Below are positions 1-64,000 of a stretch of 64,000 bases of DNA, one piece after another. The stretch is from an uncultured Bacteroidales bacterium. GTDB lineage: Bacteria; Bacteroidota; Bacteroidia; Bacteroidales; UBA10428. The DNA is taken from positions 16,016 through 80,015 of the forward strand of contig CAZHQW010000003.1 of assembly GCA_964534745.1 (NCBI GenBank), in the 5' to 3' direction. The notes under the pieces were generated by a model, which did not search any database, was not told the origin of the DNA, and worked only from the letters and a program-made list of their open reading frames with translations. Both the position numbers and the translations under genes were made by a program. Numbering within the stretch: position 1 is the first letter of the stretch; the number at the start of each line of letters is the position of its first letter.

Positions 1-2
1 TT

Positions 3-590
3 ATATACAGGGAAAAACTAACATTCATTCAGCTGTCCGGTTTGATTATCGTTGTTTGCGGATTGTTATTGTTTTACAATGAACAATTTTCATTAATAGT
101 GGGGAATAAACAAATTTTCAATAAGGGCATAATCTGGATAATCATAGGGGCAGTGGCATGGTCGGGCTATGCTGTAATACAGAAAAAGCTTGTCCGCAAA
201 TATCCTCCTATGGAACTTAATATTGTTATATTCGGCATACCGGCCATTTTATATAGCCCCTTTGTCGGTTACCGCAGCTTCGGGGAAATATCGTTTGGAT
301 ACTGGATATTACTTTTATTTCTGGGTCTTAATACGCTTGCTGCCTACGGATCACTTGCCCTGGCACTTAAATACCTTGAGGCAAATAAAGTAAGTGTGAT
401 AATAACCCAGAATCCCGTTATTACTTTTATAACAATGGCCATCCTGGGAGCATTAAGTGTCCCGTGGATAACCCCTGAGAATTTTACGTTTCTGACAGTC
501 ATGGGTGCTATGATGGTGATAGGAGGGGCGGTACTGACTGTTTTTACCCACAATAAAAATATCCAATTATTCAGGAGGCGAAGCAAATAA
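3..590 (+). CDS. EamA/DMT-family transporter, C-terminal part (5' end lies outside the window)
   Basis: The frame is open from base 3 to the TAA at 588-590. The product is hydrophobic and multi-helix, with an EamA-like segment LLFLGLNTLAAYGSLALALKYLEANKVSVI. The TTG at 42 in the ORF track is probably internal. Confidence 0.6.
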   Translation: MYREKLTFIQLSGLIIVVCGLLLFYNEQFSLIVGNKQIFNKGIIWIIIGAVAWSGYAVIQKKLVRKYPPMELNIVIFGIPAILYSPFVGYRSFGEISFGYWILLLFLGLNTLAAYGSLALALKYLEANKVSVIITQNPVITFITMAILGALSVPWITPENFTFLTVMGAMMVIGGAVLTVFTHNKNIQLFRRRSK

Positions 591-604
591 ATTATTTTTA
601 TTTA

Positions 605-612
605 TATATTTG
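605..612 (+). promoter_or_regulatory. Bacteroidota -7 promoter box (TATATTTG = TAnnTTTG) upstream of galK
   Basis: Exact match to the TAnnTTTG consensus, 17 nt upstream of the galK ATG at 629, in an AT-rich spacer. Confidence 0.5.
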
Positions 613-628
613 AAAAAAAACCCTGCGA

Positions 629-1792
629 ATGATTAAGAACCTGCGGAATGAGTTTATCAGGATATACGGCCCTTCACAAAAAGAAATCTCAATGTTTTTT
701 TCTCCCGGAAGGGTAAACCTTATAGGAGAACATACCGATTATAACGGGGGCTATGTTTTCCCCTGTGCCCTCAGCTACGGAACTTACCTGGCTGCCAGAC
801 ATATTGAATCAAAGGTTGTCAGGTTCTCTACATTGAATTTCGATTACAAATGTGAAATTCCTATTGACAGGTTAAATGAAAAAAAGGGTAATGAATGGGT
901 AAATTATCCTCTTGGAGTAATTGATGAATTCCGTAAAGCAGGTGTAGTTATATCAGAAGGCGTGGAGCTTCTTTTCTCAGGTAACATCCCTGACGGGGCA
1001 GGATTATCTTCGTCTGCTTCTATCGAAACTGTCTCCGCTGCTTTCATTAACGAAAAATACGGGAACAATAAACTGGACAGGAAGGAACTGGCGCTATTGT
1101 GCCAGAGGGCTGAGAACAACTTCGTGGGAGTAAATTGCGGAATTATGGATCAGTTTGCTGCTGTAATGGGTAAACAAAACCATGCTATTTTCCTTAACTG
1201 CGACAACCTCGAATACGAACTTGTTCCACTTTCCATTACAGGATACAAACTTGTTATTTCAAATACAAACAAAAAAAGGAAACTCACAGATTCCAAATAT
1301 AATGAGAGAAGGGGTGAGTGCGACAAGGCAGTGGAATACCTGAATAAAGTAAGGCCCCTGCGAAACCTTGGTGAGCTTACCCTGGCCGATTTTGACAGGC
1401 TCGCTGGCAATATCCCTGACAGCACGGTGAGAAAAAGGGCAAGGCATGTGGTCTCCGAGGATCAGAGGTGCATGGACGCCGTTGAGGCACTGAGAAGCAA
1501 TGACATTATAAAATTCGGCAGCCTGATGAATGCTTCCCATGATTCACTGCGCGTTGATTATGAGGTAACCGGACCGGAGCTCGATACCCTTGTTGACGAA
1601 GCAAGAAAAATTGAGGGTGTTTTAGGCTCAAGAATGACCGGTGCAGGATTCGGGGGATGTACCGTAAGCCTTGTAAATGAAAATTCAATAGGCAAATTTA
1701 TTGCCGATGTCAGTGTCGGCTATTTAGAAAAAACCGGACTTAAAGCTGATTTCTATGTTGCCGACGTGGGAGATGGCACAAAAAAAATATAA
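629..1792 (+). CDS. galK: galactokinase
   Basis: Galactokinase signature GRVNLIGEHTDYNGG near the N-terminus and the GHMP ATP loop PDGAGLSSSAS. The 387-aa length is typical. Confidence 0.95.
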   Translation: MIKNLRNEFIRIYGPSQKEISMFFSPGRVNLIGEHTDYNGGYVFPCALSYGTYLAARHIESKVVRFSTLNFDYKCEIPIDRLNEKKGNEWVNYPLGVIDEFRKAGVVISEGVELLFSGNIPDGAGLSSSASIETVSAAFINEKYGNNKLDRKELALLCQRAENNFVGVNCGIMDQFAAVMGKQNHAIFLNCDNLEYELVPLSITGYKLVISNTNKKRKLTDSKYNERRGECDKAVEYLNKVRPLRNLGELTLADFDRLAGNIPDSTVRKRARHVVSEDQRCMDAVEALRSNDIIKFGSLMNASHDSLRVDYEVTGPELDTLVDEARKIEGVLGSRMTGAGFGGCTVSLVNENSIGKFIADVSVGYLEKTGLKADFYVADVGDGTKKI

Positions 1793-1829
1793 CCGACAAT
1801 ATTATAATGAATTAAACTGTAAATAAAAA

Positions 1830-3542
1830 ATGGAACACGTTATCTCTCTTGGCTGGATAGACTTGTTGATAATGGCAGTCTATATTGTATTTGTGCTGGG
1901 TATTGGCTGGTTATTGAAGCGCTACATGCTCACTGCCACTGACTTCCTTGAAGCGGGTCGTTCGCTTCCTGCATGGATAACCGGACTGGCTTTTATTTCT
2001 GCCAACCTTGGTGCCCTGGAAGTATTCGGTATGGCCGCATCAGGAGCAAAATATGGAATTAAAACCATACACTTCTACTGGATAGGAGCAATACCGGCGA
2101 TGATCTTCCTGGCAATTTTTATGATGCCCTTCTACTATGGCTCAAAGGCACGCTCTGCCCCAGAATATTTAAAGCTGCGGTTTGACGAAAAAACGAGGGG
2201 ACTTAATGCTATTTCATTTGCCGTGATGACTGTATTTACCTCAGGCATATCAATGTTCGCCCTGGCTGAACTGATGAGAATTTTATTGGGATGGGACTTT
2301 AATTTCAGCCTTATTCTTTCGGCACTTATTGTGCTCATTTACACCTACCTTGGCGGATTAACTTCTGCCATTTATAACGAGGTCCTGCAGTTCTTCCTTA
2401 TTGTCATCGGCTTCCTGCCCCTTTCAATAATCGGGCTCATAAATGTCGGCGGATGGGAAGGATTAAAGGAAGCCTTAAGTGAGGTAGCAGTTGAAAGAGG
2501 ATTCTCTGCCGGGGCTTACACAGCATCCTGGCAGGGTATGGGAAGCGCAGCAACAAATCCCATGGGGATACAATGGTTCGGACTAATAATGGGACTGGGC
2601 TTCGTATTATCTTTTGGCTACTGGTGTACCAACTTTCTTGTAGTCCAGAGAGCAATGGCTGCAGGATCTATGCGTGCTGCACGCCGTACCCCTTTAATAG
2701 GGGCCATTCCTAAGATGTTCCTTCCTCTCCTGGTGATATTGCCAGGCATGATAGCATTAAAATTGTTAAATGATCCTGAAAGCGGCTTTGCATTGCTTCA
2801 GAAAGACGGATCAGATGATTTCAATTCCGTAATACCCATGATGCTTGGCCATTATTTTCCTACGGGATTACTGGGTCTCGGATTAACTGCCCTTATGGCG
2901 TCATTTATGTCGGGCATGGCAGGAAATGTTACGGCATTTAATACTGTCTGGACTTATGATATATACCAGAGCTATATCAATCCGAATAGGCCTGATAAAC
3001 ATTACCTGAGGGTCGGACAGTTTGCTACCGTATTCGGGGTTATTATAAGTATAGGCACAGCTTACCTTGCGGCACAGTTTGACAATATAATGGACTTTAT
3101 CCAGCTTGTATTTGCGTTTGTCAATGCCCCGTTATTTGCCACGTTCCTGCTGGGCATGTTCTGGAAACGGTCCACGGGCCACGGCGCCTTTTACGGACTG
3201 CTTGCAGGGATAATAGCAGCAACAGTGCATCACGGATTAACCCTTACAGCAGGTGAGGCAATTGGCATAAAAGGAGGTTGGATCCATGTCTTTCATCAAT
3301 ATCCCAGTGAAATGGCATTGTCATTCTGGACAGCCATATGGGCATTTGTCGTATGTTTTATATTTACTATTATAGTATCATTCAGCACACAAAGGACCAA
3401 ATCTGATAATGAATTAAAAGGTCTTGTATACTCGATGACACCAAAGTATAAAGAAGAGGGTGAAAAATGGTATCAAAGCAATATAGCACTGGCTATTCTA
3501 GTCGGGGCCATGGCAATAGTCTTAAGTATATTATTCTGGTAA
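1830..3542 (+). CDS. sodium:solute symporter (SSS/SGLT family), probable Na+/galactose-glucose transporter
   Basis: 570-aa polytopic membrane protein with SSS-family character (GRSLPAWITGLAFISANLGALE; YWCTNFLVVQRAMAA). It sits inside the Leloir cluster. Confidence 0.88.
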   Translation: MEHVISLGWIDLLIMAVYIVFVLGIGWLLKRYMLTATDFLEAGRSLPAWITGLAFISANLGALEVFGMAASGAKYGIKTIHFYWIGAIPAMIFLAIFMMPFYYGSKARSAPEYLKLRFDEKTRGLNAISFAVMTVFTSGISMFALAELMRILLGWDFNFSLILSALIVLIYTYLGGLTSAIYNEVLQFFLIVIGFLPLSIIGLINVGGWEGLKEALSEVAVERGFSAGAYTASWQGMGSAATNPMGIQWFGLIMGLGFVLSFGYWCTNFLVVQRAMAAGSMRAARRTPLIGAIPKMFLPLLVILPGMIALKLLNDPESGFALLQKDGSDDFNSVIPMMLGHYFPTGLLGLGLTALMASFMSGMAGNVTAFNTVWTYDIYQSYINPNRPDKHYLRVGQFATVFGVIISIGTAYLAAQFDNIMDFIQLVFAFVNAPLFATFLLGMFWKRSTGHGAFYGLLAGIIAATVHHGLTLTAGEAIGIKGGWIHVFHQYPSEMALSFWTAIWAFVVCFIFTIIVSFSTQRTKSDNELKGLVYSMTPKYKEEGEKWYQSNIALAILVGAMAIVLSILFW

Positions 3543-3553
3543 AAACTTAAATT

Positions 3554-3769
3554 ATGGGCGTAGATATTAAACTTCCAATCGGATTAATGTTCACAATACT
3601 CGGGATTATATTGACTATCCACGGATTTCTTACAGTGGCAAATGCCGAGCTTTATAAAAAGTCCCTTGGTATAAATATAAATCTCTGGGTCGGACTGTCA
3701 ATGCTTGTTTTTGGCATTTTTATGCTGGCGCTTTCAAAAAAACTTAAACGTCCCGAGGCAAAAAAATAA
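3554..3769 (+). CDS. small two-helix membrane protein of unknown function
   Basis: 71 aa with two hydrophobic helices and a basic tail (KKLKRPEAKK). The ATG is 11 nt after the symporter stop, and a hairpin plus T-run follows. Confidence 0.5.
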   Translation: MGVDIKLPIGLMFTILGIILTIHGFLTVANAELYKKSLGININLWVGLSMLVFGIFMLALSKKLKRPEAKK

Positions 3770-3774
3770 CAATT

Positions 3775-3798
3775 GTCCGGTAACCGGGACTATTTTTT
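3775..3798. terminator. candidate bidirectional hairpin terminator between convergent genes
   Basis: GTCCGG-TAA-CCGGGAC imperfect hairpin followed by TATTTTTTC. It overlaps the galT stop codon. Confidence 0.4.
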
Positions 3799-4836
3799 CT
3801 TATAATGTACTTCAGGCAGGTCTCTTAGCCTTTGTGTACTTATTTCAGGGGTAATATCCCTTTGCGGATTGGCAAGCATCTCATAGCCTACCATGAACTT
3901 TTTTATCGTTGCCGACCTCAGCAGGGGAGGGTAAAAATGCATGTGGAAATGCCATTCGGGATGATCCCTGCCATCGGTGGGACTCTGGTGTATACCTGCA
4001 GAATAAGGAAAAGAGACTTCAAAAAGATTGTCATATATTATTGTGAGTCTTCTCAATATATCGGCAAACAACTGTTTTTCTTCTTCTGACATTAATCCTA
4101 TGTTCTGCAAATGGTTCCTGCTTATAATAAGTGTCTCAAAGGGCCATATCCCCCAGAACGGCGATACTACAACAAATCCTTCGTTTTCAATTACAACCCT
4201 TTCCCCCTTTTCAAGTTCCTTTTCAAGATATACAGAGAGCATGCTTCTTTTATTGCTGTCATAAAACTTCTTCAGATTATGACATTCCTTTAAAGGCTCT
4301 GCAGGTATTGATTCCTGGGCCCAAATCTGTCCGTGGGGATGAGGGTTGCTGCATCCCATGACGCTGCCCTTATTTTCGAAAATCTGTACATAATTAATAT
4401 AATCAAGCCCGCCAATCTCAAGGTATTCCCTCTGCCACACATCAACTACCTTTTTTATTTCCCCTGTATTCATCTCAGGAAGGGTCAGGTCATGCCTCGG
4501 TGAAAAGATTATGACCTTGCACAATCCTCTTTCACTTCTGGCAAAAAATGTCTCGCCATCATTGTATTCGCCCTCAGGGATATCAGGTTTCAGTGCGCTG
4601 AAATCATTAACAAATACAAAAATGTCCTCATATTCAGGATTCCTTGCCCCTCCCGCCCTTTTATTGCCGGGACATAAGTAACACCCGGTATCATATGGGG
4701 GAAGCTTTTCTTCCCGTAGCTTTTCAACCTGCCCCTGCCATGGCCTCTTTGCCCTGTGAGGTGAAACCAGCAGCCACTCTCCTGTCAGCGGATTATATCT
4801 TTCATGCGGGTGTTCAGAGAAATCAAACTTAACCAT
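3790..4836 (-). CDS. galT: galactose-1-phosphate uridylyltransferase
   Basis: Active-site HPHGQIWA (HxHxQ) motif and the zinc-site region CYLCPGN. The 348-aa length is typical. Confidence 0.95.
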   Translation of the reverse strand: MVKFDFSEHPHERYNPLTGEWLLVSPHRAKRPWQGQVEKLREEKLPPYDTGCYLCPGNKRAGGARNPEYEDIFVFVNDFSALKPDIPEGEYNDGETFFARSERGLCKVIIFSPRHDLTLPEMNTGEIKKVVDVWQREYLEIGGLDYINYVQIFENKGSVMGCSNPHPHGQIWAQESIPAEPLKECHNLKKFYDSNKRSMLSVYLEKELEKGERVVIENEGFVVVSPFWGIWPFETLIISRNHLQNIGLMSEEEKQLFADILRRLTIIYDNLFEVSFPYSAGIHQSPTDGRDHPEWHFHMHFYPPLLRSATIKKFMVGYEMLANPQRDITPEISTQRLRDLPEVHYKKK

Positions 4837-4947
4837 AATGTCTTATTCTATTTATTATAATCAATATTAGTATTAATTTATCATATTTTTAAAATTTGAA
4901 TTATTTTTCTTATTTTGGCCGCCTAAACGAATAATAATCCCCGCTTT

Positions 4948-6000
4948 ATGAATATCAAAAAAGAACTTTTCGGTAAAACCGGCGATAATAAGGAAGTCCA
5001 CATTTTCAACCTTCAGAATAATAACGGCATAACGGTTAAAATTACCAACTATGGAGGTATAATAACATATCTTTCAGCTCCTGACAGGGAAGGCAAATTT
5101 GATAATATAGTCCTTGGATTTGACAGCCTGGAAGAATATACCAGTCCCTCCTATATTAAGGGATGCCCATATCTGGGCGCAATTATTGGAAGATATGCCA
5201 ACAGGATAGCAAACGGCACATTTTCAGTTGAAGGAAAGCAGTATAAACTTGTCCTTAATGACGGCCCCAACCACCTGCATGGAGGTACAAAAGGATTCGA
5301 TAAGGTTTTATGGGATGCGAGCGAATTCCGGTCCGGTAACCTTACGGGACTGAGGTTGGATTATTTCAGCAAGGATATGGAAGAAGGATATCCCGGAAAT
5401 TTGAATATTACCGTAATATACTCCCTGACAGACCAGAATGAGCTGAAAATTGAATACAGGGGACAAATAGATAAAGCTTGTCCGGTGAACCTTACACAGC
5501 ACAGTTATTTCAACCTCAACAGTATGAACAGTGATATCCTTGGGCATGCACTATACCTCAATGCAGACAAATATAGCATAGCTGACGATACCTTTATCCC
5601 TACGGGTGAGCTGGCACATGTAGCAAATACACCACTGGATTTCCTCAATCCCAGGAAAATAGGGGAAAGAATAAAAATGCTTGAGATCGGGTATGATCAC
5701 AATTTCGTTCTCAACAAACAGGAAGAAGACGAACTGTCACTGGCAGCAAGAGTAACGGATGAAACAACAGGCCGTATACTCGAAATGTATACTACTGAAC
5801 CGGGTGTCCAGTTTTATTCGGGCAACTTTCTGAATGGAACATTTACAGATGCAGTAGGGATAAAAATGAATAAACGTTACGGCTTTTGTCTTGAAGCACA
5901 GCATTACCCCGATTCACCGAACAAACCGGACTTCCCGTCAAGTATCCTTACTCCTGAAAAGAAATATTTTCAGCTTACTGTATATAAGTTCCTGGTTTAA
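4948..6000 (+). CDS. galM: aldose 1-epimerase (galactose mutarotase)
   Basis: Motifs NHLHGGTKGFD, TQHSYFNL and CLEAQHYPDSPN are typical of the aldose-1-epimerase family. Leloir cluster context supports the call. Confidence 0.9.
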   Translation: MNIKKELFGKTGDNKEVHIFNLQNNNGITVKITNYGGIITYLSAPDREGKFDNIVLGFDSLEEYTSPSYIKGCPYLGAIIGRYANRIANGTFSVEGKQYKLVLNDGPNHLHGGTKGFDKVLWDASEFRSGNLTGLRLDYFSKDMEEGYPGNLNITVIYSLTDQNELKIEYRGQIDKACPVNLTQHSYFNLNSMNSDILGHALYLNADKYSIADDTFIPTGELAHVANTPLDFLNPRKIGERIKMLEIGYDHNFVLNKQEEDELSLAARVTDETTGRILEMYTTEPGVQFYSGNFLNGTFTDAVGIKMNKRYGFCLEAQHYPDSPNKPDFPSSILTPEKKYFQLTVYKFLV

Positions 6001-6021
6001 AATAGATGCCTGTAAAATATA

Positions 6022-6240
6022 CTATTTGCATATATCCCTGTATATCTCAAGAATGCTGTTCTTGTATTCCTGAGGCGCTTCAATATGGCCCCAGCCCTTC
6101 TGTAACTGGAAAATGCCATCATAGGCTGAATCATAATAAGATCTTATCACATGGGGTATATTCCTGTCTTTTAATATGGGACTGATTAGATTGGCTTCTA
6201 TTTCATTCCTTAAAATTACAACCTTGATATTCCTTGCCAT
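6022..6240 (-). CDS. small cytoplasmic protein, DUF2007-like (weak call)
   Basis: ATG at 6240 (MARNIKVVILRNEIEANLI...). The size and N-terminal pattern resemble DUF2007. The longer ORF starting at 6279 adds only a hydrophobic AT-rich extension. Confidence 0.4.
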   Translation of the reverse strand: MARNIKVVILRNEIEANLISPILKDRNIPHVIRSYYDSAYDGIFQLQKGWGHIEAPQEYKNSILEIYRDICK

Positions 6241-6363
6241 TAATATTATTTTTAATATAACATTAATCAAAAATAACAATTTATTCCTTTCATGATAATT
6301 TTGATATTTTTATGGATAATTTTTCTTATTCTTTAATTTTACATTGCACTAAATTCATAATAT

Positions 6364-7902
6364 ATGCCTTTGATTACTTCCATAGTAAACTGGCTTAATA
6401 TAAAAAGGGTCTATCAGATAGAACTGACAAAAAAATATCCTTATGATATACAGCAGGAGCTGCTGTTCAAGCTTCTTAACAAGGCAGTAGATACAGAATG
6501 GGGTAAAAAATATGATTTTGCATCTATTGACAGTATTCAGTCATTCCAGCAGCGTATCCCCATACAGACATACGAAGATGTAAAACCTTATATCAGCCGT
6601 TTGCGCAAAGGGGAAAGCAATCTGTTATGGCCGGGGGAAATTAAATGGTTTGCCAAATCATCAGGGACAACAAGCGACAAGAGCAAATATATCCCGGTAA
6701 GCAAAGATAGCCTTGAAGAGTGCCATTTCAGGGGAGGGAGGGATGTTCTTGCTATTTATACATATAATAATCCTGATTCAAAAATATTTTCCGGGAAAGG
6801 ACTTACCCTCGGAGGAAGCCACAAGATAGATAACTTCAACAACCAGTCATACTACGGCGACCTTTCAGCTATCCTTATTGAGAACCTGCCATTCTGGACC
6901 GAGTTTATTCGTACTCCAAGCTTTGAAGTGGCATTGCTCGACAAGTGGGAAGAAAAAGTCGAAAAAATCGCCAGGGAAACAGTTAATGAAAATGTTACAA
7001 ATATTGCCGGTGTCCCTTCGTGGAACTTGGTTATGATCAAATATATTCTTAAATATGCAAAGAAGGATAACCTGCTGGATATATGGCCCAACCTGGAGCT
7101 TTTTATTCACGGAGGGGTAAACTTTACTCCTTACAGAGAACAGTTCAGGAAGATAATCCCTTCTGAAAATATGCATTACCTTGAAACATATAATGCTTCA
7201 GAGGGCTTTTTTGCTATACAGGATGAACCTGATAAAAGTGATATGTTATTAATGCTGGATTACGGCATCTTTTATGAATTTATTCCGGTCAGCGAAATAG
7301 ATAATCCGTCTCCAAAGGCATATAATATCAGCGAAGTTAAAAAAAATGTGAACTATGCCATGATTATTACTACCAATGGCGGGCTCTGGCGTTACCTTAT
7401 AGGGGATACGGTGAAATTCACATCTGTATACCCGCATAAAATAGTAATCTCAGGAAGGACAAAACATTTTATCAATGCTTTTGGAGAGGAGATCATAATC
7501 GATAATGCTGAGAAAGCTCTTAAAATAGCCTGTGAAAAAACTAATGCAGAAATATCGGATTATACGGCAGCCCCCGTCTTTATGACCCATGACAAAAAGG
7601 GAGCACATGAATGGCTTATCGAATTTACAGTTCCCCCGGCAGATCCCGATTACTTTACTTCCATTCTTGACCATGCCCTGATGTCTCTGAATTCAGATTA
7701 TGAGGCAAAACGATATAAAGACATAACTCTTGATAAACCAATTGTCAGGCTGGCTGAAAAAGGTACTTTTTATCAATGGCTAAAGGCAAAAGAAAAGTTG
7801 GGGGGCCAGAATAAAGTGCCGCGGCTGGCAAATGACAGAAAATATATTGATGAGCTGCTGAAAATAGACATGCAACTTAGAGGTAAACAGGAATCCAGTT
7901 AA
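6364..7902 (+). CDS. GH3-family (acyl-acid amido synthetase-like) adenylating enzyme
   Basis: 512 aa with a GH3/ANL-type nucleotide motif (KSSGTTSDKSKYIPV) and a later YNASEGFFAIQD segment, as seen in bacterial GH3 homologues. Confidence 0.85.
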   Translation: MPLITSIVNWLNIKRVYQIELTKKYPYDIQQELLFKLLNKAVDTEWGKKYDFASIDSIQSFQQRIPIQTYEDVKPYISRLRKGESNLLWPGEIKWFAKSSGTTSDKSKYIPVSKDSLEECHFRGGRDVLAIYTYNNPDSKIFSGKGLTLGGSHKIDNFNNQSYYGDLSAILIENLPFWTEFIRTPSFEVALLDKWEEKVEKIARETVNENVTNIAGVPSWNLVMIKYILKYAKKDNLLDIWPNLELFIHGGVNFTPYREQFRKIIPSENMHYLETYNASEGFFAIQDEPDKSDMLLMLDYGIFYEFIPVSEIDNPSPKAYNISEVKKNVNYAMIITTNGGLWRYLIGDTVKFTSVYPHKIVISGRTKHFINAFGEEIIIDNAEKALKIACEKTNAEISDYTAAPVFMTHDKKGAHEWLIEFTVPPADPDYFTSILDHALMSLNSDYEAKRYKDITLDKPIVRLAEKGTFYQWLKAKEKLGGQNKVPRLANDRKYIDELLKIDMQLRGKQESS

Positions 7903-7956
7903 ATATATAATAAAAATAATTTGTACATTAGTACGCCCTATTTAACCCAAACAATT

Positions 7957-8574
7957 ATGCATATAGCTGTAGCAGGTAACATCGGATCAGGAAAAACCAC
8001 ACTTACAAGGCTGCTTTCGAAACACTACGGATGGGAAGCACATTATGAGGATATTGAAGATAACCCGTATCTGAATGACTTTTATAACGACATGCAGCGC
8101 TGGTCATTCAATCTTCAGATCTATTTCCTGAACAGCAGGTTTAACCATATTCTGTCTTTCAGAAAATCAGGCAAGACGCTGATTCAGGACAGAACAATTT
8201 ACGAAGATGCATACATTTTTGCGCCTAACCTCCATTCTATGGGTTTAATGTCAACACGTGACTTTGAAAATTATTTTACTCTGTTCAATCTTATGAGCTC
8301 CCTGATTCAACCTCCCGACCTGGTTATTTATCTAAGGGCTTCTGTGCCAACACTTGTAAAGCAAATTCAAAAAAGAGGCAGAAAGTATGAAGAAAATATA
8401 AGGCTTGATTACCTGAAGCGCCTTAATGAAAGATATGAAGCATGGATTGAAACTTATAACCTAAACAAACTGCTGATTATTGATGTTGATAATAATAATT
8501 TCTCTGATAATCCCGAAGATTTGAGCATTGTAATTGATAAGGTCAATGCCGAAATTCACGGCTTGTTTAAATAG
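7957..8574 (+). CDS. deoxynucleoside kinase
   Basis: P-loop GNIGSGKTT directly after the ATG at 7957, plus the DRTIYED and RGRKYEE lid region. The TTG at 7921 is unlikely to be the start. Confidence 0.85.
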   Translation: MHIAVAGNIGSGKTTLTRLLSKHYGWEAHYEDIEDNPYLNDFYNDMQRWSFNLQIYFLNSRFNHILSFRKSGKTLIQDRTIYEDAYIFAPNLHSMGLMSTRDFENYFTLFNLMSSLIQPPDLVIYLRASVPTLVKQIQKRGRKYEENIRLDYLKRLNERYEAWIETYNLNKLLIIDVDNNNFSDNPEDLSIVIDKVNAEIHGLFK

Positions 8575-8589
8575 GACTGTATAAATCGA

Positions 8590-8964
8590 TTATGCGGCTT
8601 CAGAGTATTCATGATAGTAAAACCTTGCCCTCAGCAGCATCTCCTCAAATATCTGTCCTGTCTCCAGGGTATCATCATCTCCCTCTTCATAATGCCAGTT
8701 AATAACTATTTCCCTGACATTCCTGTTGGCATCCAGTACCTTGAGTAAGTCGAGAAGCTTCTTTACTGAAGCACTGTTTATGTACTCAAGATTTATGTTT
8801 ATGTTTGCCTTTTCTGCTTTGAGCGCGGTAACCCACACAAATAAAGGCTCATAGAACCTTGTAACAGCAACAGGACATGATTTTCCTTCAACAAGCAATT
8901 CCCCACTATCAAAAAACTCAACTCTCGGTGTATCAACCGTACCTTTAATGATTAGATTTTCCAT
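8590..8964 (-). CDS. DUF1987 (SiaC-like) partner-switching protein
   Basis: From the ATG at 8964: MENLIIKGTVDTPRVEF...GELLVEGKSCPV...FYEPLFVWV...LEYINSASVKKLLDLL...INWHYEEGDDD. This matches the characteristic DUF1987 layout. Confidence 0.7.
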   Translation of the reverse strand: MENLIIKGTVDTPRVEFFDSGELLVEGKSCPVAVTRFYEPLFVWVTALKAEKANININLEYINSASVKKLLDLLKVLDANRNVREIVINWHYEEGDDDTLETGQIFEEMLLRARFYYHEYSEAA

Positions 8965-9364
8965 ATTATTCTCAAGTTGTATAATATAATTGTTGTGCAA
9001 CCTATTCTACGGACAGATTAAAATAAAGATTAATACTATTGACTAATAAATAAGTTATTTTGATAAGGCTGTAATTTTTACATGGGAATTATTTTAATAC
9101 AATAATTATTTTGGCTATAATTGCAGCTTTTATTGTTATTAGTAAAATATAATAAAGAGAAAGGAAGGAGAACAATGTTAATTTTTACAACCCGCCTTTG
9201 ACCGTATTTTGCCTGTCTGGTAAAATATAAGATTCTGAATCCATTATACCCCTGGTTTAATATAATTCATGAAATTATATATGACACCAGGAATAATTTC
9301 ATTACAATAAATATATTATTGATAATCATATAATAATTTAAAGTTAATTAAAGTATAACATTAT

Positions 9365-10750
9365 ATGCCTGAAATATTAAAAGACATACTGGAATCAATA
9401 AAAGGCACAGAGCAGGATTTTACAAAAGGTAAAATTGGCAGGGCAATTATTTTACTATCAATACCCATGGTACTTGAAATGGCAATGGAATCGATTTTTG
9501 CGCTGACTGATATTTTCTTTGTTTCAAGGCTCGGAGAAGATGCAGTGGCTGCAGTAGGCATAACTGAATCTATTATGACATTTATGTATGCCATTGGAGG
9601 TGGATTGAGCATAGCTGCAACAGGCATGATAGCCAGGCGTATCGGGGAAAAAAGGCCTGATAAAGCCTCTGTCGCGGCTGCACAGGCAATTATTGCAGGC
9701 CTTATCATATCAATCCTTCTGGCAATCCCCGGCGTTATTATGACCACAGATATATTAAAACTAATGGGACTTGAAAAGAGTGTTATCGAGTCGGGATACA
9801 AATATACACGTATAATGCTGGCCGGAAACGGTATAATTATACTGCTCTTTGTCAATAATGCTATATTCAGGAGTGCTGGTGATGCTGCAATATCAATGAG
9901 GGTATTATGGTTTGCCAATATTACAAATATATTGCTGGATCCCTGCCTGATATTCGGACTGGGTCCCTTCCCCAAGCTGGGCGTTGCAGGTGCTGCCATT
10001 GCCACTACAATTGGCCGCGGATCAGCAATCATTTACCAGTTTTATTTGCTCAACAGGGGCACAAACAGGATACAACTGAAACTTAGATATATTATTCCCA
10101 GGATAAACATAATGGTACAGCTGCTTAAACTTTCAGGAGGTGGCATTGGACAGTACCTGATTGCAACGGCAAGCTGGATTGCCCTCTACAGGATAGTGGC
10201 CGAATTCGGAAAGGAAGCTGTTGCCGGCTATACTATTGCGCTGAGAATAATCATCTTTGCATTGCTGCCTTCATGGGGCATGAGCAATGCCGCTGCAACC
10301 CTGGTAGGACAGAACCTTGGTGCCAATAAGCCGCAGAGAGCTGCACGCTCGGTACTTATCACAAGCATTGCCAATGCACTTTTCCTGTTAATTATAGCTC
10401 TTGTACTGGTTGTAATACCTGACTTATTTATCGGCTTCTTTCACCAGAAACCCGAGGTGGAAGAAATTGCTGTCGCAAGCCTGAGAATAATCAGCTATGG
10501 TTTTGTATTTTATGCCGTAGGAATGGTTATTACCCAGTCATTTAACGGGGCAGGCGATACATATACACCGACAGTACTGAACTTTATATGTTTCTGGCTT
10601 ATTGAGATACCGCTTGCCTATAGCCTGTCTATTATAAACGGATTCAATGAAAGGGGCGTATTCTGGGCTATAGTCATCGCTGAATCGATTCTCACAACCC
10701 TTGGAATTATAATATTTTACAGAGGGAAGTGGAAGCTGCGGAAAGTATAA
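9365..10750 (+). CDS. MATE-family efflux transporter
   Basis: 461 aa with 12 predicted helices and an N-terminal MATE pattern (ILLSIPMVLEMAMESIFALTDIFFVSRLG). Confidence 0.9.
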   Translation: MPEILKDILESIKGTEQDFTKGKIGRAIILLSIPMVLEMAMESIFALTDIFFVSRLGEDAVAAVGITESIMTFMYAIGGGLSIAATGMIARRIGEKRPDKASVAAAQAIIAGLIISILLAIPGVIMTTDILKLMGLEKSVIESGYKYTRIMLAGNGIIILLFVNNAIFRSAGDAAISMRVLWFANITNILLDPCLIFGLGPFPKLGVAGAAIATTIGRGSAIIYQFYLLNRGTNRIQLKLRYIIPRINIMVQLLKLSGGGIGQYLIATASWIALYRIVAEFGKEAVAGYTIALRIIIFALLPSWGMSNAAATLVGQNLGANKPQRAARSVLITSIANALFLLIIALVLVVIPDLFIGFFHQKPEVEEIAVASLRIISYGFVFYAVGMVITQSFNGAGDTYTPTVLNFICFWLIEIPLAYSLSIINGFNERGVFWAIVIAESILTTLGIIIFYRGKWKLRKV

Positions 10751-10803
10751 TTTATGTCAAGTATTATTTATTAACTAATTTTACAATATATAATGTTTCA
10801 ATT

Positions 10804-11382
10804 ATGGAACTCTTTGACTCAAACCTGTATTCGTATTTTATCCTGCCATTACTGATATTTATTGCCAGGATATGCGATGTTACCCTGGGAACATTAAGGA
10901 TTATTCTTACTTCCAAAGGACAAAAGTATATAGCCCCTTTTCTGGGTTTTGTTGAAATGATCATCTGGATCCTTGCCATAACGCATATCTTTGAGAATTT
11001 AAATAACTGGGCCTGTTATATTGGTTTTGCAGCCGGTTTTGCCATGGGTAACTTTGTCGGTATAACCGTGGAGGAAAGGCTTGCCCTGGGCCATGAACTG
11101 ATAAGGATAATAACAAGTAAAGAAGCCGAAAATCTTATTTCTTCCCTCAGGGAAAAAGGATATGTAATTACATCCATTAAAGCCAGGGGAAGCCAGGGCG
11201 AAGTAGGTATTATATATTCAATAATAAAACGAAGTGATTTAAAAGATTTCGTATCCTTTATGAAAAAATTTAATCCCAATGCATTTTATACTATTGAAGA
11301 TATTAGATTCGTTAACAAAAATATATTCAGAACTGCCAGCAAGTCGGTGTATAGAAAAAAAATGTTCAGAAAGAAAAAATAA
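10804..11382 (+). CDS. UPF0316/DUF2179 membrane protein
   Basis: From the ATG at 10804: ...ARICDVTLGTLRIILTSKGQK..., three helices, then a soluble C-terminal domain. This is typical of DUF2179. Confidence 0.75.
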   Translation: MELFDSNLYSYFILPLLIFIARICDVTLGTLRIILTSKGQKYIAPFLGFVEMIIWILAITHIFENLNNWACYIGFAAGFAMGNFVGITVEERLALGHELIRIITSKEAENLISSLREKGYVITSIKARGSQGEVGIIYSIIKRSDLKDFVSFMKKFNPNAFYTIEDIRFVNKNIFRTASKSVYRKKMFRKKK

Positions 11383-11389
11383 TAATCCT

Positions 11390-12040
11390 ATGCCCTGCAA
11401 AAGAAAACTGTATATCATCCTCCTGATACTTTTACCTGCAGGCCTGTTTTCACAAAATGAAACTCCGCTGAATAAGGATTCCCTTGTAATTAACTTCGGA
11501 TACGGAAAAACATTTATAGAGGGGTGTGAACTGCCAGCGCTTGTTGCATTGTCTAACTACCCTGAACTTGATTCAACACGAATTGAATTAAAAAGCAGGA
11601 GAATAAAACACTTTGGCAATGCAAGGCCAAAAATTGCTTTTTTATTCAGAAAACAAGAAACCAGGCATTACATAATAGTTATTAATAAGAAATCCAGGGA
11701 TATTATAGGTTTTTCGTTCAGCGACCTTCCATTCGGTGCACAGGTCGGATTTTTCGGGCATGAACTGGCTCATATAAGCGACTATTGCGGCAAGAACAAT
11801 TTACAAATTACATCATACGGCTTCAAATATTTATTTATGAAAAGGTCTATTGAAAGATCGACTGACAGGATCGCCATAAAACATAATCTTGGGGAACAGT
11901 TATATGATTTAAGGAGCTTCGTGCTTAATAATCCGCATACAGATAAAGACTACCTGGAATATAAATACAATAACTATCTTGATTGCGAGGAGATTATAAA
12001 GGAAATTTCAAAGCTAAATGAAAGCCCGCAAAATAAATAA
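11390..12040 (+). CDS. secreted hypothetical protein with an HExxH motif
   Basis: Signal peptide MPCKRKLYIILLILLPAGLFSQ and a GHELAH (HExxH) motif. No family recognised. Confidence 0.5.
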   Translation: MPCKRKLYIILLILLPAGLFSQNETPLNKDSLVINFGYGKTFIEGCELPALVALSNYPELDSTRIELKSRRIKHFGNARPKIAFLFRKQETRHYIIVINKKSRDIIGFSFSDLPFGAQVGFFGHELAHISDYCGKNNLQITSYGFKYLFMKRSIERSTDRIAIKHNLGEQLYDLRSFVLNNPHTDKDYLEYKYNNYLDCEEIIKEISKLNESPQNK

Positions 12041-12059
12041 TACATAACATTAAATACAC

Positions 12060-12067
12060 TAACTTTG
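12060..12067 (+). promoter_or_regulatory. Bacteroidota -7 promoter box (TAACTTTG)
   Basis: Exact TAnnTTTG match 34 nt upstream of the ATG at 12101. Confidence 0.45.
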
Positions 12068-12100
12068 AACTAATATTTAATAATTAAATCAAGGGTAAAA

Positions 12101-13792
12101 ATGAAAATAAAAATAACGAAGAAAGCAAAGGTCATAACAATTATTATAGTATTGTTAATCAGCTCATTTTCATTCATAGGATTCACAGATAAAGAATTTA
12201 AAATTGCTAAAAATCTTGACATTTTCTTTACCTTGTTCCGTGAACTTAATTTGTTCTATGTTGATGAAACTGATCCTGAGGAATTGATTGAAGCCGGTAT
12301 TGACGGCATACTAAAATCCCTGGACCCCTATACTACATTTATTCCCGAGTCAGAAATGGATAATTTTAATTTTATGACTACAGGACAATACGGGGGTATT
12401 GGCGCGCTTATAAGAAAGGCAGGAGACTACTCGATGATTTCTGAGCCATACGTTGATTTTCCTGCATATAAAGCAGGCCTGAGAGCAGGGGATACTATAA
12501 TTTCCATTGACGGTATTTCTATAAAGGATATAAAAATAGCTGATGTCAGCGAAATGCTTAAGGGAACGCCAAACACATCAGTTAAACTTGAGATAAAAAG
12601 ATACGGACAGGGAACCACAATAGAAAAGACCCTTTTAAGGGAGATAATAACAATCAAAAATATACCTTACTATGGAATGGTGGATGACAATATCGGTTAT
12701 ATAAGGTTATCAAATTTCACCAATAATGCTGGCAAGGAAGCTAAAGAAGCATTGAACGAACTGAAAAAGCAAAATGCGCACGGAATAATTCTTGACCTCA
12801 GAGGAAACCCCGGGGGATTGCTAATTGAGTCGGTAAATGTAGCAAACCTTTTTATCAACCAGAACCAGGAAATTGTCAGTACCCACGGTAAAGTCAAACA
12901 ATGGGACAATGTTTATAAAACTACACAGCCTGCAATTGATACAACCATCGCTCTGGTTGTACTGGTTAACAGGGGTTCTGCTTCGGCTTCCGAAATTGTT
13001 GCAGGATCGTTGCAGGATCTCGACAGGGCAGTAATTGTCGGAGAAAAAACATTTGGCAAGGGCCTGGTGCAAACAACAAGGCCGTTAAGCTATAATACAC
13101 AGCTGAAGGTTACTACTGCCAAGTATTACATACCAAGCGGAAGATGTATACAGGCAGTTGACTATACCCACAGAAATGAAGATGGCAGCGTAGGTTATAT
13201 CCCCGATTCTCTTATAAACGAATTTACAACCAGAAATGGAAGAAAAGTATATGACGGGGGAGGAATAACTCCTGATGTGAAGGTTGATTCGGAAACCCCT
13301 GGCAATATTACTATCAGCCTTTTTATAAAATATCTGATATTTGATTTTGCTACGATTTTTGTTACAGAAAAAGATTCTATAGAGAATATTGGGGAATATG
13401 AATTTACAGATGATGATTACCAGGAGTTCCTTAAATTCCTCGAGGATAAAGATATAGATTATACGACACAGAGCTGGAAAAACCTTGAAGAACTTATAAA
13501 AACGGCTAAAAAGGAAAAATACTATGTATATGCCGAGGAAGAATTCGCAGCACTTAAGCAAAAGCTTGCACATGATAAAAACAAGGACCTGCAAACATTC
13601 AAGGATGAAATAATCCAGTTGCTGATGGAAGAAATCGCCAGCAGGTATGGTTACCAGGAAGGAAGGATAAAGATATCACTGAGAAATGACATTCAGTTTG
13701 AAAAAGCTGTAAGTATACTTAAAAATAAAGAGCAATATTTAAGCATATTTAAAAATACGGAAAATAACAATACTGCCAGGACTGGTTTATAG
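12101..13792 (+). CDS. S41 carboxyl-terminal processing peptidase
   Basis: PDZ region (GLRAGDTIISIDG), LDLRGNPGGLL, catalytic-region SASASEIVAG and GEKTFGKGLVQ. N-terminal anchor. Confidence 0.9.
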   Translation: MKIKITKKAKVITIIIVLLISSFSFIGFTDKEFKIAKNLDIFFTLFRELNLFYVDETDPEELIEAGIDGILKSLDPYTTFIPESEMDNFNFMTTGQYGGIGALIRKAGDYSMISEPYVDFPAYKAGLRAGDTIISIDGISIKDIKIADVSEMLKGTPNTSVKLEIKRYGQGTTIEKTLLREIITIKNIPYYGMVDDNIGYIRLSNFTNNAGKEAKEALNELKKQNAHGIILDLRGNPGGLLIESVNVANLFINQNQEIVSTHGKVKQWDNVYKTTQPAIDTTIALVVLVNRGSASASEIVAGSLQDLDRAVIVGEKTFGKGLVQTTRPLSYNTQLKVTTAKYYIPSGRCIQAVDYTHRNEDGSVGYIPDSLINEFTTRNGRKVYDGGGITPDVKVDSETPGNITISLFIKYLIFDFATIFVTEKDSIENIGEYEFTDDDYQEFLKFLEDKDIDYTTQSWKNLEELIKTAKKEKYYVYAEEEFAALKQKLAHDKNKDLQTFKDEIIQLLMEEIASRYGYQEGRIKISLRNDIQFEKAVSILKNKEQYLSIFKNTENNNTARTGL

Positions 13793-14023
13793 AAATCCAG
13801 CCTTACAATATTTAATGATTTCCTCATCGCAAGATTTTATAATCTGTCTTGGTATATTGTTGTCCACCTTAAAGAAGAAATCATTAATTTTTTTTACCGG
13901 TAAAATCTTTGCCAGGGTTCCGCTTAAGAAGACAGTGGTGTAATTATTTAAATTATCTGGAGGTGTATATATCGTATCCTCCTTACGTTCCATGGCCAAT
14001 AATGATGCATCAACACCAAGCAT
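13787..14023 (-). CDS. small hypothetical ORF (doubtful)
   Basis: 78-aa ORF at the tail of a minus-strand gene string. It overlaps the 3' end of the peptidase gene by 6 nt. No family recognised. Confidence 0.25.
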   Translation of the reverse strand: MLGVDASLLAMERKEDTIYTPPDNLNNYTTVFLSGTLAKILPVKKINDFFFKVDNNIPRQIIKSCDEEIIKYCKAGFL

Positions 14024-14088
14024 GTGTTGAGCATCGGAAGGATACCTGTATTTAACGAAATAAATTGTGATATTTTCTCTGCAATATT

Positions 14089-14796
14089 TTACTGGGGGAT
14101 AAACTGGTACATTATGTAACCCTTCTGCCTGGGTACTGCATTAAAATCTGCGTTGAATCTTGTTCGCGAAGCATATTTTATTGCTGTCTCCAGGAGGCAT
14201 TCGTCATTTGTCTCTGAATCTTCGGATATTGAGGTTGCAATAACATTCCCTTTCTGGCTAACTTCTATGTTCACTACCACCAATCCACCGCCCTTGCATG
14301 TATAAACAGGTATAGGCAGATACTGTTTCATTCTGTTTTCAAGATAATAAGTTACGTTAGTGGGCCCGGTATATTCTTTGTCCGGTACCGATTCATTATT
14401 ATCATTCATATTCTCTTCGTCGCTGTATGAAATATTACCTTTGTCAGGCAATGTTCTGTCGAGATATTGCTGCAGATTTTCTATCCCTTCTTCTTTCATG
14501 ATTTGTTCAATATACTTTTCAGTACTTATCTTGTCATTTAGCTGGCTGGCCACATTTACTGCTATGTTTCTACGTACCTCTTCCTCAAGGGGCTCGATTT
14601 CGACAGGCAAATTCTCTATCTTTTCAAGAAACTCCTGAATATCCACAAGCTTTTCATCAAATTCTATGGGAATAATATCCATTTGCTTCCTCCTGACATC
14701 CCCAACCTTAATAGTCAGGAATAATAAAACCAGCATCATATGAAATATAATTGTCCCTAAAATGCCGTTGACATTATCATTAGAGATAATCCTCAC
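14089..14796 (-). CDS. TonB/TolA-like membrane-anchored protein
   Basis: GTG start and an N-terminal anchor (GILGTIIFHMMLVLLFLTI), followed by an acidic linker. The C-terminal domain (GGGLVVVNIEVSQKGNVIATSI...AIKYASRTRFN) resembles TonB/TolA C-terminal folds. Confidence 0.5.
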   Translation of the reverse strand: MRIISNDNVNGILGTIIFHMMLVLLFLTIKVGDVRRKQMDIIPIEFDEKLVDIQEFLEKIENLPVEIEPLEEEVRRNIAVNVASQLNDKISTEKYIEQIMKEEGIENLQQYLDRTLPDKGNISYSDEENMNDNNESVPDKEYTGPTNVTYYLENRMKQYLPIPVYTCKGGGLVVVNIEVSQKGNVIATSISEDSETNDECLLETAIKYASRTRFNADFNAVPRQKGYIMYQFIPQ

Positions 14797-14837
14797 ACTT
14801 ATTTCCTTTTAAGTTAGGACATGAAATTACAAAATAT

Positions 14838-16853
14838 CTAATTGACTAATATAAATTTTTGTGTCATAATTATTTCTTTATTAACCAGCCTCAGCATATA
14901 AATGCCTCTTCCCAGTCCGTTTAAATCCATCTCTGCCCTCCTGCAATTATCAATTAATAAAGTCCTTAATACCTGCCCGCAAGAGTTTATAATTTCCACA
15001 CGTCCGGAGAAGTCATCAGCAGACTCTATCAATAATAATCTTGCAACCGGATTGGCTGATATCCTGACATTCCCTGCCAGGGGCTCCTCAGCAATTAAAT
15101 TGCATATGTCAACATACAGGCTGGTAATAATAATACTGTCACAGCCATAGCATGAGCTCAACGTATCATAAAATATTCCCGGCGAGCTTTGCCACTGTCC
15201 GCCGGCAAAAACGCTGTCATTATTGCATATTGTAATAAAAATCTCCCTTTCATAAGTAGGCTCTATATATAGCTGGTATGATACTGTAGTATCAGTGAGG
15301 TTGCTTCCCGATAAAATACACCTGTATATCCCCTGATCTTCTTCCTGTAGATTCTCAAGAATATATATACTGTCATTTGCCCAGGGAATATCAGCACTGT
15401 CCTTCTGCCACCGGTACCCAAACTCATTGCCTGCCCTCAACGAAATATGATATGAAAAGATATCTCCCTGGCAGTACCGGTAATATAAAGGCTGAGGATT
15501 AGTATATGCCTGTGTTTCAACGGCATCCGACAATGTGCTGTCAGCCGAGTAACCGGTTATACGCATTCTTATCGCCGTATCTGCAGTAAAATATGATGGA
15601 TTCCAGTAATAAACCGTATCCTTTATCCCGCTGGCAATATTCTTAAAATAACCTGAACCGTCATAACTTATTTCCACATTGTACCGAACTATATTTCCAT
15701 CATCAGGATTATTAAGTGTCCACCTTGCAGGCTCAGAATCATCCCATAAACCAGCACCTTGTGGATATACGATTGATATGTCAGGCTTTTCGTAAGAATG
15801 CAGCAATTCTGCAAATCCTATGCCTTCTACCGGCAAATTGTTTACCGTTCCGCTTACAAGTGTGCTGCCTTCATAAAACCTGAAAGGCAGGGCTACCTCA
15901 TTATCTGAATTTCGTGTTGCAACCAGCAGATCAATATCAAGAGTATCTGCCTTTATATTCCATTTTTTCGAGTAGCATCTTTCGCCGTCCTGTGTGTATT
16001 CAAATTCCAGCCTCTGCACATTAAAATCAGAAAAAGTCAGAGAAGCAGAATCATTAATATAAACACTGCATATCCTGAAGGCTGATGCTTCGGGGATAGT
16101 CTTGTCCTCAGTAAAAATATTCCAGATATTCAGATCCATTCCATTATCAAGCTGAATGCAGAACCATTCATAATCCTCGCTGCTATTTGGATTAAAACTC
16201 CCGAACTGGTGATCTATCCATCCTGTGCCTGAAATGCTGTCCTCATCGGATATAAAACCCATCAGGCCGGTAATATTTATCATAGTCTGTGAATAATAAT
16301 ATGTATATCCCGATGCGCCCTGGTAAAGAAATCCCGAATCAGCCAGTATCAGAGGACGCTTTAATGTATTGCAGTCAATATCAACCGAACCTGTTTGTGA
16401 CTCCGCCTTAATGTGGTATTGAAAAGGCTTCATTCTACCTGCCGAATCAGTCAGTGTGGTCCATTTTTCAGTATGGACCAGGGGGAATCCTGCATTGGCG
16501 ATTATATTAAGACTATCTACCGCAATGGACTGGTAAATACATGGCAATGTCTCGTCATAAAACTGCTTTGTGGTTTCATTTGAGATATTAAATATTCTGA
16601 ATCCATCAAATCCGAATGCAGGATAATAAAAATATGCCAGCACAAAGGAACATTCATTGCCGGTTGTTTTTCCTTTTACATGCCCGTTAATATAAATCCA
16701 TTCGATATCCTGGCCGGGATGAAACCCTTCATCGGCCGGAAAACTTAATAAGCTTCCCGCCTGCTCATAGGGATAAGTCTTCCAGTACTGTGTATATAAT
16801 TTACAGGAAAGGAATAGTAATAATATCAGTAATAAAGCAAATTGCTTAACTAT
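14838..16853 (-). CDS. T9SS-secreted protein: AttH/CrtC-type lipocalin-like N-domain + Ig-like region + Por C-terminal sorting domain
   Basis: WIDHQFGSF and EWIYINGH motifs (AttH/CrtC family), an Ig-like D-x-G-x-Y-x-C (EEDQGIYRC), and a C-terminal tail GIYMLRLVNKEIIMTQKFILVN (T9SS CTD). The reading frame is open upstream of the tracked GTG (16643) back to 16865 and encodes a signal peptide (KQFALLLILLLFLSC). The start codon is uncertain. Confidence 0.7.
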   Translation of the reverse strand: MVKQFALLLILLLFLSCKLYTQYWKTYPYEQAGSLLSFPADEGFHPGQDIEWIYINGHVKGKTTGNECSFVLAYFYYPAFGFDGFRIFNISNETTKQFYDETLPCIYQSIAVDSLNIIANAGFPLVHTEKWTTLTDSAGRMKPFQYHIKAESQTGSVDIDCNTLKRPLILADSGFLYQGASGYTYYYSQTMINITGLMGFISDEDSISGTGWIDHQFGSFNPNSSEDYEWFCIQLDNGMDLNIWNIFTEDKTIPEASAFRICSVYINDSASLTFSDFNVQRLEFEYTQDGERCYSKKWNIKADTLDIDLLVATRNSDNEVALPFRFYEGSTLVSGTVNNLPVEGIGFAELLHSYEKPDISIVYPQGAGLWDDSEPARWTLNNPDDGNIVRYNVEISYDGSGYFKNIASGIKDTVYYWNPSYFTADTAIRMRITGYSADSTLSDAVETQAYTNPQPLYYRYCQGDIFSYHISLRAGNEFGYRWQKDSADIPWANDSIYILENLQEEDQGIYRCILSGSNLTDTTVSYQLYIEPTYEREIFITICNNDSVFAGGQWQSSPGIFYDTLSSCYGCDSIIITSLYVDICNLIAEEPLAGNVRISANPVARLLLIESADDFSGRVEIINSCGQVLRTLLIDNCRRAEMDLNGLGRGIYMLRLVNKEIIMTQKFILVN

Positions 16854-17607
16854 AGGAGTTTGTCTTTAAAATGTTTTTAAGATTTTCTGTCAGCGTATGC
16901 TCTCTTTTCAGCTCTTTCAGGTATTTATTCTTTATCTCCAGTGCTCTTTCCAGGGTCTTGTTTTTATCAAATATCCTTATAACATCTTCAGGACCGGTAA
17001 ATCTGTTAATAATACCAAGGGCAGGGTCAAAATTGTGATTTTTTATTGTATGTTTGACATTATTCGTAACATGAATAAGCAGCCTCCAGTTAATCTGTGA
17101 AGGTATTGTAAAATAAAATTTTTCTCCTTCGAATAAATCCCTGTAAATGCCTTCAGTAATCTCAGAAATCTTAAAATGTTTAAAAACCTTTATTTTACCT
17201 TCACAGTCAATCGTCCTGTTAGACATGAATTTAATATCATTGTTTTTGTAATCGAGCTGTATTTCAGGTATCATACAATATGTCTCCAGGCCTTTAATCC
17301 GTATACAGGGGAATATCCTGTTCTGGATAATTATTTCACTGCAGCTGAAACTACAATTATTATACTTCTCTTCTTTCAGCACTTTCGATATACGCTCTAT
17401 CTTTTCCGGAAAATACCTGTACATTAAAATGAGGTATACATAATTTAACTTCTTCCTGACTTCCTTCCCTTCCTTGTCCTGATACCCCGGGAACGGCTTC
17501 TCACTTTTCATGACAAGAGTATTGGGCAGGGTATCTTTTTCAACGTTTTTCAGTCTTTCAACTTTAATTATACACCCTGTTGTTTCTATAATCTGATATG
17601 GTAACAT
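16846..17607 (-). CDS. hypothetical cytoplasmic protein, no family recognised
   Basis: 253-aa ORF with an ATG start and no signal peptide, preceded by a -7 box. Its stop codon overlaps the upstream open frame of the next gene. Confidence 0.6.
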   Translation of the reverse strand: MLPYQIIETTGCIIKVERLKNVEKDTLPNTLVMKSEKPFPGYQDKEGKEVRKKLNYVYLILMYRYFPEKIERISKVLKEEKYNNCSFSCSEIIIQNRIFPCIRIKGLETYCMIPEIQLDYKNNDIKFMSNRTIDCEGKIKVFKHFKISEITEGIYRDLFEGEKFYFTIPSQINWRLLIHVTNNVKHTIKNHNFDPALGIINRFTGPEDVIRIFDKNKTLERALEIKNKYLKELKREHTLTENLKNILKTNSYS

Positions 17608-17693
17608 AGCATTTAATTTTAAGGTTAACCAGTAGACTATAAAATATTGTTAACTATAGGGTTTTCAGGTATTTTTAGGATTTCTACAAGATA

Positions 17694-17701
17694 CAAAAAT
17701 A
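17694..17701 (-). promoter_or_regulatory. Bacteroidota -7 promoter box on the minus strand (TATTTTTG)
   Basis: Plus strand reads CAAAAATA, the reverse complement of TAnnTTTG, 87 nt upstream of the ATG at 17607. Confidence 0.4.
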
Positions 17702-17754
17702 TCATTATATTACCAATTTAATTTGCTTTAATTTGACCGTTTGTGATAGTGATA

Positions 17755-20652
17755 CTATAAGAAGCTTGTATTAATGGATAAAATAAATTCCGTTGCAAAA
17801 TTATTTTGCAAAGGCATGTATGAGCACCTGATTCCTGTGTTAAAAGGAAAAATAAATCTTAAAATATTCAAATCGGCAGTCAGTTCTGCCCCAAAGGAAT
17901 TATATATGCCCGTAAATAAATCATCTTCTGATTCAGGATTATCTCTGACATTATAACCATAGGCATGATCATAGAAAAGATTCATTTTTATCCTCCTGAC
18001 ATAAGCCAGCGGACCCAGGGAAATTTCGGGATAGGCCAGGGGCAATGAATAATCAAGGGACAGCTTCCACGACTCTTCAGAATAATAATTCGGATAACCG
18101 CGCGGCATAAGTATTCTGTTTATATAGTAAATAAACATTTCAGGGTATTGCTTTTGCATTCCTCCATAGATTCTGAAGCTATGATGTGGTAGTAATCCGG
18201 GAAAGTAAAACCGTGAGCTGACCGATAGCAATGAGCCAAATAATTTATTTGAAAACGAGTGAGTGTATGTAAAATACAATGACTGTCCCCATATATAATC
18301 AATATCGCGGTATGAAAGCCTTAAGTATCTGTATAGTCCCAGCTTATAATGAATACCTGATATGCCTTTTTTATATCCGCCGTCAAAATAATAAAGTGTA
18401 TTGAATTCGTATTCGGCCTGTGGAATTACTATTTTAACATATTTACTATTGCTAAACTTCAGGGGCAGATAAGTTTTTACAAAATAGCTTTTCTTAAATG
18501 ACATGTCTTCAGGGGCATCAATATTCTGATACAGCTTCAGGTAAGTTGACGGGCCTCCCAGCGCGGCTGAAAGTTCTATCACCGGATAAAATCCGGAATA
18601 TGTAAATTTTGGATACAGGTAGTGATATCCGTTTTCATATGAATATCCTATGCTTGAAAAAGCAGTACTCAGATTATTCTGTGATAGTATTGTTAATCCC
18701 AATGACACCGGCAATTCCGACAAATCAATATCATCATAGTCAAGGTCAATATAAAACGGATACCAGCTATGAAAATTAAACATATGTGCCAGACGCGAAT
18801 AATAAACTGGCTTATATATTTCAGTGGGTATGTCACTTTCCTGTATATTCTTACCTTCCTGCTGTGCCAGTGGCCTGTACCATTTTACCGATTTGTCGCT
18901 TACGTTCTTCATGGGAATCCATCCCGATGTATCAAGCTCCGCTGATACCGACTTATATCCGTTTGAAGTATAGTCCGCATATATCATTTCATCACTTCCC
19001 GGTTTTACCGAGGGATCATTTGCTCCGTATATGGAAGAAGTTACCTGGAATACATTTCCTGATACTTTACTGATAGCATAAATATTGTCGATTCCATTAA
19101 ATCCTCCGGTAAATAGAACATAACTCTTCCATTCCACAGGATGTGAAATCTCGGTATTTTTTGAATTAAACATAGTGCTCCATGCCCTTCCCGCAAAACT
19201 GTATTTCATTATTTTCTTGCCATCTTCACTAACGGCAACAGCTAAAATATCACCGCCGGCTGTCCATTCAGGATACTGAAGCATCATACCTGCGGGAGAC
19301 TGTATTCTGTTTACAACATCTCCGTTATGTGCATCAATTACTGCTAAATAATTATTATTACAGTTATCTATCTCAATTACAACTACTTTACTTCCGTCAT
19401 TTGAAATAGAAGGTGAAAAATATCTTGTTTTTCGCGTCAGTTGCTCTTTCTTTCCGGTTTCTATATCCATAATTTTAATCACAGAAAAGCTGCGTTGTTC
19501 CCATCTGGGGTCAGGTACTACTTCATCCCAGACAATTTTATTGCACCGTGATGATATCCTGTCAGTTGACATATATCCGGGAGTATGTATTGTCTTTTCG
19601 TGCCCGGCTTCCGAAATCAGCACAAAGCGGGTTAAGTGGTCAATGCTGCTTTTTAAAACAACAACAGTACTGTCACTGACATACTGAGGATACCTGTAGC
19701 TTGTATAAAATTTTGTTCTTTCTGGCGAAATATATGAATAATCCGTATAATTAATATTTTTCATCTGATTAGTCCACAAGTATTTAAGGCTATCAAATGT
19801 TTCTTCATACAATTTTACCTTTGAAAGGTTATAGTTCTTTTTCAATCCAAGGTAAAAGGGGCATAACAAATAAGGATTCCTGGCAACATTATCCAGCATG
19901 TTGCTGCAAAAGGCGCTGTCATATTTTAACCTTGCATATGCTACCATAAAATATCCCGAATGATAATAGTCCGGTATATACTCCCTGAATGAGCCAAAAT
20001 ACATTCTATCATAAGAAATCTTACTTTCACTTTCCGTAACAATAGCCCTTAATTTCATTTCAAATGAAGGAAGCCTTCCTCTGCCTGTGCTTGAAAGAGC
20101 TGTTTCCGTTACAACGGCATCTCCTTCCAAAAACCAGAGGGGCAGATACCCAACCAGCGCAGCTGTCGCCTGCTGTCCGAAAGCCAATGTTAATATTCGC
20201 GTAAATCCCTGGTTGAGTTTATTAACCTGTGCTATATGCCTGAACTCATGGAGTGCAAGTTGTTCGAGCCAGTCTTCCCCGTAAATGTCATGCGGAGGAG
20301 TAGTAATAAACTCCATACGTTTTGGAGCCCATGATACATACCCGTTAGATAGTACGGAACTGTTGTGGAGTATAACCGGAACTTTGCCCGGTCTGCTGTC
20401 AAGGCTTTTTGTGATATGCTCATACGAATAATCAAGAATGTTTGCCAGTCTGTTTGACTCTTTGTAGAATTCCTTCGGGTATATAATTTTGAAGTGCGCT
20501 GTATTTATCTGTTCCCATGAAGTTGAAAACGGATCCTGTCCGGTTGAATAGAACTGCGCAGATCCTTGTAAGTCAGACAAATTAAGAAAGAGAAGAAAAA
20601 TAAAAAAACTCTTATAATTAAAGGCTTTAAATCTAAGTTTCGATAGTCTCAC
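17755..20652 (-). CDS. large secreted protein: HExxH metalloprotease-like region + PD40/TolB-like beta-propeller repeats + Tyr/Gly-rich barrel-like C-terminus
   Basis: Probable GTG start at 20652 giving a signal peptide (RLSKLRFKAFNYKSFFIFLLFLNL). HEFRH lies at 20236-20250. PD40-like repeats are present (YFSPSISNDGSKVVVIE; YPEWTAGGDILAVAVSEDGKK). The aromatic-rich C-terminal third ends in ...SINTSFL. Confidence 0.7.
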   Translation of the reverse strand: MRLSKLRFKAFNYKSFFIFLLFLNLSDLQGSAQFYSTGQDPFSTSWEQINTAHFKIIYPKEFYKESNRLANILDYSYEHITKSLDSRPGKVPVILHNSSVLSNGYVSWAPKRMEFITTPPHDIYGEDWLEQLALHEFRHIAQVNKLNQGFTRILTLAFGQQATAALVGYLPLWFLEGDAVVTETALSSTGRGRLPSFEMKLRAIVTESESKISYDRMYFGSFREYIPDYYHSGYFMVAYARLKYDSAFCSNMLDNVARNPYLLCPFYLGLKKNYNLSKVKLYEETFDSLKYLWTNQMKNINYTDYSYISPERTKFYTSYRYPQYVSDSTVVVLKSSIDHLTRFVLISEAGHEKTIHTPGYMSTDRISSRCNKIVWDEVVPDPRWEQRSFSVIKIMDIETGKKEQLTRKTRYFSPSISNDGSKVVVIEIDNCNNNYLAVIDAHNGDVVNRIQSPAGMMLQYPEWTAGGDILAVAVSEDGKKIMKYSFAGRAWSTMFNSKNTEISHPVEWKSYVLFTGGFNGIDNIYAISKVSGNVFQVTSSIYGANDPSVKPGSDEMIYADYTSNGYKSVSAELDTSGWIPMKNVSDKSVKWYRPLAQQEGKNIQESDIPTEIYKPVYYSRLAHMFNFHSWYPFYIDLDYDDIDLSELPVSLGLTILSQNNLSTAFSSIGYSYENGYHYLYPKFTYSGFYPVIELSAALGGPSTYLKLYQNIDAPEDMSFKKSYFVKTYLPLKFSNSKYVKIVIPQAEYEFNTLYYFDGGYKKGISGIHYKLGLYRYLRLSYRDIDYIWGQSLYFTYTHSFSNKLFGSLLSVSSRFYFPGLLPHHSFRIYGGMQKQYPEMFIYYINRILMPRGYPNYYSEESWKLSLDYSLPLAYPEISLGPLAYVRRIKMNLFYDHAYGYNVRDNPESEDDLFTGIYNSFGAELTADLNILRFIFPFNTGIRCSYMPLQNNFATEFILSINTSFL

Positions 20653-20689
20653 GTTGAATTTTGCTCCCAAAATAATCAAATTACAAACT

Positions 20690-21931
20690 TTATGCGTCTA
20701 CTATTTTAAAAAGCTTATCCGATCTTCTTATAAGCCTTTCAATGGGTATTGAGAATCTCTGGCCCTGTACTGTCTGTAATACATTCTTAAGATCTACCCT
20801 TATTTCTTTGACAATAGTCTGTATTACTCCTGTTGTCGGACCCGTTATAAGTATCTCATCGCCTACGTTCAGTGTACTTGCTTCACATGTGAATTCAGCA
20901 ACCTTAATTCTGTCAAAATAATTTACTCCTTTCCCTATAAATATTTTCCTTTTGGTAGCCTTTGAGCCATAAATATCACTCCATTCACCCAGTTTTTTAC
21001 CAAGGTAATATCCGTCCCAGAATCCCCTGTTAAAAACAGCTGATAATCGTTCAGTCCATTTATCTGCCTTGTCTTTTGTGAATGTGCCATTCAGGCATGA
21101 ATTTATTGCTTCGTTATAACATTCGGTCACAGTTTTAACATATTCGGGAGGCCTTGCTCTTCCTTCAATTTTCAGAACACTGACCCCCGCTTTGAGGATT
21201 TTATCCAGGAAGTGTATTGTACAAAGGTCTTTTGGGGACATTATATGCTCATTCTCAATATCCAGTTCAAATCCTGTTTCTTTATCCCTTACAGTGTATG
21301 TTCGACGGCAATCCTGCAGGCATTCACCCCTGTTTGCGGAATAGTTGTGTTCATGAAGGCTCAGGTAGCATTTTCCTGAAATTGACATGCACAGGGCCCC
21401 ATGAATAAAAAGCTCAATCTTAACATAATCTCCCGATGGGCCATTTATTTTATCTTTTACTATATGCTTTGCAATATCGGATATCTGCTTCAAGCTTAGT
21501 TCCCTTGCAAGGACTATTACATCAGCATATTTTGAAAAAACCCTTAAAGATTCAATATTGCTGATATTTGCCTGGGTTGAAATATGTACGCTCATACCAG
21601 CATTGTGTGCATATTCAATGGCTGCGAGGTCAGAAACAATAACCCCGTGTATCCCTGCTTTCTTTGCCAGGTCTATTATTTCTCTGATTCTTGGCAGCTC
21701 TGAGTCAAATAAAACAGTGTTTAAAGCAAGATAAGCCCTGATATTGTATTCATTACAAATATCTGTAATCTTATCCAGATCGGCTTCGGTAAAGTTGTAT
21801 GATGATCTGGCACGCATGTTAAGTTTTCCCAGTCCGAAATATACCGAATTCGCGCCTCCCTGTATAGCTGCCATCAGCGAGTCAAAAGACCCTGCCGGAG
21901 CTGTCAGATCAATATCATCTCTTTTAATCAT
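20690..21931 (-). CDS. U32-family protein (collagenase-like peptidase / RNA-hydroxylation factor family)
   Basis: U32 signature ELFIHGALCMSISGKCYLS; 413 aa. Confidence 0.9.
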   Translation of the reverse strand: MIKRDDIDLTAPAGSFDSLMAAIQGGANSVYFGLGKLNMRARSSYNFTEADLDKITDICNEYNIRAYLALNTVLFDSELPRIREIIDLAKKAGIHGVIVSDLAAIEYAHNAGMSVHISTQANISNIESLRVFSKYADVIVLARELSLKQISDIAKHIVKDKINGPSGDYVKIELFIHGALCMSISGKCYLSLHEHNYSANRGECLQDCRRTYTVRDKETGFELDIENEHIMSPKDLCTIHFLDKILKAGVSVLKIEGRARPPEYVKTVTECYNEAINSCLNGTFTKDKADKWTERLSAVFNRGFWDGYYLGKKLGEWSDIYGSKATKRKIFIGKGVNYFDRIKVAEFTCEASTLNVGDEILITGPTTGVIQTIVKEIRVDLKNVLQTVQGQRFSIPIERLIRRSDKLFKIVDA

Positions 21932-21941
21932 CGTTCCTGTA

Positions 21942-22826
21942 TTAACTTTTAAATCCCTGAATCCAGTCCCTTGTCCCCTGGTATTTGCATGATTCGGTTG
22001 CTACTACTGAGGCTTTTTTCAAGGCTTCTGCAAAATTATTCTCTTTTAAATAATAAAAACAGAAAGCACCGTGGAAAATATCACCAGCACCCAGCGTATC
22101 AATTGCTTCTACTTTGTCTATACTAATTCTTTTATATTGATTCTTTTCTTTAAATATTAAGGGATTCTCACCTCTTGTAATTGCTATTCTGTTTATTTTT
22201 CTTGAGGCCAGGTATTCAAATACATTCTTTCTGGTTTTAGTACCGGGAGGATAAAAATCTGCTGAACAAATAGCTATATCAACAAATTCAAGTAATTCCT
22301 CCATGCCTTTCTTCCAGCTTCCCCCATCAATTACTACGGGTATTTTCCTTTTTTTTGCTTCCCTGGCAATTCTGACGGCATATCTCATGTAAAAGCAATC
22401 AAGAAGCAATATATCATATTGACTGAGATCCTCCCCACACAAACGGCCAATCAAAATGTCATTTTCACCTGCTTCCTCACTGTATTGTTCAGGGAAAACC
22501 GTAAGCACTGTACGGTCACCCTTTGCACCTGATGTTATCACCGTGCTTATAACAGCACCGGTATTTGTTTCGGGACTGATATCAAATAATTTCACACTAT
22601 TTTTCTGCAGTTCACCGAGGACAAATTCCCTTAATAAATGGTTGCCAACAGAAGTGATCAAGGCTGCATTTCCTCCAAGATTTGAAAAGGTAATTGCCGC
22701 ATTTGCAGCCGGCCCTCCAAGATAAAATGCATTCCTGCTGACCAGGGTCTTTGTATTTACACGGGGATACCTGTCCGTTACAAACTGTATATCAATAGTA
22801 TTTAATCCTGCAAATAGCCCTCTCAT
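21942..22826 (-). CDS. PfkB-family carbohydrate/nucleoside kinase
   Basis: PfkB signature 2, [13 protein letters not shown], and the N-terminal GGPAANAA glycine segment. It overlaps xth by 4 nt. Confidence 0.85.
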
Positions 22827-23596
22827 ATCATGTCCATTTCAACATAAACCGGACAGTGATCAGAGTGGCTTACTTTATTCAGTATGCCTGCTCCTTTTAA
22901 TATAGGCCTTAAAGACTCCGATACTAAATGATAATCAATACGCCATCCCAGGTTCTTTGCCCTTGCATTTGCCCTGTAACTCCACCACGAATATTGTTCG
23001 GGTTCCTTATTAAATTCTCTGAATGTATCAATAAACCCGCTATTAATAAAATTATCAAACCACTCTCTTTCTTCAGGCAAAAAGCCCGATGACTTCTTAT
23101 GTTTTTCAGGATAATTGATGTCTATCGGCTTATGGCATATATTAAAATCACCTGATACTATTATATTTTTCCTTTCTTTTCTGAGATTGTTAATATATGT
23201 TTGGAAGTCACCGAGGAATTTCATCTTAAAATCCTGCCTGACTCCCCCCTGGGTGCCCGAAGGAACATATACACAAAGCAGGGTTATGTCGCCATAATCA
23301 GCTCTTATCATCCTCCCTTCGGCATCATACTCTTCAATATTCATTCCGTACCATATCGCATCAGGCTTATTCCTGCTGAAGAGGGATGTGCCGCTATATC
23401 CTTTCTTTAAGGCAAAATACCAGTAAGTATTATACCCTAATTTTTCAAAAACAGATCTGTCCGCCTGGTCTGCCTGAACCTTTGTTTCCTGTAAACACAA
23501 AATATCGGGTTTCTCTTCTTTTAACCAGTCCGTAAAACCTTTGCCTGTAGCTGCCCTGATACCGTTTATATTATAAGTTACTACACTTCTGATCAT
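22823..23596 (-). CDS. xth: exodeoxyribonuclease III
   Basis: The motifs [22 protein letters not shown] and SDHCPV match the ExoIII/AP-endonuclease family. Confidence 0.92.
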
Positions 23597-23687
23597 AATT
23601 ATTTTGTTTATTTTATAAAAATAATAAATATATTATTTAATTTGAGTACATAATCTTTGCAAGAACCTGTAAATAAATAAATACAAA

Positions 23688-24617
23688 TTGGAGAAAGGGC
23701 TTGTAATAAAATCAACCGGGAGCTGGCATACTGTTAAAAGTGGTTCTGATATTATTAAATGCAAAATTAAAGGCAGATTCCGCATAAAGGATATCACTAC
23801 CACTAATCCTGTTACAGTTGGGGATATAGTTAGTTACGAAAAATCAGGTAATAATAACATAGGATTAATTACAGATATCCAGGAACGGAAGAACTACATC
23901 ATCAGGAAAGCATCCAACCTGTCAAAAGAAGCTCATCTTATTGCAGCCAATGTTGATCAGGCATTCCTAATGTTTACCCTGAATTTTCCCCGGACTCTTC
24001 TGGAATTTGTTGACAGGTTTCTTGTTACAGCCGAAGCTTATCATATCCCGACAATATTAATAATCAACAAAGTCGATCTGTATGATGATATTACCCTGGA
24101 AAGGATGCGCTCGGTAAGGTCTATTTACGAAAATGCCGGTTACATATGTTATGAGACATCTGTAACAGAGAATATCAATATTGATACAATAAAAAGCCTT
24201 ATGAAAGATAAGATCAGCGTTATCTCAGGTAATTCAGGAGTCGGAAAATCAGCGCTTATCAATGCAATAGATAAAAATCTCAATTTAAAGGTCGAAGAGA
24301 TTTCGTCTTACCATAAGAAGGGCAAACATACCACTACTTTCTCTGAAATGTTTGAACTTGAAAGTGGTGGCTATATTATTGATACCCCGGGAATAAAAGG
24401 ATTCGGATTAATAGATTTCAAGGAAAATGAAATCAGCCTTTTTTTCCCTGAGATTTTCAAGTTATCCAAAAATTGCCAGTACTATAACTGCAGTCATGTC
24501 CATGAACCCGGGTGTGCAGTTAAAAAAGCCCTGGAAAACGGTTTATTAAGCCCGTCAAGATATAAAAGCTATGTTAATATTCTGGATAATGACCCGGGCA
24601 AATACAGAACTGAATAA
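23688..24617 (+). CDS. rsgA: ribosome small-subunit-dependent GTPase A
   Basis: Circularly permuted GTPase: INKVDL precedes GNSGVGKSALINA. C-terminal zinc cluster C-x-H-x-HEPGC. TTG start. Confidence 0.9.
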   Translation: MEKGLVIKSTGSWHTVKSGSDIIKCKIKGRFRIKDITTTNPVTVGDIVSYEKSGNNNIGLITDIQERKNYIIRKASNLSKEAHLIAANVDQAFLMFTLNFPRTLLEFVDRFLVTAEAYHIPTILIINKVDLYDDITLERMRSVRSIYENAGYICYETSVTENINIDTIKSLMKDKISVISGNSGVGKSALINAIDKNLNLKVEEISSYHKKGKHTTTFSEMFELESGGYIIDTPGIKGFGLIDFKENEISLFFPEIFKLSKNCQYYNCSHVHEPGCAVKKALENGLLSPSRYKSYVNILDNDPGKYRTE

Positions 24618-24710
24618 TAGATTACTATTTTATAATTCTGTTAATGAATTTATAAGTATTTTTATTTTTTAATATTTATCTTAGATATTTTCGAATATTT
24701 GCTCAGGATA

Positions 24711-27530
24711 ATGAAAAGACTTTATATATATCTTGCTATTGTTATAATAATAGTTGTTGGCCTGAACGTACTGTTATTCTACCAGTCGTATTTAAGGCAA
24801 ATATCCTATCAAAGGAATATTCTTTTCCAGCAGGCTGAAAATGCAGGTGATGAAATTGAATCTGTGGTCTCTGCATTTGAAAGCGACATCAACAAAATAC
24901 TTTTCTATGACGATATTGCAGAGATCTTCAGCAGCAGTGACATAAAGGAAATCGGGATGAGAAATCTCAAGGTGTTTTACTCAACTTATACCGACCTTAT
25001 CAAGAATATATACATATATGACCGTAATAAAAATGTACTTAACCTGTTTAAAGACAAAAAAGGCAACTTCATAGTTGACCATTACATCGCACAGAGGCAG
25101 GCCGTGCTTGAAGAAAGGGATATTATCAGGATCAAAAATAACAATTACCAGTTTTTCCTGCCGGTATTCAAGGACAACAAGGTATATGGAAATATAATTG
25201 TAGCAGTTGATTTTACCAGGTACATGAACTCGGTTCTGGATAAGTATTATCTCGAAAATGCACTGTGGCAATCGATCATTGACAGTGCCGGAAATATATT
25301 ATCGACAAATATCGGACCTGACGTTGAATTCACAAGAATCAATATTATAAAGGCAAACCTTAAAAAGGAAGTAAAAAATTACATAAAGCATACTGCATAT
25401 ATTGACAACAAAAAGGAAGTACTTATTTCTGTTTATCATCCCGTTATTATTCTTAAGCAGAGTTTTAGCCTTGTTTTTTCTTTAAACAACAGTGTTATCC
25501 ATGATTATATATTGGGGAAGATGTTTTTATCGGCCGGCCTTAGCCTTGTCATCCTTTTCTCATCAATATTCATACTGCTTCAGATTATCCGAAATAAAAC
25601 AAGGAGCGGACACGAAGTAAGCTCGGAGCTGAAAAGACTCGAGCTAATAATTGATAACCTTCCTATTGGATTATTGATCCTTGACAGTGAAAGAAAGGTT
25701 AAAACCATCAATAAAACAGCAAAGGAATTACTGTTACTGAAGGATAATGAAAATGTTATCGGAAAGGATGTATCAGACAGGTTCCTGCTCTCAAAAAATT
25801 ACTATTCAGACGAAGACAATGTATCGGCATATGATTCAAACCAGTTTATACTATACCAGAAAGAAGGCAATGAGGTGGTTGTCTATAAAAAGGAAGTCCC
25901 TTTTCCTCTGGATGACAAAATAGTGTTTCTTGAGACTTTTATAGACATAACATCAGTTGAGAAATCAAGGAAGTATGCAGTTGCGGCCAACACTGCAAAA
26001 TCTGAATTCCTGGCAAGTATGAGCCATGAAATAAGAACCCCTATGAACGGTATCATTGGGATGACAGATGCCCTTGACCAGCAAAATCTTACACCCGCAC
26101 AAAAGGAATATGTTGAGATTGTGAAAAAATCGGCTGATTTATTGCTTAATATAATAGACGATATACTGGATTTTTCAAAGATTGAATCTGGGAAAATGCA
26201 ACTTGAAGAGATACCGTTCAAACTGAGGGAAGAAATAAAACTATCACTGGACTTATTCCGTCCGATAATAAATGAAAAAAAGCTGAAACTAACGGTTAAT
26301 ATAAATCCCGACATTCCTGAAAACATTATTGGGGATCCTTTCAGGCTGAGGCAGGTTTTATCAAACCTGATAAGCAATGCCGTGAAGTTTACACACGAAG
26401 GAGAAATTGCGGTTGGTGTAAAACTTGAAGAGGAATATTCAGGGAATCTGACATTGTTATTTTATGTTGAAGACACGGGGGTTGGCATACCCGAGAAAAA
26501 AATTGAGAGCATATTCAGCTCGTTTACACAGGCCGATGACTCGACATCAAGAAAATACGGGGGCACCGGATTGGGGACAACAATATCAAAACAGCTTGTC
26601 AATCTTATGCACGGTGAAATATGGGTGGAAAGTCCCTCCAGTATTACAAAAAGTAAAAAATATCCGGGTTCGAAATTTAGTTTCACCATTGAAGTATTTT
26701 CAAATGAAAAGCTTGATAAAAATCTTAATTTCGACAATATAACTGAATTCAGCCAGGTTGACGCCCTTGTACTTACAGCTAATATCGAAAGTAAAGTCAG
26801 GCTTGTCTATTTCTTTAAACAGATCGGAATCAAATATGAAGGGTTTAAATTTCAAATAGATAAATTAAAAGATCTGAATAATAAGTTGAAAGAAAAAGGA
26901 AAGGATATCAAACTCATATTTATAATGGACGAGCCAAATTACAAGGGATTTGAAATTGCGCATAAACTAAAGGAAAAAGCCATATCAGATTCATACATAG
27001 TATTTATAGTAAGCTCAAATCATAAGCCCGACAATTATATCCAGGCAAAGAGAGAAGGAGTTGATTACTATTTAATACAGCCTTTTGAGAATGAAGATCT
27101 TTTAAACTATCTGCATGACACCTTCCCAAACGTTAAAGTTACAGCAGAGGAAGAGACGAAAAAAATACGGACTGACTTAAGCATTCTGGTAGCTGAAGAC
27201 AATATTATAAACCAGAAAGTAGCGGAAACCATTTTCAATAATCTTGGCCTTAAAATTGAAATAGCAAATGATGGTAAGGAAACCGTTGAGAAATTTAACC
27301 GCAAAAAATACGATATAATATTTATGGACCTGGTTATGCCAAATAAAGATGGGATCCAGGCTACTGTCGATATACGCGGCACAGGCAGTCAGGTCCCCAT
27401 TATTGCAATGACTGCCACAGCGAGCAAGCAAACCCAGGCCCAGGCAATAGCATCAGGAATGAATGATTACATTATTAAACCTGTTAAGCTTGAGACTGTT
27501 AGAAATATTCTTCTCAAATGGTTTGCCTGA
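24711..27530 (+). CDS. hybrid sensor histidine kinase with a periplasmic sensor, PAS, HisKA, HATPase, a degenerate receiver and a canonical receiver
   Basis: H-box SHEIRTPMNGIIGM, N-box LISNAVKFT, and G-boxes EDTGVGIP and GGTGLGTTIS. The terminal REC carries ILVAEDN...IIFMDLVMPNKDG...IIAMTA...IIKPV. Confidence 0.9.
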   Translation: MKRLYIYLAIVIIIVVGLNVLLFYQSYLRQISYQRNILFQQAENAGDEIESVVSAFESDINKILFYDDIAEIFSSSDIKEIGMRNLKVFYSTYTDLIKNIYIYDRNKNVLNLFKDKKGNFIVDHYIAQRQAVLEERDIIRIKNNNYQFFLPVFKDNKVYGNIIVAVDFTRYMNSVLDKYYLENALWQSIIDSAGNILSTNIGPDVEFTRINIIKANLKKEVKNYIKHTAYIDNKKEVLISVYHPVIILKQSFSLVFSLNNSVIHDYILGKMFLSAGLSLVILFSSIFILLQIIRNKTRSGHEVSSELKRLELIIDNLPIGLLILDSERKVKTINKTAKELLLLKDNENVIGKDVSDRFLLSKNYYSDEDNVSAYDSNQFILYQKEGNEVVVYKKEVPFPLDDKIVFLETFIDITSVEKSRKYAVAANTAKSEFLASMSHEIRTPMNGIIGMTDALDQQNLTPAQKEYVEIVKKSADLLLNIIDDILDFSKIESGKMQLEEIPFKLREEIKLSLDLFRPIINEKKLKLTVNINPDIPENIIGDPFRLRQVLSNLISNAVKFTHEGEIAVGVKLEEEYSGNLTLLFYVEDTGVGIPEKKIESIFSSFTQADDSTSRKYGGTGLGTTISKQLVNLMHGEIWVESPSSITKSKKYPGSKFSFTIEVFSNEKLDKNLNFDNITEFSQVDALVLTANIESKVRLVYFFKQIGIKYEGFKFQIDKLKDLNNKLKEKGKDIKLIFIMDEPNYKGFEIAHKLKEKAISDSYIVFIVSSNHKPDNYIQAKREGVDYYLIQPFENEDLLNYLHDTFPNVKVTAEEETKKIRTDLSILVAEDNIINQKVAETIFNNLGLKIEIANDGKETVEKFNRKKYDIIFMDLVMPNKDGIQATVDIRGTGSQVPIIAMTATASKQTQAQAIASGMNDYIIKPVKLETVRNILLKWFA

Positions 27531-27533
27531 TTT

Positions 27534-30311
27534 TTAATGTGCCTCCAGCCAGTTTTCTCCCACTCCTATATCTGTTATTAAAGGGATTTCAAGCCTTACA
27601 GCATTCTCCATTTCGTATTTGACCAACTTTTTAATCTCTTCAAGTTCAGGCCTGTAAACATCAAATATAAGTTCATCATGTACCTGTAATATCATCCTGG
27701 TCCGGTACCTTCCTGAAAGCCTTTTATGGATGTTAACCATCGCAAGTTTGATTATATCTGCCGCCGAACCCTGGAGAGGTGTATTTATGGCATTACGTTC
27801 GGCCATGCCTCTGATAAGGGCATTTGCAGAATTAATATCTTTAAGATACCTTCTCCTTCCGAAAATCGTTTCTGCATATCCCTTTTCCTTTGCCATTTCT
27901 ATCGATTTCTCCATATACTCCTTTACCTTGCCATAGGAATTGAAATAGCTGTCAATTAGCTTTTTGGCATCCGCGCGCGAAATATTCAGCCTTTGCGATA
28001 AACCGAAAGCCGATATCCCGTATATTATACCGAAGTTTGCTGTTTTTGCTTTCCTTCTCATTTCAGGTGTAACGTTTTCAGGCCTTATATTATAAATCTT
28101 CCCCGCTGTGGCTGAATGAATATCTTCATTATTCCTGAAAGCCTCTAGCATATTTGCATCCTTGCTAAGATGCGCCATAAGTCTGAGTTCAATCTGCGAA
28201 TAGTCTGCCGAAAGAAGCACATGATCTTTGTCTGAAGCTACAAACGACTTTCTTATTTCACGGCCTCTTTCTTCTCTTATCGGAATGTTTTGCAGGTTTG
28301 GGTTCTTTGAGCTCAATCTTCCGGTAGTAACCCAGGCCTGCTCAAAAGAAGTATGTATTTTACCCGTCTTTTGATTTATCAGCTTAGGCAGGGCCTCCAC
28401 GTATGTTGAAAGTAATTTCTTCAGAGCCCGGTAATCAAGTACCTTATCAATGATATCATGCTTATCCTTTAAACGGACAAGGACTTCTTCACTGGTTGAA
28501 TACTGCTTTGTTTTTGTTTTCTGTATTCCCCCTGAAATATTAAGCTTTTCAAATAGTATCTCCCCCAGCTGTTTTGGTGATGATATATTGAATTCTATCC
28601 CGGCAAGAGTATAAATTTCCTTTTCTATGCTTATGATCTGGTCTCTCAACTCTTTTGCATACTTGCCCAGATTCTTCGTATTTAGCTTGAATCCCGCTTT
28701 TTCCATATCAGCAAGTACCCTAATCAAAGGCATTTCAATTCTTTCTGCCAGTTCTGTCATTCCGTTCTTCTTTAATTCATCTGCCAGTATTTTATATAAC
28801 TGCCATGTCAGGTCAGCGTCTTCCCCCGCATATTCCCTGATAACATCTATATCCACGCTTCTCATGCTCAGCTGGTTCTTCCCTTTTTTCCCTATAAGTT
28901 CCTCAATAGAAACCGGATTATAATTCAAGTAGTTTGATGCCAGATATTCAAGGTTATGTTTAAGATCAGGCTGAATCAGATAATGTGCAATCATTGTATC
29001 AAATAAGTCACCCTTAACTTCTATATCATAATTACCTAATACCTGCATATCATATTTAATATTCTGCCCGATTTTCTTTATCCTTTCATCCGAAAACACC
29101 TTCCTGAATTCAGATGCCACAGGCCTGGCCTCATTCTGTCTGGCAGGAACCGGCACATAATATGCTTCATTCTGCTTATTTGAAAAAGACATCCCGACAA
29201 GCTCAGACTTGTGGACATCGAGACTCGTGGTTTCAGTATCGAAACTGAATTCCTTGAGATTTGAAAGCTTGTTTATGAGCTTTGCTCTTTTGTCTTTTGT
29301 GTCGGACAATTGGTATTTATGCCTGACCGTAGTAATATTATCCTTATCCGTTGGCTTTTGGGAGGATGTATTAATGCCCCGGCTCTGAAACAGATCCTGC
29401 TGAACTGCAACAGAACCATTACTTACCGATATATCCTCCACATTAAGAATTCTAGCGGCCAGTGTTCTGAATTCGAGTTCTTTAAAGACCTTTACCAGTG
29501 AATCCCTGTCAGGTTCCTTAATTGCAAGATCATTGATATTTATATCAACAGGAGCATCAACTACAATGGTCACAAGTTTTTTTGAGAGATCTACCTGTTG
29601 TTTGTATTTTAGAATATTTTCCTTTTGCTGGCCTTTAAGTTCATCAATGTGTTCATAGATTTTATCCAGATCATTATATTTTTCTATAAGGCCTTTGGCT
29701 GTTTTTTCTCCTATGCCGGGAACACCCGGAATATTATCGGTGCTGTCTCCCCATAATGCCAATACATCAATTACATTCACGGGTTTGCTGACCCTGAAGC
29801 TATCTTTAACTTCATTTACTCCTATTATCTCTACATCACTTCCTGATCGTCTTGGCTTATATATAAATATGTTTTCAGAAACCAGCTGGGCATAATCTTT
29901 ATCAGATGTCATCATATAAGTCATAAATCCCTCTTTTTCAGCCCTTTTTGCCAGTGTTCCAATAACATCATCCGCTTCATATCCGTTTACTTCGATAACA
30001 TTAATATTGAATCCCCTTATTATATCCTTGATATACGGGACTGACGACTTTATTTCCTCCGGGGTTTTTAGTCTTGTAGCTTTATATTCCTTGAATATCT
30101 CATGTCTGAATGTCGGAGGAGGAGGATCAAAAACAACAGCAATATGAGTGGGTTTCTCCTTTCTTATAACTTCATCAAGGGTATTTGTAAATCCGAATAT
30201 TGCTGAAGTGTTCATCCCTGTTGAATTTTTTATAGGATGATTTATAAAAGCGTAATAAGCACGGAAAATAAGTGCATACGCGTCAAACAAAAAGAGCTTT
30301 TTATCAGACAT
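27534..30311 (-). CDS. polA: DNA polymerase I
   Basis: 925 aa with a 5'-nuclease N-terminus, a 3'-5' exonuclease region (FDTETTSLD) and polymerase motifs (LLSADYSQIELR; RRKAKTANFGIIYG; QVHDEL). Confidence 0.97.
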   Translation of the reverse strand: MSDKKLFLFDAYALIFRAYYAFINHPIKNSTGMNTSAIFGFTNTLDEVIRKEKPTHIAVVFDPPPPTFRHEIFKEYKATRLKTPEEIKSSVPYIKDIIRGFNINVIEVNGYEADDVIGTLAKRAEKEGFMTYMMTSDKDYAQLVSENIFIYKPRRSGSDVEIIGVNEVKDSFRVSKPVNVIDVLALWGDSTDNIPGVPGIGEKTAKGLIEKYNDLDKIYEHIDELKGQQKENILKYKQQVDLSKKLVTIVVDAPVDININDLAIKEPDRDSLVKVFKELEFRTLAARILNVEDISVSNGSVAVQQDLFQSRGINTSSQKPTDKDNITTVRHKYQLSDTKDKRAKLINKLSNLKEFSFDTETTSLDVHKSELVGMSFSNKQNEAYYVPVPARQNEARPVASEFRKVFSDERIKKIGQNIKYDMQVLGNYDIEVKGDLFDTMIAHYLIQPDLKHNLEYLASNYLNYNPVSIEELIGKKGKNQLSMRSVDIDVIREYAGEDADLTWQLYKILADELKKNGMTELAERIEMPLIRVLADMEKAGFKLNTKNLGKYAKELRDQIISIEKEIYTLAGIEFNISSPKQLGEILFEKLNISGGIQKTKTKQYSTSEEVLVRLKDKHDIIDKVLDYRALKKLLSTYVEALPKLINQKTGKIHTSFEQAWVTTGRLSSKNPNLQNIPIREERGREIRKSFVASDKDHVLLSADYSQIELRLMAHLSKDANMLEAFRNNEDIHSATAGKIYNIRPENVTPEMRRKAKTANFGIIYGISAFGLSQRLNISRADAKKLIDSYFNSYGKVKEYMEKSIEMAKEKGYAETIFGRRRYLKDINSANALIRGMAERNAINTPLQGSAADIIKLAMVNIHKRLSGRYRTRMILQVHDELIFDVYRPELEEIKKLVKYEMENAVRLEIPLITDIGVGENWLEAH

Positions 30312-30341
30312 AAGTCCTGATTATTTTATAATTGACAAATA

Positions 30342-30349
30342 CAAATATA
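30342..30349 (-). promoter_or_regulatory. Bacteroidota -7 promoter box on the minus strand (TATATTTG) upstream of polA
   Basis: Plus strand reads CAAATATA, 31 nt upstream of the polA ATG at 30311. Confidence 0.45.
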
Positions 30350-30426
30350 TGGCTAATTTGAATTTAATTCTTTTTTCTGCCACAAAAGGACATACCTTAT
30401 TTTGTCAAAACCTTAGTAATTATTAT

Positions 30427-30434
30427 TAAATTTG
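30427..30434 (+). promoter_or_regulatory. Bacteroidota -7 promoter box (TAAATTTG) upstream of the polyprenyl synthase gene
   Basis: Exact TAnnTTTG match. Its position argues for the ATG at 30454 rather than the TTG at 30439 as the start. Confidence 0.45.
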
Positions 30435-30453
30435 GTCTTTGAAAAAAAATTAT

Positions 30454-31428
30454 ATGCCTGACCTTTCTGCAATAAAGATAGCGATAGACCTCGAGTTGAA
30501 AGTATTTGAATCAGAGTTCAAAAGTATAATGAGGAGTAAAATTCCTTTGCTCAACATTGTCACAAACTATATAATTCGCAGAAAAGGCAAACAAATGCGG
30601 CCCATGTTCGTCTTTCTTACTGCCAAGCTTCTTGGCGAAGTTACTCCGGCAACATATATAGCTGCTGCCCTTATTGAAATACTTCATACAGCTACACTTA
30701 TTCATGATGATGTTGTGGATGATTCACGCGAAAGACGAGGATTTTTATCAATTAACGCTATCTGGAAATCAAAAATAGCTGTGCTTGTAGGTGATTATTT
30801 GCTGTCAAGGGGTTTACTACTGGCGGTTAATAATAAGCAATACGAGCTTCTGGATATTGTATCCAGCGCTGTTAAAGAGATGAGTGAAGGTGAATTGCTA
30901 CAGATTCAAAAATCCAGGAAATTAAACCTGACCGAAGAACAGTACTATGAGATAATAAGGAAAAAGACTGCTGCACTAATTGCATCCTGCACAGCATGCG
31001 GTGCAAAATCTGTTTCGGCAGGAGATGAGGTTGTGAAGCAGTTATGGAAATTTGGAGAGTATGTAGGTATGGCCTTCCAGATTAAGGATGATCTGCTTGA
31101 TTACCACGACAGAAATATAATAGGAAAACCAACCGGAAACGATATAAAGGAAAAAAAGCTCACATTGCCCTTGATTTATGTATTGTCGAATAATAACAAA
31201 ACAGACAGCAGGAAAATTTTAAGGCTTATCAGCAATAACCACAAGAATTCAAAAAATATAATTGAAGTAATTGATTTTGTCAAAAAGAATGGGGGAATTG
31301 AATATTCACAGAATAAAATGGTGGAATACAGGAATAAGGCTCTTGATATTATTGCCGGTTATCCTGATTCAGGCATAAAAAAATCACTTATTGATCTTGT
31401 AAATTTCACTACCACAAGGACCGTATAA
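30454..31428 (+). CDS. polyprenyl diphosphate synthase (trans-isoprenyl, IspB-like)
   Basis: First and second aspartate-rich motifs, LIHDDVVDDS and FQIKDDLLD. Confidence 0.9.
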   Translation: MPDLSAIKIAIDLELKVFESEFKSIMRSKIPLLNIVTNYIIRRKGKQMRPMFVFLTAKLLGEVTPATYIAAALIEILHTATLIHDDVVDDSRERRGFLSINAIWKSKIAVLVGDYLLSRGLLLAVNNKQYELLDIVSSAVKEMSEGELLQIQKSRKLNLTEEQYYEIIRKKTAALIASCTACGAKSVSAGDEVVKQLWKFGEYVGMAFQIKDDLLDYHDRNIIGKPTGNDIKEKKLTLPLIYVLSNNNKTDSRKILRLISNNHKNSKNIIEVIDFVKKNGGIEYSQNKMVEYRNKALDIIAGYPDSGIKKSLIDLVNFTTTRTV

Positions 31429-31462
31429 GAATTCCGCACACTGCCACTCAATTTGTTTATTT

Positions 31463-31482
31463 AGCTGATATTCAGCTTTTTA
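31463..31482 (+). terminator. weak candidate terminator hairpin
   Basis: AGCTGA-TAT-TCAGCT followed by TTTTT. The stem is short with a 3-nt loop, and it overlaps the uvrC stop. Confidence 0.3.
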
Positions 31483-33279
31483 TCTTCTAAAATACTCATA
31501 TACAACATTGGCTTTCTTTTCGCCTATAACATCAGCTAATTGCTCCAGTCCTGCATTTTTAACAGCGTTCATATCATTAAACCTCTGCAATAACTTTTGA
31601 ATAGTCTTATCCCCAATCCCGGGTATATTATTTATTTCAGACTTAAGTGAAGATTTTATTCTTCTTTTTCTGTGAAATTCGATTCCAAATCTGTGTGCCT
31701 CATTTCTTATACTCTGAATTAGTTTCAGGCTTTGCGAATTTTTGTTTAGATAAAGAGGGACCGGATCCCCCGGGAAATATATTACTTCAAGTCTTTTGGC
31801 TATTCCTATAAATATTGGTTTTTGTTTTAATTCCAGTGTTTGCAGGCTTTTCAATGCCGCGTTTAGTTGTCCCTTCCCTCCGTCAATTATCACAAGCTGT
31901 GGCAGGGATTCATTTTCCTCTGTTAACCTCTTGAACCGCCTGAATACTACTTCCCCCATTGAGGCAAAATCATTTATTCCTCTAACTGTCTTAATTATAA
32001 AATGGCGGTACTCCTTTTTACTGGGTTTTGAATTTCTGAATACAACACATGAAGCCACTGTATCTGCTCCCTGTATATTTGATATATCAAAACATTCAAT
32101 ATGATATGGCAATTCCTTTAACCTGAGATCCTGTTTAAGTGTGTTCAACAATATGTCTGTCCGTTTATCTATTTTATTATCAGCCTTTTGCCTTGATTTT
32201 TCATACCCGTAGTTCTTAGCATTTCTATATGAAAGTTGCAGCAGTTTCTTTTTATCTCCCTTTATTGGAACGACCGTTTTTGCATTTTTAAAGTCAACAT
32301 CCATTTTAAAAGGCACTATTATTTCACCGGAATCACTTTTAAGCTTTTCCCTTATTTCTACAATGGCGAAAGACAGCAGCTCCTCCCTGTTTTCCTCAAT
32401 ACGCTTTACCATTTCAATTGTATGAGACTGAATAATTGCCCCTTTTACGACCTTGAGATAATTTACATAAGCAACATTTTCCTCATCAACTATAGAAAAT
32501 ACGTCAATATTGTTAATTCTTGAGCTAACTACTGTTGATTTGCTCCTGAACTTCTCCAGTACCTCGGTCTTCTTCTTTATTAAATCTGCCTCTTCAAACC
32601 GGTAACCTGAAGCATACTGTTTCATTAAATCATTAAGGTAATTTATCACATGTTGTAAATTTCCTTTCAGTATCTGCCTTATTTGTTTTATTGAGCTGTT
32701 ATAGTCCTGTTCTGACTGAAGTTTTTCACAGGGTCCTTTGCAGTTCCCCAGGTGATATTCGAGGCATACTTTATATTTCCCCTTGTTAATATTTTCCTCT
32801 GAAAGGTTGTAGTTGCAATTGCGCAGATTATATAACTGTTTCACAAGGTTCAGCAATGTCCTAACCATTATAGCTGATGTATAGGGGCCAAAATACTCGG
32901 AGCCGTCTTTTTCCAGTCTTCTTGTCATGAATACCCTTGGGAACCGTTCTTTTTTTATACATATCCAAGGAAAAGTCTTATCATCTTTCAATAGAACATT
33001 ATACCTGGGTAAATGCTTTTTTATGAAATTATTTTCCAGTAAAAGTGCATCAGATTCATTTTCAACAATCACATGTTTTATATCGGCTATTTTTCTGACA
33101 AGTACCTCTGTTTTATAGCTGGTTTTCTTTGAAGCAGTGAAATATGAGGATACCCTTTTCCTCAGGTTTTTTGCCTTTCCTATATATATAATATTACCGG
33201 ACTTATCAATAAATTGATATATGCCGGGTTTGTCCGGTAAAAGCGCGATAGTATTCCCAAGTTTTTCTTTAATCACCAT
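31480..33279 (-). CDS. uvrC: excinuclease ABC subunit C
   Basis: GIY-YIG N-terminus (GIYQFIDKSGNIIYIGKAKNLRKR) and a C-terminal HhH (IPGIGDKTIQKLL); 599 aa. Confidence 0.97.
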   Translation of the reverse strand: MVIKEKLGNTIALLPDKPGIYQFIDKSGNIIYIGKAKNLRKRVSSYFTASKKTSYKTEVLVRKIADIKHVIVENESDALLLENNFIKKHLPRYNVLLKDDKTFPWICIKKERFPRVFMTRRLEKDGSEYFGPYTSAIMVRTLLNLVKQLYNLRNCNYNLSEENINKGKYKVCLEYHLGNCKGPCEKLQSEQDYNSSIKQIRQILKGNLQHVINYLNDLMKQYASGYRFEEADLIKKKTEVLEKFRSKSTVVSSRINNIDVFSIVDEENVAYVNYLKVVKGAIIQSHTIEMVKRIEENREELLSFAIVEIREKLKSDSGEIIVPFKMDVDFKNAKTVVPIKGDKKKLLQLSYRNAKNYGYEKSRQKADNKIDKRTDILLNTLKQDLRLKELPYHIECFDISNIQGADTVASCVVFRNSKPSKKEYRHFIIKTVRGINDFASMGEVVFRRFKRLTEENESLPQLVIIDGGKGQLNAALKSLQTLELKQKPIFIGIAKRLEVIYFPGDPVPLYLNKNSQSLKLIQSIRNEAHRFGIEFHRKRRIKSSLKSEINNIPGIGDKTIQKLLQRFNDMNAVKNAGLEQLADVIGEKKANVVYEYFRR

Positions 33280-33290
33280 TTATAGTTAAG

Positions 33291-33337
33291 TTCCACGTGG
33301 AAATATCCTGATGAATGAATTATGTTCCACGTGGAAC
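33291..33337. repeat. two copies of the perfect palindrome TTCCACGTGGAA (second copy extended to GTTCCACGTGGAAC), candidate operator pair
   Basis: Copy 1 is at 33291-33302 and copy 2 at 33324-33337, read directly. Centre-to-centre spacing is 34 bp. They lie in the 59-nt mnmG-uvrC spacer. Confidence 0.6.
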
Positions 33338-33338
33338 A

Positions 33339-35210
33339 TTATCTTCCCAAATGGACCAGCAACACATTAATATCAGCCGGAGAAACCCCAGATATCCTCA
33401 ACGCCTGTCCGATTGTCCTTGGCTTTATCCTTGCCAGTTTTTGTCTTCCCTCAGTAGAAATTGACTTAAGCTTGCTATAATCAATATTCTTACTTATTTT
33501 AATATTTTCAAGCCTCTTTATTTTCCCTGCCTGCTCTTTTTCCCTTTTTATATAGCCGTCGTACTTTATTTCAATTTCGCTTAGTTCTATTATATCGTCC
33601 CGGCTAAACCCAATATTATCAACTATTTCTTTAATTTGACTTATATAATCTATTAAATCACAGATTTTTATTTGAGGCCTTAGAAGCAAATTATACAGCT
33701 TTACACTTTGATTTATCTCAGATGTATTCTTATCCCTTAGCAGCATATTAATATCATCCGGCTTTACGCTAAAATTCTTAATAAACTCTATCAATTCATT
33801 CTTTTTGTTTATTTTATATTTTAACCTGTTAATCCTTTCTTTTCCTGCCAATCCAATTTTATAAGCTTTTTCAGTTAGCCTTTCATCTGCGTTATCCTGC
33901 CTCAGCATTATTCTGTATTCCGCTCTGGAAGTAAACATCCTGTATGGCTCATCCACGCCCTTATTAATCAAATCATCAATTAAAACCCCTATATATGCTT
34001 CATCCCTTCCCAGTACAAATTCTCCCTTATTGTTAATTTTAAGGTGAGCATTTATTCCTGCCATTATTCCCTGTGCTCCAGCCTCCTCATATCCCGTAGT
34101 CCCGTTTATCTGTCCTGCAAAATATAATCCTTCGATTTTTCTTGTTTCAAGCGTATAATTAAGCTGGGTCGGAGGATAATAGTCATATTCAATAGCATAT
34201 CCCGGCCTGAACATCCTCACATTTTCAAGTCCCTTTATAGTTTTCATCGCTTCATACTGTATATCTATAGGTAAAGATGATGAAAATCCGTTTAAATAAT
34301 ACTCAATATTATTGATCCCTTCCGGCTCAACGAATAGCTGGTGTCTTTTTTTATCGGAAAATGTTACTATTTTGCCTTCAATACTGGGGCAGTACCTTGG
34401 TCCGATTCCCTTTATCGTCCCGTTAAACAATGGAGAATCTCCAAAGCCCTTTTTTAGTATATTATGGGTCTTCTCGTTTGTATACGTAATATAACAACTC
34501 TTTTGCGTTACTATCCTTCGCTTTGACAAATATGAAAATGCGCCTCCTTCTTCATCACCCTTTTGCTCCTTTAATACTGAAAAATTAATTGTTCTTCCAT
34601 CCAGCCTTGCGGGAGTTCCCGTTTTCATCCTGCTTACCTCGAAACCTGCTTTTTCAAGCTGCCGTGATATTCCTGATGAAACAGGTTCCGATATCCTTCC
34701 CCCGCTTACTTTTACTTTTCCTATATGAATCATTCCGTTTTCAAATGTTCCGCATGCAAGAATCACAGATTTTGAATAGAACTTTACATTGTTTATTGTC
34801 AAAATTCCTTTTACCCTGTTTCTTTCTATAATTAATTCCTTTACATTATCCTGCCATAAATCAATGTTTTTATTCTTCTCAATAACTTTTCTCCATTCCA
34901 TATAAAATTTCATCCTGTCGCATTGTGCCCGCGGACTCCACATTGCCGGACCCTTTGATTTATTAAGCATCCTGAACTGAATCATGCTTTTGTCAGTTAC
35001 AATTCCTGAATATCCACCCAGAGCATCTAATTCCCGTATAATCTGCCCTTTTGCTATTCCACCCATAGCAGGATTACATGACATCTGCGCTATTTTGGTC
35101 ATATCCATAGTTATCAATAGGACTTTTGAGCCTATATTTGCTCCTGCACATGCTGCTTCACATCCTGCATGTCCTGCTCCTACAACAATAATGTCATATT
35201 CACTAGTCAT
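33339..35210 (-). CDS. mnmG: tRNA uridine 5-carboxymethylaminomethyl modification enzyme
   Basis: FAD motif VVGAGHAGCEAA and conserved GidA blocks (GPRYCPSIE; FFAGQINGTTGYEEA); 623 aa. Confidence 0.97.
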   Translation of the reverse strand: MTSEYDIIVVGAGHAGCEAACAGANIGSKVLLITMDMTKIAQMSCNPAMGGIAKGQIIRELDALGGYSGIVTDKSMIQFRMLNKSKGPAMWSPRAQCDRMKFYMEWRKVIEKNKNIDLWQDNVKELIIERNRVKGILTINNVKFYSKSVILACGTFENGMIHIGKVKVSGGRISEPVSSGISRQLEKAGFEVSRMKTGTPARLDGRTINFSVLKEQKGDEEGGAFSYLSKRRIVTQKSCYITYTNEKTHNILKKGFGDSPLFNGTIKGIGPRYCPSIEGKIVTFSDKKRHQLFVEPEGINNIEYYLNGFSSSLPIDIQYEAMKTIKGLENVRMFRPGYAIEYDYYPPTQLNYTLETRKIEGLYFAGQINGTTGYEEAGAQGIMAGINAHLKINNKGEFVLGRDEAYIGVLIDDLINKGVDEPYRMFTSRAEYRIMLRQDNADERLTEKAYKIGLAGKERINRLKYKINKKNELIEFIKNFSVKPDDINMLLRDKNTSEINQSVKLYNLLLRPQIKICDLIDYISQIKEIVDNIGFSRDDIIELSEIEIKYDGYIKREKEQAGKIKRLENIKISKNIDYSKLKSISTEGRQKLARIKPRTIGQALRISGVSPADINVLLVHLGR

Positions 35211-35226
35211 ATAACCAAGAAAAAAT

Positions 35227-35640
35227 CTACGAATTTAAATAAAAATTTTCCTTATTTGTCATTAATTCCTTTTCCCTGTCAGTTTTATCCCCGTACCCTA
35301 TAAGATGCAAAACCCCGTGAATAATAACACGTTTCATTTCTTTATCGAAATCCCCTTCAGAATATATTTTACTGTTATCTTTTATTCTATCAACACTTAT
35401 GTATACTTCTCCGCCAACAGTATTCTTAAATTTATTGCCAAATACCATAACATCCGTATAATATGCCCTGTTCAGAAATTCTTTATTTAAATTAAGGATG
35501 GCTTTATCTGATGTGAAAATAATGCTAATCTCTCCTCTTCTGTATCCTTCCCCGTTGATTATGGAGTTTATTAAATTACTATAATTCTCTTCTTCAACTA
35601 ACCTAAATGAAGTGTCTTTATAATAATATTTTACATTCAA
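35227..35640 (-). CDS. ybeY: rRNA maturation RNase YbeY
   Basis: Zinc motif HGVLHLIGYGD; 137 aa. Confidence 0.9.
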   Translation of the reverse strand: MNVKYYYKDTSFRLVEEENYSNLINSIINGEGYRRGEISIIFTSDKAILNLNKEFLNRAYYTDVMVFGNKFKNTVGGEVYISVDRIKDNSKIYSEGDFDKEMKRVIIHGVLHLIGYGDKTDREKELMTNKENFYLNS

Positions 35641-35644
35641 ATAT

Positions 35645-36043
35645 TTATTTCAAATTAAATTCCAGCACGACAGTTGCCCCGTTTCGTGAAAACTCAATCC
35701 CGTCTGATAATTTTTCCATCAAAAATATTCCTCTGCCGTTAATATTTTCAATATTTTCAGGGGCTGTAGGATCCGGAATATTTTTGTAGTCAAATCCATC
35801 TCCTTCATCGTCTACTCTGATTTTTAACTTTTTTTCGTCCTTATTTATTATGATATTGACTAATTTGTTCTCATCCAGTTTATTTCCATGCAAAATCGCG
35901 TTATTAGCTGCCTCCAGTGCTGCTATCAGTATATTTCCATATAAATCCGAGCTAATATTGTATTCAGCTGATATATCATCTACAAGCTTCTCCACCTTCC
36001 TCAGATTTTCAATTTTCGATCTTATTTCATATTTTTTTTCCAT
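35645..36043 (-). CDS. RsbW/SpoIIAB-type anti-sigma-factor-like serine kinase (HATPase_c_2)
   Basis: 132 aa with an N-box-like ALEAANNAILHGN, DDEGDGFD, and GRGIFLM. Confidence 0.7.
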   Translation of the reverse strand: MEKKYEIRSKIENLRKVEKLVDDISAEYNISSDLYGNILIAALEAANNAILHGNKLDENKLVNIIINKDEKKLKIRVDDEGDGFDYKNIPDPTAPENIENINGRGIFLMEKLSDGIEFSRNGATVVLEFNLK

Positions 36044-36175
36044 TTACGTATATTTTCAATAAATATCTCCGCGTTCCCCCTTTTATACTGCATTTAATTA
36101 ATTATGTTACTAAATTAATTAATTTCTATCCGAAAATAGTAAAAAATCGCCTAATTTATTTATAAAATTTAATGC

Positions 36176-37381
36176 CTAATTACTAAGCCATAATTCCGGG
36201 TTAATGTTCTGTGATTCTTTCCATATCTGGAAATGCAATATTGTCTGATTCGTTTTTTCATCAGTAAAAACATTTCCTATCTTCTGCTTTGTATATACTG
36301 TTTGTCCCGGACTCACATTGATATTTTTCAGATTATGATATAGGGTATAATAATTGCCATGCCTGATTATCAATGTATAATTTTCACCTGGGATAGAAAA
36401 TATTTTTGATACTATGCCATTAAATATTGCTCTTACTTCCGCATCTCTTACTGTGGATATATCAATTCCGTCATTTCTGATCTTGATATTCTTCAATACC
36501 GGATGCGGCTGCTCACCGTACTTACCTGTGATAATGCCATATTTTGTAGGCCATGGCAATTTCCCTATATTTTTTTCAAAATTATCTGAAATAAGCCTCT
36601 CCTCAGGGGTTAACATACTGTATACCCCTTTCTGCCTGCTCCTTTCCTCTTTTATTAACTTCTCCAGCTCCTTTTTTATTTTTTCAGCCAGCTTCCTTTT
36701 CTCTTCCAGCTCTATAATAAGCTCGTTCTCCCTTTTTGTTAGCTCCCTTATTAATATCTCCTTACTGGCTTTCTCTCTTATTATATTAATATTCTCCCTT
36801 TCTTTCTCTTTTATCAGCCTGTCTTTTGTATCCCTGTCCCTGCTTAATTCAATTAATTTCTTCTCAATGATGTTCTTGAATGCAACAATGAGTTTTGCCT
36901 GCTTCTGCCTGTATTGCGTATACTGCTGTATATATCTTACACGCTTATATGCCTGGTTAAAGCTTTCCGATGCCAGTATATACATCAATAATACATCCTG
37001 TTCCCTCTTTTTGTAGGCATTTACTATAACCCTTGCATATTCTGCCTTTATCTTTTTCAAATCAGACTCAAGTGAAGTTATAAGTTTCCTGTTGTCTGAA
37101 ATCTTTACATCAAGATCTTCAATCCCTGCGGTTAGTTCCCTGATATATTTATTTCGCGCATCTATCCTGTACTCAAGAATTTTTAATTCATTTAATGAAT
37201 ATTTCTTTTTCTCCTTTGTTTCTTCCAGTATTTTACTAGCATATTCAATCTCCTGCTTTGCTTTGGACTGCAATTCCTTCAGCCTCTCTTTTTCCTGTCC
37301 TTTAACTTTATTAATTACCAGACATATGAATAAAATAAGGAGATATTTTGGTCTGGGGTAATATATATGAATATTCTTCAA
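36176..37381 (-). CDS. M23 peptidase with an N-terminal coiled coil (EnvC-like murein hydrolase activator)
   Basis: Signal peptide, a ~230-aa K/E-rich coiled coil, and a C-terminal LytM/M23 domain (NDGIDISTVRDAEVRAIFNGIVS...HFQIW). Confidence 0.85.
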   Translation of the reverse strand: MKNIHIYYPRPKYLLILFICLVINKVKGQEKERLKELQSKAKQEIEYASKILEETKEKKKYSLNELKILEYRIDARNKYIRELTAGIEDLDVKISDNRKLITSLESDLKKIKAEYARVIVNAYKKREQDVLLMYILASESFNQAYKRVRYIQQYTQYRQKQAKLIVAFKNIIEKKLIELSRDRDTKDRLIKEKERENINIIREKASKEILIRELTKRENELIIELEEKRKLAEKIKKELEKLIKEERSRQKGVYSMLTPEERLISDNFEKNIGKLPWPTKYGIITGKYGEQPHPVLKNIKIRNDGIDISTVRDAEVRAIFNGIVSKIFSIPGENYTLIIRHGNYYTLYHNLKNINVSPGQTVYTKQKIGNVFTDEKTNQTILHFQIWKESQNINPELWLSN

Positions 37382-37394
37382 TTCTATAAAGGTA

Positions 37395-39149
37395 TTATTT
37401 TCCCTTCTCTTCGGCCTGTTTGATCTTTTTCATAATATCCAAATCATTATCAGAATATTTCAAAGCCTCATTCCAGTAAAATACAGCCTCTTTTGACCCA
37501 GACAGCTCATATAATATATCTCCATAGTGATCAAGAATCTCGCTGTTTTTATCTCCTCCATATTTCAGTGCCTTTTCAATATATTTTTTAGCTTTATTCT
37601 TTTCTCCCTTTCTAAATAATATCCATCCGTATGTGTCGAGGTAAGTATAATTCTTTGGTTCAACTTCAATTGTAAGCCTGCTTAATTCTTCTGCCTTTTT
37701 CAAATTTTCCTTGCGCAAAGCCAGGTAGTAACTGTAATTATTCCTTACCAGCAAATTACCCGGATCCATTTCAAGAACCTTCTCAAAACAGTTGTCCGAT
37801 TTCCTGAAATCGCCTACATTTCTGTATGCTTCTGCAAGGAAATTATAAAACTGCATTTCCTGTGTTTCGTCTTTTGCATACCTTATACCTTCCTCAAGTG
37901 TATTCACTGCTTCATCATTTATTCCTGTCTGTATCATCGCTATCCCCTTAAAAAGATAGAATACAGGCTCTTCTTTGAATATTTTTAAGGCCTGGGTGCT
38001 CTTGCTGATAACGCTATCAAACCTGCCCAGCGAATTTTCAATATACAGCAGCTGTTCCCATATTATGTAACTTTTATTATCTATTGCAAGTATTGAATTC
38101 AATTCATCTTCGGCCATCTCCAGTTCATCATTTCTTATATAAAAGTCCGCGCACAACGTCCTTACATTTACATTGTCATCGTATTTTTCTTTCATCGCTT
38201 CCACAAGCATGCCAATATACTTATTAAAATTGTTAAACACCGAATCGTCTTTTATAAACCTGACTATCAGCGAGATTTTAATGTCCACATCAATGTTGTC
38301 ATTATTTACGGCATCCTTATAATACTTGAAGGCCTTATCATATTCGTTTGTTGATCTCAGGAACTCTGCATATGAAAGTTGTGTTTTGTCATTTTCCGGA
38401 TCCTTAATCAGAAGCATATTGTAATACTTATGTGCCTCATCATAGTTTTTAATGTCGGCATAATACTCTGCCAGCAGTCCCAATAGATTATAATTTTCAG
38501 GATAATACTCAATGGCTTTCTTAAGCTCGGCTATTGCTTTATCCTGCCTTCCTGTTTTACTGTATATCTTATGTTTTGAAATTAATATATTCTCATTTTC
38601 CCCTATATTATCTTCTATGGTGTCAAGCATCAACAATGCTTTATCATATTTGCCCACTTCCTCATACATCAGGGCCAGCTTGTATTTCATATCCATATCT
38701 TTCGGATTTGTTATTACCAGTTTTTCGTATATGGATATGCTGCTGTCAATCTCATTCTTTAAGCTGTAAATATTTGCAAGGTGAAGCAAATACCATTTAT
38801 TGTTATCCTCATCATAATATACTGCACTATCTGCGTACTCTTCTGCCAAATCAATCTTTCCTGCATTCAGGTAAATGCTTGACAGCATATAATGTATTGC
38901 AGGGCTGTTTCGCTTATATAACAGGCACTCATTAAAATCTCTTATAGCCTGCCTGTATTGCCCGAAGATTGCATTTTTTGTAGCACTGGTAAATGCATAA
39001 TAATATTCATTATCATAAATTCCAGGCTCATCTCTTCCATGCTTTGATATCCTGGCCGTATCATTTACCCTGTAGCACCAAGCATTGCGCATAATTACCG
39101 CCAATCCTGCAACAAAACATAAATTAATTATCTTATTTTTCAATCCCAT
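37395..39149 (-). CDS. tetratricopeptide-repeat protein
   Basis: 584 aa of repeated 34-residue A/Y/L patterns (e.g. AIHYMLSSIYLNAGKIDLAEEYADSAV) with an N-terminal anchor. Confidence 0.8.
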   Translation of the reverse strand: MGLKNKIINLCFVAGLAVIMRNAWCYRVNDTARISKHGRDEPGIYDNEYYYAFTSATKNAIFGQYRQAIRDFNECLLYKRNSPAIHYMLSSIYLNAGKIDLAEEYADSAVYYDEDNNKWYLLHLANIYSLKNEIDSSISIYEKLVITNPKDMDMKYKLALMYEEVGKYDKALLMLDTIEDNIGENENILISKHKIYSKTGRQDKAIAELKKAIEYYPENYNLLGLLAEYYADIKNYDEAHKYYNMLLIKDPENDKTQLSYAEFLRSTNEYDKAFKYYKDAVNNDNIDVDIKISLIVRFIKDDSVFNNFNKYIGMLVEAMKEKYDDNVNVRTLCADFYIRNDELEMAEDELNSILAIDNKSYIIWEQLLYIENSLGRFDSVISKSTQALKIFKEEPVFYLFKGIAMIQTGINDEAVNTLEEGIRYAKDETQEMQFYNFLAEAYRNVGDFRKSDNCFEKVLEMDPGNLLVRNNYSYYLALRKENLKKAEELSRLTIEVEPKNYTYLDTYGWILFRKGEKNKAKKYIEKALKYGGDKNSEILDHYGDILYELSGSKEAVFYWNEALKYSDNDLDIMKKIKQAEEKGK

Positions 39150-39151
39150 GT

Positions 39152-40162
39152 TTACCTGATGTTTCTATAAATGCTGAAATCTCCAATACTAAGCTCTTCA
39201 TTACTTTTTATATACTCGACATTACTTCCTATTATGGACTGTGATGCCACTATTCCCTCAACCCTGGAGTTATCATATATTATTGTATTTGACAATATAC
39301 ATTTTGCTACTTCCGAGTTATTCTCTATTAGCACATAGGGCCCTATAATTGAATTGCTTATTTTAACATTTTCTCCAAGATAACAAGGAGGAATAATTTG
39401 TGTATTCATTATTTTAACGTTCTTTCCCTTAAGTTCTTTACTGTCCGTAAAGTCAAGTATCTTTGAGCTTGTTGCTATAAATGTGTTCTTATTACCGCAA
39501 TCGAGCCATTCCCTTACCGGTCCGATACTGAACTTCAATCCCTTATTTTTCAAGTTCTCAAGTACTGTTGTCAACTGGTATTCACCATCTACCATAATCT
39601 TGCCCCTTATAAGACTTTTTATCTCATTATTCAGCAAATCCCCGTTTTTAAAATAGTATAATCCTACGATTGCCTTATTTGAAATTTTTTCCTTTGGTTT
39701 TTCTATGAAGTCCGTCACTATATTTTGCTTATTTATTTTTACCACTCCGTAGTGTTGGGGATCTTTAACTTCATAAATCCATATTATAGCTTCATTTTCC
39801 TTGCCAACCTTAAAATCGGCCTTAAACAGCGTGTCTGCGAATGCTATAATAACTTCATTATTTAAAAGCTCATTCGCACAATATATTGCATGGGCAGTTC
39901 CCAGTGCTTCCTTTTGATAATATATTTTTCCGTGCGCATTTACATTTTTTGCAATACTAACCAGTTCATTTTCTACTTCCCTGCCAAAATCACCTATAAC
40001 AAATCCAATATTTTTTATTTTGCTGTCTATTGATTTTGCCAGTTCATCAATAAGCCTGTGAACAATTGCCTTTCCTGCAATTTTCATCAGTGGCTTCGGC
40101 ACAAACAGTGAATGAGGACGCATCCTCTTTCCAATACCTGCCATAGGGATAATTACATTCAT
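39152..40162 (-). CDS. sugar-phosphate nucleotidyltransferase with a C-terminal left-handed beta-helix
   Basis: N-terminal IIPMAGIGKRMRP...PKPLMKIAGK motif and C-terminal hexapeptide-like repeats. Confidence 0.8.
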   Translation of the reverse strand: MNVIIPMAGIGKRMRPHSLFVPKPLMKIAGKAIVHRLIDELAKSIDSKIKNIGFVIGDFGREVENELVSIAKNVNAHGKIYYQKEALGTAHAIYCANELLNNEVIIAFADTLFKADFKVGKENEAIIWIYEVKDPQHYGVVKINKQNIVTDFIEKPKEKISNKAIVGLYYFKNGDLLNNEIKSLIRGKIMVDGEYQLTTVLENLKNKGLKFSIGPVREWLDCGNKNTFIATSSKILDFTDSKELKGKNVKIMNTQIIPPCYLGENVKISNSIIGPYVLIENNSEVAKCILSNTIIYDNSRVEGIVASQSIIGSNVEYIKSNEELSIGDFSIYRNIR

Positions 40163-40180
40163 TTTTATTTATTTTAATTC

Positions 40181-40612
40181 TCATTTGCCAGTATGGCCAA
40201 ATCCTCCCTTTCCTCTCTCTGTCTGGTCCAATGACTGAACCAGCTCCCATTCAACCTTTTCATGCCTATTTATAATCATCTGGCAAATTCGTTCACCATC
40301 ATTAACAATATAAATTTTATCAGACAGATTTATCAGTATTGCACAAATTTCACCCCTGTAATCGGCATCTATAGTTCCCGGTGTATTTAATACCGATATC
40401 CCGTGCTTAATGGCCAATCCGCTTCTTGGCCTTATCTGGGCTTCATATCCCGGCGGCAGCTCAATAAACAATCCGGTTGGTATCAAAGCTCTTTCCAGGG
40501 GCTTAAGCCTTACAGGCTTATCAATATTTGCCATCAGATCCATTCCTGCAGAACTGCCTGTGCTGTATGCAGGAAGAGCATGCTTTGACTTACTGACTAT
40601 CTTTATCTTCAT
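40181..40612 (-). CDS. dut: dUTP diphosphatase
   Basis: Motifs [26 protein letters not shown] and [11 protein letters not shown]. The start overlaps the flippase 3' end by 23 nt. Confidence 0.95.
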
Positions 40613-42083
40613 AACCCTTTAAAAATACAGAAATAAGCTTCTCCCTTCTTTGTACAAAATAAACAAAAGGTATAAACAAAGCAGTACTTATTACAATATT
40701 AAATAACAGATTATCGGTTTTTACTAGAATATTTATAAAATAAACTGCCAGTCCGATTAAAATATAAAATACAATCCGTCTTATATCATAGTCAATCCTG
40801 TATAATTCCCTTCCCAGCAAATAAGAAAATACGAGCATAATAAAATTTGTTACCAGGTGCGCGTATGCACATGCTTTATAACTGTACCGCGGTATAAATA
40901 TTATATTCAGCACTATAGTAATTATTGCTCCTGTGCCAATAATCAAAGCCGCATATTGTGTTTTGCCCGACAGCTTATACCAGAAATTAATATTAAACAA
41001 AATGCCAAGCAGAATATTTGCAAACAATACAACTGGCACAATGCTTAGACCTTCATGAAATTTGGAGCTAATAAAATACTTAATAATGTCAATATAAAGA
41101 ACAATAAAAAGAAATATTATCATGCAAAATATTACAAAGTATTTTAAAATATTTCCGAATATTTCATTCGAATTCTTCTTCCTGTAATTGGAAAAGAAAA
41201 AAGGATCAGCTGCAAACCTGAACATCTGTATAAAAATAGTCATAAACACGGCGATTTTGTAATTTGCCCCGTAAATACCTATCTCATAAAGTTTATCATA
41301 TCCTTCTGAGAGGAAATGCCTGAGCAATATCCTGTCAATAGTCTCATTGAGAATTCCTGCCAGTCCCGCTACAAGCAAAGGGAATGAATATCCCAGTATC
41401 TTTGCGTACAGCCTAAAATCGAATTTTAATACAATTCTCCCAAGGTCAGCAAGCAACAATAAGCAAATAAGCATGCTTGTCAGCATATTGGCAAGAAGCA
41501 CGTACCCTACGCCTATCTCCCTGTTATAAACCACATTAATCCATTTTGCGCTGTAAGCTTCCGAAATACGGGGCATCACCTCCAGGAAAAACATTATTAG
41601 CAATATATTTATAACTACTCCCAGTACTTTATATACTGCAAATTTCATCACCTTCTCCTGCATTCTAAGCCGGGCATAGAATATGGAACTGAAAGCATCA
41701 AGGCCTATTATTACGGCCATCCATTTTATATATTCTCTGCTGCCGCCATACCCCATTATTGTTGATATTTTACCTATAAACACGAAAACAAGCACAACAA
41801 ATAATGAGGACGTGGTAAATAATGATATGGCAGAAATAGTGAAAATATCGCTGCTTTTTTCCCTGTCAGCCGTAAATTTAAAATAACCCGTCTCCATTCC
41901 GTACGTTAGAATTACAAGCAATACTGCAACATATGCATATAATTCCGTTATTATACCATATTCCCTGACCTCGAATCTATAGGTGTAATAAGGCGTTAGT
42001 ATGGCATAATTCAAAAATCTCGGTATTATGGAGCCCAGTCCATAAATTAAAGTCTGTCCCCCTAATTTTCTGTATGGATTCAA
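40590..42083 (-). CDS. MOP-superfamily polysaccharide/oligosaccharide flippase
   Basis: 497 aa with about 14 helices, and a Wzx/polysaccharide-biosynthesis-protein-like N-terminus ([20 protein letters not shown]). Confidence 0.8.
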
Positions 42084-42144
42084 TTTTCCCTGCTGATTAT
42101 TAAAACATAATACAATTTAGTCCTTACAATTTTATATCTATTCT

Positions 42145-42152
42145 TAAATTTG
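42145..42152 (+). promoter_or_regulatory. Bacteroidota -7 promoter box (TAAATTTG) upstream of the cyclophilin gene
   Basis: Exact TAnnTTTG match. The TTG start at 42150 in the ORF track lies inside this box, so the ATG at 42183 is preferred. Confidence 0.45.
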
Positions 42153-42182
42153 TATTTTCGGACAATTATAAATAGTAATACA

Positions 42183-42860
42183 ATGAACAGGGTAGTAAAA
42201 TTATATTATTCTTTGTTTTTCGCTCTTATTTTAATTAACAATATTTCCATTAATGCACAAATAGCTGATGTTCCTATTGTTGAAATTGAGACCCCTTACG
42301 GCAATATCAGGTTGAAGTTATATAACGAGACTCCTTTTCACCAGGAAAACTTCCTGGAACTAGTATCCCAAAAGTATTATGATGATCAGATCTTTCACCG
42401 TGTGATCAAAGGATTTATGATTCAGGCAGGTGATCCTGATTCCAGGAATGCCATACCCGGACAGGCGCTTGGGCGTGGAGGTCCCGGTTATACCATACCT
42501 GCTGAATTTAACAAGGATCTCTTTCATAAAAAGGGAGCGCTGGCTGCTGCCAGGCTTCCTGACAATGTTAATCCCCGCAAAGAGTCCTCGGGCTCTCAGT
42601 TTTATATAGTCCAGGGCAGGAAATATACTCCGGCCGAGCTTGACCAGATGGAACGCAACGGTTATCACATACAGTTTACCGATGAACAGAGAAAAGCTTA
42701 TACTACAATAGGCGGCACTCCTCATCTCGACTATGACTATACGGTATTCGGAGAGGTTATTGACGGCCTCGATGTTGTGGATAAAATAGCGTCTGTCAAA
42801 AAAGATAGCCGTGACAGGCCGCTGACAGATATAAAGATTAAAATAAGGCGTATTAATTAA
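42183..42860 (+). CDS. cyclophilin-type peptidyl-prolyl cis-trans isomerase, secreted
   Basis: Signal peptide, then FHRVIKGFMIQAGDP and SGSQFYIV cyclophilin blocks. Confidence 0.9.
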   Translation: MNRVVKLYYSLFFALILINNISINAQIADVPIVEIETPYGNIRLKLYNETPFHQENFLELVSQKYYDDQIFHRVIKGFMIQAGDPDSRNAIPGQALGRGGPGYTIPAEFNKDLFHKKGALAAARLPDNVNPRKESSGSQFYIVQGRKYTPAELDQMERNGYHIQFTDEQRKAYTTIGGTPHLDYDYTVFGEVIDGLDVVDKIASVKKDSRDRPLTDIKIKIRRIN

Positions 42861-42882
42861 CCACACTTGAACCCCTATTACT

Positions 42883-43905
42883 ATGACAGACCTTATTGAC
42901 GGTTATATTAAAGAAATTGAGGCTTTTCAATCTTACAGCCATGACGAAATTGAGAATTTCAGGATTAAATATCTCAGCAAAAAAGGCATTGTCCCCTCAT
43001 TATTTGAACAGCTTAAAAATATTCCTCCTGATCAGAAGAAGGTGATCGGACAGAAAATAAATGCCCTGAAGAATAAGGCACTGGACAAGTTAGCAGCTCT
43101 CAGGGAACAGTCGCTGCGGTCAGAAGAAAAGCCCCTGATAAACGACCTTACATCTCCGCCGGAAGTTATTCCCCTGGGAGCAAGGCATCCTGTCTCCATT
43201 GTACGCAGGCAGATAATTGATATTTTCTCAAGGATCGGATTTACCGTAGAAGAAGGGCCCGAGATTGAAGATGACTGGCATGTTTTTTCCGGACTTAATT
43301 TTCCTGAAGAGCATCCTGCAAGGGATATGCAGGATACTTTTTTTATTGAATTGAATCCTGATATACTGCTGCGCACCCACACATCGTCTGTACAGGTAAG
43401 GGTTATGGAAAACAGCCGCCCTCCTGTCAGAAAAATATTTCCCGGCCGTGTATTCCGCAACGAAGTTGTCTCTGCCAGAGCTCATTGCATATTTCACCAG
43501 GTTGAGGGACTTTATATTGATAAAAATGTATCTTTTACTGATCTTAAGCAGACACTGCTGTTTTTTGCCAAGGAGATGTTTGGCGAGGCTACACGTATAA
43601 GGCTCAGACCTGCATTTTTCCCTTTTACCGAGCCATCGGCAGAAATGGATATTTCCTGCTCCATATGTGGCGGAAAAGGATGTAATATTTGTAAGTATAC
43701 AGGTTTCGTGGAGATCCTGGGTTGTGGCATGGTCGATCCCAATGTACTTGAAGCATCGGACATAAGCAGCACAGAATATACTGGTTTTGCTTTCGGTATG
43801 GGTATTGAACGTGTTGCCATGTTAAAGTATCATATTAATGATCTCAGATTGTTTTTTGAAAATGACGTCAGGTTTCTGAATCAGTTTAAAGGAGACATCA
43901 CTTGA
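42883..43905 (+). CDS. pheS: phenylalanine--tRNA ligase alpha subunit
   Basis: Class II motifs (FPGRVFRNE; GFAFGMGIERVAM); 340 aa. Confidence 0.97.
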   Translation: MTDLIDGYIKEIEAFQSYSHDEIENFRIKYLSKKGIVPSLFEQLKNIPPDQKKVIGQKINALKNKALDKLAALREQSLRSEEKPLINDLTSPPEVIPLGARHPVSIVRRQIIDIFSRIGFTVEEGPEIEDDWHVFSGLNFPEEHPARDMQDTFFIELNPDILLRTHTSSVQVRVMENSRPPVRKIFPGRVFRNEVVSARAHCIFHQVEGLYIDKNVSFTDLKQTLLFFAKEMFGEATRIRLRPAFFPFTEPSAEMDISCSICGGKGCNICKYTGFVEILGCGMVDPNVLEASDISSTEYTGFAFGMGIERVAMLKYHINDLRLFFENDVRFLNQFKGDIT

Positions 43906-45081
43906 TTGTCAGATATTATAACTGCGAGCATGCTGCATGTAATATCCAATATAATACAGCTGATATTTGTAATGCTATTTCCTGCTTTTGCCATTATTCT
44001 CTGCAGATGCTCAAAAGTATTTAAATTTATCAGCCCCATTATCATTTGCTATCTTGCCGGGATAATTACGGGCAACACCTTGCAGGAATGGCTAAATAAA
44101 GAGATGCTGACTACAACATACGAACTGAGTGTATGCCTGGCAATACCTGTTCTTTTATTTTCCTCAAATTTCTTCAGGTGGCTTGAGCATTCCCGTGTTA
44201 CTTTCCTGTCATTTATCTTTGCTGTTTTATCCGTTGTTGCAGGCTCTGTTATTACTTTTTATATTTTCAGGCATAATATCCCTGGTGCCAATAAAATCTC
44301 AGGCATGCTCATCGGTGTATATACAGGAGGCACTCCCAATATGAGTGCAATCGGACTGGCATTAGATGTTGAAGAAGAAATATTTCTCCTTTTAAACAGT
44401 GCCGATATCTTCTTCTGCGCGTTTTATTTCATATTTATTATAACTGCTGCCAAAAAGTTCTTTGGCCTCTTCCTGCCTGCCTACAAGCCTTATGAATCAC
44501 CCGGAGCCAATGTTTCAGGCCCTGCCGCTGACACAAAGACCATAAGCCCCGGAAAACGCATATTAACTGTATTTATCTCAATTATACTCTCCTCGTTAAT
44601 ACTGGCCGCCGCCTTTGCCATATCTCTGCTTTTCTGGCGCAAAATAGTCACCCCTGTAATAATACTGGTAATAACAACACTGGGAATAGCATTTTCCCTT
44701 TCAAAAAAAATATACACACTTGAAGGTACTTTTGATACAGCTGAGTACCTTCTTCTTATATTTGCCGTTGCCGTAGGTACAATGGCTGATTTCACTGAGC
44801 TGCTCGCTTCAAGTTCGGTAATCTTTTACTACCTGGGGACCATGCTTGGTATTTCAATTATCCTTCATATTGTTCTCGCCGCAATCTTTCGCATTGACAC
44901 CGACACATTAATAATAACATCCACTGCCGGAATATTCGGACCGGCTTTTATCGGTCCGGTTGCCGACGGTATCCGAAACAGGCAGGTAATAGTGCCCGGA
45001 ATAACAATGGGTCTTCTTGGATATGCTATTGGAAATTACCTTGGACTGGCTGTTTCTTTCCTGTTAAAACAACAGCTGTGA
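43906..45081 (+). CDS. DUF819-like polytopic membrane protein
   Basis: 391 aa with about 11 helices and a [14 protein letters not shown] segment resembling DUF819. The start is uncertain: TTG at 43906 or ATG at 43930. Confidence 0.6.
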
Positions 45082-46086
45082 TTCGCCGTACCTTGATTTT
45101 CCAAGATGCCTGTATGCTATCTCTGTTACCTCCCTTCCCCGTGGAGTGCGCTTAATAAATCCCTCCTTGATAAGAAAGGGCTCATATACCTCTTCAATAG
45201 TCCCCGGATCCTCTCCCACCGCTGTACCTATAGTATTTAATCCCACGGGGCCTCCCTTGAATTTATCAATTATCGTAACCAGTATCTTGTTATCCATCTC
45301 ATCCAGCCCCCGTTTATCAATATTCAAAGCCTCAAGGGCATACCTGGCTATTTTCATGTCTATAATACCTTTACCTTTTACCTGGGCAAAGTCTCTGACT
45401 CTCCTTAACAGGGCATTGGCTATTCTAGGTGTCCCTCTTGAACGCTGTGCTATTTCTTTTGCTGCCTGTTCTTCAATCTTTATATTGAGAATCCCTGATG
45501 AGCGGAGAATTATCAGGTACAGAATATCCTCATCATAATACTCAAGATGCGATCTTATGCCAAACCTCGCCCTAAGGGGACTGGTCAGCAGTCCGGCTCT
45601 TGTTGTTGCGCCTATCAGCGTAAACGGATTTAAAGTCAGCTGTATGGACCTTGCACCCGGTCCCTTGTCAATAACAAGGTCAATCTTATAATCCTCCATT
45701 GCCGAATACAAATATTCTTCTATTGTTGCATTAAGCCTGTGTATCTCATCTATAAACAGTACGTCATTCTCTTCAAGGTTTGTCAGTATTCCAGCCAGGT
45801 CCCCTGCTTTTTCAAGTACAGGTCCGGATGTTGTCTTAATGCCAGAGTTTAATTCGTTGGCTATGATGATGGCGAGAGTTGTCTTACCCAAGCCAGGGGG
45901 TCCGGATAAAAGAATATGATCCAGGGCCTCATTTCTCATTTTAGCTGCTTTCACAAACACTTTAAGGTTCTCGACTATCTTATCCTGTCCCTTAAATTCA
46001 TTAAATTCATGGGGCCTGAGTTTTTTCTCATATTCCTTTTCGGCTTCGCTTATTTTTTCATTCCTGATATTTAAAATATCATCCAT
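45064..46086 (-). CDS. ruvB: Holliday junction branch migration helicase
   Basis: Walker [10 protein letters not shown], Walker [10 protein letters not shown] and sensor ATTRAG; 340 aa. Confidence 0.97.
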
Positions 46087-46097
46087 AAAAGGTTTTT

Positions 46098-47666
46098 CTA
46101 TTTTATAAGTTTTATATTATCATCCTGCAGATCAACCTTCACTCCGTTAATTCTTGCTTCCCTGTTGTCCTGATAAGTAATGGTAATCAGTAAATTACCA
46201 TATCTGTCATACTTTTTCCAGTTCTTCTCCTTTATGCCCATTGTAAAAAACTGCTCCTCCTTTAATACCCCGTTATCATAAAAATATCTGTGCTTACCGT
46301 CAGGATTTCCCTGAATATATTCTCCTTCAAATTTAAGAATATTGCCGGGATAATAATGTTTCCACTTCCCGTCCTTTAATCCGCCGATGTATGAGCCTAT
46401 TTCAATCTCATCGCCTACATTATAATACCATTCCCCCTCCTTTTCACCGTCAAAATACTCGCCTTTTGTGATAACTTCACCTGTTACATCATATTCAACA
46501 AACATTCCTTCTTCCCTGCCGTTATAATACTCCTCCTCCCTTTTAACCTGTCCGCTTTCATAATACCATACCCATTTCCCGTTAAGCCTGCCATTTTCAA
46601 ATTCTCCTGTCTGCTCTATTTCACCATTTTTATAATAGAACACCCATTTCCCCTGCTGCGTGTTATTCCGGTATTCACCTTCTGATTTGAGCTCTCCTGT
46701 GGGGTAAAAATTTTTCCAGTATCCTGTTTTGTTTCCCTCCTTGTCAACTACTCCCTCAGATATTTTTTCCCCGTTATCGTTGTAAATATATGCATTTATT
46801 ACATTTCCGCTTATATCATATTTGCGGTGTATACCAATGGGTTTAAAATTCCTGAAAGCCCCGCTATAAGTTATATTACCGTCTTCATCATATTCACTTT
46901 TTATTTCAACATCTTCTGCTTCGATATTATCATCCTGTACAATCTTACCCCCTTCGTACTTTAAAAGCAAAGTCAGGTTACCATTCTCATCATATTCTTT
47001 ATACAGGCCATCAATTTTATCATCCTTGTATTCAACTTCCTTTTTCTCTTTATTGTCGCTGTAAAATTCTTTCCACACTCCCTGTTTTAATCCATTCTCA
47101 TCAGTCCTGTTTATCTTTTCCCTTTCTGCAAGATTTCCCTTGACATAGTGCAATATGGTTATTATTGTCCCTGATTCGTCATATTCAAAAGCTATTCCAT
47201 CCCTCCTGTTGCTTTTATACTCAACTATACTCTTAATCTTTCCGCTATTATAATAATAAAAAGAAGTACCCTCCTTCATGTCGTTTATATACAGCTCCTT
47301 TGCTATTATGTTTCCTATATATTCGATGTTGTCCGTGCGGTCGGTATTATATGTCAGCATATACCCCGTTCTCTTACCCATGATATAGTTAATTTTCTTT
47401 GCCGTGTCACCAAAGTTATTGTAGAAGATCCATGTGCTGTCAAGCATATGATTTTTCCTGTTGCCTTCGGACTTCAATACGCCGGTCATGTAATAAGTTT
47501 TCCAGAATCCTTCAGGCTTGCCGTTTCTCATCATCCCTTCACTTGATACCTTACCGTTTCTGTAATATAAAATATTGTAACCGTCCTGCACAATTTCCTG
47601 CTGGGTCCAGGAAATAAAAAATTTGTTCAAAGCAAGTATTAAAAGAATATATCTGTAATATTTCAT
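46098..47666 (-). CDS. secreted MORN-variant (YwqK-type) repeat protein
   Basis: Signal peptide followed by about 18 tandem G-x-x-x-G-x-W-x-x-Y-Y-x-x-G repeats. Confidence 0.75.
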
Positions 47667-47670
47667 AATG

Positions 47671-48675
47671 CTAAAGTCCTATTTTTTCAGAAATTTCAAG
47701 CATTTTTAATATGGGTTTTTTCGCTTTTACCCTTAATTTTTCATCCAGCGTTATTTCGGGAAGCTCATATTTCATGCATACATATATCTTTTTAAGCGTA
47801 TTTAATTTCATAAAATTACATTCACTGCAACCGCATGTCGAATCCCTGGGTGGGGCGGGGATGAATGTTTTACCGGGGCTTGCCTTCTTCATCTGGTGTA
47901 TTATGCCGGGTTCAGTGGCAACTATATATTTATCAGCATTATCACTTACCGTATATTTCAATAGTGACGATGTAGAACCTATATGGTCTGCCATTAAAAG
48001 TACAGGTTTTTCACATTCCGGATGTGCTATAATTTTTGCATCGGGATTTACCTTCTTAAGCTCAGTAATTCTTTCCACAGAAAACTCCTCGTGCACATGG
48101 CACGCGCCGTTCCATATGACCATATCTCTTCCTGTCAGGCTTTTTATATAATTACCCAGATTCTTATCAGGAGCAAACACAATCTTTGTATCGCGTGGCA
48201 AATAGTTGATTATATGCAATGCATTGCTTGATGTGCATATTATGTCCGACAGTGCTTTAATCTCAGCAGTGGTATTTATGTAACTTATAACCGTATGATC
48301 GGGGTATTTTTCAATAAATTTTCTGAATTCTTCAGGGGGACATGAATCTGCAAGAGAGCATCCCGCATTTAAATCAGGAACAATAACCTTCTTCTCCGGA
48401 GATAAAATTTTTGCTGTCTCTGCCATAAAATGTACTCCTGCGAATACAATAATATCAGCACGGGTATTGGCTGCCTTTCTTGACAGGTCAAGGCTGTCGC
48501 CGACAAAATCCGCTATATCCTGTATTTTATCATCCTGGTAATAATGTGCAAGTATAACGGCATTTTTTTCTTTCCTCAGCTTGTCTATTTCTGCCGTTAA
48601 ATCAATTTCTTCAGGTACCTCTGCGTTCAGATATCCAAAATCCTTCAAATCCTTTTTATTAACATCATAATTCAT
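47671..48675 (-). CDS. nadA: quinolinate synthase
   Basis: [21 protein letters not shown] and the cysteine ligand regions (GCSLADSC; NGACHVHE). Confidence 0.95.
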
Positions 48676-49068
48676 TAATATGTTTTTAGATTATTTATAT
48701 TATTTTATTTTATATGCTGTTAATTGTGTTTATAAAATTATTATGTTTTTCTTGTTTTTTAATTAATTAAAAAATTGTTAAATGATTTTCAACAGCCTTT
48801 ATTATAATTAATTTTTGATTTTAACCCAATTATATACTTTTTAACAAGTTGTTAATTAGTACTGGTATGTAAAAATAATCAGTTTTTTTAAAACGATATT
48901 TTGTTTAAATAATGTTAGGTTTCAGATAAGAATTTCTAAAAAAAATATTTTTATTTTTTAAAACAATTTATATACAAATTCCGTGCAGCACAAGTCAAGT
49001 TTTTTTATCAATTTTAACCTTCAATGATCTAACAATAATTTAACAGTAATGTTAATAATATAATATTA

Positions 49069-49076
49069 TATATTTG
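49069..49076 (+). promoter_or_regulatory. Bacteroidota -7 promoter box (TATATTTG) upstream of rpiB
   Basis: Exact TAnnTTTG match 29 nt upstream of the ATG at 49105. Confidence 0.5.
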
Positions 49077-49104
49077 CCATTAAGTAATATTATGAATTGA
49101 AAGA

Positions 49105-49545
49105 ATGAAAATTGCCATAGCAAGTGATCACGCAGGGTTTGAGCTGAAGAAAGAACTGACAGGGTACCTTGGGAAAAAGGGTTATACTGTTAAGGATTTT
49201 GGTTCGCATACCCCTGACAATGTTGATTATCCTGATTATGCACATATTCTTGCCGAGGCAGTTGCAAACGGTGATTTTGATTACGGGATATCACTCTGCG
49301 GCTCGGGAAATGGAATAAACATGACAGTCAACAAACATCAGGGAATAAGGTCAGCATTATGCTGGAATGTAGAGATTGCGGAACTGGCAAGAAGACATAA
49401 TGATGCCAATGTCTGTGCGCTTCCTGCAAGGTTTATTTCTATCAGCGAGGCAACAGGCATAGTGGACAGGTTTCTGGGCACTCCTTTTGACGGAGGGAGG
49501 CATAAGAGGCGTGTTGATAAGATACCTCTTAAAGGTAACGGGTAA
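49105..49545 (+). CDS. rpiB: ribose 5-phosphate isomerase B
   Basis: MKIAIASDHAGFELK and LCGSGNGINMTVNK (RpiB/LacA family); 146 aa. Confidence 0.92.
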   Translation: MKIAIASDHAGFELKKELTGYLGKKGYTVKDFGSHTPDNVDYPDYAHILAEAVANGDFDYGISLCGSGNGINMTVNKHQGIRSALCWNVEIAELARRHNDANVCALPARFISISEATGIVDRFLGTPFDGGRHKRRVDKIPLKGNG

Positions 49546-49547
49546 CG

Positions 49548-49955
49548 TCATTGTTTTTGTAAGTACTTTACTGTTGTCAGGATAAGTATTACACCGGCAA
49601 TTATCCCTCCTGCATTTGCCAGCACATCGAGGATACTGCCTTCCCTGCTTGACACGAAGAAATACTGGATAAGTTCAATAATAATACCCCAAAACAGTGA
49701 TATTGCAAATATATATAAGCAGGCAAGGTACCTGTTTTTAAGCAGGCGGTAGTATTTGTGAAGGTCAATATAAAGGATCACCGAAAAGGCAAAGTACATG
49801 ACAAAATGAAAGTACTTGTCCATATGCTTTACGTTAGGTAAAAAGGACCGGTGAATCTTATTTGCAGGGACTATGCAGGCTACAAGTATAAGCAGGGCCC
49901 ATGCAGATGATAAAATAAATCTGCCTGCAATACCGGTAATTCTTGATTTTTGCAT
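49548..49955 (-). CDS. VanZ-family membrane protein
   Basis: 135 aa with four helices and a DKYFHFVMYFAFSV motif typical of VanZ-like proteins. Confidence 0.65.
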   Translation of the reverse strand: MQKSRITGIAGRFILSSAWALLILVACIVPANKIHRSFLPNVKHMDKYFHFVMYFAFSVILYIDLHKYYRLLKNRYLACLYIFAISLFWGIIIELIQYFFVSSREGSILDVLANAGGIIAGVILILTTVKYLQKQ

Positions 49956-50056
49956 ACTTCAGTATAAAGAACTGATAAATATAAACAATAAGTATTAATT
50001 TTTTTATAAATTGAATTTTTCATATCTTAAATACCGATAACCACAGGCAAATAACC

Positions 50057-53000
50057 ATGAAGAAAAGAATGAAAGTGTCAGAGATGATTTCAGCGCTAAG
50101 AAGCGAGAAGATCAGAACATGGTTTGATCTGGGTATTTTTATTGACAGGTTCAGGGAAACAAAGCCACTGCCAACAGTAAGATTTAGCGACACATACAAG
50201 GATTTTAAAAAGAAGATAACAGAAGGGGGTATGGCCTTTATAACATTTTTATATTCTGTCGACGGAGTAACGATAGAGGTTGAAAAATATGCAAAGATTT
50301 TCAGAAAAATCCTGAAAGGTATTAAAATACACTACATATGCGGCAGGTTCTATCCTGAATCTTATAAGCTCATAGACAAAAGCACTATAAGGTATGAGAT
50401 ACCGGAAATGAGAGCTTTTGACAACTGGAAGCTGTATAAGGATTTCTATTTCACAAAGCTTGAAAGAGGCGGCAAGAAATACAATGAGCTGATAATAAAG
50501 CTCTGGGAAGAAGTATTAATAATAACCGAGAAACTGGGTACGTATATTGAGAACAATAACATAAATCTTTTATACCTGATTAATGTATGCTCAAATCCGG
50601 GAAATATATCAATGGCGCTGGCTACCATATTTGTTGCAGAGTACCTGGGTATACCCGTTATTAATAATAATCATGACTTTTACTGGGAAGGGGGCAACAA
50701 GAAAATTGATATTCTTGAAAAGGGATTAAAAGAGGGGCCGAGGGACTTCTTTTTCAATAATGCCGATATTGGAGAGGTATTTTCAGTAATAGAGGTATTA
50801 TTTCCATGGGAATCACGTTCGTGGATAAATGTGAATATAAACCAGATGCAGTCGCGGCGGCTGGTAGTTGACAAAGGTCATAATCCGGCGAGTGTAACTA
50901 AGATAGGAACGGCGGTGGACACCGACAAGTATTTTAATGTCAGCAAAAGGGAAAAAATCAATACATTTTACCAGTTTGAGAAGATATTGAGCCGTTACAG
51001 CAGTGCTTTAATAAGTTATTCGGTTTCGGATGTTATTAAGAATAATCTTGTTGACAAGAAGGATTCCCGGCCGATATTAATTGGGGCCAAGACAAAGCCT
51101 GTGGAAAAGTTCCTTTCGGAAAACATAGTATTCCTGCAACCCACGAGGATCATAGAAAGAAAAAGAATTGAACTGGGATTTAAGCTGATAAAAAGGCTTT
51201 TTAGCAATGTCAACTTTGTTGACCGGCTAAAAACTACTCCCAATCTGAAACTCACTATTATTGTTACAGGTCCCATTGCAGTAGGACATTTTGAATACTA
51301 TCAGAAACTTATTATCCGTTTTTCTGAGCTTCTGAATGTACTTGACCCGGGACTAAGGAATAAGGTTTACCTGGCATTCCTGTTCAGTGAGCTTGACAAG
51401 GAATCCTTCAAGAGCAGGTTCAGGAATCCGGTTGGTGTACCGGAGCTGTATAATATAGCATCGCTGGTATTATTACCAAGCAGGACCGAGGGACGGGGCC
51501 TGCCTATTATTGAAGCCACAGCCTGCGGGACGCCAATTTTTTGCAGGAGGTATTTTCCGAAAAATGTTTATTCTGAGGTTATAGGCGAGCAACTGCCCGA
51601 GATTGACAGGTTAAAGGTAATTGAATTTTCAGGGAAGAAAATAACTTCAAAGCATGCTGATGATGTTTTTGACAGGGTGATGTTTCCGCACAAATATACC
51701 GAGGAGATACTGCACAATAAGAATGCAATATTGGGAAGATTTAGTCTCGAGGCCCTTACAAACAACATAAATAATATTTTATTCAGGCTTTACAACCAGG
51801 TGCTGCCTAATGAAAAGTCGATGGAGACGGTAAAAGCGGAAATCAGCAGATATAAAAAGGTAGTGAACTTCAGCAATAATGATCTAAGGGCCATACTGAA
51901 AACAGAGAACAGGCATTTCATGCCGGGATTCGGAAGATTGGCATTTATGCTTAATCTCAAGTCATTGATTGATCCCAGTGCATTCAGGGTTGAGGAGCAG
52001 CAAATAAGGGGCTTTGTGCACAGCTATGCAAATAAGCTGCTGAAAGATTACAGCTCAATAAACATACCGGAAGAAAAGAAGTACAGGTATTTTAATGCAG
52101 TTGACAATATATTCCATTACCGGGAGGGGGAAATAAAGATCAGGCATGACCATTCCTTTGCCTACAGGCATAGAAACAAAAACTATTATCCCTGTCAGGA
52201 TTTTACGATCCAGGAGTTAACGGGACTGGTAAACTTGCTTTTTCTTAAGATTGTGAATCCCAAGGCAAGGAAAATTGTTGATGAAAGCCCCCATTTTTTT
52301 ACTGACTGGAACCTTGCCCTTGCAGAACTGACTTCCAGTTCAGATATCGCAATTGATGACAGGGAAAGGCTGATAAAAAAGCTGCAGACAAACATACCTA
52401 TTGGTATTTTTCCGGGGGATTATGTAAAGTATGAGCTTGAGTTTTTTGCTTTGCAGTCCGTTCGCTCAAGGCTCAGGCTGACAATAGAGGAGGAGCTGGA
52501 TAGCAAGCTGATATTAAAGAATAAGAAGAGGCTTGCACCTGTATATGTGTTTGCCCACACAAAACCTATTGGCAAGTGGTACAATAAAGATGACATTATT
52601 GAATATATCGAATCAGGCAAAGAAAAGGAGCTGTATTTATTGTATAAACACGGACTGATAAAGATCATCGAGTCAAAGCAGTTGTGCCTGGGCATTCATT
52701 TTCCTCAGATGGGCGCCAAAGCATTAAAGGTTTTGAGGTATATCCGTGACAATGGGGGATTTATTATTTCAAACAGGCAATTTGCTTCAATAATGAGCGA
52801 TATTGTTGATATTGACTGCTTTCATATAGGCAATGCCATACATCCTGTTACTGCGAACATTATGGGCATTCCGCTGTACAGTGGTTATATCCAGTTTGTG
52901 CCGGCAGGGATAAAGACTACGCTGGCATATCCTACACCCATACAGACAGCAAAGGATTTTAACCAGATATTAAACAGCAGGCAGTTTAATAATGCAGTTA

Positions 53001-54238
53001 AAAGATATGGAGAAGAGAAGCTTTTCCAGATACTAAAAAAAGATTCCGAGGAGAGAGGATCTCCGGCGGACTATGTGCTGGATAACCTTATGGGAGCAGC
53101 GGAAAAAAACAGTGAAATTGAATATGAATACTTAAGCGGTATTTATGGTGACGGAATGCCCTGGAATGGTGTATATGCGAGAGTAAATGTAAGTAACCCT
53201 GATCATAGTTGGGTATTCAGGACCGTGTCGAGCATTAACGGGACAAAAAAGGTGACAACCCTTGCCGAAGAGTTCACCGGAGAGACAGGAAAAGACATAA
53301 AAATAGCATGGAATGGCGGGTATATACTTAATCCCGAACTTGTAGGCAAGCTCGGCCTGCCCGAATCTTATATCGGATCACCACTGGGCCTTCTGGTATC
53401 GGACAAGAAAGTTACAAGTCCCCCTCTCTATAACAAAGCGGCTTTCCTTGTAAATAACGAGGGCAAAATAGATATAAGAAGGGTAAACTCGAGAAAGGGT
53501 ATAACTGTAACGCGAAAGAAGACTAAAGTTGTTATTGGCAGTGAAAATTACAATTGTGAACGGTCGGGGGAGGAGCCTTGTTATTATGATTTGCTTTACA
53601 AACATGAGGATATTGATGCAAAAGGAAGGGTGATAGTCAGATTGTCCGGTAATATTATCAAAGACATAATAAAAAACAGCAGTTCGGTGAAGATTATCCC
53701 GGTGGGACTGACATTATCCTTTCCGGCGGACCGGTTTCCGGAAGATTTTGATGAGCTGGAAGCAGAGCTGGGATTGAAAGTTAACGGGATAAGCAACATT
53801 ATCCATGCTGTAGAGGCGGGTCCCCTGCTTGTAAATAACGGGGAAGAAGCAATCAACATGGAAGAAGGGGGTTGGACCACAGCTAATTCAATTGCTACAC
53901 AGGCTGCAAGACTGGACTATACTGATATGCGTGGGCCCAAGATAGCAGCCGGCATCGACAGGGAAGGCAATTTGCTGGTGCTGACCGTTAACGGGAGAAT
54001 AAGGGAATCTGTGGGAGCTACACATGTAGACATGGCTGAAATTATGATTAAATTAGGGGCATGGAAAGCTATGGGCTTTGATCCGGGAGGCAGCAGCACG
54101 CTTTTTGCCAATGGAAAAGTATTAAATATTTCTCCTTATAACAGGGAATACGAAAAGAATATTTATTCAATGCCCCCTGAGCCAAGGGCAGTATCAAATG
54201 CTATTTTAGGTTATACTGATGACACAGTAATTGTCTGA
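50057..54238 (+). CDS. 1393-aa multidomain protein: GT-B (GT4-like) glycosyltransferase + unassigned central module + NAGPA/DUF2233-like phosphodiester glycosidase domain
   Basis: No signal peptide or TM segment at the N-terminus. The retaining-GT EX7E block is LLPSRTEGRGLPIIEATACGTPIF (about 51488-51514). The C-terminus carries AWNGGYILNP..GSPLGLLVSD, EAGPLLVNNGE and GPKIAAGIDREGNLLVLTVNGR...GATHVDMAEIMIKLGAWKAMGFDPGGSSTLF, matching the DUF2233 pattern. Confidence 0.8.
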   Translation: MKKRMKVSEMISALRSEKIRTWFDLGIFIDRFRETKPLPTVRFSDTYKDFKKKITEGGMAFITFLYSVDGVTIEVEKYAKIFRKILKGIKIHYICGRFYPESYKLIDKSTIRYEIPEMRAFDNWKLYKDFYFTKLERGGKKYNELIIKLWEEVLIITEKLGTYIENNNINLLYLINVCSNPGNISMALATIFVAEYLGIPVINNNHDFYWEGGNKKIDILEKGLKEGPRDFFFNNADIGEVFSVIEVLFPWESRSWINVNINQMQSRRLVVDKGHNPASVTKIGTAVDTDKYFNVSKREKINTFYQFEKILSRYSSALISYSVSDVIKNNLVDKKDSRPILIGAKTKPVEKFLSENIVFLQPTRIIERKRIELGFKLIKRLFSNVNFVDRLKTTPNLKLTIIVTGPIAVGHFEYYQKLIIRFSELLNVLDPGLRNKVYLAFLFSELDKESFKSRFRNPVGVPELYNIASLVLLPSRTEGRGLPIIEATACGTPIFCRRYFPKNVYSEVIGEQLPEIDRLKVIEFSGKKITSKHADDVFDRVMFPHKYTEEILHNKNAILGRFSLEALTNNINNILFRLYNQVLPNEKSMETVKAEISRYKKVVNFSNNDLRAILKTENRHFMPGFGRLAFMLNLKSLIDPSAFRVEEQQIRGFVHSYANKLLKDYSSINIPEEKKYRYFNAVDNIFHYREGEIKIRHDHSFAYRHRNKNYYPCQDFTIQELTGLVNLLFLKIVNPKARKIVDESPHFFTDWNLALAELTSSSDIAIDDRERLIKKLQTNIPIGIFPGDYVKYELEFFALQSVRSRLRLTIEEELDSKLILKNKKRLAPVYVFAHTKPIGKWYNKDDIIEYIESGKEKELYLLYKHGLIKIIESKQLCLGIHFPQMGAKALKVLRYIRDNGGFIISNRQFASIMSDIVDIDCFHIGNAIHPVTANIMGIPLYSGYIQFVPAGIKTTLAYPTPIQTAKDFNQILNSRQFNNAVKRYGEEKLFQILKKDSEERGSPADYVLDNLMGAAEKNSEIEYEYLSGIYGDGMPWNGVYARVNVSNPDHSWVFRTVSSINGTKKVTTLAEEFTGETGKDIKIAWNGGYILNPELVGKLGLPESYIGSPLGLLVSDKKVTSPPLYNKAAFLVNNEGKIDIRRVNSRKGITVTRKKTKVVIGSENYNCERSGEEPCYYDLLYKHEDIDAKGRVIVRLSGNIIKDIIKNSSSVKIIPVGLTLSFPADRFPEDFDELEAELGLKVNGISNIIHAVEAGPLLVNNGEEAINMEEGGWTTANSIATQAARLDYTDMRGPKIAAGIDREGNLLVLTVNGRIRESVGATHVDMAEIMIKLGAWKAMGFDPGGSSTLFANGKVLNISPYNREYEKNIYSMPPEPRAVSNAILGYTDDTVIV

Positions 54239-54239
54239 T

Positions 54240-55127
54240 ATGAAAAGAGTTATTGCAGCGAACATAATATTGGCAATTGCAATCAATTGTTATTCGCAAT
54301 TAATATGTGATACAGTATACTTTGACAGGAACTGGCAGCAATCAGACATCGAAAATGCTCGTTATTACAGGGTTATCAGTGACGACACAAGCGGAAAAGT
54401 GCAGTTTATCGTAAGGGATTATTATATTTCAGGTCTTATTCAGATGGCCGGTACTTATAAATCAATAAATCCTGATTTTAAAACAGGCGACTTCAGGTAC
54501 TGGTATGAGAACGGGCAGCCACTTATAGAGTGTAATTTCCTTAATAACAAGCTTAACGGCGAATACCTGGAGTATTATGAGAACGGACAGCCGAAAGTCC
54601 GCAGGAAATATATAAACGGATTAATAGACGGGACTGAAAAGACATGGTCACTGTCAGGGTTTCTGGCAAAGGTCGTTGAATACAAGCTTGGAGCCAGGCA
54701 CGGCAAGTTTCTCACCTATTATGAGAACGGACAGCTGATAAGGAAAGATATATATAAAAATGATGAGTTTATAAGGGGCAGGTGTTTTACCCGTGAGGGG
54801 AAAGATACCGCCTACTTTGAATATTTCATAATGCCAGCCTTTCATGGAGGATTGGAAGGATTTAAAAGATTTATACTTGAAGGTATCAGGTATCCCGAGG
54901 TGGCCAGGCAGAACAATGAAGAGGCTAAGGTTTATCTTAATTTTACTGTCAACAAGCAGGGTGAGGTTATAAAGGCAAGAATAGTCAAAGCAGACAAAGA
55001 TTATTTTAATGAAGAGGTGATGAGGGTTATAAGCTTATCTCCAAAATGGATCCCCGGCAGGAAGGATGGCAAAATCATCAATGTATCAATGACAATTCCC
55101 ATACTCTTTAAAATAATCCCACATTAA
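54240..55127 (+). CDS. secreted MORN-variant repeat protein with a TonB C-terminal domain
   Basis: The ATG is 2 nt after the giant ORF's stop. It has a signal peptide (MKRVIAANIILAIAINCYSQ), YwqK-type repeats (YWYENGQPL..YLEYYENGQPK..TYYENGQLI) and a C-terminal TonB_C pattern (PAFHGGLEGFKRFILEGIRYPEVARQNNEEAKVYLNFTVNKQGEV). Confidence 0.75.
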   Translation: MKRVIAANIILAIAINCYSQLICDTVYFDRNWQQSDIENARYYRVISDDTSGKVQFIVRDYYISGLIQMAGTYKSINPDFKTGDFRYWYENGQPLIECNFLNNKLNGEYLEYYENGQPKVRRKYINGLIDGTEKTWSLSGFLAKVVEYKLGARHGKFLTYYENGQLIRKDIYKNDEFIRGRCFTREGKDTAYFEYFIMPAFHGGLEGFKRFILEGIRYPEVARQNNEEAKVYLNFTVNKQGEVIKARIVKADKDYFNEEVMRVISLSPKWIPGRKDGKIINVSMTIPILFKIIPH

Positions 55128-55164
55128 AAGGTATTTCATGTTGATTATATCATATATTTATTAT

Positions 55165-55172
55165 TAAATTTG
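55165..55172 (+). promoter_or_regulatory. Bacteroidota -7 promoter box (TAAATTTG) upstream of the carboxyltransferase gene
   Basis: Exact TAnnTTTG match 75 nt upstream of the ATG at 55247. Confidence 0.45.
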
Positions 55173-55246
55173 CATCCTCTTAGACTGTCCTTAAGAATAA
55201 GTTATTCTAATTAGTAAGCTTTAGTTTTACACTAACGATTAATCAC

Positions 55247-56803
55247 ATGGATATAGACGGTAAATTATATAAAAGATTTCTGGCTCGCTATGACACATAC
55301 CTAGAGCAGCATGGGGAAGCTGTTAGCGAGAAGCAGCATTCCAAGGGAAAGCTGACTGCAAGGGAGAGAATTGAGCTTTTATTTGATCCTGACTCTTTCG
55401 AAGAGATTGATGCATTTTCCAAGCCCTATCCGTCAGGCGGTGAATTCGGTAAGGTTGTTTCGGCATATGGGGACGGGGTGATTATAGGCCATGGAAGGGT
55501 GGCAGGGAGGCTGACTTTTATGTATGCCCAGGATTTCACAATAATGGGGGGCTCTCTGGGGTCGGTTCATGCTTCAAAGATTGCGAAGATACAGGATATG
55601 GCACTTAAGATGGGGGCGCCGATGATTGGATTGATTGATTCGGGAGGAGCCCGCATTCAGGAGGGAGTAGCCAGTCTTGCAGGCTATGCCAGTATATTTC
55701 ACAGAAATGTCAAATCTTCAGGGGTTATTCCCCAGATTTCAGTCGTTATGGGTCCTGCTGCCGGTGGAGCAGTGTATTCGCCGGCCCTGACAGATTTTGT
55801 GTTTATGACAAACAAGACGAGTTACATGTTTGTAACAGGACCAAATGTAGTAAAGGAGGTGCTGAATGAGGAAGTTACTTTTGACGAGCTGGGAGGGGCC
55901 AATGTACATATGCAAAAGAGCGGTGTGGCACAGTTTGTATATGAGGATGAGGAGAATACCATAAGGGGATTGCAGAAACTGCTTTCATACCTGCCTTCAA
56001 ATAACCTCGAGAATCCCCCTTTTGTTGATTTCGGTGACACTGAGGAGCGTGTAGAGGAGAAGCTGCGTGATATTGTGCCCGACGATCCGAATAAGCCCTA
56101 TGATATGAAGGAGATTATAAACCTTATCATAGACAAGGGCACTTTTTTTGAAGTGGCCGAGTATTATGCAATGAATATAGTAATCGGATTCGGCAGGCTG
56201 AGGGGAAAGACTATAGGCATACTGGCAAACCAGCCAAAGGTCCTTGCCGGGACCCTTGATATAAGCTCTTCTGTAAAGGGAGCGCGTTTTATCCGTTTCT
56301 GTGATGCATTTAATATACCAATACTGACACTTGAAGATGTGCCGGGCTTTCTTCCGGGAATAGACCAGGAGCATAACGGAATTATCAAGCACGGGGCAAA
56401 ACTGCTGTATGCATACAGCGATTCAACGGTTCCCAAAATTACTGTCATACTCAGGAAATCATATGGGGGCGCATATTGTGTTATGAACAGTAAAAACCTG
56501 GGAGGAGACTTCAATTTTGCCTGGCCCACAGCAGAAATTGCTGTAATGGGACCGGAAGGGGCGGTATCGATACTTTTCAGAAAAGAGCTTGGAAAGTCCA
56601 ATGATCCCGATAAGATGAAGAAAGAGCTGGCTGTAAAATACCGCGAAGAGATAGCAAATCCTTTTGTTGCTGATGAAAAAGGCTATATAGATGAAGTAAT
56701 AGACCCGGCGATGACCAGGAAGAAGCTTATTACGGCATTTGAGGCACTCGAAAATAAACATGTCAGCGTTCCTTCCAGGAAGCACGGCAATATCCCTCTA
56801 TAA
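55247..56803 (+). CDS. acyl-CoA carboxylase carboxyltransferase subunit (PccB/MmdA-like)
   Basis: 518 aa. Conserved blocks are GKLTARERIELLFDPDSF, FTIMGGSLG, DSGGARIQEG and RKSYGGAYCVM. Confidence 0.93.
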   Translation: MDIDGKLYKRFLARYDTYLEQHGEAVSEKQHSKGKLTARERIELLFDPDSFEEIDAFSKPYPSGGEFGKVVSAYGDGVIIGHGRVAGRLTFMYAQDFTIMGGSLGSVHASKIAKIQDMALKMGAPMIGLIDSGGARIQEGVASLAGYASIFHRNVKSSGVIPQISVVMGPAAGGAVYSPALTDFVFMTNKTSYMFVTGPNVVKEVLNEEVTFDELGGANVHMQKSGVAQFVYEDEENTIRGLQKLLSYLPSNNLENPPFVDFGDTEERVEEKLRDIVPDDPNKPYDMKEIINLIIDKGTFFEVAEYYAMNIVIGFGRLRGKTIGILANQPKVLAGTLDISSSVKGARFIRFCDAFNIPILTLEDVPGFLPGIDQEHNGIIKHGAKLLYAYSDSTVPKITVILRKSYGGAYCVMNSKNLGGDFNFAWPTAEIAVMGPEGAVSILFRKELGKSNDPDKMKKELAVKYREEIANPFVADEKGYIDEVIDPAMTRKKLITAFEALENKHVSVPSRKHGNIPL

Positions 56804-56874
56804 TTATCTTTTAACTTAGCCGCATTGATTAAAAAATTATAATAATAACAGTCTTGTTTTAGTACAATTTTTAA

Positions 56875-56882
56875 TACATTTG
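56875..56882 (+). promoter_or_regulatory. Bacteroidota -7 promoter box (TACATTTG) upstream of accC
   Basis: Exact TAnnTTTG match 24 nt upstream of the ATG at 56906. Confidence 0.45.
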
Positions 56883-56905
56883 AATTCTCCTTATAAGCCT
56901 GTATT

Positions 56906-58411
56906 ATGAAAATTAAGAGTCTGCTAATTGCCAATCGCGGAGAGATAGCTGTACGCATTAACAATACGGCCAGGAAGTTAGGGATAAAGACTTACGGTAT
57001 AAAGACTGCGAAGGAACCCAATGCACTTTATCTTAAGCATGTAGATCATGTTATTGACTTCAGTGATGATATAGGGGAGATACCCGAATTTCTGGATATT
57101 GAAAAAATAATTAATGCAGCCAAAAGCAATAGGATAGATGCTATTCACCCGGGGTATGGCTTTCTGGCAGAGAGCCCATATTTTGCAACCCGCTGTGAAG
57201 AAAAGAAGATATGCTTTATCGGCCCCTCTGCTTCAGCTATATATAAGATGGGTAATAAGACTATTGCAAAGCAACTGGCCACAAAGTACAATATACCCTT
57301 ATTAAAGGGAAGCATGGGCAACATCATGAATGATGTCCATGCCAGGGATATAGCAAAGAAGATAGGCTATCCCGTTATATTAAAGGCTGCGGCAGGAGGC
57401 GGGGGACGTGGAATGAGGGTTGTTGACAAGGAATCGAAGATGGAAAAGATGTTCAGGATGGCTACTGACGAGGCTGAAAAGGCCTTTGGCGATCCGGCAC
57501 TGTTCATAGAAAAATACGTCAGTAATCCGCGCCACATAGAATTCCAGATTCTTGGCGATAAGCACGGCAATATTGTTCATCTTGGTGAAAGGGAATGCTC
57601 CATACAGCGCAAGCACCAGAAGCTTATTGAAGAAGCACCTTCGTTTGTGGTAGACAGGAAGCTAAGGAAGAAGATGGGCGGGGATGCAGTGCGCATTGCC
57701 GAATCAGTAGGTTATTACAGCACGGGAACAGTAGAGTTTCTTGTTGACGATGCAAGGAACTACTATTTTATGGAGATGAATACAAGGATACAGGTTGAGC
57801 ATCCTGTTACAGAGATAACTACAGGCATAGATCTTATTGAACAGCAAATAAGGATTGCCGAAGGAGAAAAGCTGCCGTTTACGCAGAACGATATCAGACT
57901 AAAAGGATGGGCCATAGAGTTAAGGATAAATGCCGAAGATGTTCAGGCTGGCTTTTCACCCAATATTGGCACGATTGAGAAAATAAGTTATCCGAAAGGC
58001 AAGAATATACGTATTGACAGTGGCATAAACAACTCTTCAGTTATCACTCCCTACTATGATTCCATGATTGCCAAGCTTATAGTTCATGGGGAAACGAGGG
58101 AAAAAGCAATATCTGCAGCTGTAAGTGCACTGAAAAAGTTCTGGGTAAAAGGAATAAAAACCACTATTCCTTTTTGTCTTGCAGTACTGACAAATAAGAA
58201 ATTTAAAAAGGGCGATTTTAATACATCTTTTATTGAAAAGGAAATGGACAAACTCTATTACCAGGAGGTTGATGACGAGATGCTTGCTGCTTACGTGGCA
58301 GCTTTTGATTTTGCAGCAGAACTCGAAACAGACCGTTCGACTTATGTTAATTTCCAGCAGGGCAAGAACATAAGCCCCTGGGTATTGAATAAAAGGCTCA
58401 GATCACTTTAA
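56906..58411 (+). CDS. accC: biotin carboxylase subunit
   Basis: LLIANRGEIAVRI, the ATP-grasp block KAAAGGGGRGMRVV, and EMNTRIQVEHPVTE. Confidence 0.95.
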   Translation: MKIKSLLIANRGEIAVRINNTARKLGIKTYGIKTAKEPNALYLKHVDHVIDFSDDIGEIPEFLDIEKIINAAKSNRIDAIHPGYGFLAESPYFATRCEEKKICFIGPSASAIYKMGNKTIAKQLATKYNIPLLKGSMGNIMNDVHARDIAKKIGYPVILKAAAGGGGRGMRVVDKESKMEKMFRMATDEAEKAFGDPALFIEKYVSNPRHIEFQILGDKHGNIVHLGERECSIQRKHQKLIEEAPSFVVDRKLRKKMGGDAVRIAESVGYYSTGTVEFLVDDARNYYFMEMNTRIQVEHPVTEITTGIDLIEQQIRIAEGEKLPFTQNDIRLKGWAIELRINAEDVQAGFSPNIGTIEKISYPKGKNIRIDSGINNSSVITPYYDSMIAKLIVHGETREKAISAAVSALKKFWVKGIKTTIPFCLAVLTNKKFKKGDFNTSFIEKEMDKLYYQEVDDEMLAAYVAAFDFAAELETDRSTYVNFQQGKNISPWVLNKRLRSL

Positions 58412-58423
58412 TTCTAAACAGGG

Positions 58424-58966
58424 ATGATAAAAGCACAAAATAAGAAAGTCAAAATACTGAAGGATGAGTATATTGCTGTTACGCAGAAGAATAAAAGATA
58501 CAAGATGAACAGCCTTTTCAGTGAAGACCTGAAAATAAACAACAAGAAAGCAGATATTAAAATATTTGAAAGCGAAGACGGATTCACTTACCTTGTATGG
58601 AAGAACAGGAAGTACCAGGCTGAAATCACTGACAAGAGCCAGAATAAGTATACCGTTTTATTAAACGGTGTCAGCTACTGGTTCTCTGTGGAATCCCCGA
58701 TATCATACAAGAGAAAAAAATATCTTGACAAGCAAAAGGAAAAAAGCAAAACAGAGGCAATAATAGCTCCTATGCCGGGCAAGATTGTTGATCTCCTTGT
58801 TGAGGAGAATGCGGAAATCAAGGAGGGGGATCCCATACTTATCCTCGAAGCTATGAAGATGCAGAATGAGATAAGCTCCCATGTCACAGGAAAGATAAAG
58901 AAGATACTTGTCAAGCAGAATGATTCGGTAGCAAAAGACGAGGTATTGCTGGAGATAGAAAAGTAG
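58424..58966 (+). CDS. biotin carboxyl carrier protein-like subunit
   Basis: C-terminal biotinyl domain with EAMKMQNEI. The N-terminal ~100 aa are not assigned. Confidence 0.85.
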   Translation: MIKAQNKKVKILKDEYIAVTQKNKRYKMNSLFSEDLKINNKKADIKIFESEDGFTYLVWKNRKYQAEITDKSQNKYTVLLNGVSYWFSVESPISYKRKKYLDKQKEKSKTEAIIAPMPGKIVDLLVEENAEIKEGDPILILEAMKMQNEISSHVTGKIKKILVKQNDSVAKDEVLLEIEK

Positions 58967-58968
58967 AT

Positions 58969-59820
58969 TTACATTTTAGCCCTTACTTTATTTATATAGT
59001 CGGCAGCAAGTTTTTCATTGCTTGTATTAATAACTCCTATCAGGTAATTTGAACTTAAGGCCATAAATACCGTCCCGTTAAAAAGATCCTGAATAATATA
59101 TATACCATCCTCAACGGTTATTTTATCTTCATTAAGCTGATCAGTATAACTTTGCAGCATTGAGGAGGCCTCTGATTCACCGGACAGTCTGATAATGAAC
59201 ATCTTAAACTTTTCCGGCATATCATATTCGGCAGTGAAGGCCGAATATAAAACACTGTAGCCAAGGAAGTCTCTTGCTATGTAACTTTCGGTGTTGGCAG
59301 CCTTCCCTTCTTCAGGAAAAAGTCCGAGAACAGGGGGCCAGTTATTATCTGTCTCCAGCGCATCGATTAACGCTACAGCAATTTCGAGGAATGCTTCCTT
59401 GCCAGCTAAAGGTTTGCCGGCTGAGGACATCTTTACATAATACTGTCCGCTTAAGAAGTTAAGTATACCTGATTCATAGTAACCCTGCACGCCGACATCA
59501 ACAAAACTATAATCGGCCATTCTCTCGGCGCTATAAATGCCAAAGGCATTTTCAGGTGTGCTGTGCCTGTATAGTTCCACATTTATTTTTTTACCTTCAC
59601 TATCGGTATAGGTGGCGATAAATAAATTTTCAAAGTCGTAAGCAAGGTAAATATCTGCAGCACCGTCAATATATTCCCACAGTGTATAATTGTCATATAC
59701 AACATCGTTTATTTCCCTGTCCCATCCTTTTATGGAAGGAAAGATATTGCGGGGATTAGTATGGACAGCTGTCAGTGGCAGCAAGCAGAATAACGAAAGG
59801 ATTAGCAGATGTTTTTTCAT
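58969..59820 (-). CDS. secreted hypothetical protein
   Basis: Signal peptide MKKHLLILSLFCLLPLTAV; 283 aa. No family confidently recognised. Confidence 0.6.
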   Translation of the reverse strand: MKKHLLILSLFCLLPLTAVHTNPRNIFPSIKGWDREINDVVYDNYTLWEYIDGAADIYLAYDFENLFIATYTDSEGKKINVELYRHSTPENAFGIYSAERMADYSFVDVGVQGYYESGILNFLSGQYYVKMSSAGKPLAGKEAFLEIAVALIDALETDNNWPPVLGLFPEEGKAANTESYIARDFLGYSVLYSAFTAEYDMPEKFKMFIIRLSGESEASSMLQSYTDQLNEDKITVEDGIYIIQDLFNGTVFMALSSNYLIGVINTSNEKLAADYINKVRAKM

Positions 59821-59950
59821 TTTGCAGAAGTTTACGGATTACTAAATTATAAAATTATTCAATACTTAAGGCAAGGGGGGTTGCTCTTTGTGATTAAGCG
59901 CTGGTTGAAAACTTTTAAAAAATTAATCCCCGGGTTCCTTAAAAACATAA

Positions 59951-59958
59951 TAGTTTTG
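59951..59958 (+). promoter_or_regulatory. Bacteroidota -7 promoter box (TAGTTTTG) immediately upstream of the serine hydrolase gene
   Basis: Exact TAnnTTTG match ending 4 nt before the ATG at 59963. Confidence 0.35.
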
Positions 59959-59962
59959 GCAT

Positions 59963-61177
59963 ATGCGGAAAAGGGTAATGCATATAGGGTTTATATTATT
60001 CTGTTTCCTCGTGTTTTTTTCCCTGAATAACAGTCCCGACTATTCCGGAGCAACAGACAGCAGGGATACGAACTACAATGCTGCTGAAATGCGGAGACTA
60101 TCGGTGGATTTTGACAGTATTGTAAAGAGTTATGACGGGTTTTTTTCCAGGGAATTTAAGGAAAGCGGGGGACCGGGGGCTGCAGTTACAATTGTCAGCG
60201 ACAAGGGTTTCAGGTGGACAAGGGGTTATGGAGTGAAGGAGGCGGACAGCGATGATTCCGTGGATATACATACTGTTTTCAGGACAGGGTCTGTTTCCAA
60301 GGGATTTGCGGCCGTGCTGACAGGCATGCTTGTATCTGACAGTGTGCTGGGGTGGGATGACAGGGTGAAAGCGCACATTCCCGGGTTTTCACTGAAAGAC
60401 TCTGTAAATACGCGGGAACTGACTATCCGTCATATTCTGAGTCACACGTCGGGGCTTCCCAGACATACATTTACCAATCTGCTTGACCAGGATGTGCCCT
60501 ATGATGATATTGTCAGTATGCTCGCTGATGTTCCTGCAATTAGCGGTCCGGGCGAAGTATACAGTTACCAGAATGTAGTTTTCAGCCTATTAGGTGACAT
60601 AGTAAGGAACCGGACAGGCAAATGCTATAACTCTTTGATTGTGGAAGAGATATTTGAGCCCCTGGAAATGGGGGATGCATCGACAGATTATTATAGCCTG
60701 GTCACCGGCAGAAACATTGCACTGCCTCACACTGCAGCAGGAAATACTTACAGGAAGAGGAAGAACAGCGGGCGCTATTATTCAGTTTCTCCGGCATCAG
60801 GTATAAATATGAGTATTTCTGATATGTCAAAGTGGCTTCAGGCATTGCTTGGCAGTAATCCCGATATCATAAAGCCGGAAATACTTGATGAGATATTCAG
60901 GCCCCATATAAGGACATATATAAAGTACAAATACCGGGGGCACTGGAAAGGGCTGGGCAATCTTTACTATGGTCTGGGCTGGCGTATTTTCGAGTGCCAG
61001 GGGAAGCAAATAGTATACCACGGAGGATACGTTAATGGTTACAGGGCCGAGGTCGCATTGCTACCCTCAGAGGGTATTGGAATAGCGGTTTTTCTAAACT
61101 CATCATCACAACTTGGATATAAGTGCATTCCCGGATTCTTTGATATATTTTTTGAAAAACAGCAAATCCCGGAATAA
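59963..61177 (+). CDS. serine hydrolase of the beta-lactamase/PBP (class C-like) family
   Basis: S-x-x-K motif (GSVSKGF), Y-x-N (YSYQN) and a signal peptide; 404 aa. The start may instead be the ATG at 59978. Confidence 0.85.
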   Translation: MRKRVMHIGFILFCFLVFFSLNNSPDYSGATDSRDTNYNAAEMRRLSVDFDSIVKSYDGFFSREFKESGGPGAAVTIVSDKGFRWTRGYGVKEADSDDSVDIHTVFRTGSVSKGFAAVLTGMLVSDSVLGWDDRVKAHIPGFSLKDSVNTRELTIRHILSHTSGLPRHTFTNLLDQDVPYDDIVSMLADVPAISGPGEVYSYQNVVFSLLGDIVRNRTGKCYNSLIVEEIFEPLEMGDASTDYYSLVTGRNIALPHTAAGNTYRKRKNSGRYYSVSPASGINMSISDMSKWLQALLGSNPDIIKPEILDEIFRPHIRTYIKYKYRGHWKGLGNLYYGLGWRIFECQGKQIVYHGGYVNGYRAEVALLPSEGIGIAVFLNSSSQLGYKCIPGFFDIFFEKQQIPE

Positions 61178-61179
61178 TT

Positions 61180-61926
61180 ATGTTAAATACAATAATTAAA
61201 TTATTATATATTTATCTCGGGCTGAGTTGTTTAGGGGCATTGGCGCAGGATCGGGGCGAAAGGGTAATCGGACTCCAGGAAGCACTGGCTTTGGCTGCCA
61301 CAAATTTGAATGATACAATTTCCGATGTTTATGCCGCTGACATAAAGTCAGAATATTACAGGTGGATTTACGGGCATAACAGGTTAAAGGTCATGGATGA
61401 AAAGAGGGCATTGTGCGGGTTATTAATGGAGAAAAGCTTGCTGCACTATGAATTAGGGGAGACAGACGTAGCAGGCAGGTTGCTGCCGTACATCGATTAT
61501 TTGGAAGCTGAATCGCAGTATGCAGATGCCGTCTATGATGTAAGAATTTCGGAGAATAAGTTAAAGAAGATTTTATTTACGGGGGATAGTCTTATACCTG
61601 AGAGTGACAGTCTTGTTAAATATTGTCTGGCAGATTATCATGATTTTACGAAGAATAGAGAGCGGGCGGAGCCGGAGCTACTGCTGAAGAAGTATGAGGA
61701 TCAGCTTGCATATTACGAAAAGATACTGGGCCTTTCGAAGCGCCTTGTTCAGGTGGCCGGGGACCGGTATGAAAATGAAGATATTGAATATTGCGCTTAT
61801 GCCGGCATGGTTGGCCGTGCCCTGGATTTAAGGCTTGAATACCTTAATATCCTTAACTTATACAACCAGGCTGCGATTAGAAAGGAGTTATATTTGAATA
61901 AAATTCCGAATAATGAAAAATATTAG
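61180..61926 (+). CDS. short TolC/CzcC-like outer-membrane efflux protein (about half the usual length)
   Basis: Signal peptide. The N-terminal LQEALALAATNLND segment and the C-terminal DRYENEDIEY...LEYLNILNLYNQAAIRKELY resemble OEP-family ends, but the protein is only 248 aa. Confidence 0.55.
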   Translation: MLNTIIKLLYIYLGLSCLGALAQDRGERVIGLQEALALAATNLNDTISDVYAADIKSEYYRWIYGHNRLKVMDEKRALCGLLMEKSLLHYELGETDVAGRLLPYIDYLEAESQYADAVYDVRISENKLKKILFTGDSLIPESDSLVKYCLADYHDFTKNRERAEPELLLKKYEDQLAYYEKILGLSKRLVQVAGDRYENEDIEYCAYAGMVGRALDLRLEYLNILNLYNQAAIRKELYLNKIPNNEKY

Positions 61927-62746
61927 TTATGTTTTCATACTGTTGTTTTCTATTTCCTGCCAGAGGGAGCACATTGAAAAGGCTGAAGATGAAACATCAA
62001 CTGCTGCCGCATCGGAAGTCCGCGATACTTTTATCTGCAGCGGGTATTTTACACTTCATCCTGCCAGGCTTGCAACAGTGACGGCCCCAATCAACGGTTT
62101 TATAAAGAAGATGTATTATAACAACGGTGATTATGTAAAAAAAGGGGCTCTGCTGGCAGTTTTAACACACCAGGATTATATAAAGATACAGAGGGATTAT
62201 CTCGAGGCCAGGAGCCAGGCAGATTACTATACTGAAGATTTTAAGAGGCAGGGTGAACTGACACTTGAACATGCATCATCTATCAAGAGAATGCAAAGGG
62301 CACAGTCCGATTACTGGGCTAATGAGGCCAGGTTAAGGGCTCTGAAGGCCCAGCTGGATTATATTGGCATAGATGCCGAAAAAGTGGTAAAGGAGGGATT
62401 TACAAACACTATTAACATTTATGCCCCTGTCAGCGGATATATTATAAAAACAGAAGGCAACACCGGCAAGTTTATTGACTCATATGCATTTATTTATGAG
62501 ATAGCTGATATCAATGAGCTGCTTATAAGCTTTGAACTGCCGTGCGCTTTATATGACAGGATATATAAAGATATGCATATAGACTTTTCCGTTAAAGGGC
62601 TGGAAGGGCCGGTTTCAGGGGCAACGGTTAAAAGCATAGGCCAGGTTTTTAATGTACGTACAAATACGGTCGATATTATTGCAAAGCCAGATTCCGCAAA
62701 CAAATCATTCAGGCCGGGAATGAATGTCGAAGTGGTTATTGAGTAA
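61913..62746 (+). CDS. short periplasmic adaptor (membrane fusion protein, CzcB/HlyD-like) lipoprotein
   Basis: Lipobox-like FSISC. Lipoyl-like hairpins (VTAPINGFIKKMYYNNGDYVKKGALLAVL ... IYAPVSGYIIK) and a beta-barrel region ending in PGMNVEVVIE. At 277 aa it seems to lack the usual membrane-proximal C-terminal domain. Confidence 0.7.
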   Translation: MKNISYVFILLFSISCQREHIEKAEDETSTAAASEVRDTFICSGYFTLHPARLATVTAPINGFIKKMYYNNGDYVKKGALLAVLTHQDYIKIQRDYLEARSQADYYTEDFKRQGELTLEHASSIKRMQRAQSDYWANEARLRALKAQLDYIGIDAEKVVKEGFTNTINIYAPVSGYIIKTEGNTGKFIDSYAFIYEIADINELLISFELPCALYDRIYKDMHIDFSVKGLEGPVSGATVKSIGQVFNVRTNTVDIIAKPDSANKSFRPGMNVEVVIE

Positions 62747-62808
62747 CTTCCTTTAGCATAAACAGATTAATTTTTTGTTACATTCTATCAATCAAAATAT
62801 AGTTGTTG

Positions 62809-62816
62809 TATATTTG
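62809..62816 (+). promoter_or_regulatory. Bacteroidota -7 promoter box (TATATTTG)
   Basis: Exact TAnnTTTG match 47 nt upstream of the ATG at 62863. Confidence 0.45.
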
Positions 62817-62862
62817 TTAGAAATAATTTTTATTGACCCTAATCAATTAATTATTACTTTAT

Positions 62863-63786
62863 ATGGAAACATCTAATAATCAAACAAAAGAGACCAAGGA
62901 CCCCAGATATGGCAGTCCTGACCAGAGAACCCGCCTGGTTCTTATAATTGTGATAGCTGCTCTCGCTGTCCTCATAGTTGTTATGGGAGTTTTCTTATAC
63001 AGGTTTTCCAGGGATCTTAAGAAAACCGAAGAAGCGAATATGTTGCTGAAGGAGCAGAAGGTCGAGCTGGAAGCTAAACTAAACGGACTGATTGTCGAAT
63101 ATGACTCATTAATGACCACCAATGACAGCATAAACAAGCTGCTGTCGGTCGAGCAGGAAAAGATCAGGAGGCTTCTTAAATACAGGGCTTCAGATGCCAC
63201 AAAGATAAAAATGTATACTAAGGAGCTGGAAACCTTGCGTGCCGTAATGAGAAGCTACATCGTGCAGATTGATTCACTTAATATGAGAAACCAGGAGCTT
63301 ACTGCCGAAAATGTTATGGTAAGGTCAAGGTTGCGTGAGGTAGAAACTGACAGGGACGAACTGTCAAAGCAGACAGAGCTGTTAAGTTCACAGGTCCAGT
63401 TAGCATCGGTACTTACGGCCAAGAATGTGGTTGTCAGTCCCCTTAACAAGAATAGCAAAGTAAAAGACAAGGTAAGTAAAGTTGAAAAGATAAAGGTATG
63501 TTTTACTATAAGGGAGAATAGTGTAGCTGAGCCGGGACCGAGGGATGTTTACATGAGGATAATAAGGCCCGACGATGTTGTGCTTGCTTCTGATGCAGAC
63601 AATCTTTTTGAATACAACGGAGAGATGATTGTATATTCGGCAGTGAGGGAACTTGAATATGAAAATAAGGATATTGACATGTGTATTTTCTGGGATAGCG
63701 CGGAGACATTGATACCGGGAATATATACTGTTATTCTTTATTCCGAAGGTTATGAAATAGGATATACCACATTTGCATTAAAATAG
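62863..63786 (+). CDS. membrane-anchored coiled-coil protein of unknown function
   Basis: One TM helix (LVLIIVIAALAVLIVVMGVFLY), a ~150-aa heptad-like region, then a beta-rich C-terminal domain. No family recognised. Confidence 0.6.
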   Translation: METSNNQTKETKDPRYGSPDQRTRLVLIIVIAALAVLIVVMGVFLYRFSRDLKKTEEANMLLKEQKVELEAKLNGLIVEYDSLMTTNDSINKLLSVEQEKIRRLLKYRASDATKIKMYTKELETLRAVMRSYIVQIDSLNMRNQELTAENVMVRSRLREVETDRDELSKQTELLSSQVQLASVLTAKNVVVSPLNKNSKVKDKVSKVEKIKVCFTIRENSVAEPGPRDVYMRIIRPDDVVLASDADNLFEYNGEMIVYSAVRELEYENKDIDMCIFWDSAETLIPGIYTVILYSEGYEIGYTTFALK

Positions 63787-63813
63787 TTTTAGGCGGTGTG
63801 GTTTATAATAAAG

Positions 63814-63850
63814 GGACTGCATCTAATCAAACGATGCAGTCCGTTTTTTA
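63814..63850 (+). terminator. rho-independent terminator
   Basis: Perfect 10-bp stem GGACTGCATC / GATGCAGTCC with a 9-nt loop, followed by GTTTTTTA. Confidence 0.75.
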
Positions 63851-63871
63851 TTAACAAAGATTTTTATTGTT

Positions 63872-64000
63872 ATGAGAATAGGAATTGTAATAGGAAGGAT
63901 TGGGGGCGTGGACGGTGTTGCTCTTGAGACAGAAAAGTGGATAGAGGTTCTGAAGAGGATGGGCCATGAAGTATTCATATTGTCAGGCCAGTATGAGGAG
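63872..64000 (+). CDS. glycosyltransferase N-terminus (GT-B/GT4-like), 3' end outside the window
   Basis: ATG at 63872 with an open frame to the window edge: MRIGIVIGRIGGVDGVALETEKWIEVLKRMGHEVFILSGQYEE. This is a typical GT-B N-terminal beta-strand plus glycine loop, and it resembles residues ~59-100 of the 1393-aa ORF. Confidence 0.6.
   Translation, partial: MRIGIVIGRIGGVDGVALETEKWIEVLKRMGHEVFILSGQYEE

Follow-up and report, generated by a model that had tools for sequence, protein, structure and literature searches.

A 1393-residue bacterial protein combining GT4, degenerate DUF89-like and NAGPA-like modules

The 64,000-nucleotide stretch of DNA analysed here (the window) contains a gene which, according to its initial annotation, joins a GT4-type glycosyltransferase to a C-terminal NAGPA/DUF2233-type domain, and the locus raises the question of what such a protein is made of and what it could do in the cell. 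The gene lies at 50057..54238 on the forward strand, as do all features located below, and the ORF listing, the translation and the full-length homologs define it as a single ATG-to-stop frame of 1393 codons plus stop codon. No internal stops were found in the 1393-aa translation, and the GC content of the gene (0.39-0.42) matches its surroundings with no compositional anomaly. The product is a bacterial protein carrying GT4, degenerate DUF89-like and NAGPA-like modules on one polypeptide.

Modular architecture of the protein

The N-terminal segment (aa 1-55, 50057..50221) is not hydrophobic in the hydropathy analysis and holds the invariant residues I19, T21-W-F-D-L-G26 and D30 in alignment A1. 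No signal-peptide-like or TM-like N-terminus was detected on the Kyte-Doolittle scale, as no window in the first ~55 aa reaches 1.2 and the top 19-residue window (1.88) begins at aa 184, within the GT-B N-lobe. Since hydropathy reveals neither signal peptide nor membrane anchor, the protein is expected to be cytoplasmic rather than luminal or exported. The uninterrupted frame, the lack of an N-terminal signal peptide or TM helix and all the motifs quoted in the initial annotation are thus borne out, and both of its domains are present with Pfam matches above cutoff. Its description as a two-domain fusion only has to be corrected, because the ~450 residues in between are no linker and form a third, DUF89/ARMT1-like module.

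Module 1, a GT4 (GT-B) module at aa ~56-580 (50222..51796), was delimited using Pfam, NCBIfam and BLASTP. Glycos_transf_1 (PF00534), predicted at aa ~380-560, was found at aa 361-498 (E 5e-9, 36.4 bits vs cutoff 26.4). Its two lobes, N (aa 71-215) and C (aa 352-501), each match an MggS-like GT4 (BLASTP E 6e-12 and 9e-9) and are separated by an insertion of ~135 aa, while the top NCBIfam match is NF041101 (45.8 vs equivalog cutoff 640). These alignments place module 1 in the GT4 branch that includes mannosylglucosylglycerate synthase (MggS). The EX7E motif (E478...E486, TEGRGLPIIEA, 51488..51514) was located by translation and residue counts within LLPSRTEGRGLPIIEATACGTPIF (aa 472-495). Residue counts were made in a close set of 121 homologs and a distant set of 29; R364, K369, E478 and E486 are invariant in 121/121 of the former, and both EX7E glutamates in 29/29 of the latter. 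By sequence, module 1 is a retaining-type GT4 with its donor and catalytic set (R364, K369, E478, E486) fully conserved.

The middle module (aa ~590-1010, 51824..53086) was identified from AF2 models, Foldseek, profiles and PF01937, and the models give it a helical N-part and a Rossmann-like alpha/beta core. For the first model the best 8 Foldseek matches are all DUF89 proteins (2g8l at E 1e-6), and a second, longer model also retrieves 2g8l (E 1.6e-6, TMt 0.59-0.60); the matched structures are 2g8l, 1xfi, 2ffj, 8tkz and 7u1x. The distant-homolog profile A4 matches 2g8l (E 3.1e-6) and 1xfi (E 0.018) in the PDB, A2 and A4 align in hhalign with 100% probability (E 3.5e-72), and the distant homolog P0155 carries PF01937 (E 1.6e-9, 37.8 bits vs cutoff 25). 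The agreement of Foldseek on two independent models with the sequence bridge to 2g8l and the PF01937 match in P0155 identifies the DUF89 fold, and the predicted structures and alignments place module 2 as a descendant of the DUF89/ARMT1 metal-dependent phosphatases.

In comparison with DUF89 proteins (PH1575 2g8l, At2g17340 1xfi, AF1104 2ffj, S. pombe Duf89/Duf8901 and yeast YMR027W), module 2 is alike in fold and in the order of the motif-bearing strands, with sequence homology traced through distant members, whereas it is embedded in 1393 aa and lacks the catalytic set. Alignments and residue counts show that the 'IDD' motif is retained as IAIDD (aa 764-768, 52346..52360; YIDDS in PH1575). 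The strand and loop equivalent to DUF89 'ITDNVGE..D' is IGIFPGDYVKYELE (aa 782-795, 52400..52441), in which the position of the nucleophile Asp is G787 (Gly in 118/121 close homologs). The canonical Asn position is variable, there is no second metal-binding Asp, and Asn/Arg takes the place of Lys. Judged from the alignments, module 2 is without the DUF89 Asp nucleophile, second metal-binding Asp and Lys, so that canonical aspartyl-phosphate chemistry, which relies on the Asp-Asn-Asp-Lys set (PMC9062747), would be impossible. This set is missing in almost the entire family; the module instead has invariant loops of its own, LKSLIDPSxFRVEE and RHDHSFxYRHRN, modelled with low AF2 confidence.

Module 3 (aa ~1020-1393, 53114..54235) was assigned to the NAGPA/DUF2233-like phosphodiester-glycosidase fold by Pfam, phmmer and Foldseek. 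PF09992, predicted at aa ~1050-1390, was found at aa 1243-1383 (E 3e-20, 73.5 bits vs cutoff 25), and phmmer on the PDB gives 5h3k and 6pku. The structure comparison that revealed a DUF89-like middle module also returned an NAGPA-like C-terminal one (5h3k at E 1.4e-17, with 6ozd, 6u11, 6pky and 3ohg). The motifs NGGY...GSPLGLLVSD (aa 1086-1116), GPLLVNNGE (aa 1255-1263) and GIDREGNLLVLTVNGR...GFDPGGSSTL (aa 1299-1349) are all in the translation, and a beta-rich insertion of ~110 aa occupies aa ~1130-1240. Module 3 resembles NAGPA and bacterial DUF2233 proteins (BACOVA_00430 3ohg, Slr0280 5h3k, BPSS2145 6ozd) in fold (Foldseek E 1e-17 to 1e-9), and shares with NAGPA a PF09992 match above the gathering score, the catalytic Asp, the Gly-Gly-Ser and the R316-equivalent Arg. 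This Arg is R1377 in PRAVSNA (54185..54187), located by phmmer and residue counts as the counterpart of the phosphate ligand R316 of human NAGPA, whose flank we take to be CPRQVSTV; the numbering agrees with the residue numbers in PMC13474241. On the other hand, the protein is cytoplasmic, has no signal peptide or anchor and carries the domain, with its insertion, behind the GT4 and DUF89-like modules.

The view of module 3 as an orthodox NAGPA/DUF2233 glycosidase therefore stands for the domain and the fold and fails at two sites. DPGGS (D1342-S1346, 54080..54094; phmmer, residue counts), the counterpart of the catalytic/phosphate loop DGGGS, has Pro in place of the first Gly in 121/121 close homologs, whereas DGGGS is reported to be strictly invariant (PMC13474241). 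In human NAGPA the backbone NH of G287 contacts the substrate and G287A misfolds (PMC13474241); Pro at this position takes the NH away, hence hydrolytic competence is not assured. E226/T227, which bind GlcNAc, are matched by T/Q in a loop-region mapping from one phmmer alignment, and this makes GlcNAc specificity unlikely. Models and alignments thus support an NAGPA (phosphodiester glycosidase) fold in which the N-acetyl-recognising positions appear to be replaced.

These substitutions bring in a rather unlikely but serious alternative, namely that the protein is a single-activity GT4 in which both C-terminal modules are pseudoenzymes (a scaffold, an oligomerisation unit or an allosteric sensor of sugar-phosphate or NDP-sugar) and no trimming takes place. 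The SPP-like domain of sucrose-phosphate synthase (SPS) is inactive in many SPS enzymes and offers a precedent, and the near-complete loss of the DUF89 set and the Pro of DPGGS fit the same picture. Five distant representatives have lost the NAGPA motif entirely and keep EX7E, so module 3 catalysis would be dispensable in some lineages; shorter relatives without the NAGPA domain (see below) also speak for this reading. Against it, every one of the 121 main-family sequences has D1342, G1344, G1345, S1346, R1377 and R1316, and likewise T1281 and Q1282, at an overall identity of only ~55-60%. The few distant lineages without D1342 are also without R1377, as expected if both form one functional site, although binding alone and catalysis would look the same in sequence.

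Family distribution and genomic neighbourhood

Full-length homologs number more than 785 and come from 384 species genomes, mostly Bacteroidales or Marinilabiliales; the members from Oligoflexia, Myxococcota and Deltaproteobacteria have 26-40% identity. Among the matches listed, more than 120 from independent assemblies are 1382-1419 aa long with 99-100% query coverage, and the isolates Marinifilum fragile JCM 15579 and Ancylomarina longa carry full-length homologs. The search for the same domain order thus uncovered a widespread, vertically conserved family; it is common, but has no assigned function. The gene is single-copy, shows 55-60% identity between families and keeps synteny with housekeeping genes, of which hemW, rpiB, nadA and ruvB are conserved in Bacteroidales, though much of this synteny may simply reflect relatedness. 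Relatives consisting of the GT module alone (~575 aa), or of GT and middle domain without the NAGPA domain, also exist.

Comparison of gene neighbourhoods revealed an MggS-like GT4 as a recurrent neighbour. In the window, tblastn and translation locate its start (MRIGIVIGRIGGVDGVALETEKW..., 63872..64000; 82% identity), truncated by the window end. This partner is a GT4 of 424-428 aa related to MggS and matches NF041101 over its full length (E 7e-66, 222.7 vs cutoff 640); as 45.8 and 222.7 are both far below the cutoff, neither the giant protein nor the partner is an MggS orthologue. It lies within 10 kb in 47/58 informative genome loci; it was not found within 10 kb in the other 11, including the Marinifilum and Ancylomarina isolates, nor near several distant homologs. 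In L079/L080, L088/L089 (49% identity, with the giant protein only 35% identical) and L094 (53% identity) the partner is directly upstream on the same strand, with gaps of 6-34 bp. The MggS-like GT4 is therefore a conserved neighbour, operonic in three divergent lineages, and the giant protein probably works with this second, nearby-encoded glycosyltransferase.

Other neighbours could point to the membrane. Many of the GT4 enzymes that build surface glycans associate peripherally with the membrane, and the sugar-1-phosphodiesters include polyprenyl-phosphate sugars as well as sugar-1-P polymers. The GT4 might accordingly work at the cytoplasmic face of the membrane and add a sugar to a glycan that is lipid-linked or polymeric (capsule, LPS, teichoic-acid-like phosphoglycan or protein O-glycan), with the NAGPA-like domain cleaving a sugar-1-phosphate linkage, for example in polyprenyl-P-sugar or a sugar-1-P repeat. 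The window has a Wzx-like flippase and a sugar-1-P nucleotidyltransferase 8-10 kb upstream of the gene, and homolog P0132 has a GT/Wzy/Wzx/Wzz cluster beside it, both in agreement with this role. We consider it improbable, since there is no sign of a TM or amphipathic anchor, neither the window nor the majority of the ~90 loci place the gene inside a surface-glycan locus, the conserved single-copy synteny is unlike that of hypervariable surface-glycan loci, and the partner's GT4 branch has a characterised member making a soluble solute.

A link to PHA or glycogen storage, in which a storage-associated glycoside is made or remodelled or granule components are glycosylated, is less probable still. 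In two Deltaproteobacteria/Myxococcota representatives (43% mutual identity) the gene directly follows phaE-phaC, with phasin and phaJ also upstream on the contig of P0164; this phasin-phaJ-phaE-phaC context points to carbon storage and not to osmolytes. On the contig of P0140 the gene has GAPDH, H+-PPase and PGK to one side and a further GT with a GalT-like nucleotidyltransferase to the other, and an acyl-CoA carboxylase cluster adjoins the gene in the window and lies near P0178. However, the PHA context is limited to a single clade, neither the window at 40-64 kb nor the Bacteroidales gene maps inspected showed pha genes, and the carboxylase adjacency is limited to the window's closest relatives (L001, L009).

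Joining of two or three genes by mis-assembly is ruled out by the hundreds of collinear full-length homologs in independent assemblies and isolates, and a mobile defence or conflict system, suggested by a sub-threshold PF20706 (GT4-conflict) match (E 9.6e-4, 18.7 bits vs cutoff 26), is as good as dismissed by the stable chromosomal synteny, the unremarkable composition and the lack of any PADLOC match.

Proposed function and comparison with known systems

The reading we tentatively put forward is a pathway in the cytoplasm by which two glycosyltransferases would make a soluble glycoside, with sugar-phosphate-handling modules that would be part catalytic and part vestigial. For the putative build-then-trim pathway suggested in the initial annotation, the conserved MggS-like partner favours a compatible-solute or soluble-glycoside product over a phosphoglycan or glycolipid. 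Working one after the other from a small soluble acceptor, the two glycosyltransferases would give a compatible-solute-like di- or oligo-glycoside, following the logic of GG to MGG, by a route whose intermediate would be a phosphorylated or phosphodiester-linked sugar. Module 3 may bind this intermediate, an alpha-sugar-1-phosphate ester other than a GlcNAc ester, and would probably cleave its glycosidic C-O bond by hydrolysis. We picture module 2 as a vestigial phosphatase, now possibly a phospho-ligand-binding or scaffolding domain, for which the inactive SPP-like domain in sucrose-phosphate synthases offers a parallel.

The GG-MGG pathways are similar in the NF041101 match of the partner, the cytoplasmic soluble setting and the links to phosphatases, as operons of Rhodopirellula combine MggS-family genes with phosphatases (PMC3736172). 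They differ in that both proteins here score below the MggS cutoff and that no gpgS, ggS or mggA/B gene was recognised in the vicinity. SPS, with its SPP-like domain at the C-terminus, and TPSP of Thermoproteus tenax, a TPS-TPP fusion (PMC3634074), likewise combine a GT-B synthase and a phosphatase-type domain in a single cytoplasmic protein chain. The phosphatase-like module is here DUF89-type instead of HAD-type, an NAGPA-like module is added, and no sequence relationship is detectable beyond GT4/GT-B (PDB matches to SPS-like proteins at E ~0.3).

No experimental function for any family member was found in the literature consulted, which agrees with the initial annotation in knowing no described system of this kind. 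The giant protein is built from known domain families.

A conserved family of giant proteins

The 1393-codon reading frame described in the initial annotation was found to be one ATG-initiated ORF at 50057..54238 of the window (+ strand), with a translation free of internal stops and a GC content that is ordinary for its neighbourhood. The EX7E block attributed to it lies at aa 477-487 (TEGRGLPIIEA), and the whole NAGPA motif series (NGGY.../GSPLGLLVSD, GPLLVNNGE and GIDREGNLLVLTVNGR...GFDPGGSSTL) was located between aa 1086 and 1349. The two predicted Pfam domains were also recovered, both above their gathering cutoffs: Glycos_transf_1 (PF00534) spans aa 361-498 (E 5e-9, 36.4 bits; cutoff 26.4), and NAGPA (PF09992) spans aa 1243-1383 (E 3e-20, 73.5 bits; cutoff 25). 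Among PDB sequences, phmmer matched the C-terminus to Slr0280 (5h3k) and to vertebrate NAGPA (6pku, 6pky). The proposed lack of a signal peptide agrees with a 19-residue hydropathy scan, which revealed no N-terminal hydrophobic segment and placed its top window, beginning at aa 184, in the glycosyltransferase core.

Both glutamates of the EX7E block (E478/E486) are invariant in 150/150 sequences, comprising 121/121 close and 29/29 distant homologs, and the diphosphate ligands of the C-terminal lobe, R364 and K369, likewise never vary among the 121 close homologs. BLASTP against a complete MggS-like GT4 (MggS, mannosylglucosylglycerate synthase) aligned aa 71-215 and 352-501 of the giant protein, one segment per predicted GT-B lobe. 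The top NCBIfam model for this module is NF041101 (MggS) with 45.8 bits; the curated equivalog cutoff is 640, and with a score so far under it the giant protein failed as an MggS ortholog. Going by these sequence features it qualifies as a GT4 member, and its GT4 module looks intact and functional.

At least 785 significant matches to the giant protein were found among the 5.8 billion proteins searched. The best 120 of the 785 are 1302-1419 aa long with query cover of 99-100% in nearly all, and every one of these 120 carries both Pfam domains; where names are given among them, they are 'phosphodiester glycosidase family protein' or 'glycosyltransferase', and the named sources are Bacteroidales, Bacteroidota, Marinifilaceae and Chlorobi MAGs. 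Relatives are encoded in 384 stretches when one genome per species was considered (185,579 species), and isolates having one include Marinifilum fragile JCM 15579, Marinifilum spp. and Ancylomarina longa. An exhaustive HMMER scan with aa 1-1200 over 1.84 billion cluster representatives gave only 455 matches, in which the most divergent full-length members have 26% identity and the named members belong to Oligoflexia, Myxococcota and Deltaproteobacteria. Over sequences 55-81% identical to the giant protein the mean column identity is 67%, and the whole length is conserved, including the ~450 residues separating the two Pfam domains. The assembly error once considered as an alternative source of the fusion is ruled out by full-length homologs, isolate genomes included, and the giant protein is a member of a large conserved family.

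Variant architectures were also seen. P0255 and P0266 (763-793 aa) have a PRK/uridine-kinase P-loop domain fused to the GT module, P0194 and P0229 (900-955 aa) have the GT and DUF89-like modules without the NAGPA domain, and P0158 and P0169 (~575-588 aa) consist of the GT module only. On inspection of the P0194 sequence by eye, the first Glu of EX7E was absent.

The DUF89-like and NAGPA-like modules

The fusion had been described as GT4 plus NAGPA/DUF2233, and both of these parts stood; a third, DUF89-like module between them (aa ~590-1010) had been missed. In the middle region of the window protein and 13 close homologs, Pfam at E<=10 gave no PF01937 or other match, and a PDB profile search with aa 575-1075 of the window protein recognised nothing. 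The AlphaFold2 model of aa 575-1075 (pLDDT 71, pTM 0.71) has a helical N-terminal part and a well-predicted alpha/beta core, and its top eight Foldseek matches against the PDB are all DUF89 phosphatases (PH1575, 2g8l, E 1e-6; At2g17340, 1xfi; AF1104, 2ffj; S. pombe Duf89/Duf8901). A second independent model covering aa 575-1393 (pLDDT 76.8) matched DUF89 again (2g8l E 1.6e-6, TMt 0.59-0.60); across both models the TMt against 2g8l ranges from 0.57 to 0.60, and DUF89 entries are the only significant matches of the middle region in either. A profile built from the middle region of ten distant members found PH1575 (E 3.1e-6) and At2g17340 (E 0.018), and its match to the profile of the window's subfamily has a probability of 100% (E 3.5e-72). 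Pfam PF01937 (ARMT1-like) was detected in the distant member P0155 (37.8 bits, cutoff 25) and weakly in P0145 and P0164. The identity of the module thus came solely from predicted structures and distant family members. A protein search with the distant-homolog middle-domain profile found one protein only, and a metagenome contig scan with the distant clade found one short locus (L081); neither added any context.

DUF89 phosphatases catalyse through an Asp that is both nucleophile and metal ligand, the Asn next to it, another metal-binding Asp and a Lys; in Duf8901 these are D248, N249, D286 and K401 (PMC9062747). The motif register of the giant protein was set by HMMER alignment to PH1575, whose canonical motifs 'YIDDS', 'ILYITDNVGEHYFD', 'GPIINDATVEDL' and 'IIAKGQGNFETL' correspond respectively to 'IAIDDR', 'IGIFPGDYVKYELE', 'PIGKWYNKDDI' and 'IISNRQFASIMSD' of the window protein. 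The nucleophile position is G787, with Gly in 118/121 close and 23/29 distant homologs, and the Asn position (residue 788) is variable. No conserved acid is present at aa 841-844 for the second metal-binding Asp, and the Lys position is Asn in the family (N906/R907 in the window protein). Near-canonical motifs ('CDGAGEIVFD ... ENDIT ... ARGIHNYFTL') are retained in P0155 only. The pair D767-D768 ('IDD') was considered as the nucleophile pair and rejected, since the PH1575 alignment shows it to be a separate motif, the Asp-Asn site being G787/D788. Because its DUF89 catalytic residues are lost, the middle module is a DUF89 descendant that is incapable of the canonical aspartyl-phosphate chemistry.

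The module has invariant segments of its own, LKSLIDPSxFRVEE and RHDHSFxYRHRN, which may be interface or lid elements. As YLPG...LKSLIDPSxFRVEE and RHDHSFxYRHRN they occupy aa 618-646 and 693-708 (nt ~51908-51994 and ~52133-52180), are among the most conserved segments of the protein, and stay under a pLDDT of 50 in each of the two AF2 models.

The C-terminal part of the aa 575-1393 model was matched by Foldseek to 5h3k (E 1.4e-17), 6ozd, NAGPA (6u11, 6pky, 6pku) and 3ohg, the matches to 5h3k, 6ozd, 6u11, 6pky and 3ohg having E values from 1e-17 to 1e-9. The DGGGS loop of NAGPA (human D286-S290) is called 'strictly invariant' in a 2026 structural study, in which GlcNAc is touched by the backbone NH of G287 together with E226 and T227, and the phosphate ligands are T260 and R316 (PMC13474241). 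The giant protein shares fold and Pfam match with the NAGPA family, but differs in the loop and in the GlcNAc residues. Its loop reads DPGGS (D1342-S1346), retaining D, G, G and S, and the Pro at the G287 position is present in 121/121 close and 25/29 distant homologs. In a loop alignment that is moderately reliable, E226, T227 and G287 are replaced by T1281, Q1282 and P1343, and R1316 is aligned with human T260. R1377 (in PRAVSNA) is the counterpart of human R316 by its distance from the loop and its flanking motif, and is invariant in the main family. The human flank of R316, which we take to be CPRQVSTV, has a numbering that agrees with the residue numbers of the NAGPA structural study. Across the main family the NAGPA pocket positions are 100% conserved, and the distant lineages without D1342 (NHEHC, QTQAA, QSGES, GLGRS) have lost R1377 as well. 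From these residues we infer that the pocket still binds an alpha-sugar-1-phosphate ester, though not of GlcNAc, and it probably cleaves this ester. NAGPA is extracytoplasmic or luminal, whereas the giant protein is without an N-terminal hydrophobic segment.

Genomic context and the MggS-like partner

Upstream of the giant gene the window has rpiB and a divergent vanZ-like gene; downstream come a MORN/TonB-C protein and then an acyl-CoA carboxylase cluster. Comparison of 80 related genome loci gave the commonest order as rpiB, an Rrf2-family regulator, vanZ (opposite strand), giant gene, hemW and a 428-aa GT4 (opposite strand). This last protein matches NF041101 over its full length (E 7e-66, 222.7 bits) without reaching the cutoff of 640. 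Much of the shared order is synteny among relatives; the MggS-like GT4 is singled out from it because it lies within 10 kb of the giant gene in 47/58 informative loci, precedes it by 6 bp in the same orientation at two loci (L079/L080), and is immediately upstream (gaps of 25-34 bp) of the homologs P0136 and P0132. These two homologs are just 35-36% identical to the window protein, and their GT4 partners are 49-53% identical. The window itself holds the start of such a gene (MRIGIVIGRIGGVDGVALETEKWIEVLKRMGHEVFILSGQYEE..., 63872-64000, + strand), which is 82% identical to the usual neighbour GT4 and runs past the window end.

The MORN/YwqK-like repeat protein downstream of the giant gene (54231-55127, + strand, 298 aa, TTG start, C-terminal TonB domain) overlaps its stop by 8 bp and sits where most related loci have hemW instead; a second MORN/YwqK-like repeat protein is encoded at 46098-47666 (- strand). 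The acyl-CoA carboxylase cluster just downstream (carboxyltransferase, biotin carboxylase and BCCP, 55247-58966, + strand) and a carboxyltransferase/enoyl-CoA hydratase/biotin carboxylase set near the distant homolog P0178 (L082 2575-7084) were considered as a conserved link and set aside. Within Bacteroidales only the nearest relatives of the window have this adjacency, and it is therefore probably coincidence.

On the contig of the distant homolog P0140 (L093 3068-14554), PGK, H+-pyrophosphatase and GAPDH lie upstream of the homolog, with a 468-aa GT unlike MggS and a GalT-family nucleotidyltransferase downstream. These neighbours, from a single contig, hint at 3-phosphoglycerate or NDP-sugar metabolism. 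No suggestive neighbours of distant homologs were found in several other contigs inspected.

Proposed working and its significance

The reading we favour, tentatively, is that two glycosyltransferases make a soluble glycoside in the cytoplasm, with a NAGPA-like domain for processing or binding and an ex-phosphatase for ligand binding or scaffolding. The GT4 module and the MggS-like partner would together build the glycoside, the NAGPA-like module would handle a sugar-1-phosphate ester, either processing or binding it, and the DUF89-like module would act as a phospho-ligand-binding or scaffold domain. Such a route would resemble the MggS pathway, in which glucosylglycerate and then mannosylglucosylglycerate are made stepwise and genes of the MggS family have links to phosphatases (PMC3736172). 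It would also resemble synthase-phosphatase fusions, TPSP being one example (PMC3634074). A more specific scheme we consider unlikely: the retaining GT4 and its partner would work via an alpha-sugar-1-phosphodiester intermediate, and this would be resolved by an 'uncovering' glycosidase that is cytoplasmic, acts on a sugar other than GlcNAc and belongs to the same polypeptide as the GT4.

The main rival reading denies catalysis to both C-terminal modules. Replacement of G by P could just as well leave the NAGPA-like site binding-only, and the middle module has already lost its canonical chemistry; on the other side stand the uniformly conserved NAGPA pocket of the main family and the joint loss of D1342 and R1377. 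With both modules inert, which appears somewhat unlikely, the giant protein would be just an unusually large GT4 of limited interest. Membrane-associated glycan assembly is improbable. A Wzy/Wzx/Wzz cluster adjoins the homolog on the contig of P0132, and a sugar-1-phosphate nucleotidyltransferase-like gene, a dUTPase and a Wzx/MurJ-like flippase precede the giant gene by 8-10 kb (39152-42083, - strand); the favoured soluble route has in its support the recurrent MggS-like partner. This nucleotidyltransferase-like/dUTPase/flippase block is syntenic in many related loci. A role in carbon storage is very improbable. In the Deltaproteobacteria/Myxococcota clade the homolog comes directly after phaE and phaC, the class III PHA synthase (L082 7678-9861; L085 132-3425), with a phasin and phaJ upstream too on the contig of P0164 (L085), and the commonest order in the related loci holds no such genes. 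In this clade a conserved small ORF (173-193 aa) follows the homolog. An artefact is excluded by the near-full cover of the best 120 of the 785 homologs and by the isolates with a relative, and a defence system by the lack of any PADLOC match.

No paper on the GT4/DUF89-like/NAGPA-like architecture, DUF2233-GT fusions included, was found in the literature searched, and the protein is therefore classed as a novel assembly of known domain families; the three families were all known already, and it is their combination and the cytoplasmic location that are undescribed in that literature. We know of no physiological substrate established for bacterial DUF2233/NAGPA proteins. A conserved cytoplasmic version, fused to a GT, with an altered specificity loop and present in the Marinifilum fragile isolate, is a tractable entry to this family. 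The DUF89-like module is a clear example of a phosphatase turned pseudoenzyme within a biosynthetic protein, and this fossil module together with the cytoplasmic NAGPA-like domain would be notable to CAZyme or compatible-solute specialists. The family is widespread, and isolates exist for experiments. The conserved pairing with the MggS-like GT4 leads one to expect a soluble glycoside, so far uncharacterised, in Bacteroidia that are widespread in sediment and marine settings. If the 'uncovering' reading were true, the NAGPA fold would gain its first intracellular role in bacteria, and a new class of osmolytes, storage glycosides or phosphodiester metabolites might be defined, with anaerobic marine and sediment Bacteroidia and some Myxococcota and Bdellovibrionota as its hosts.
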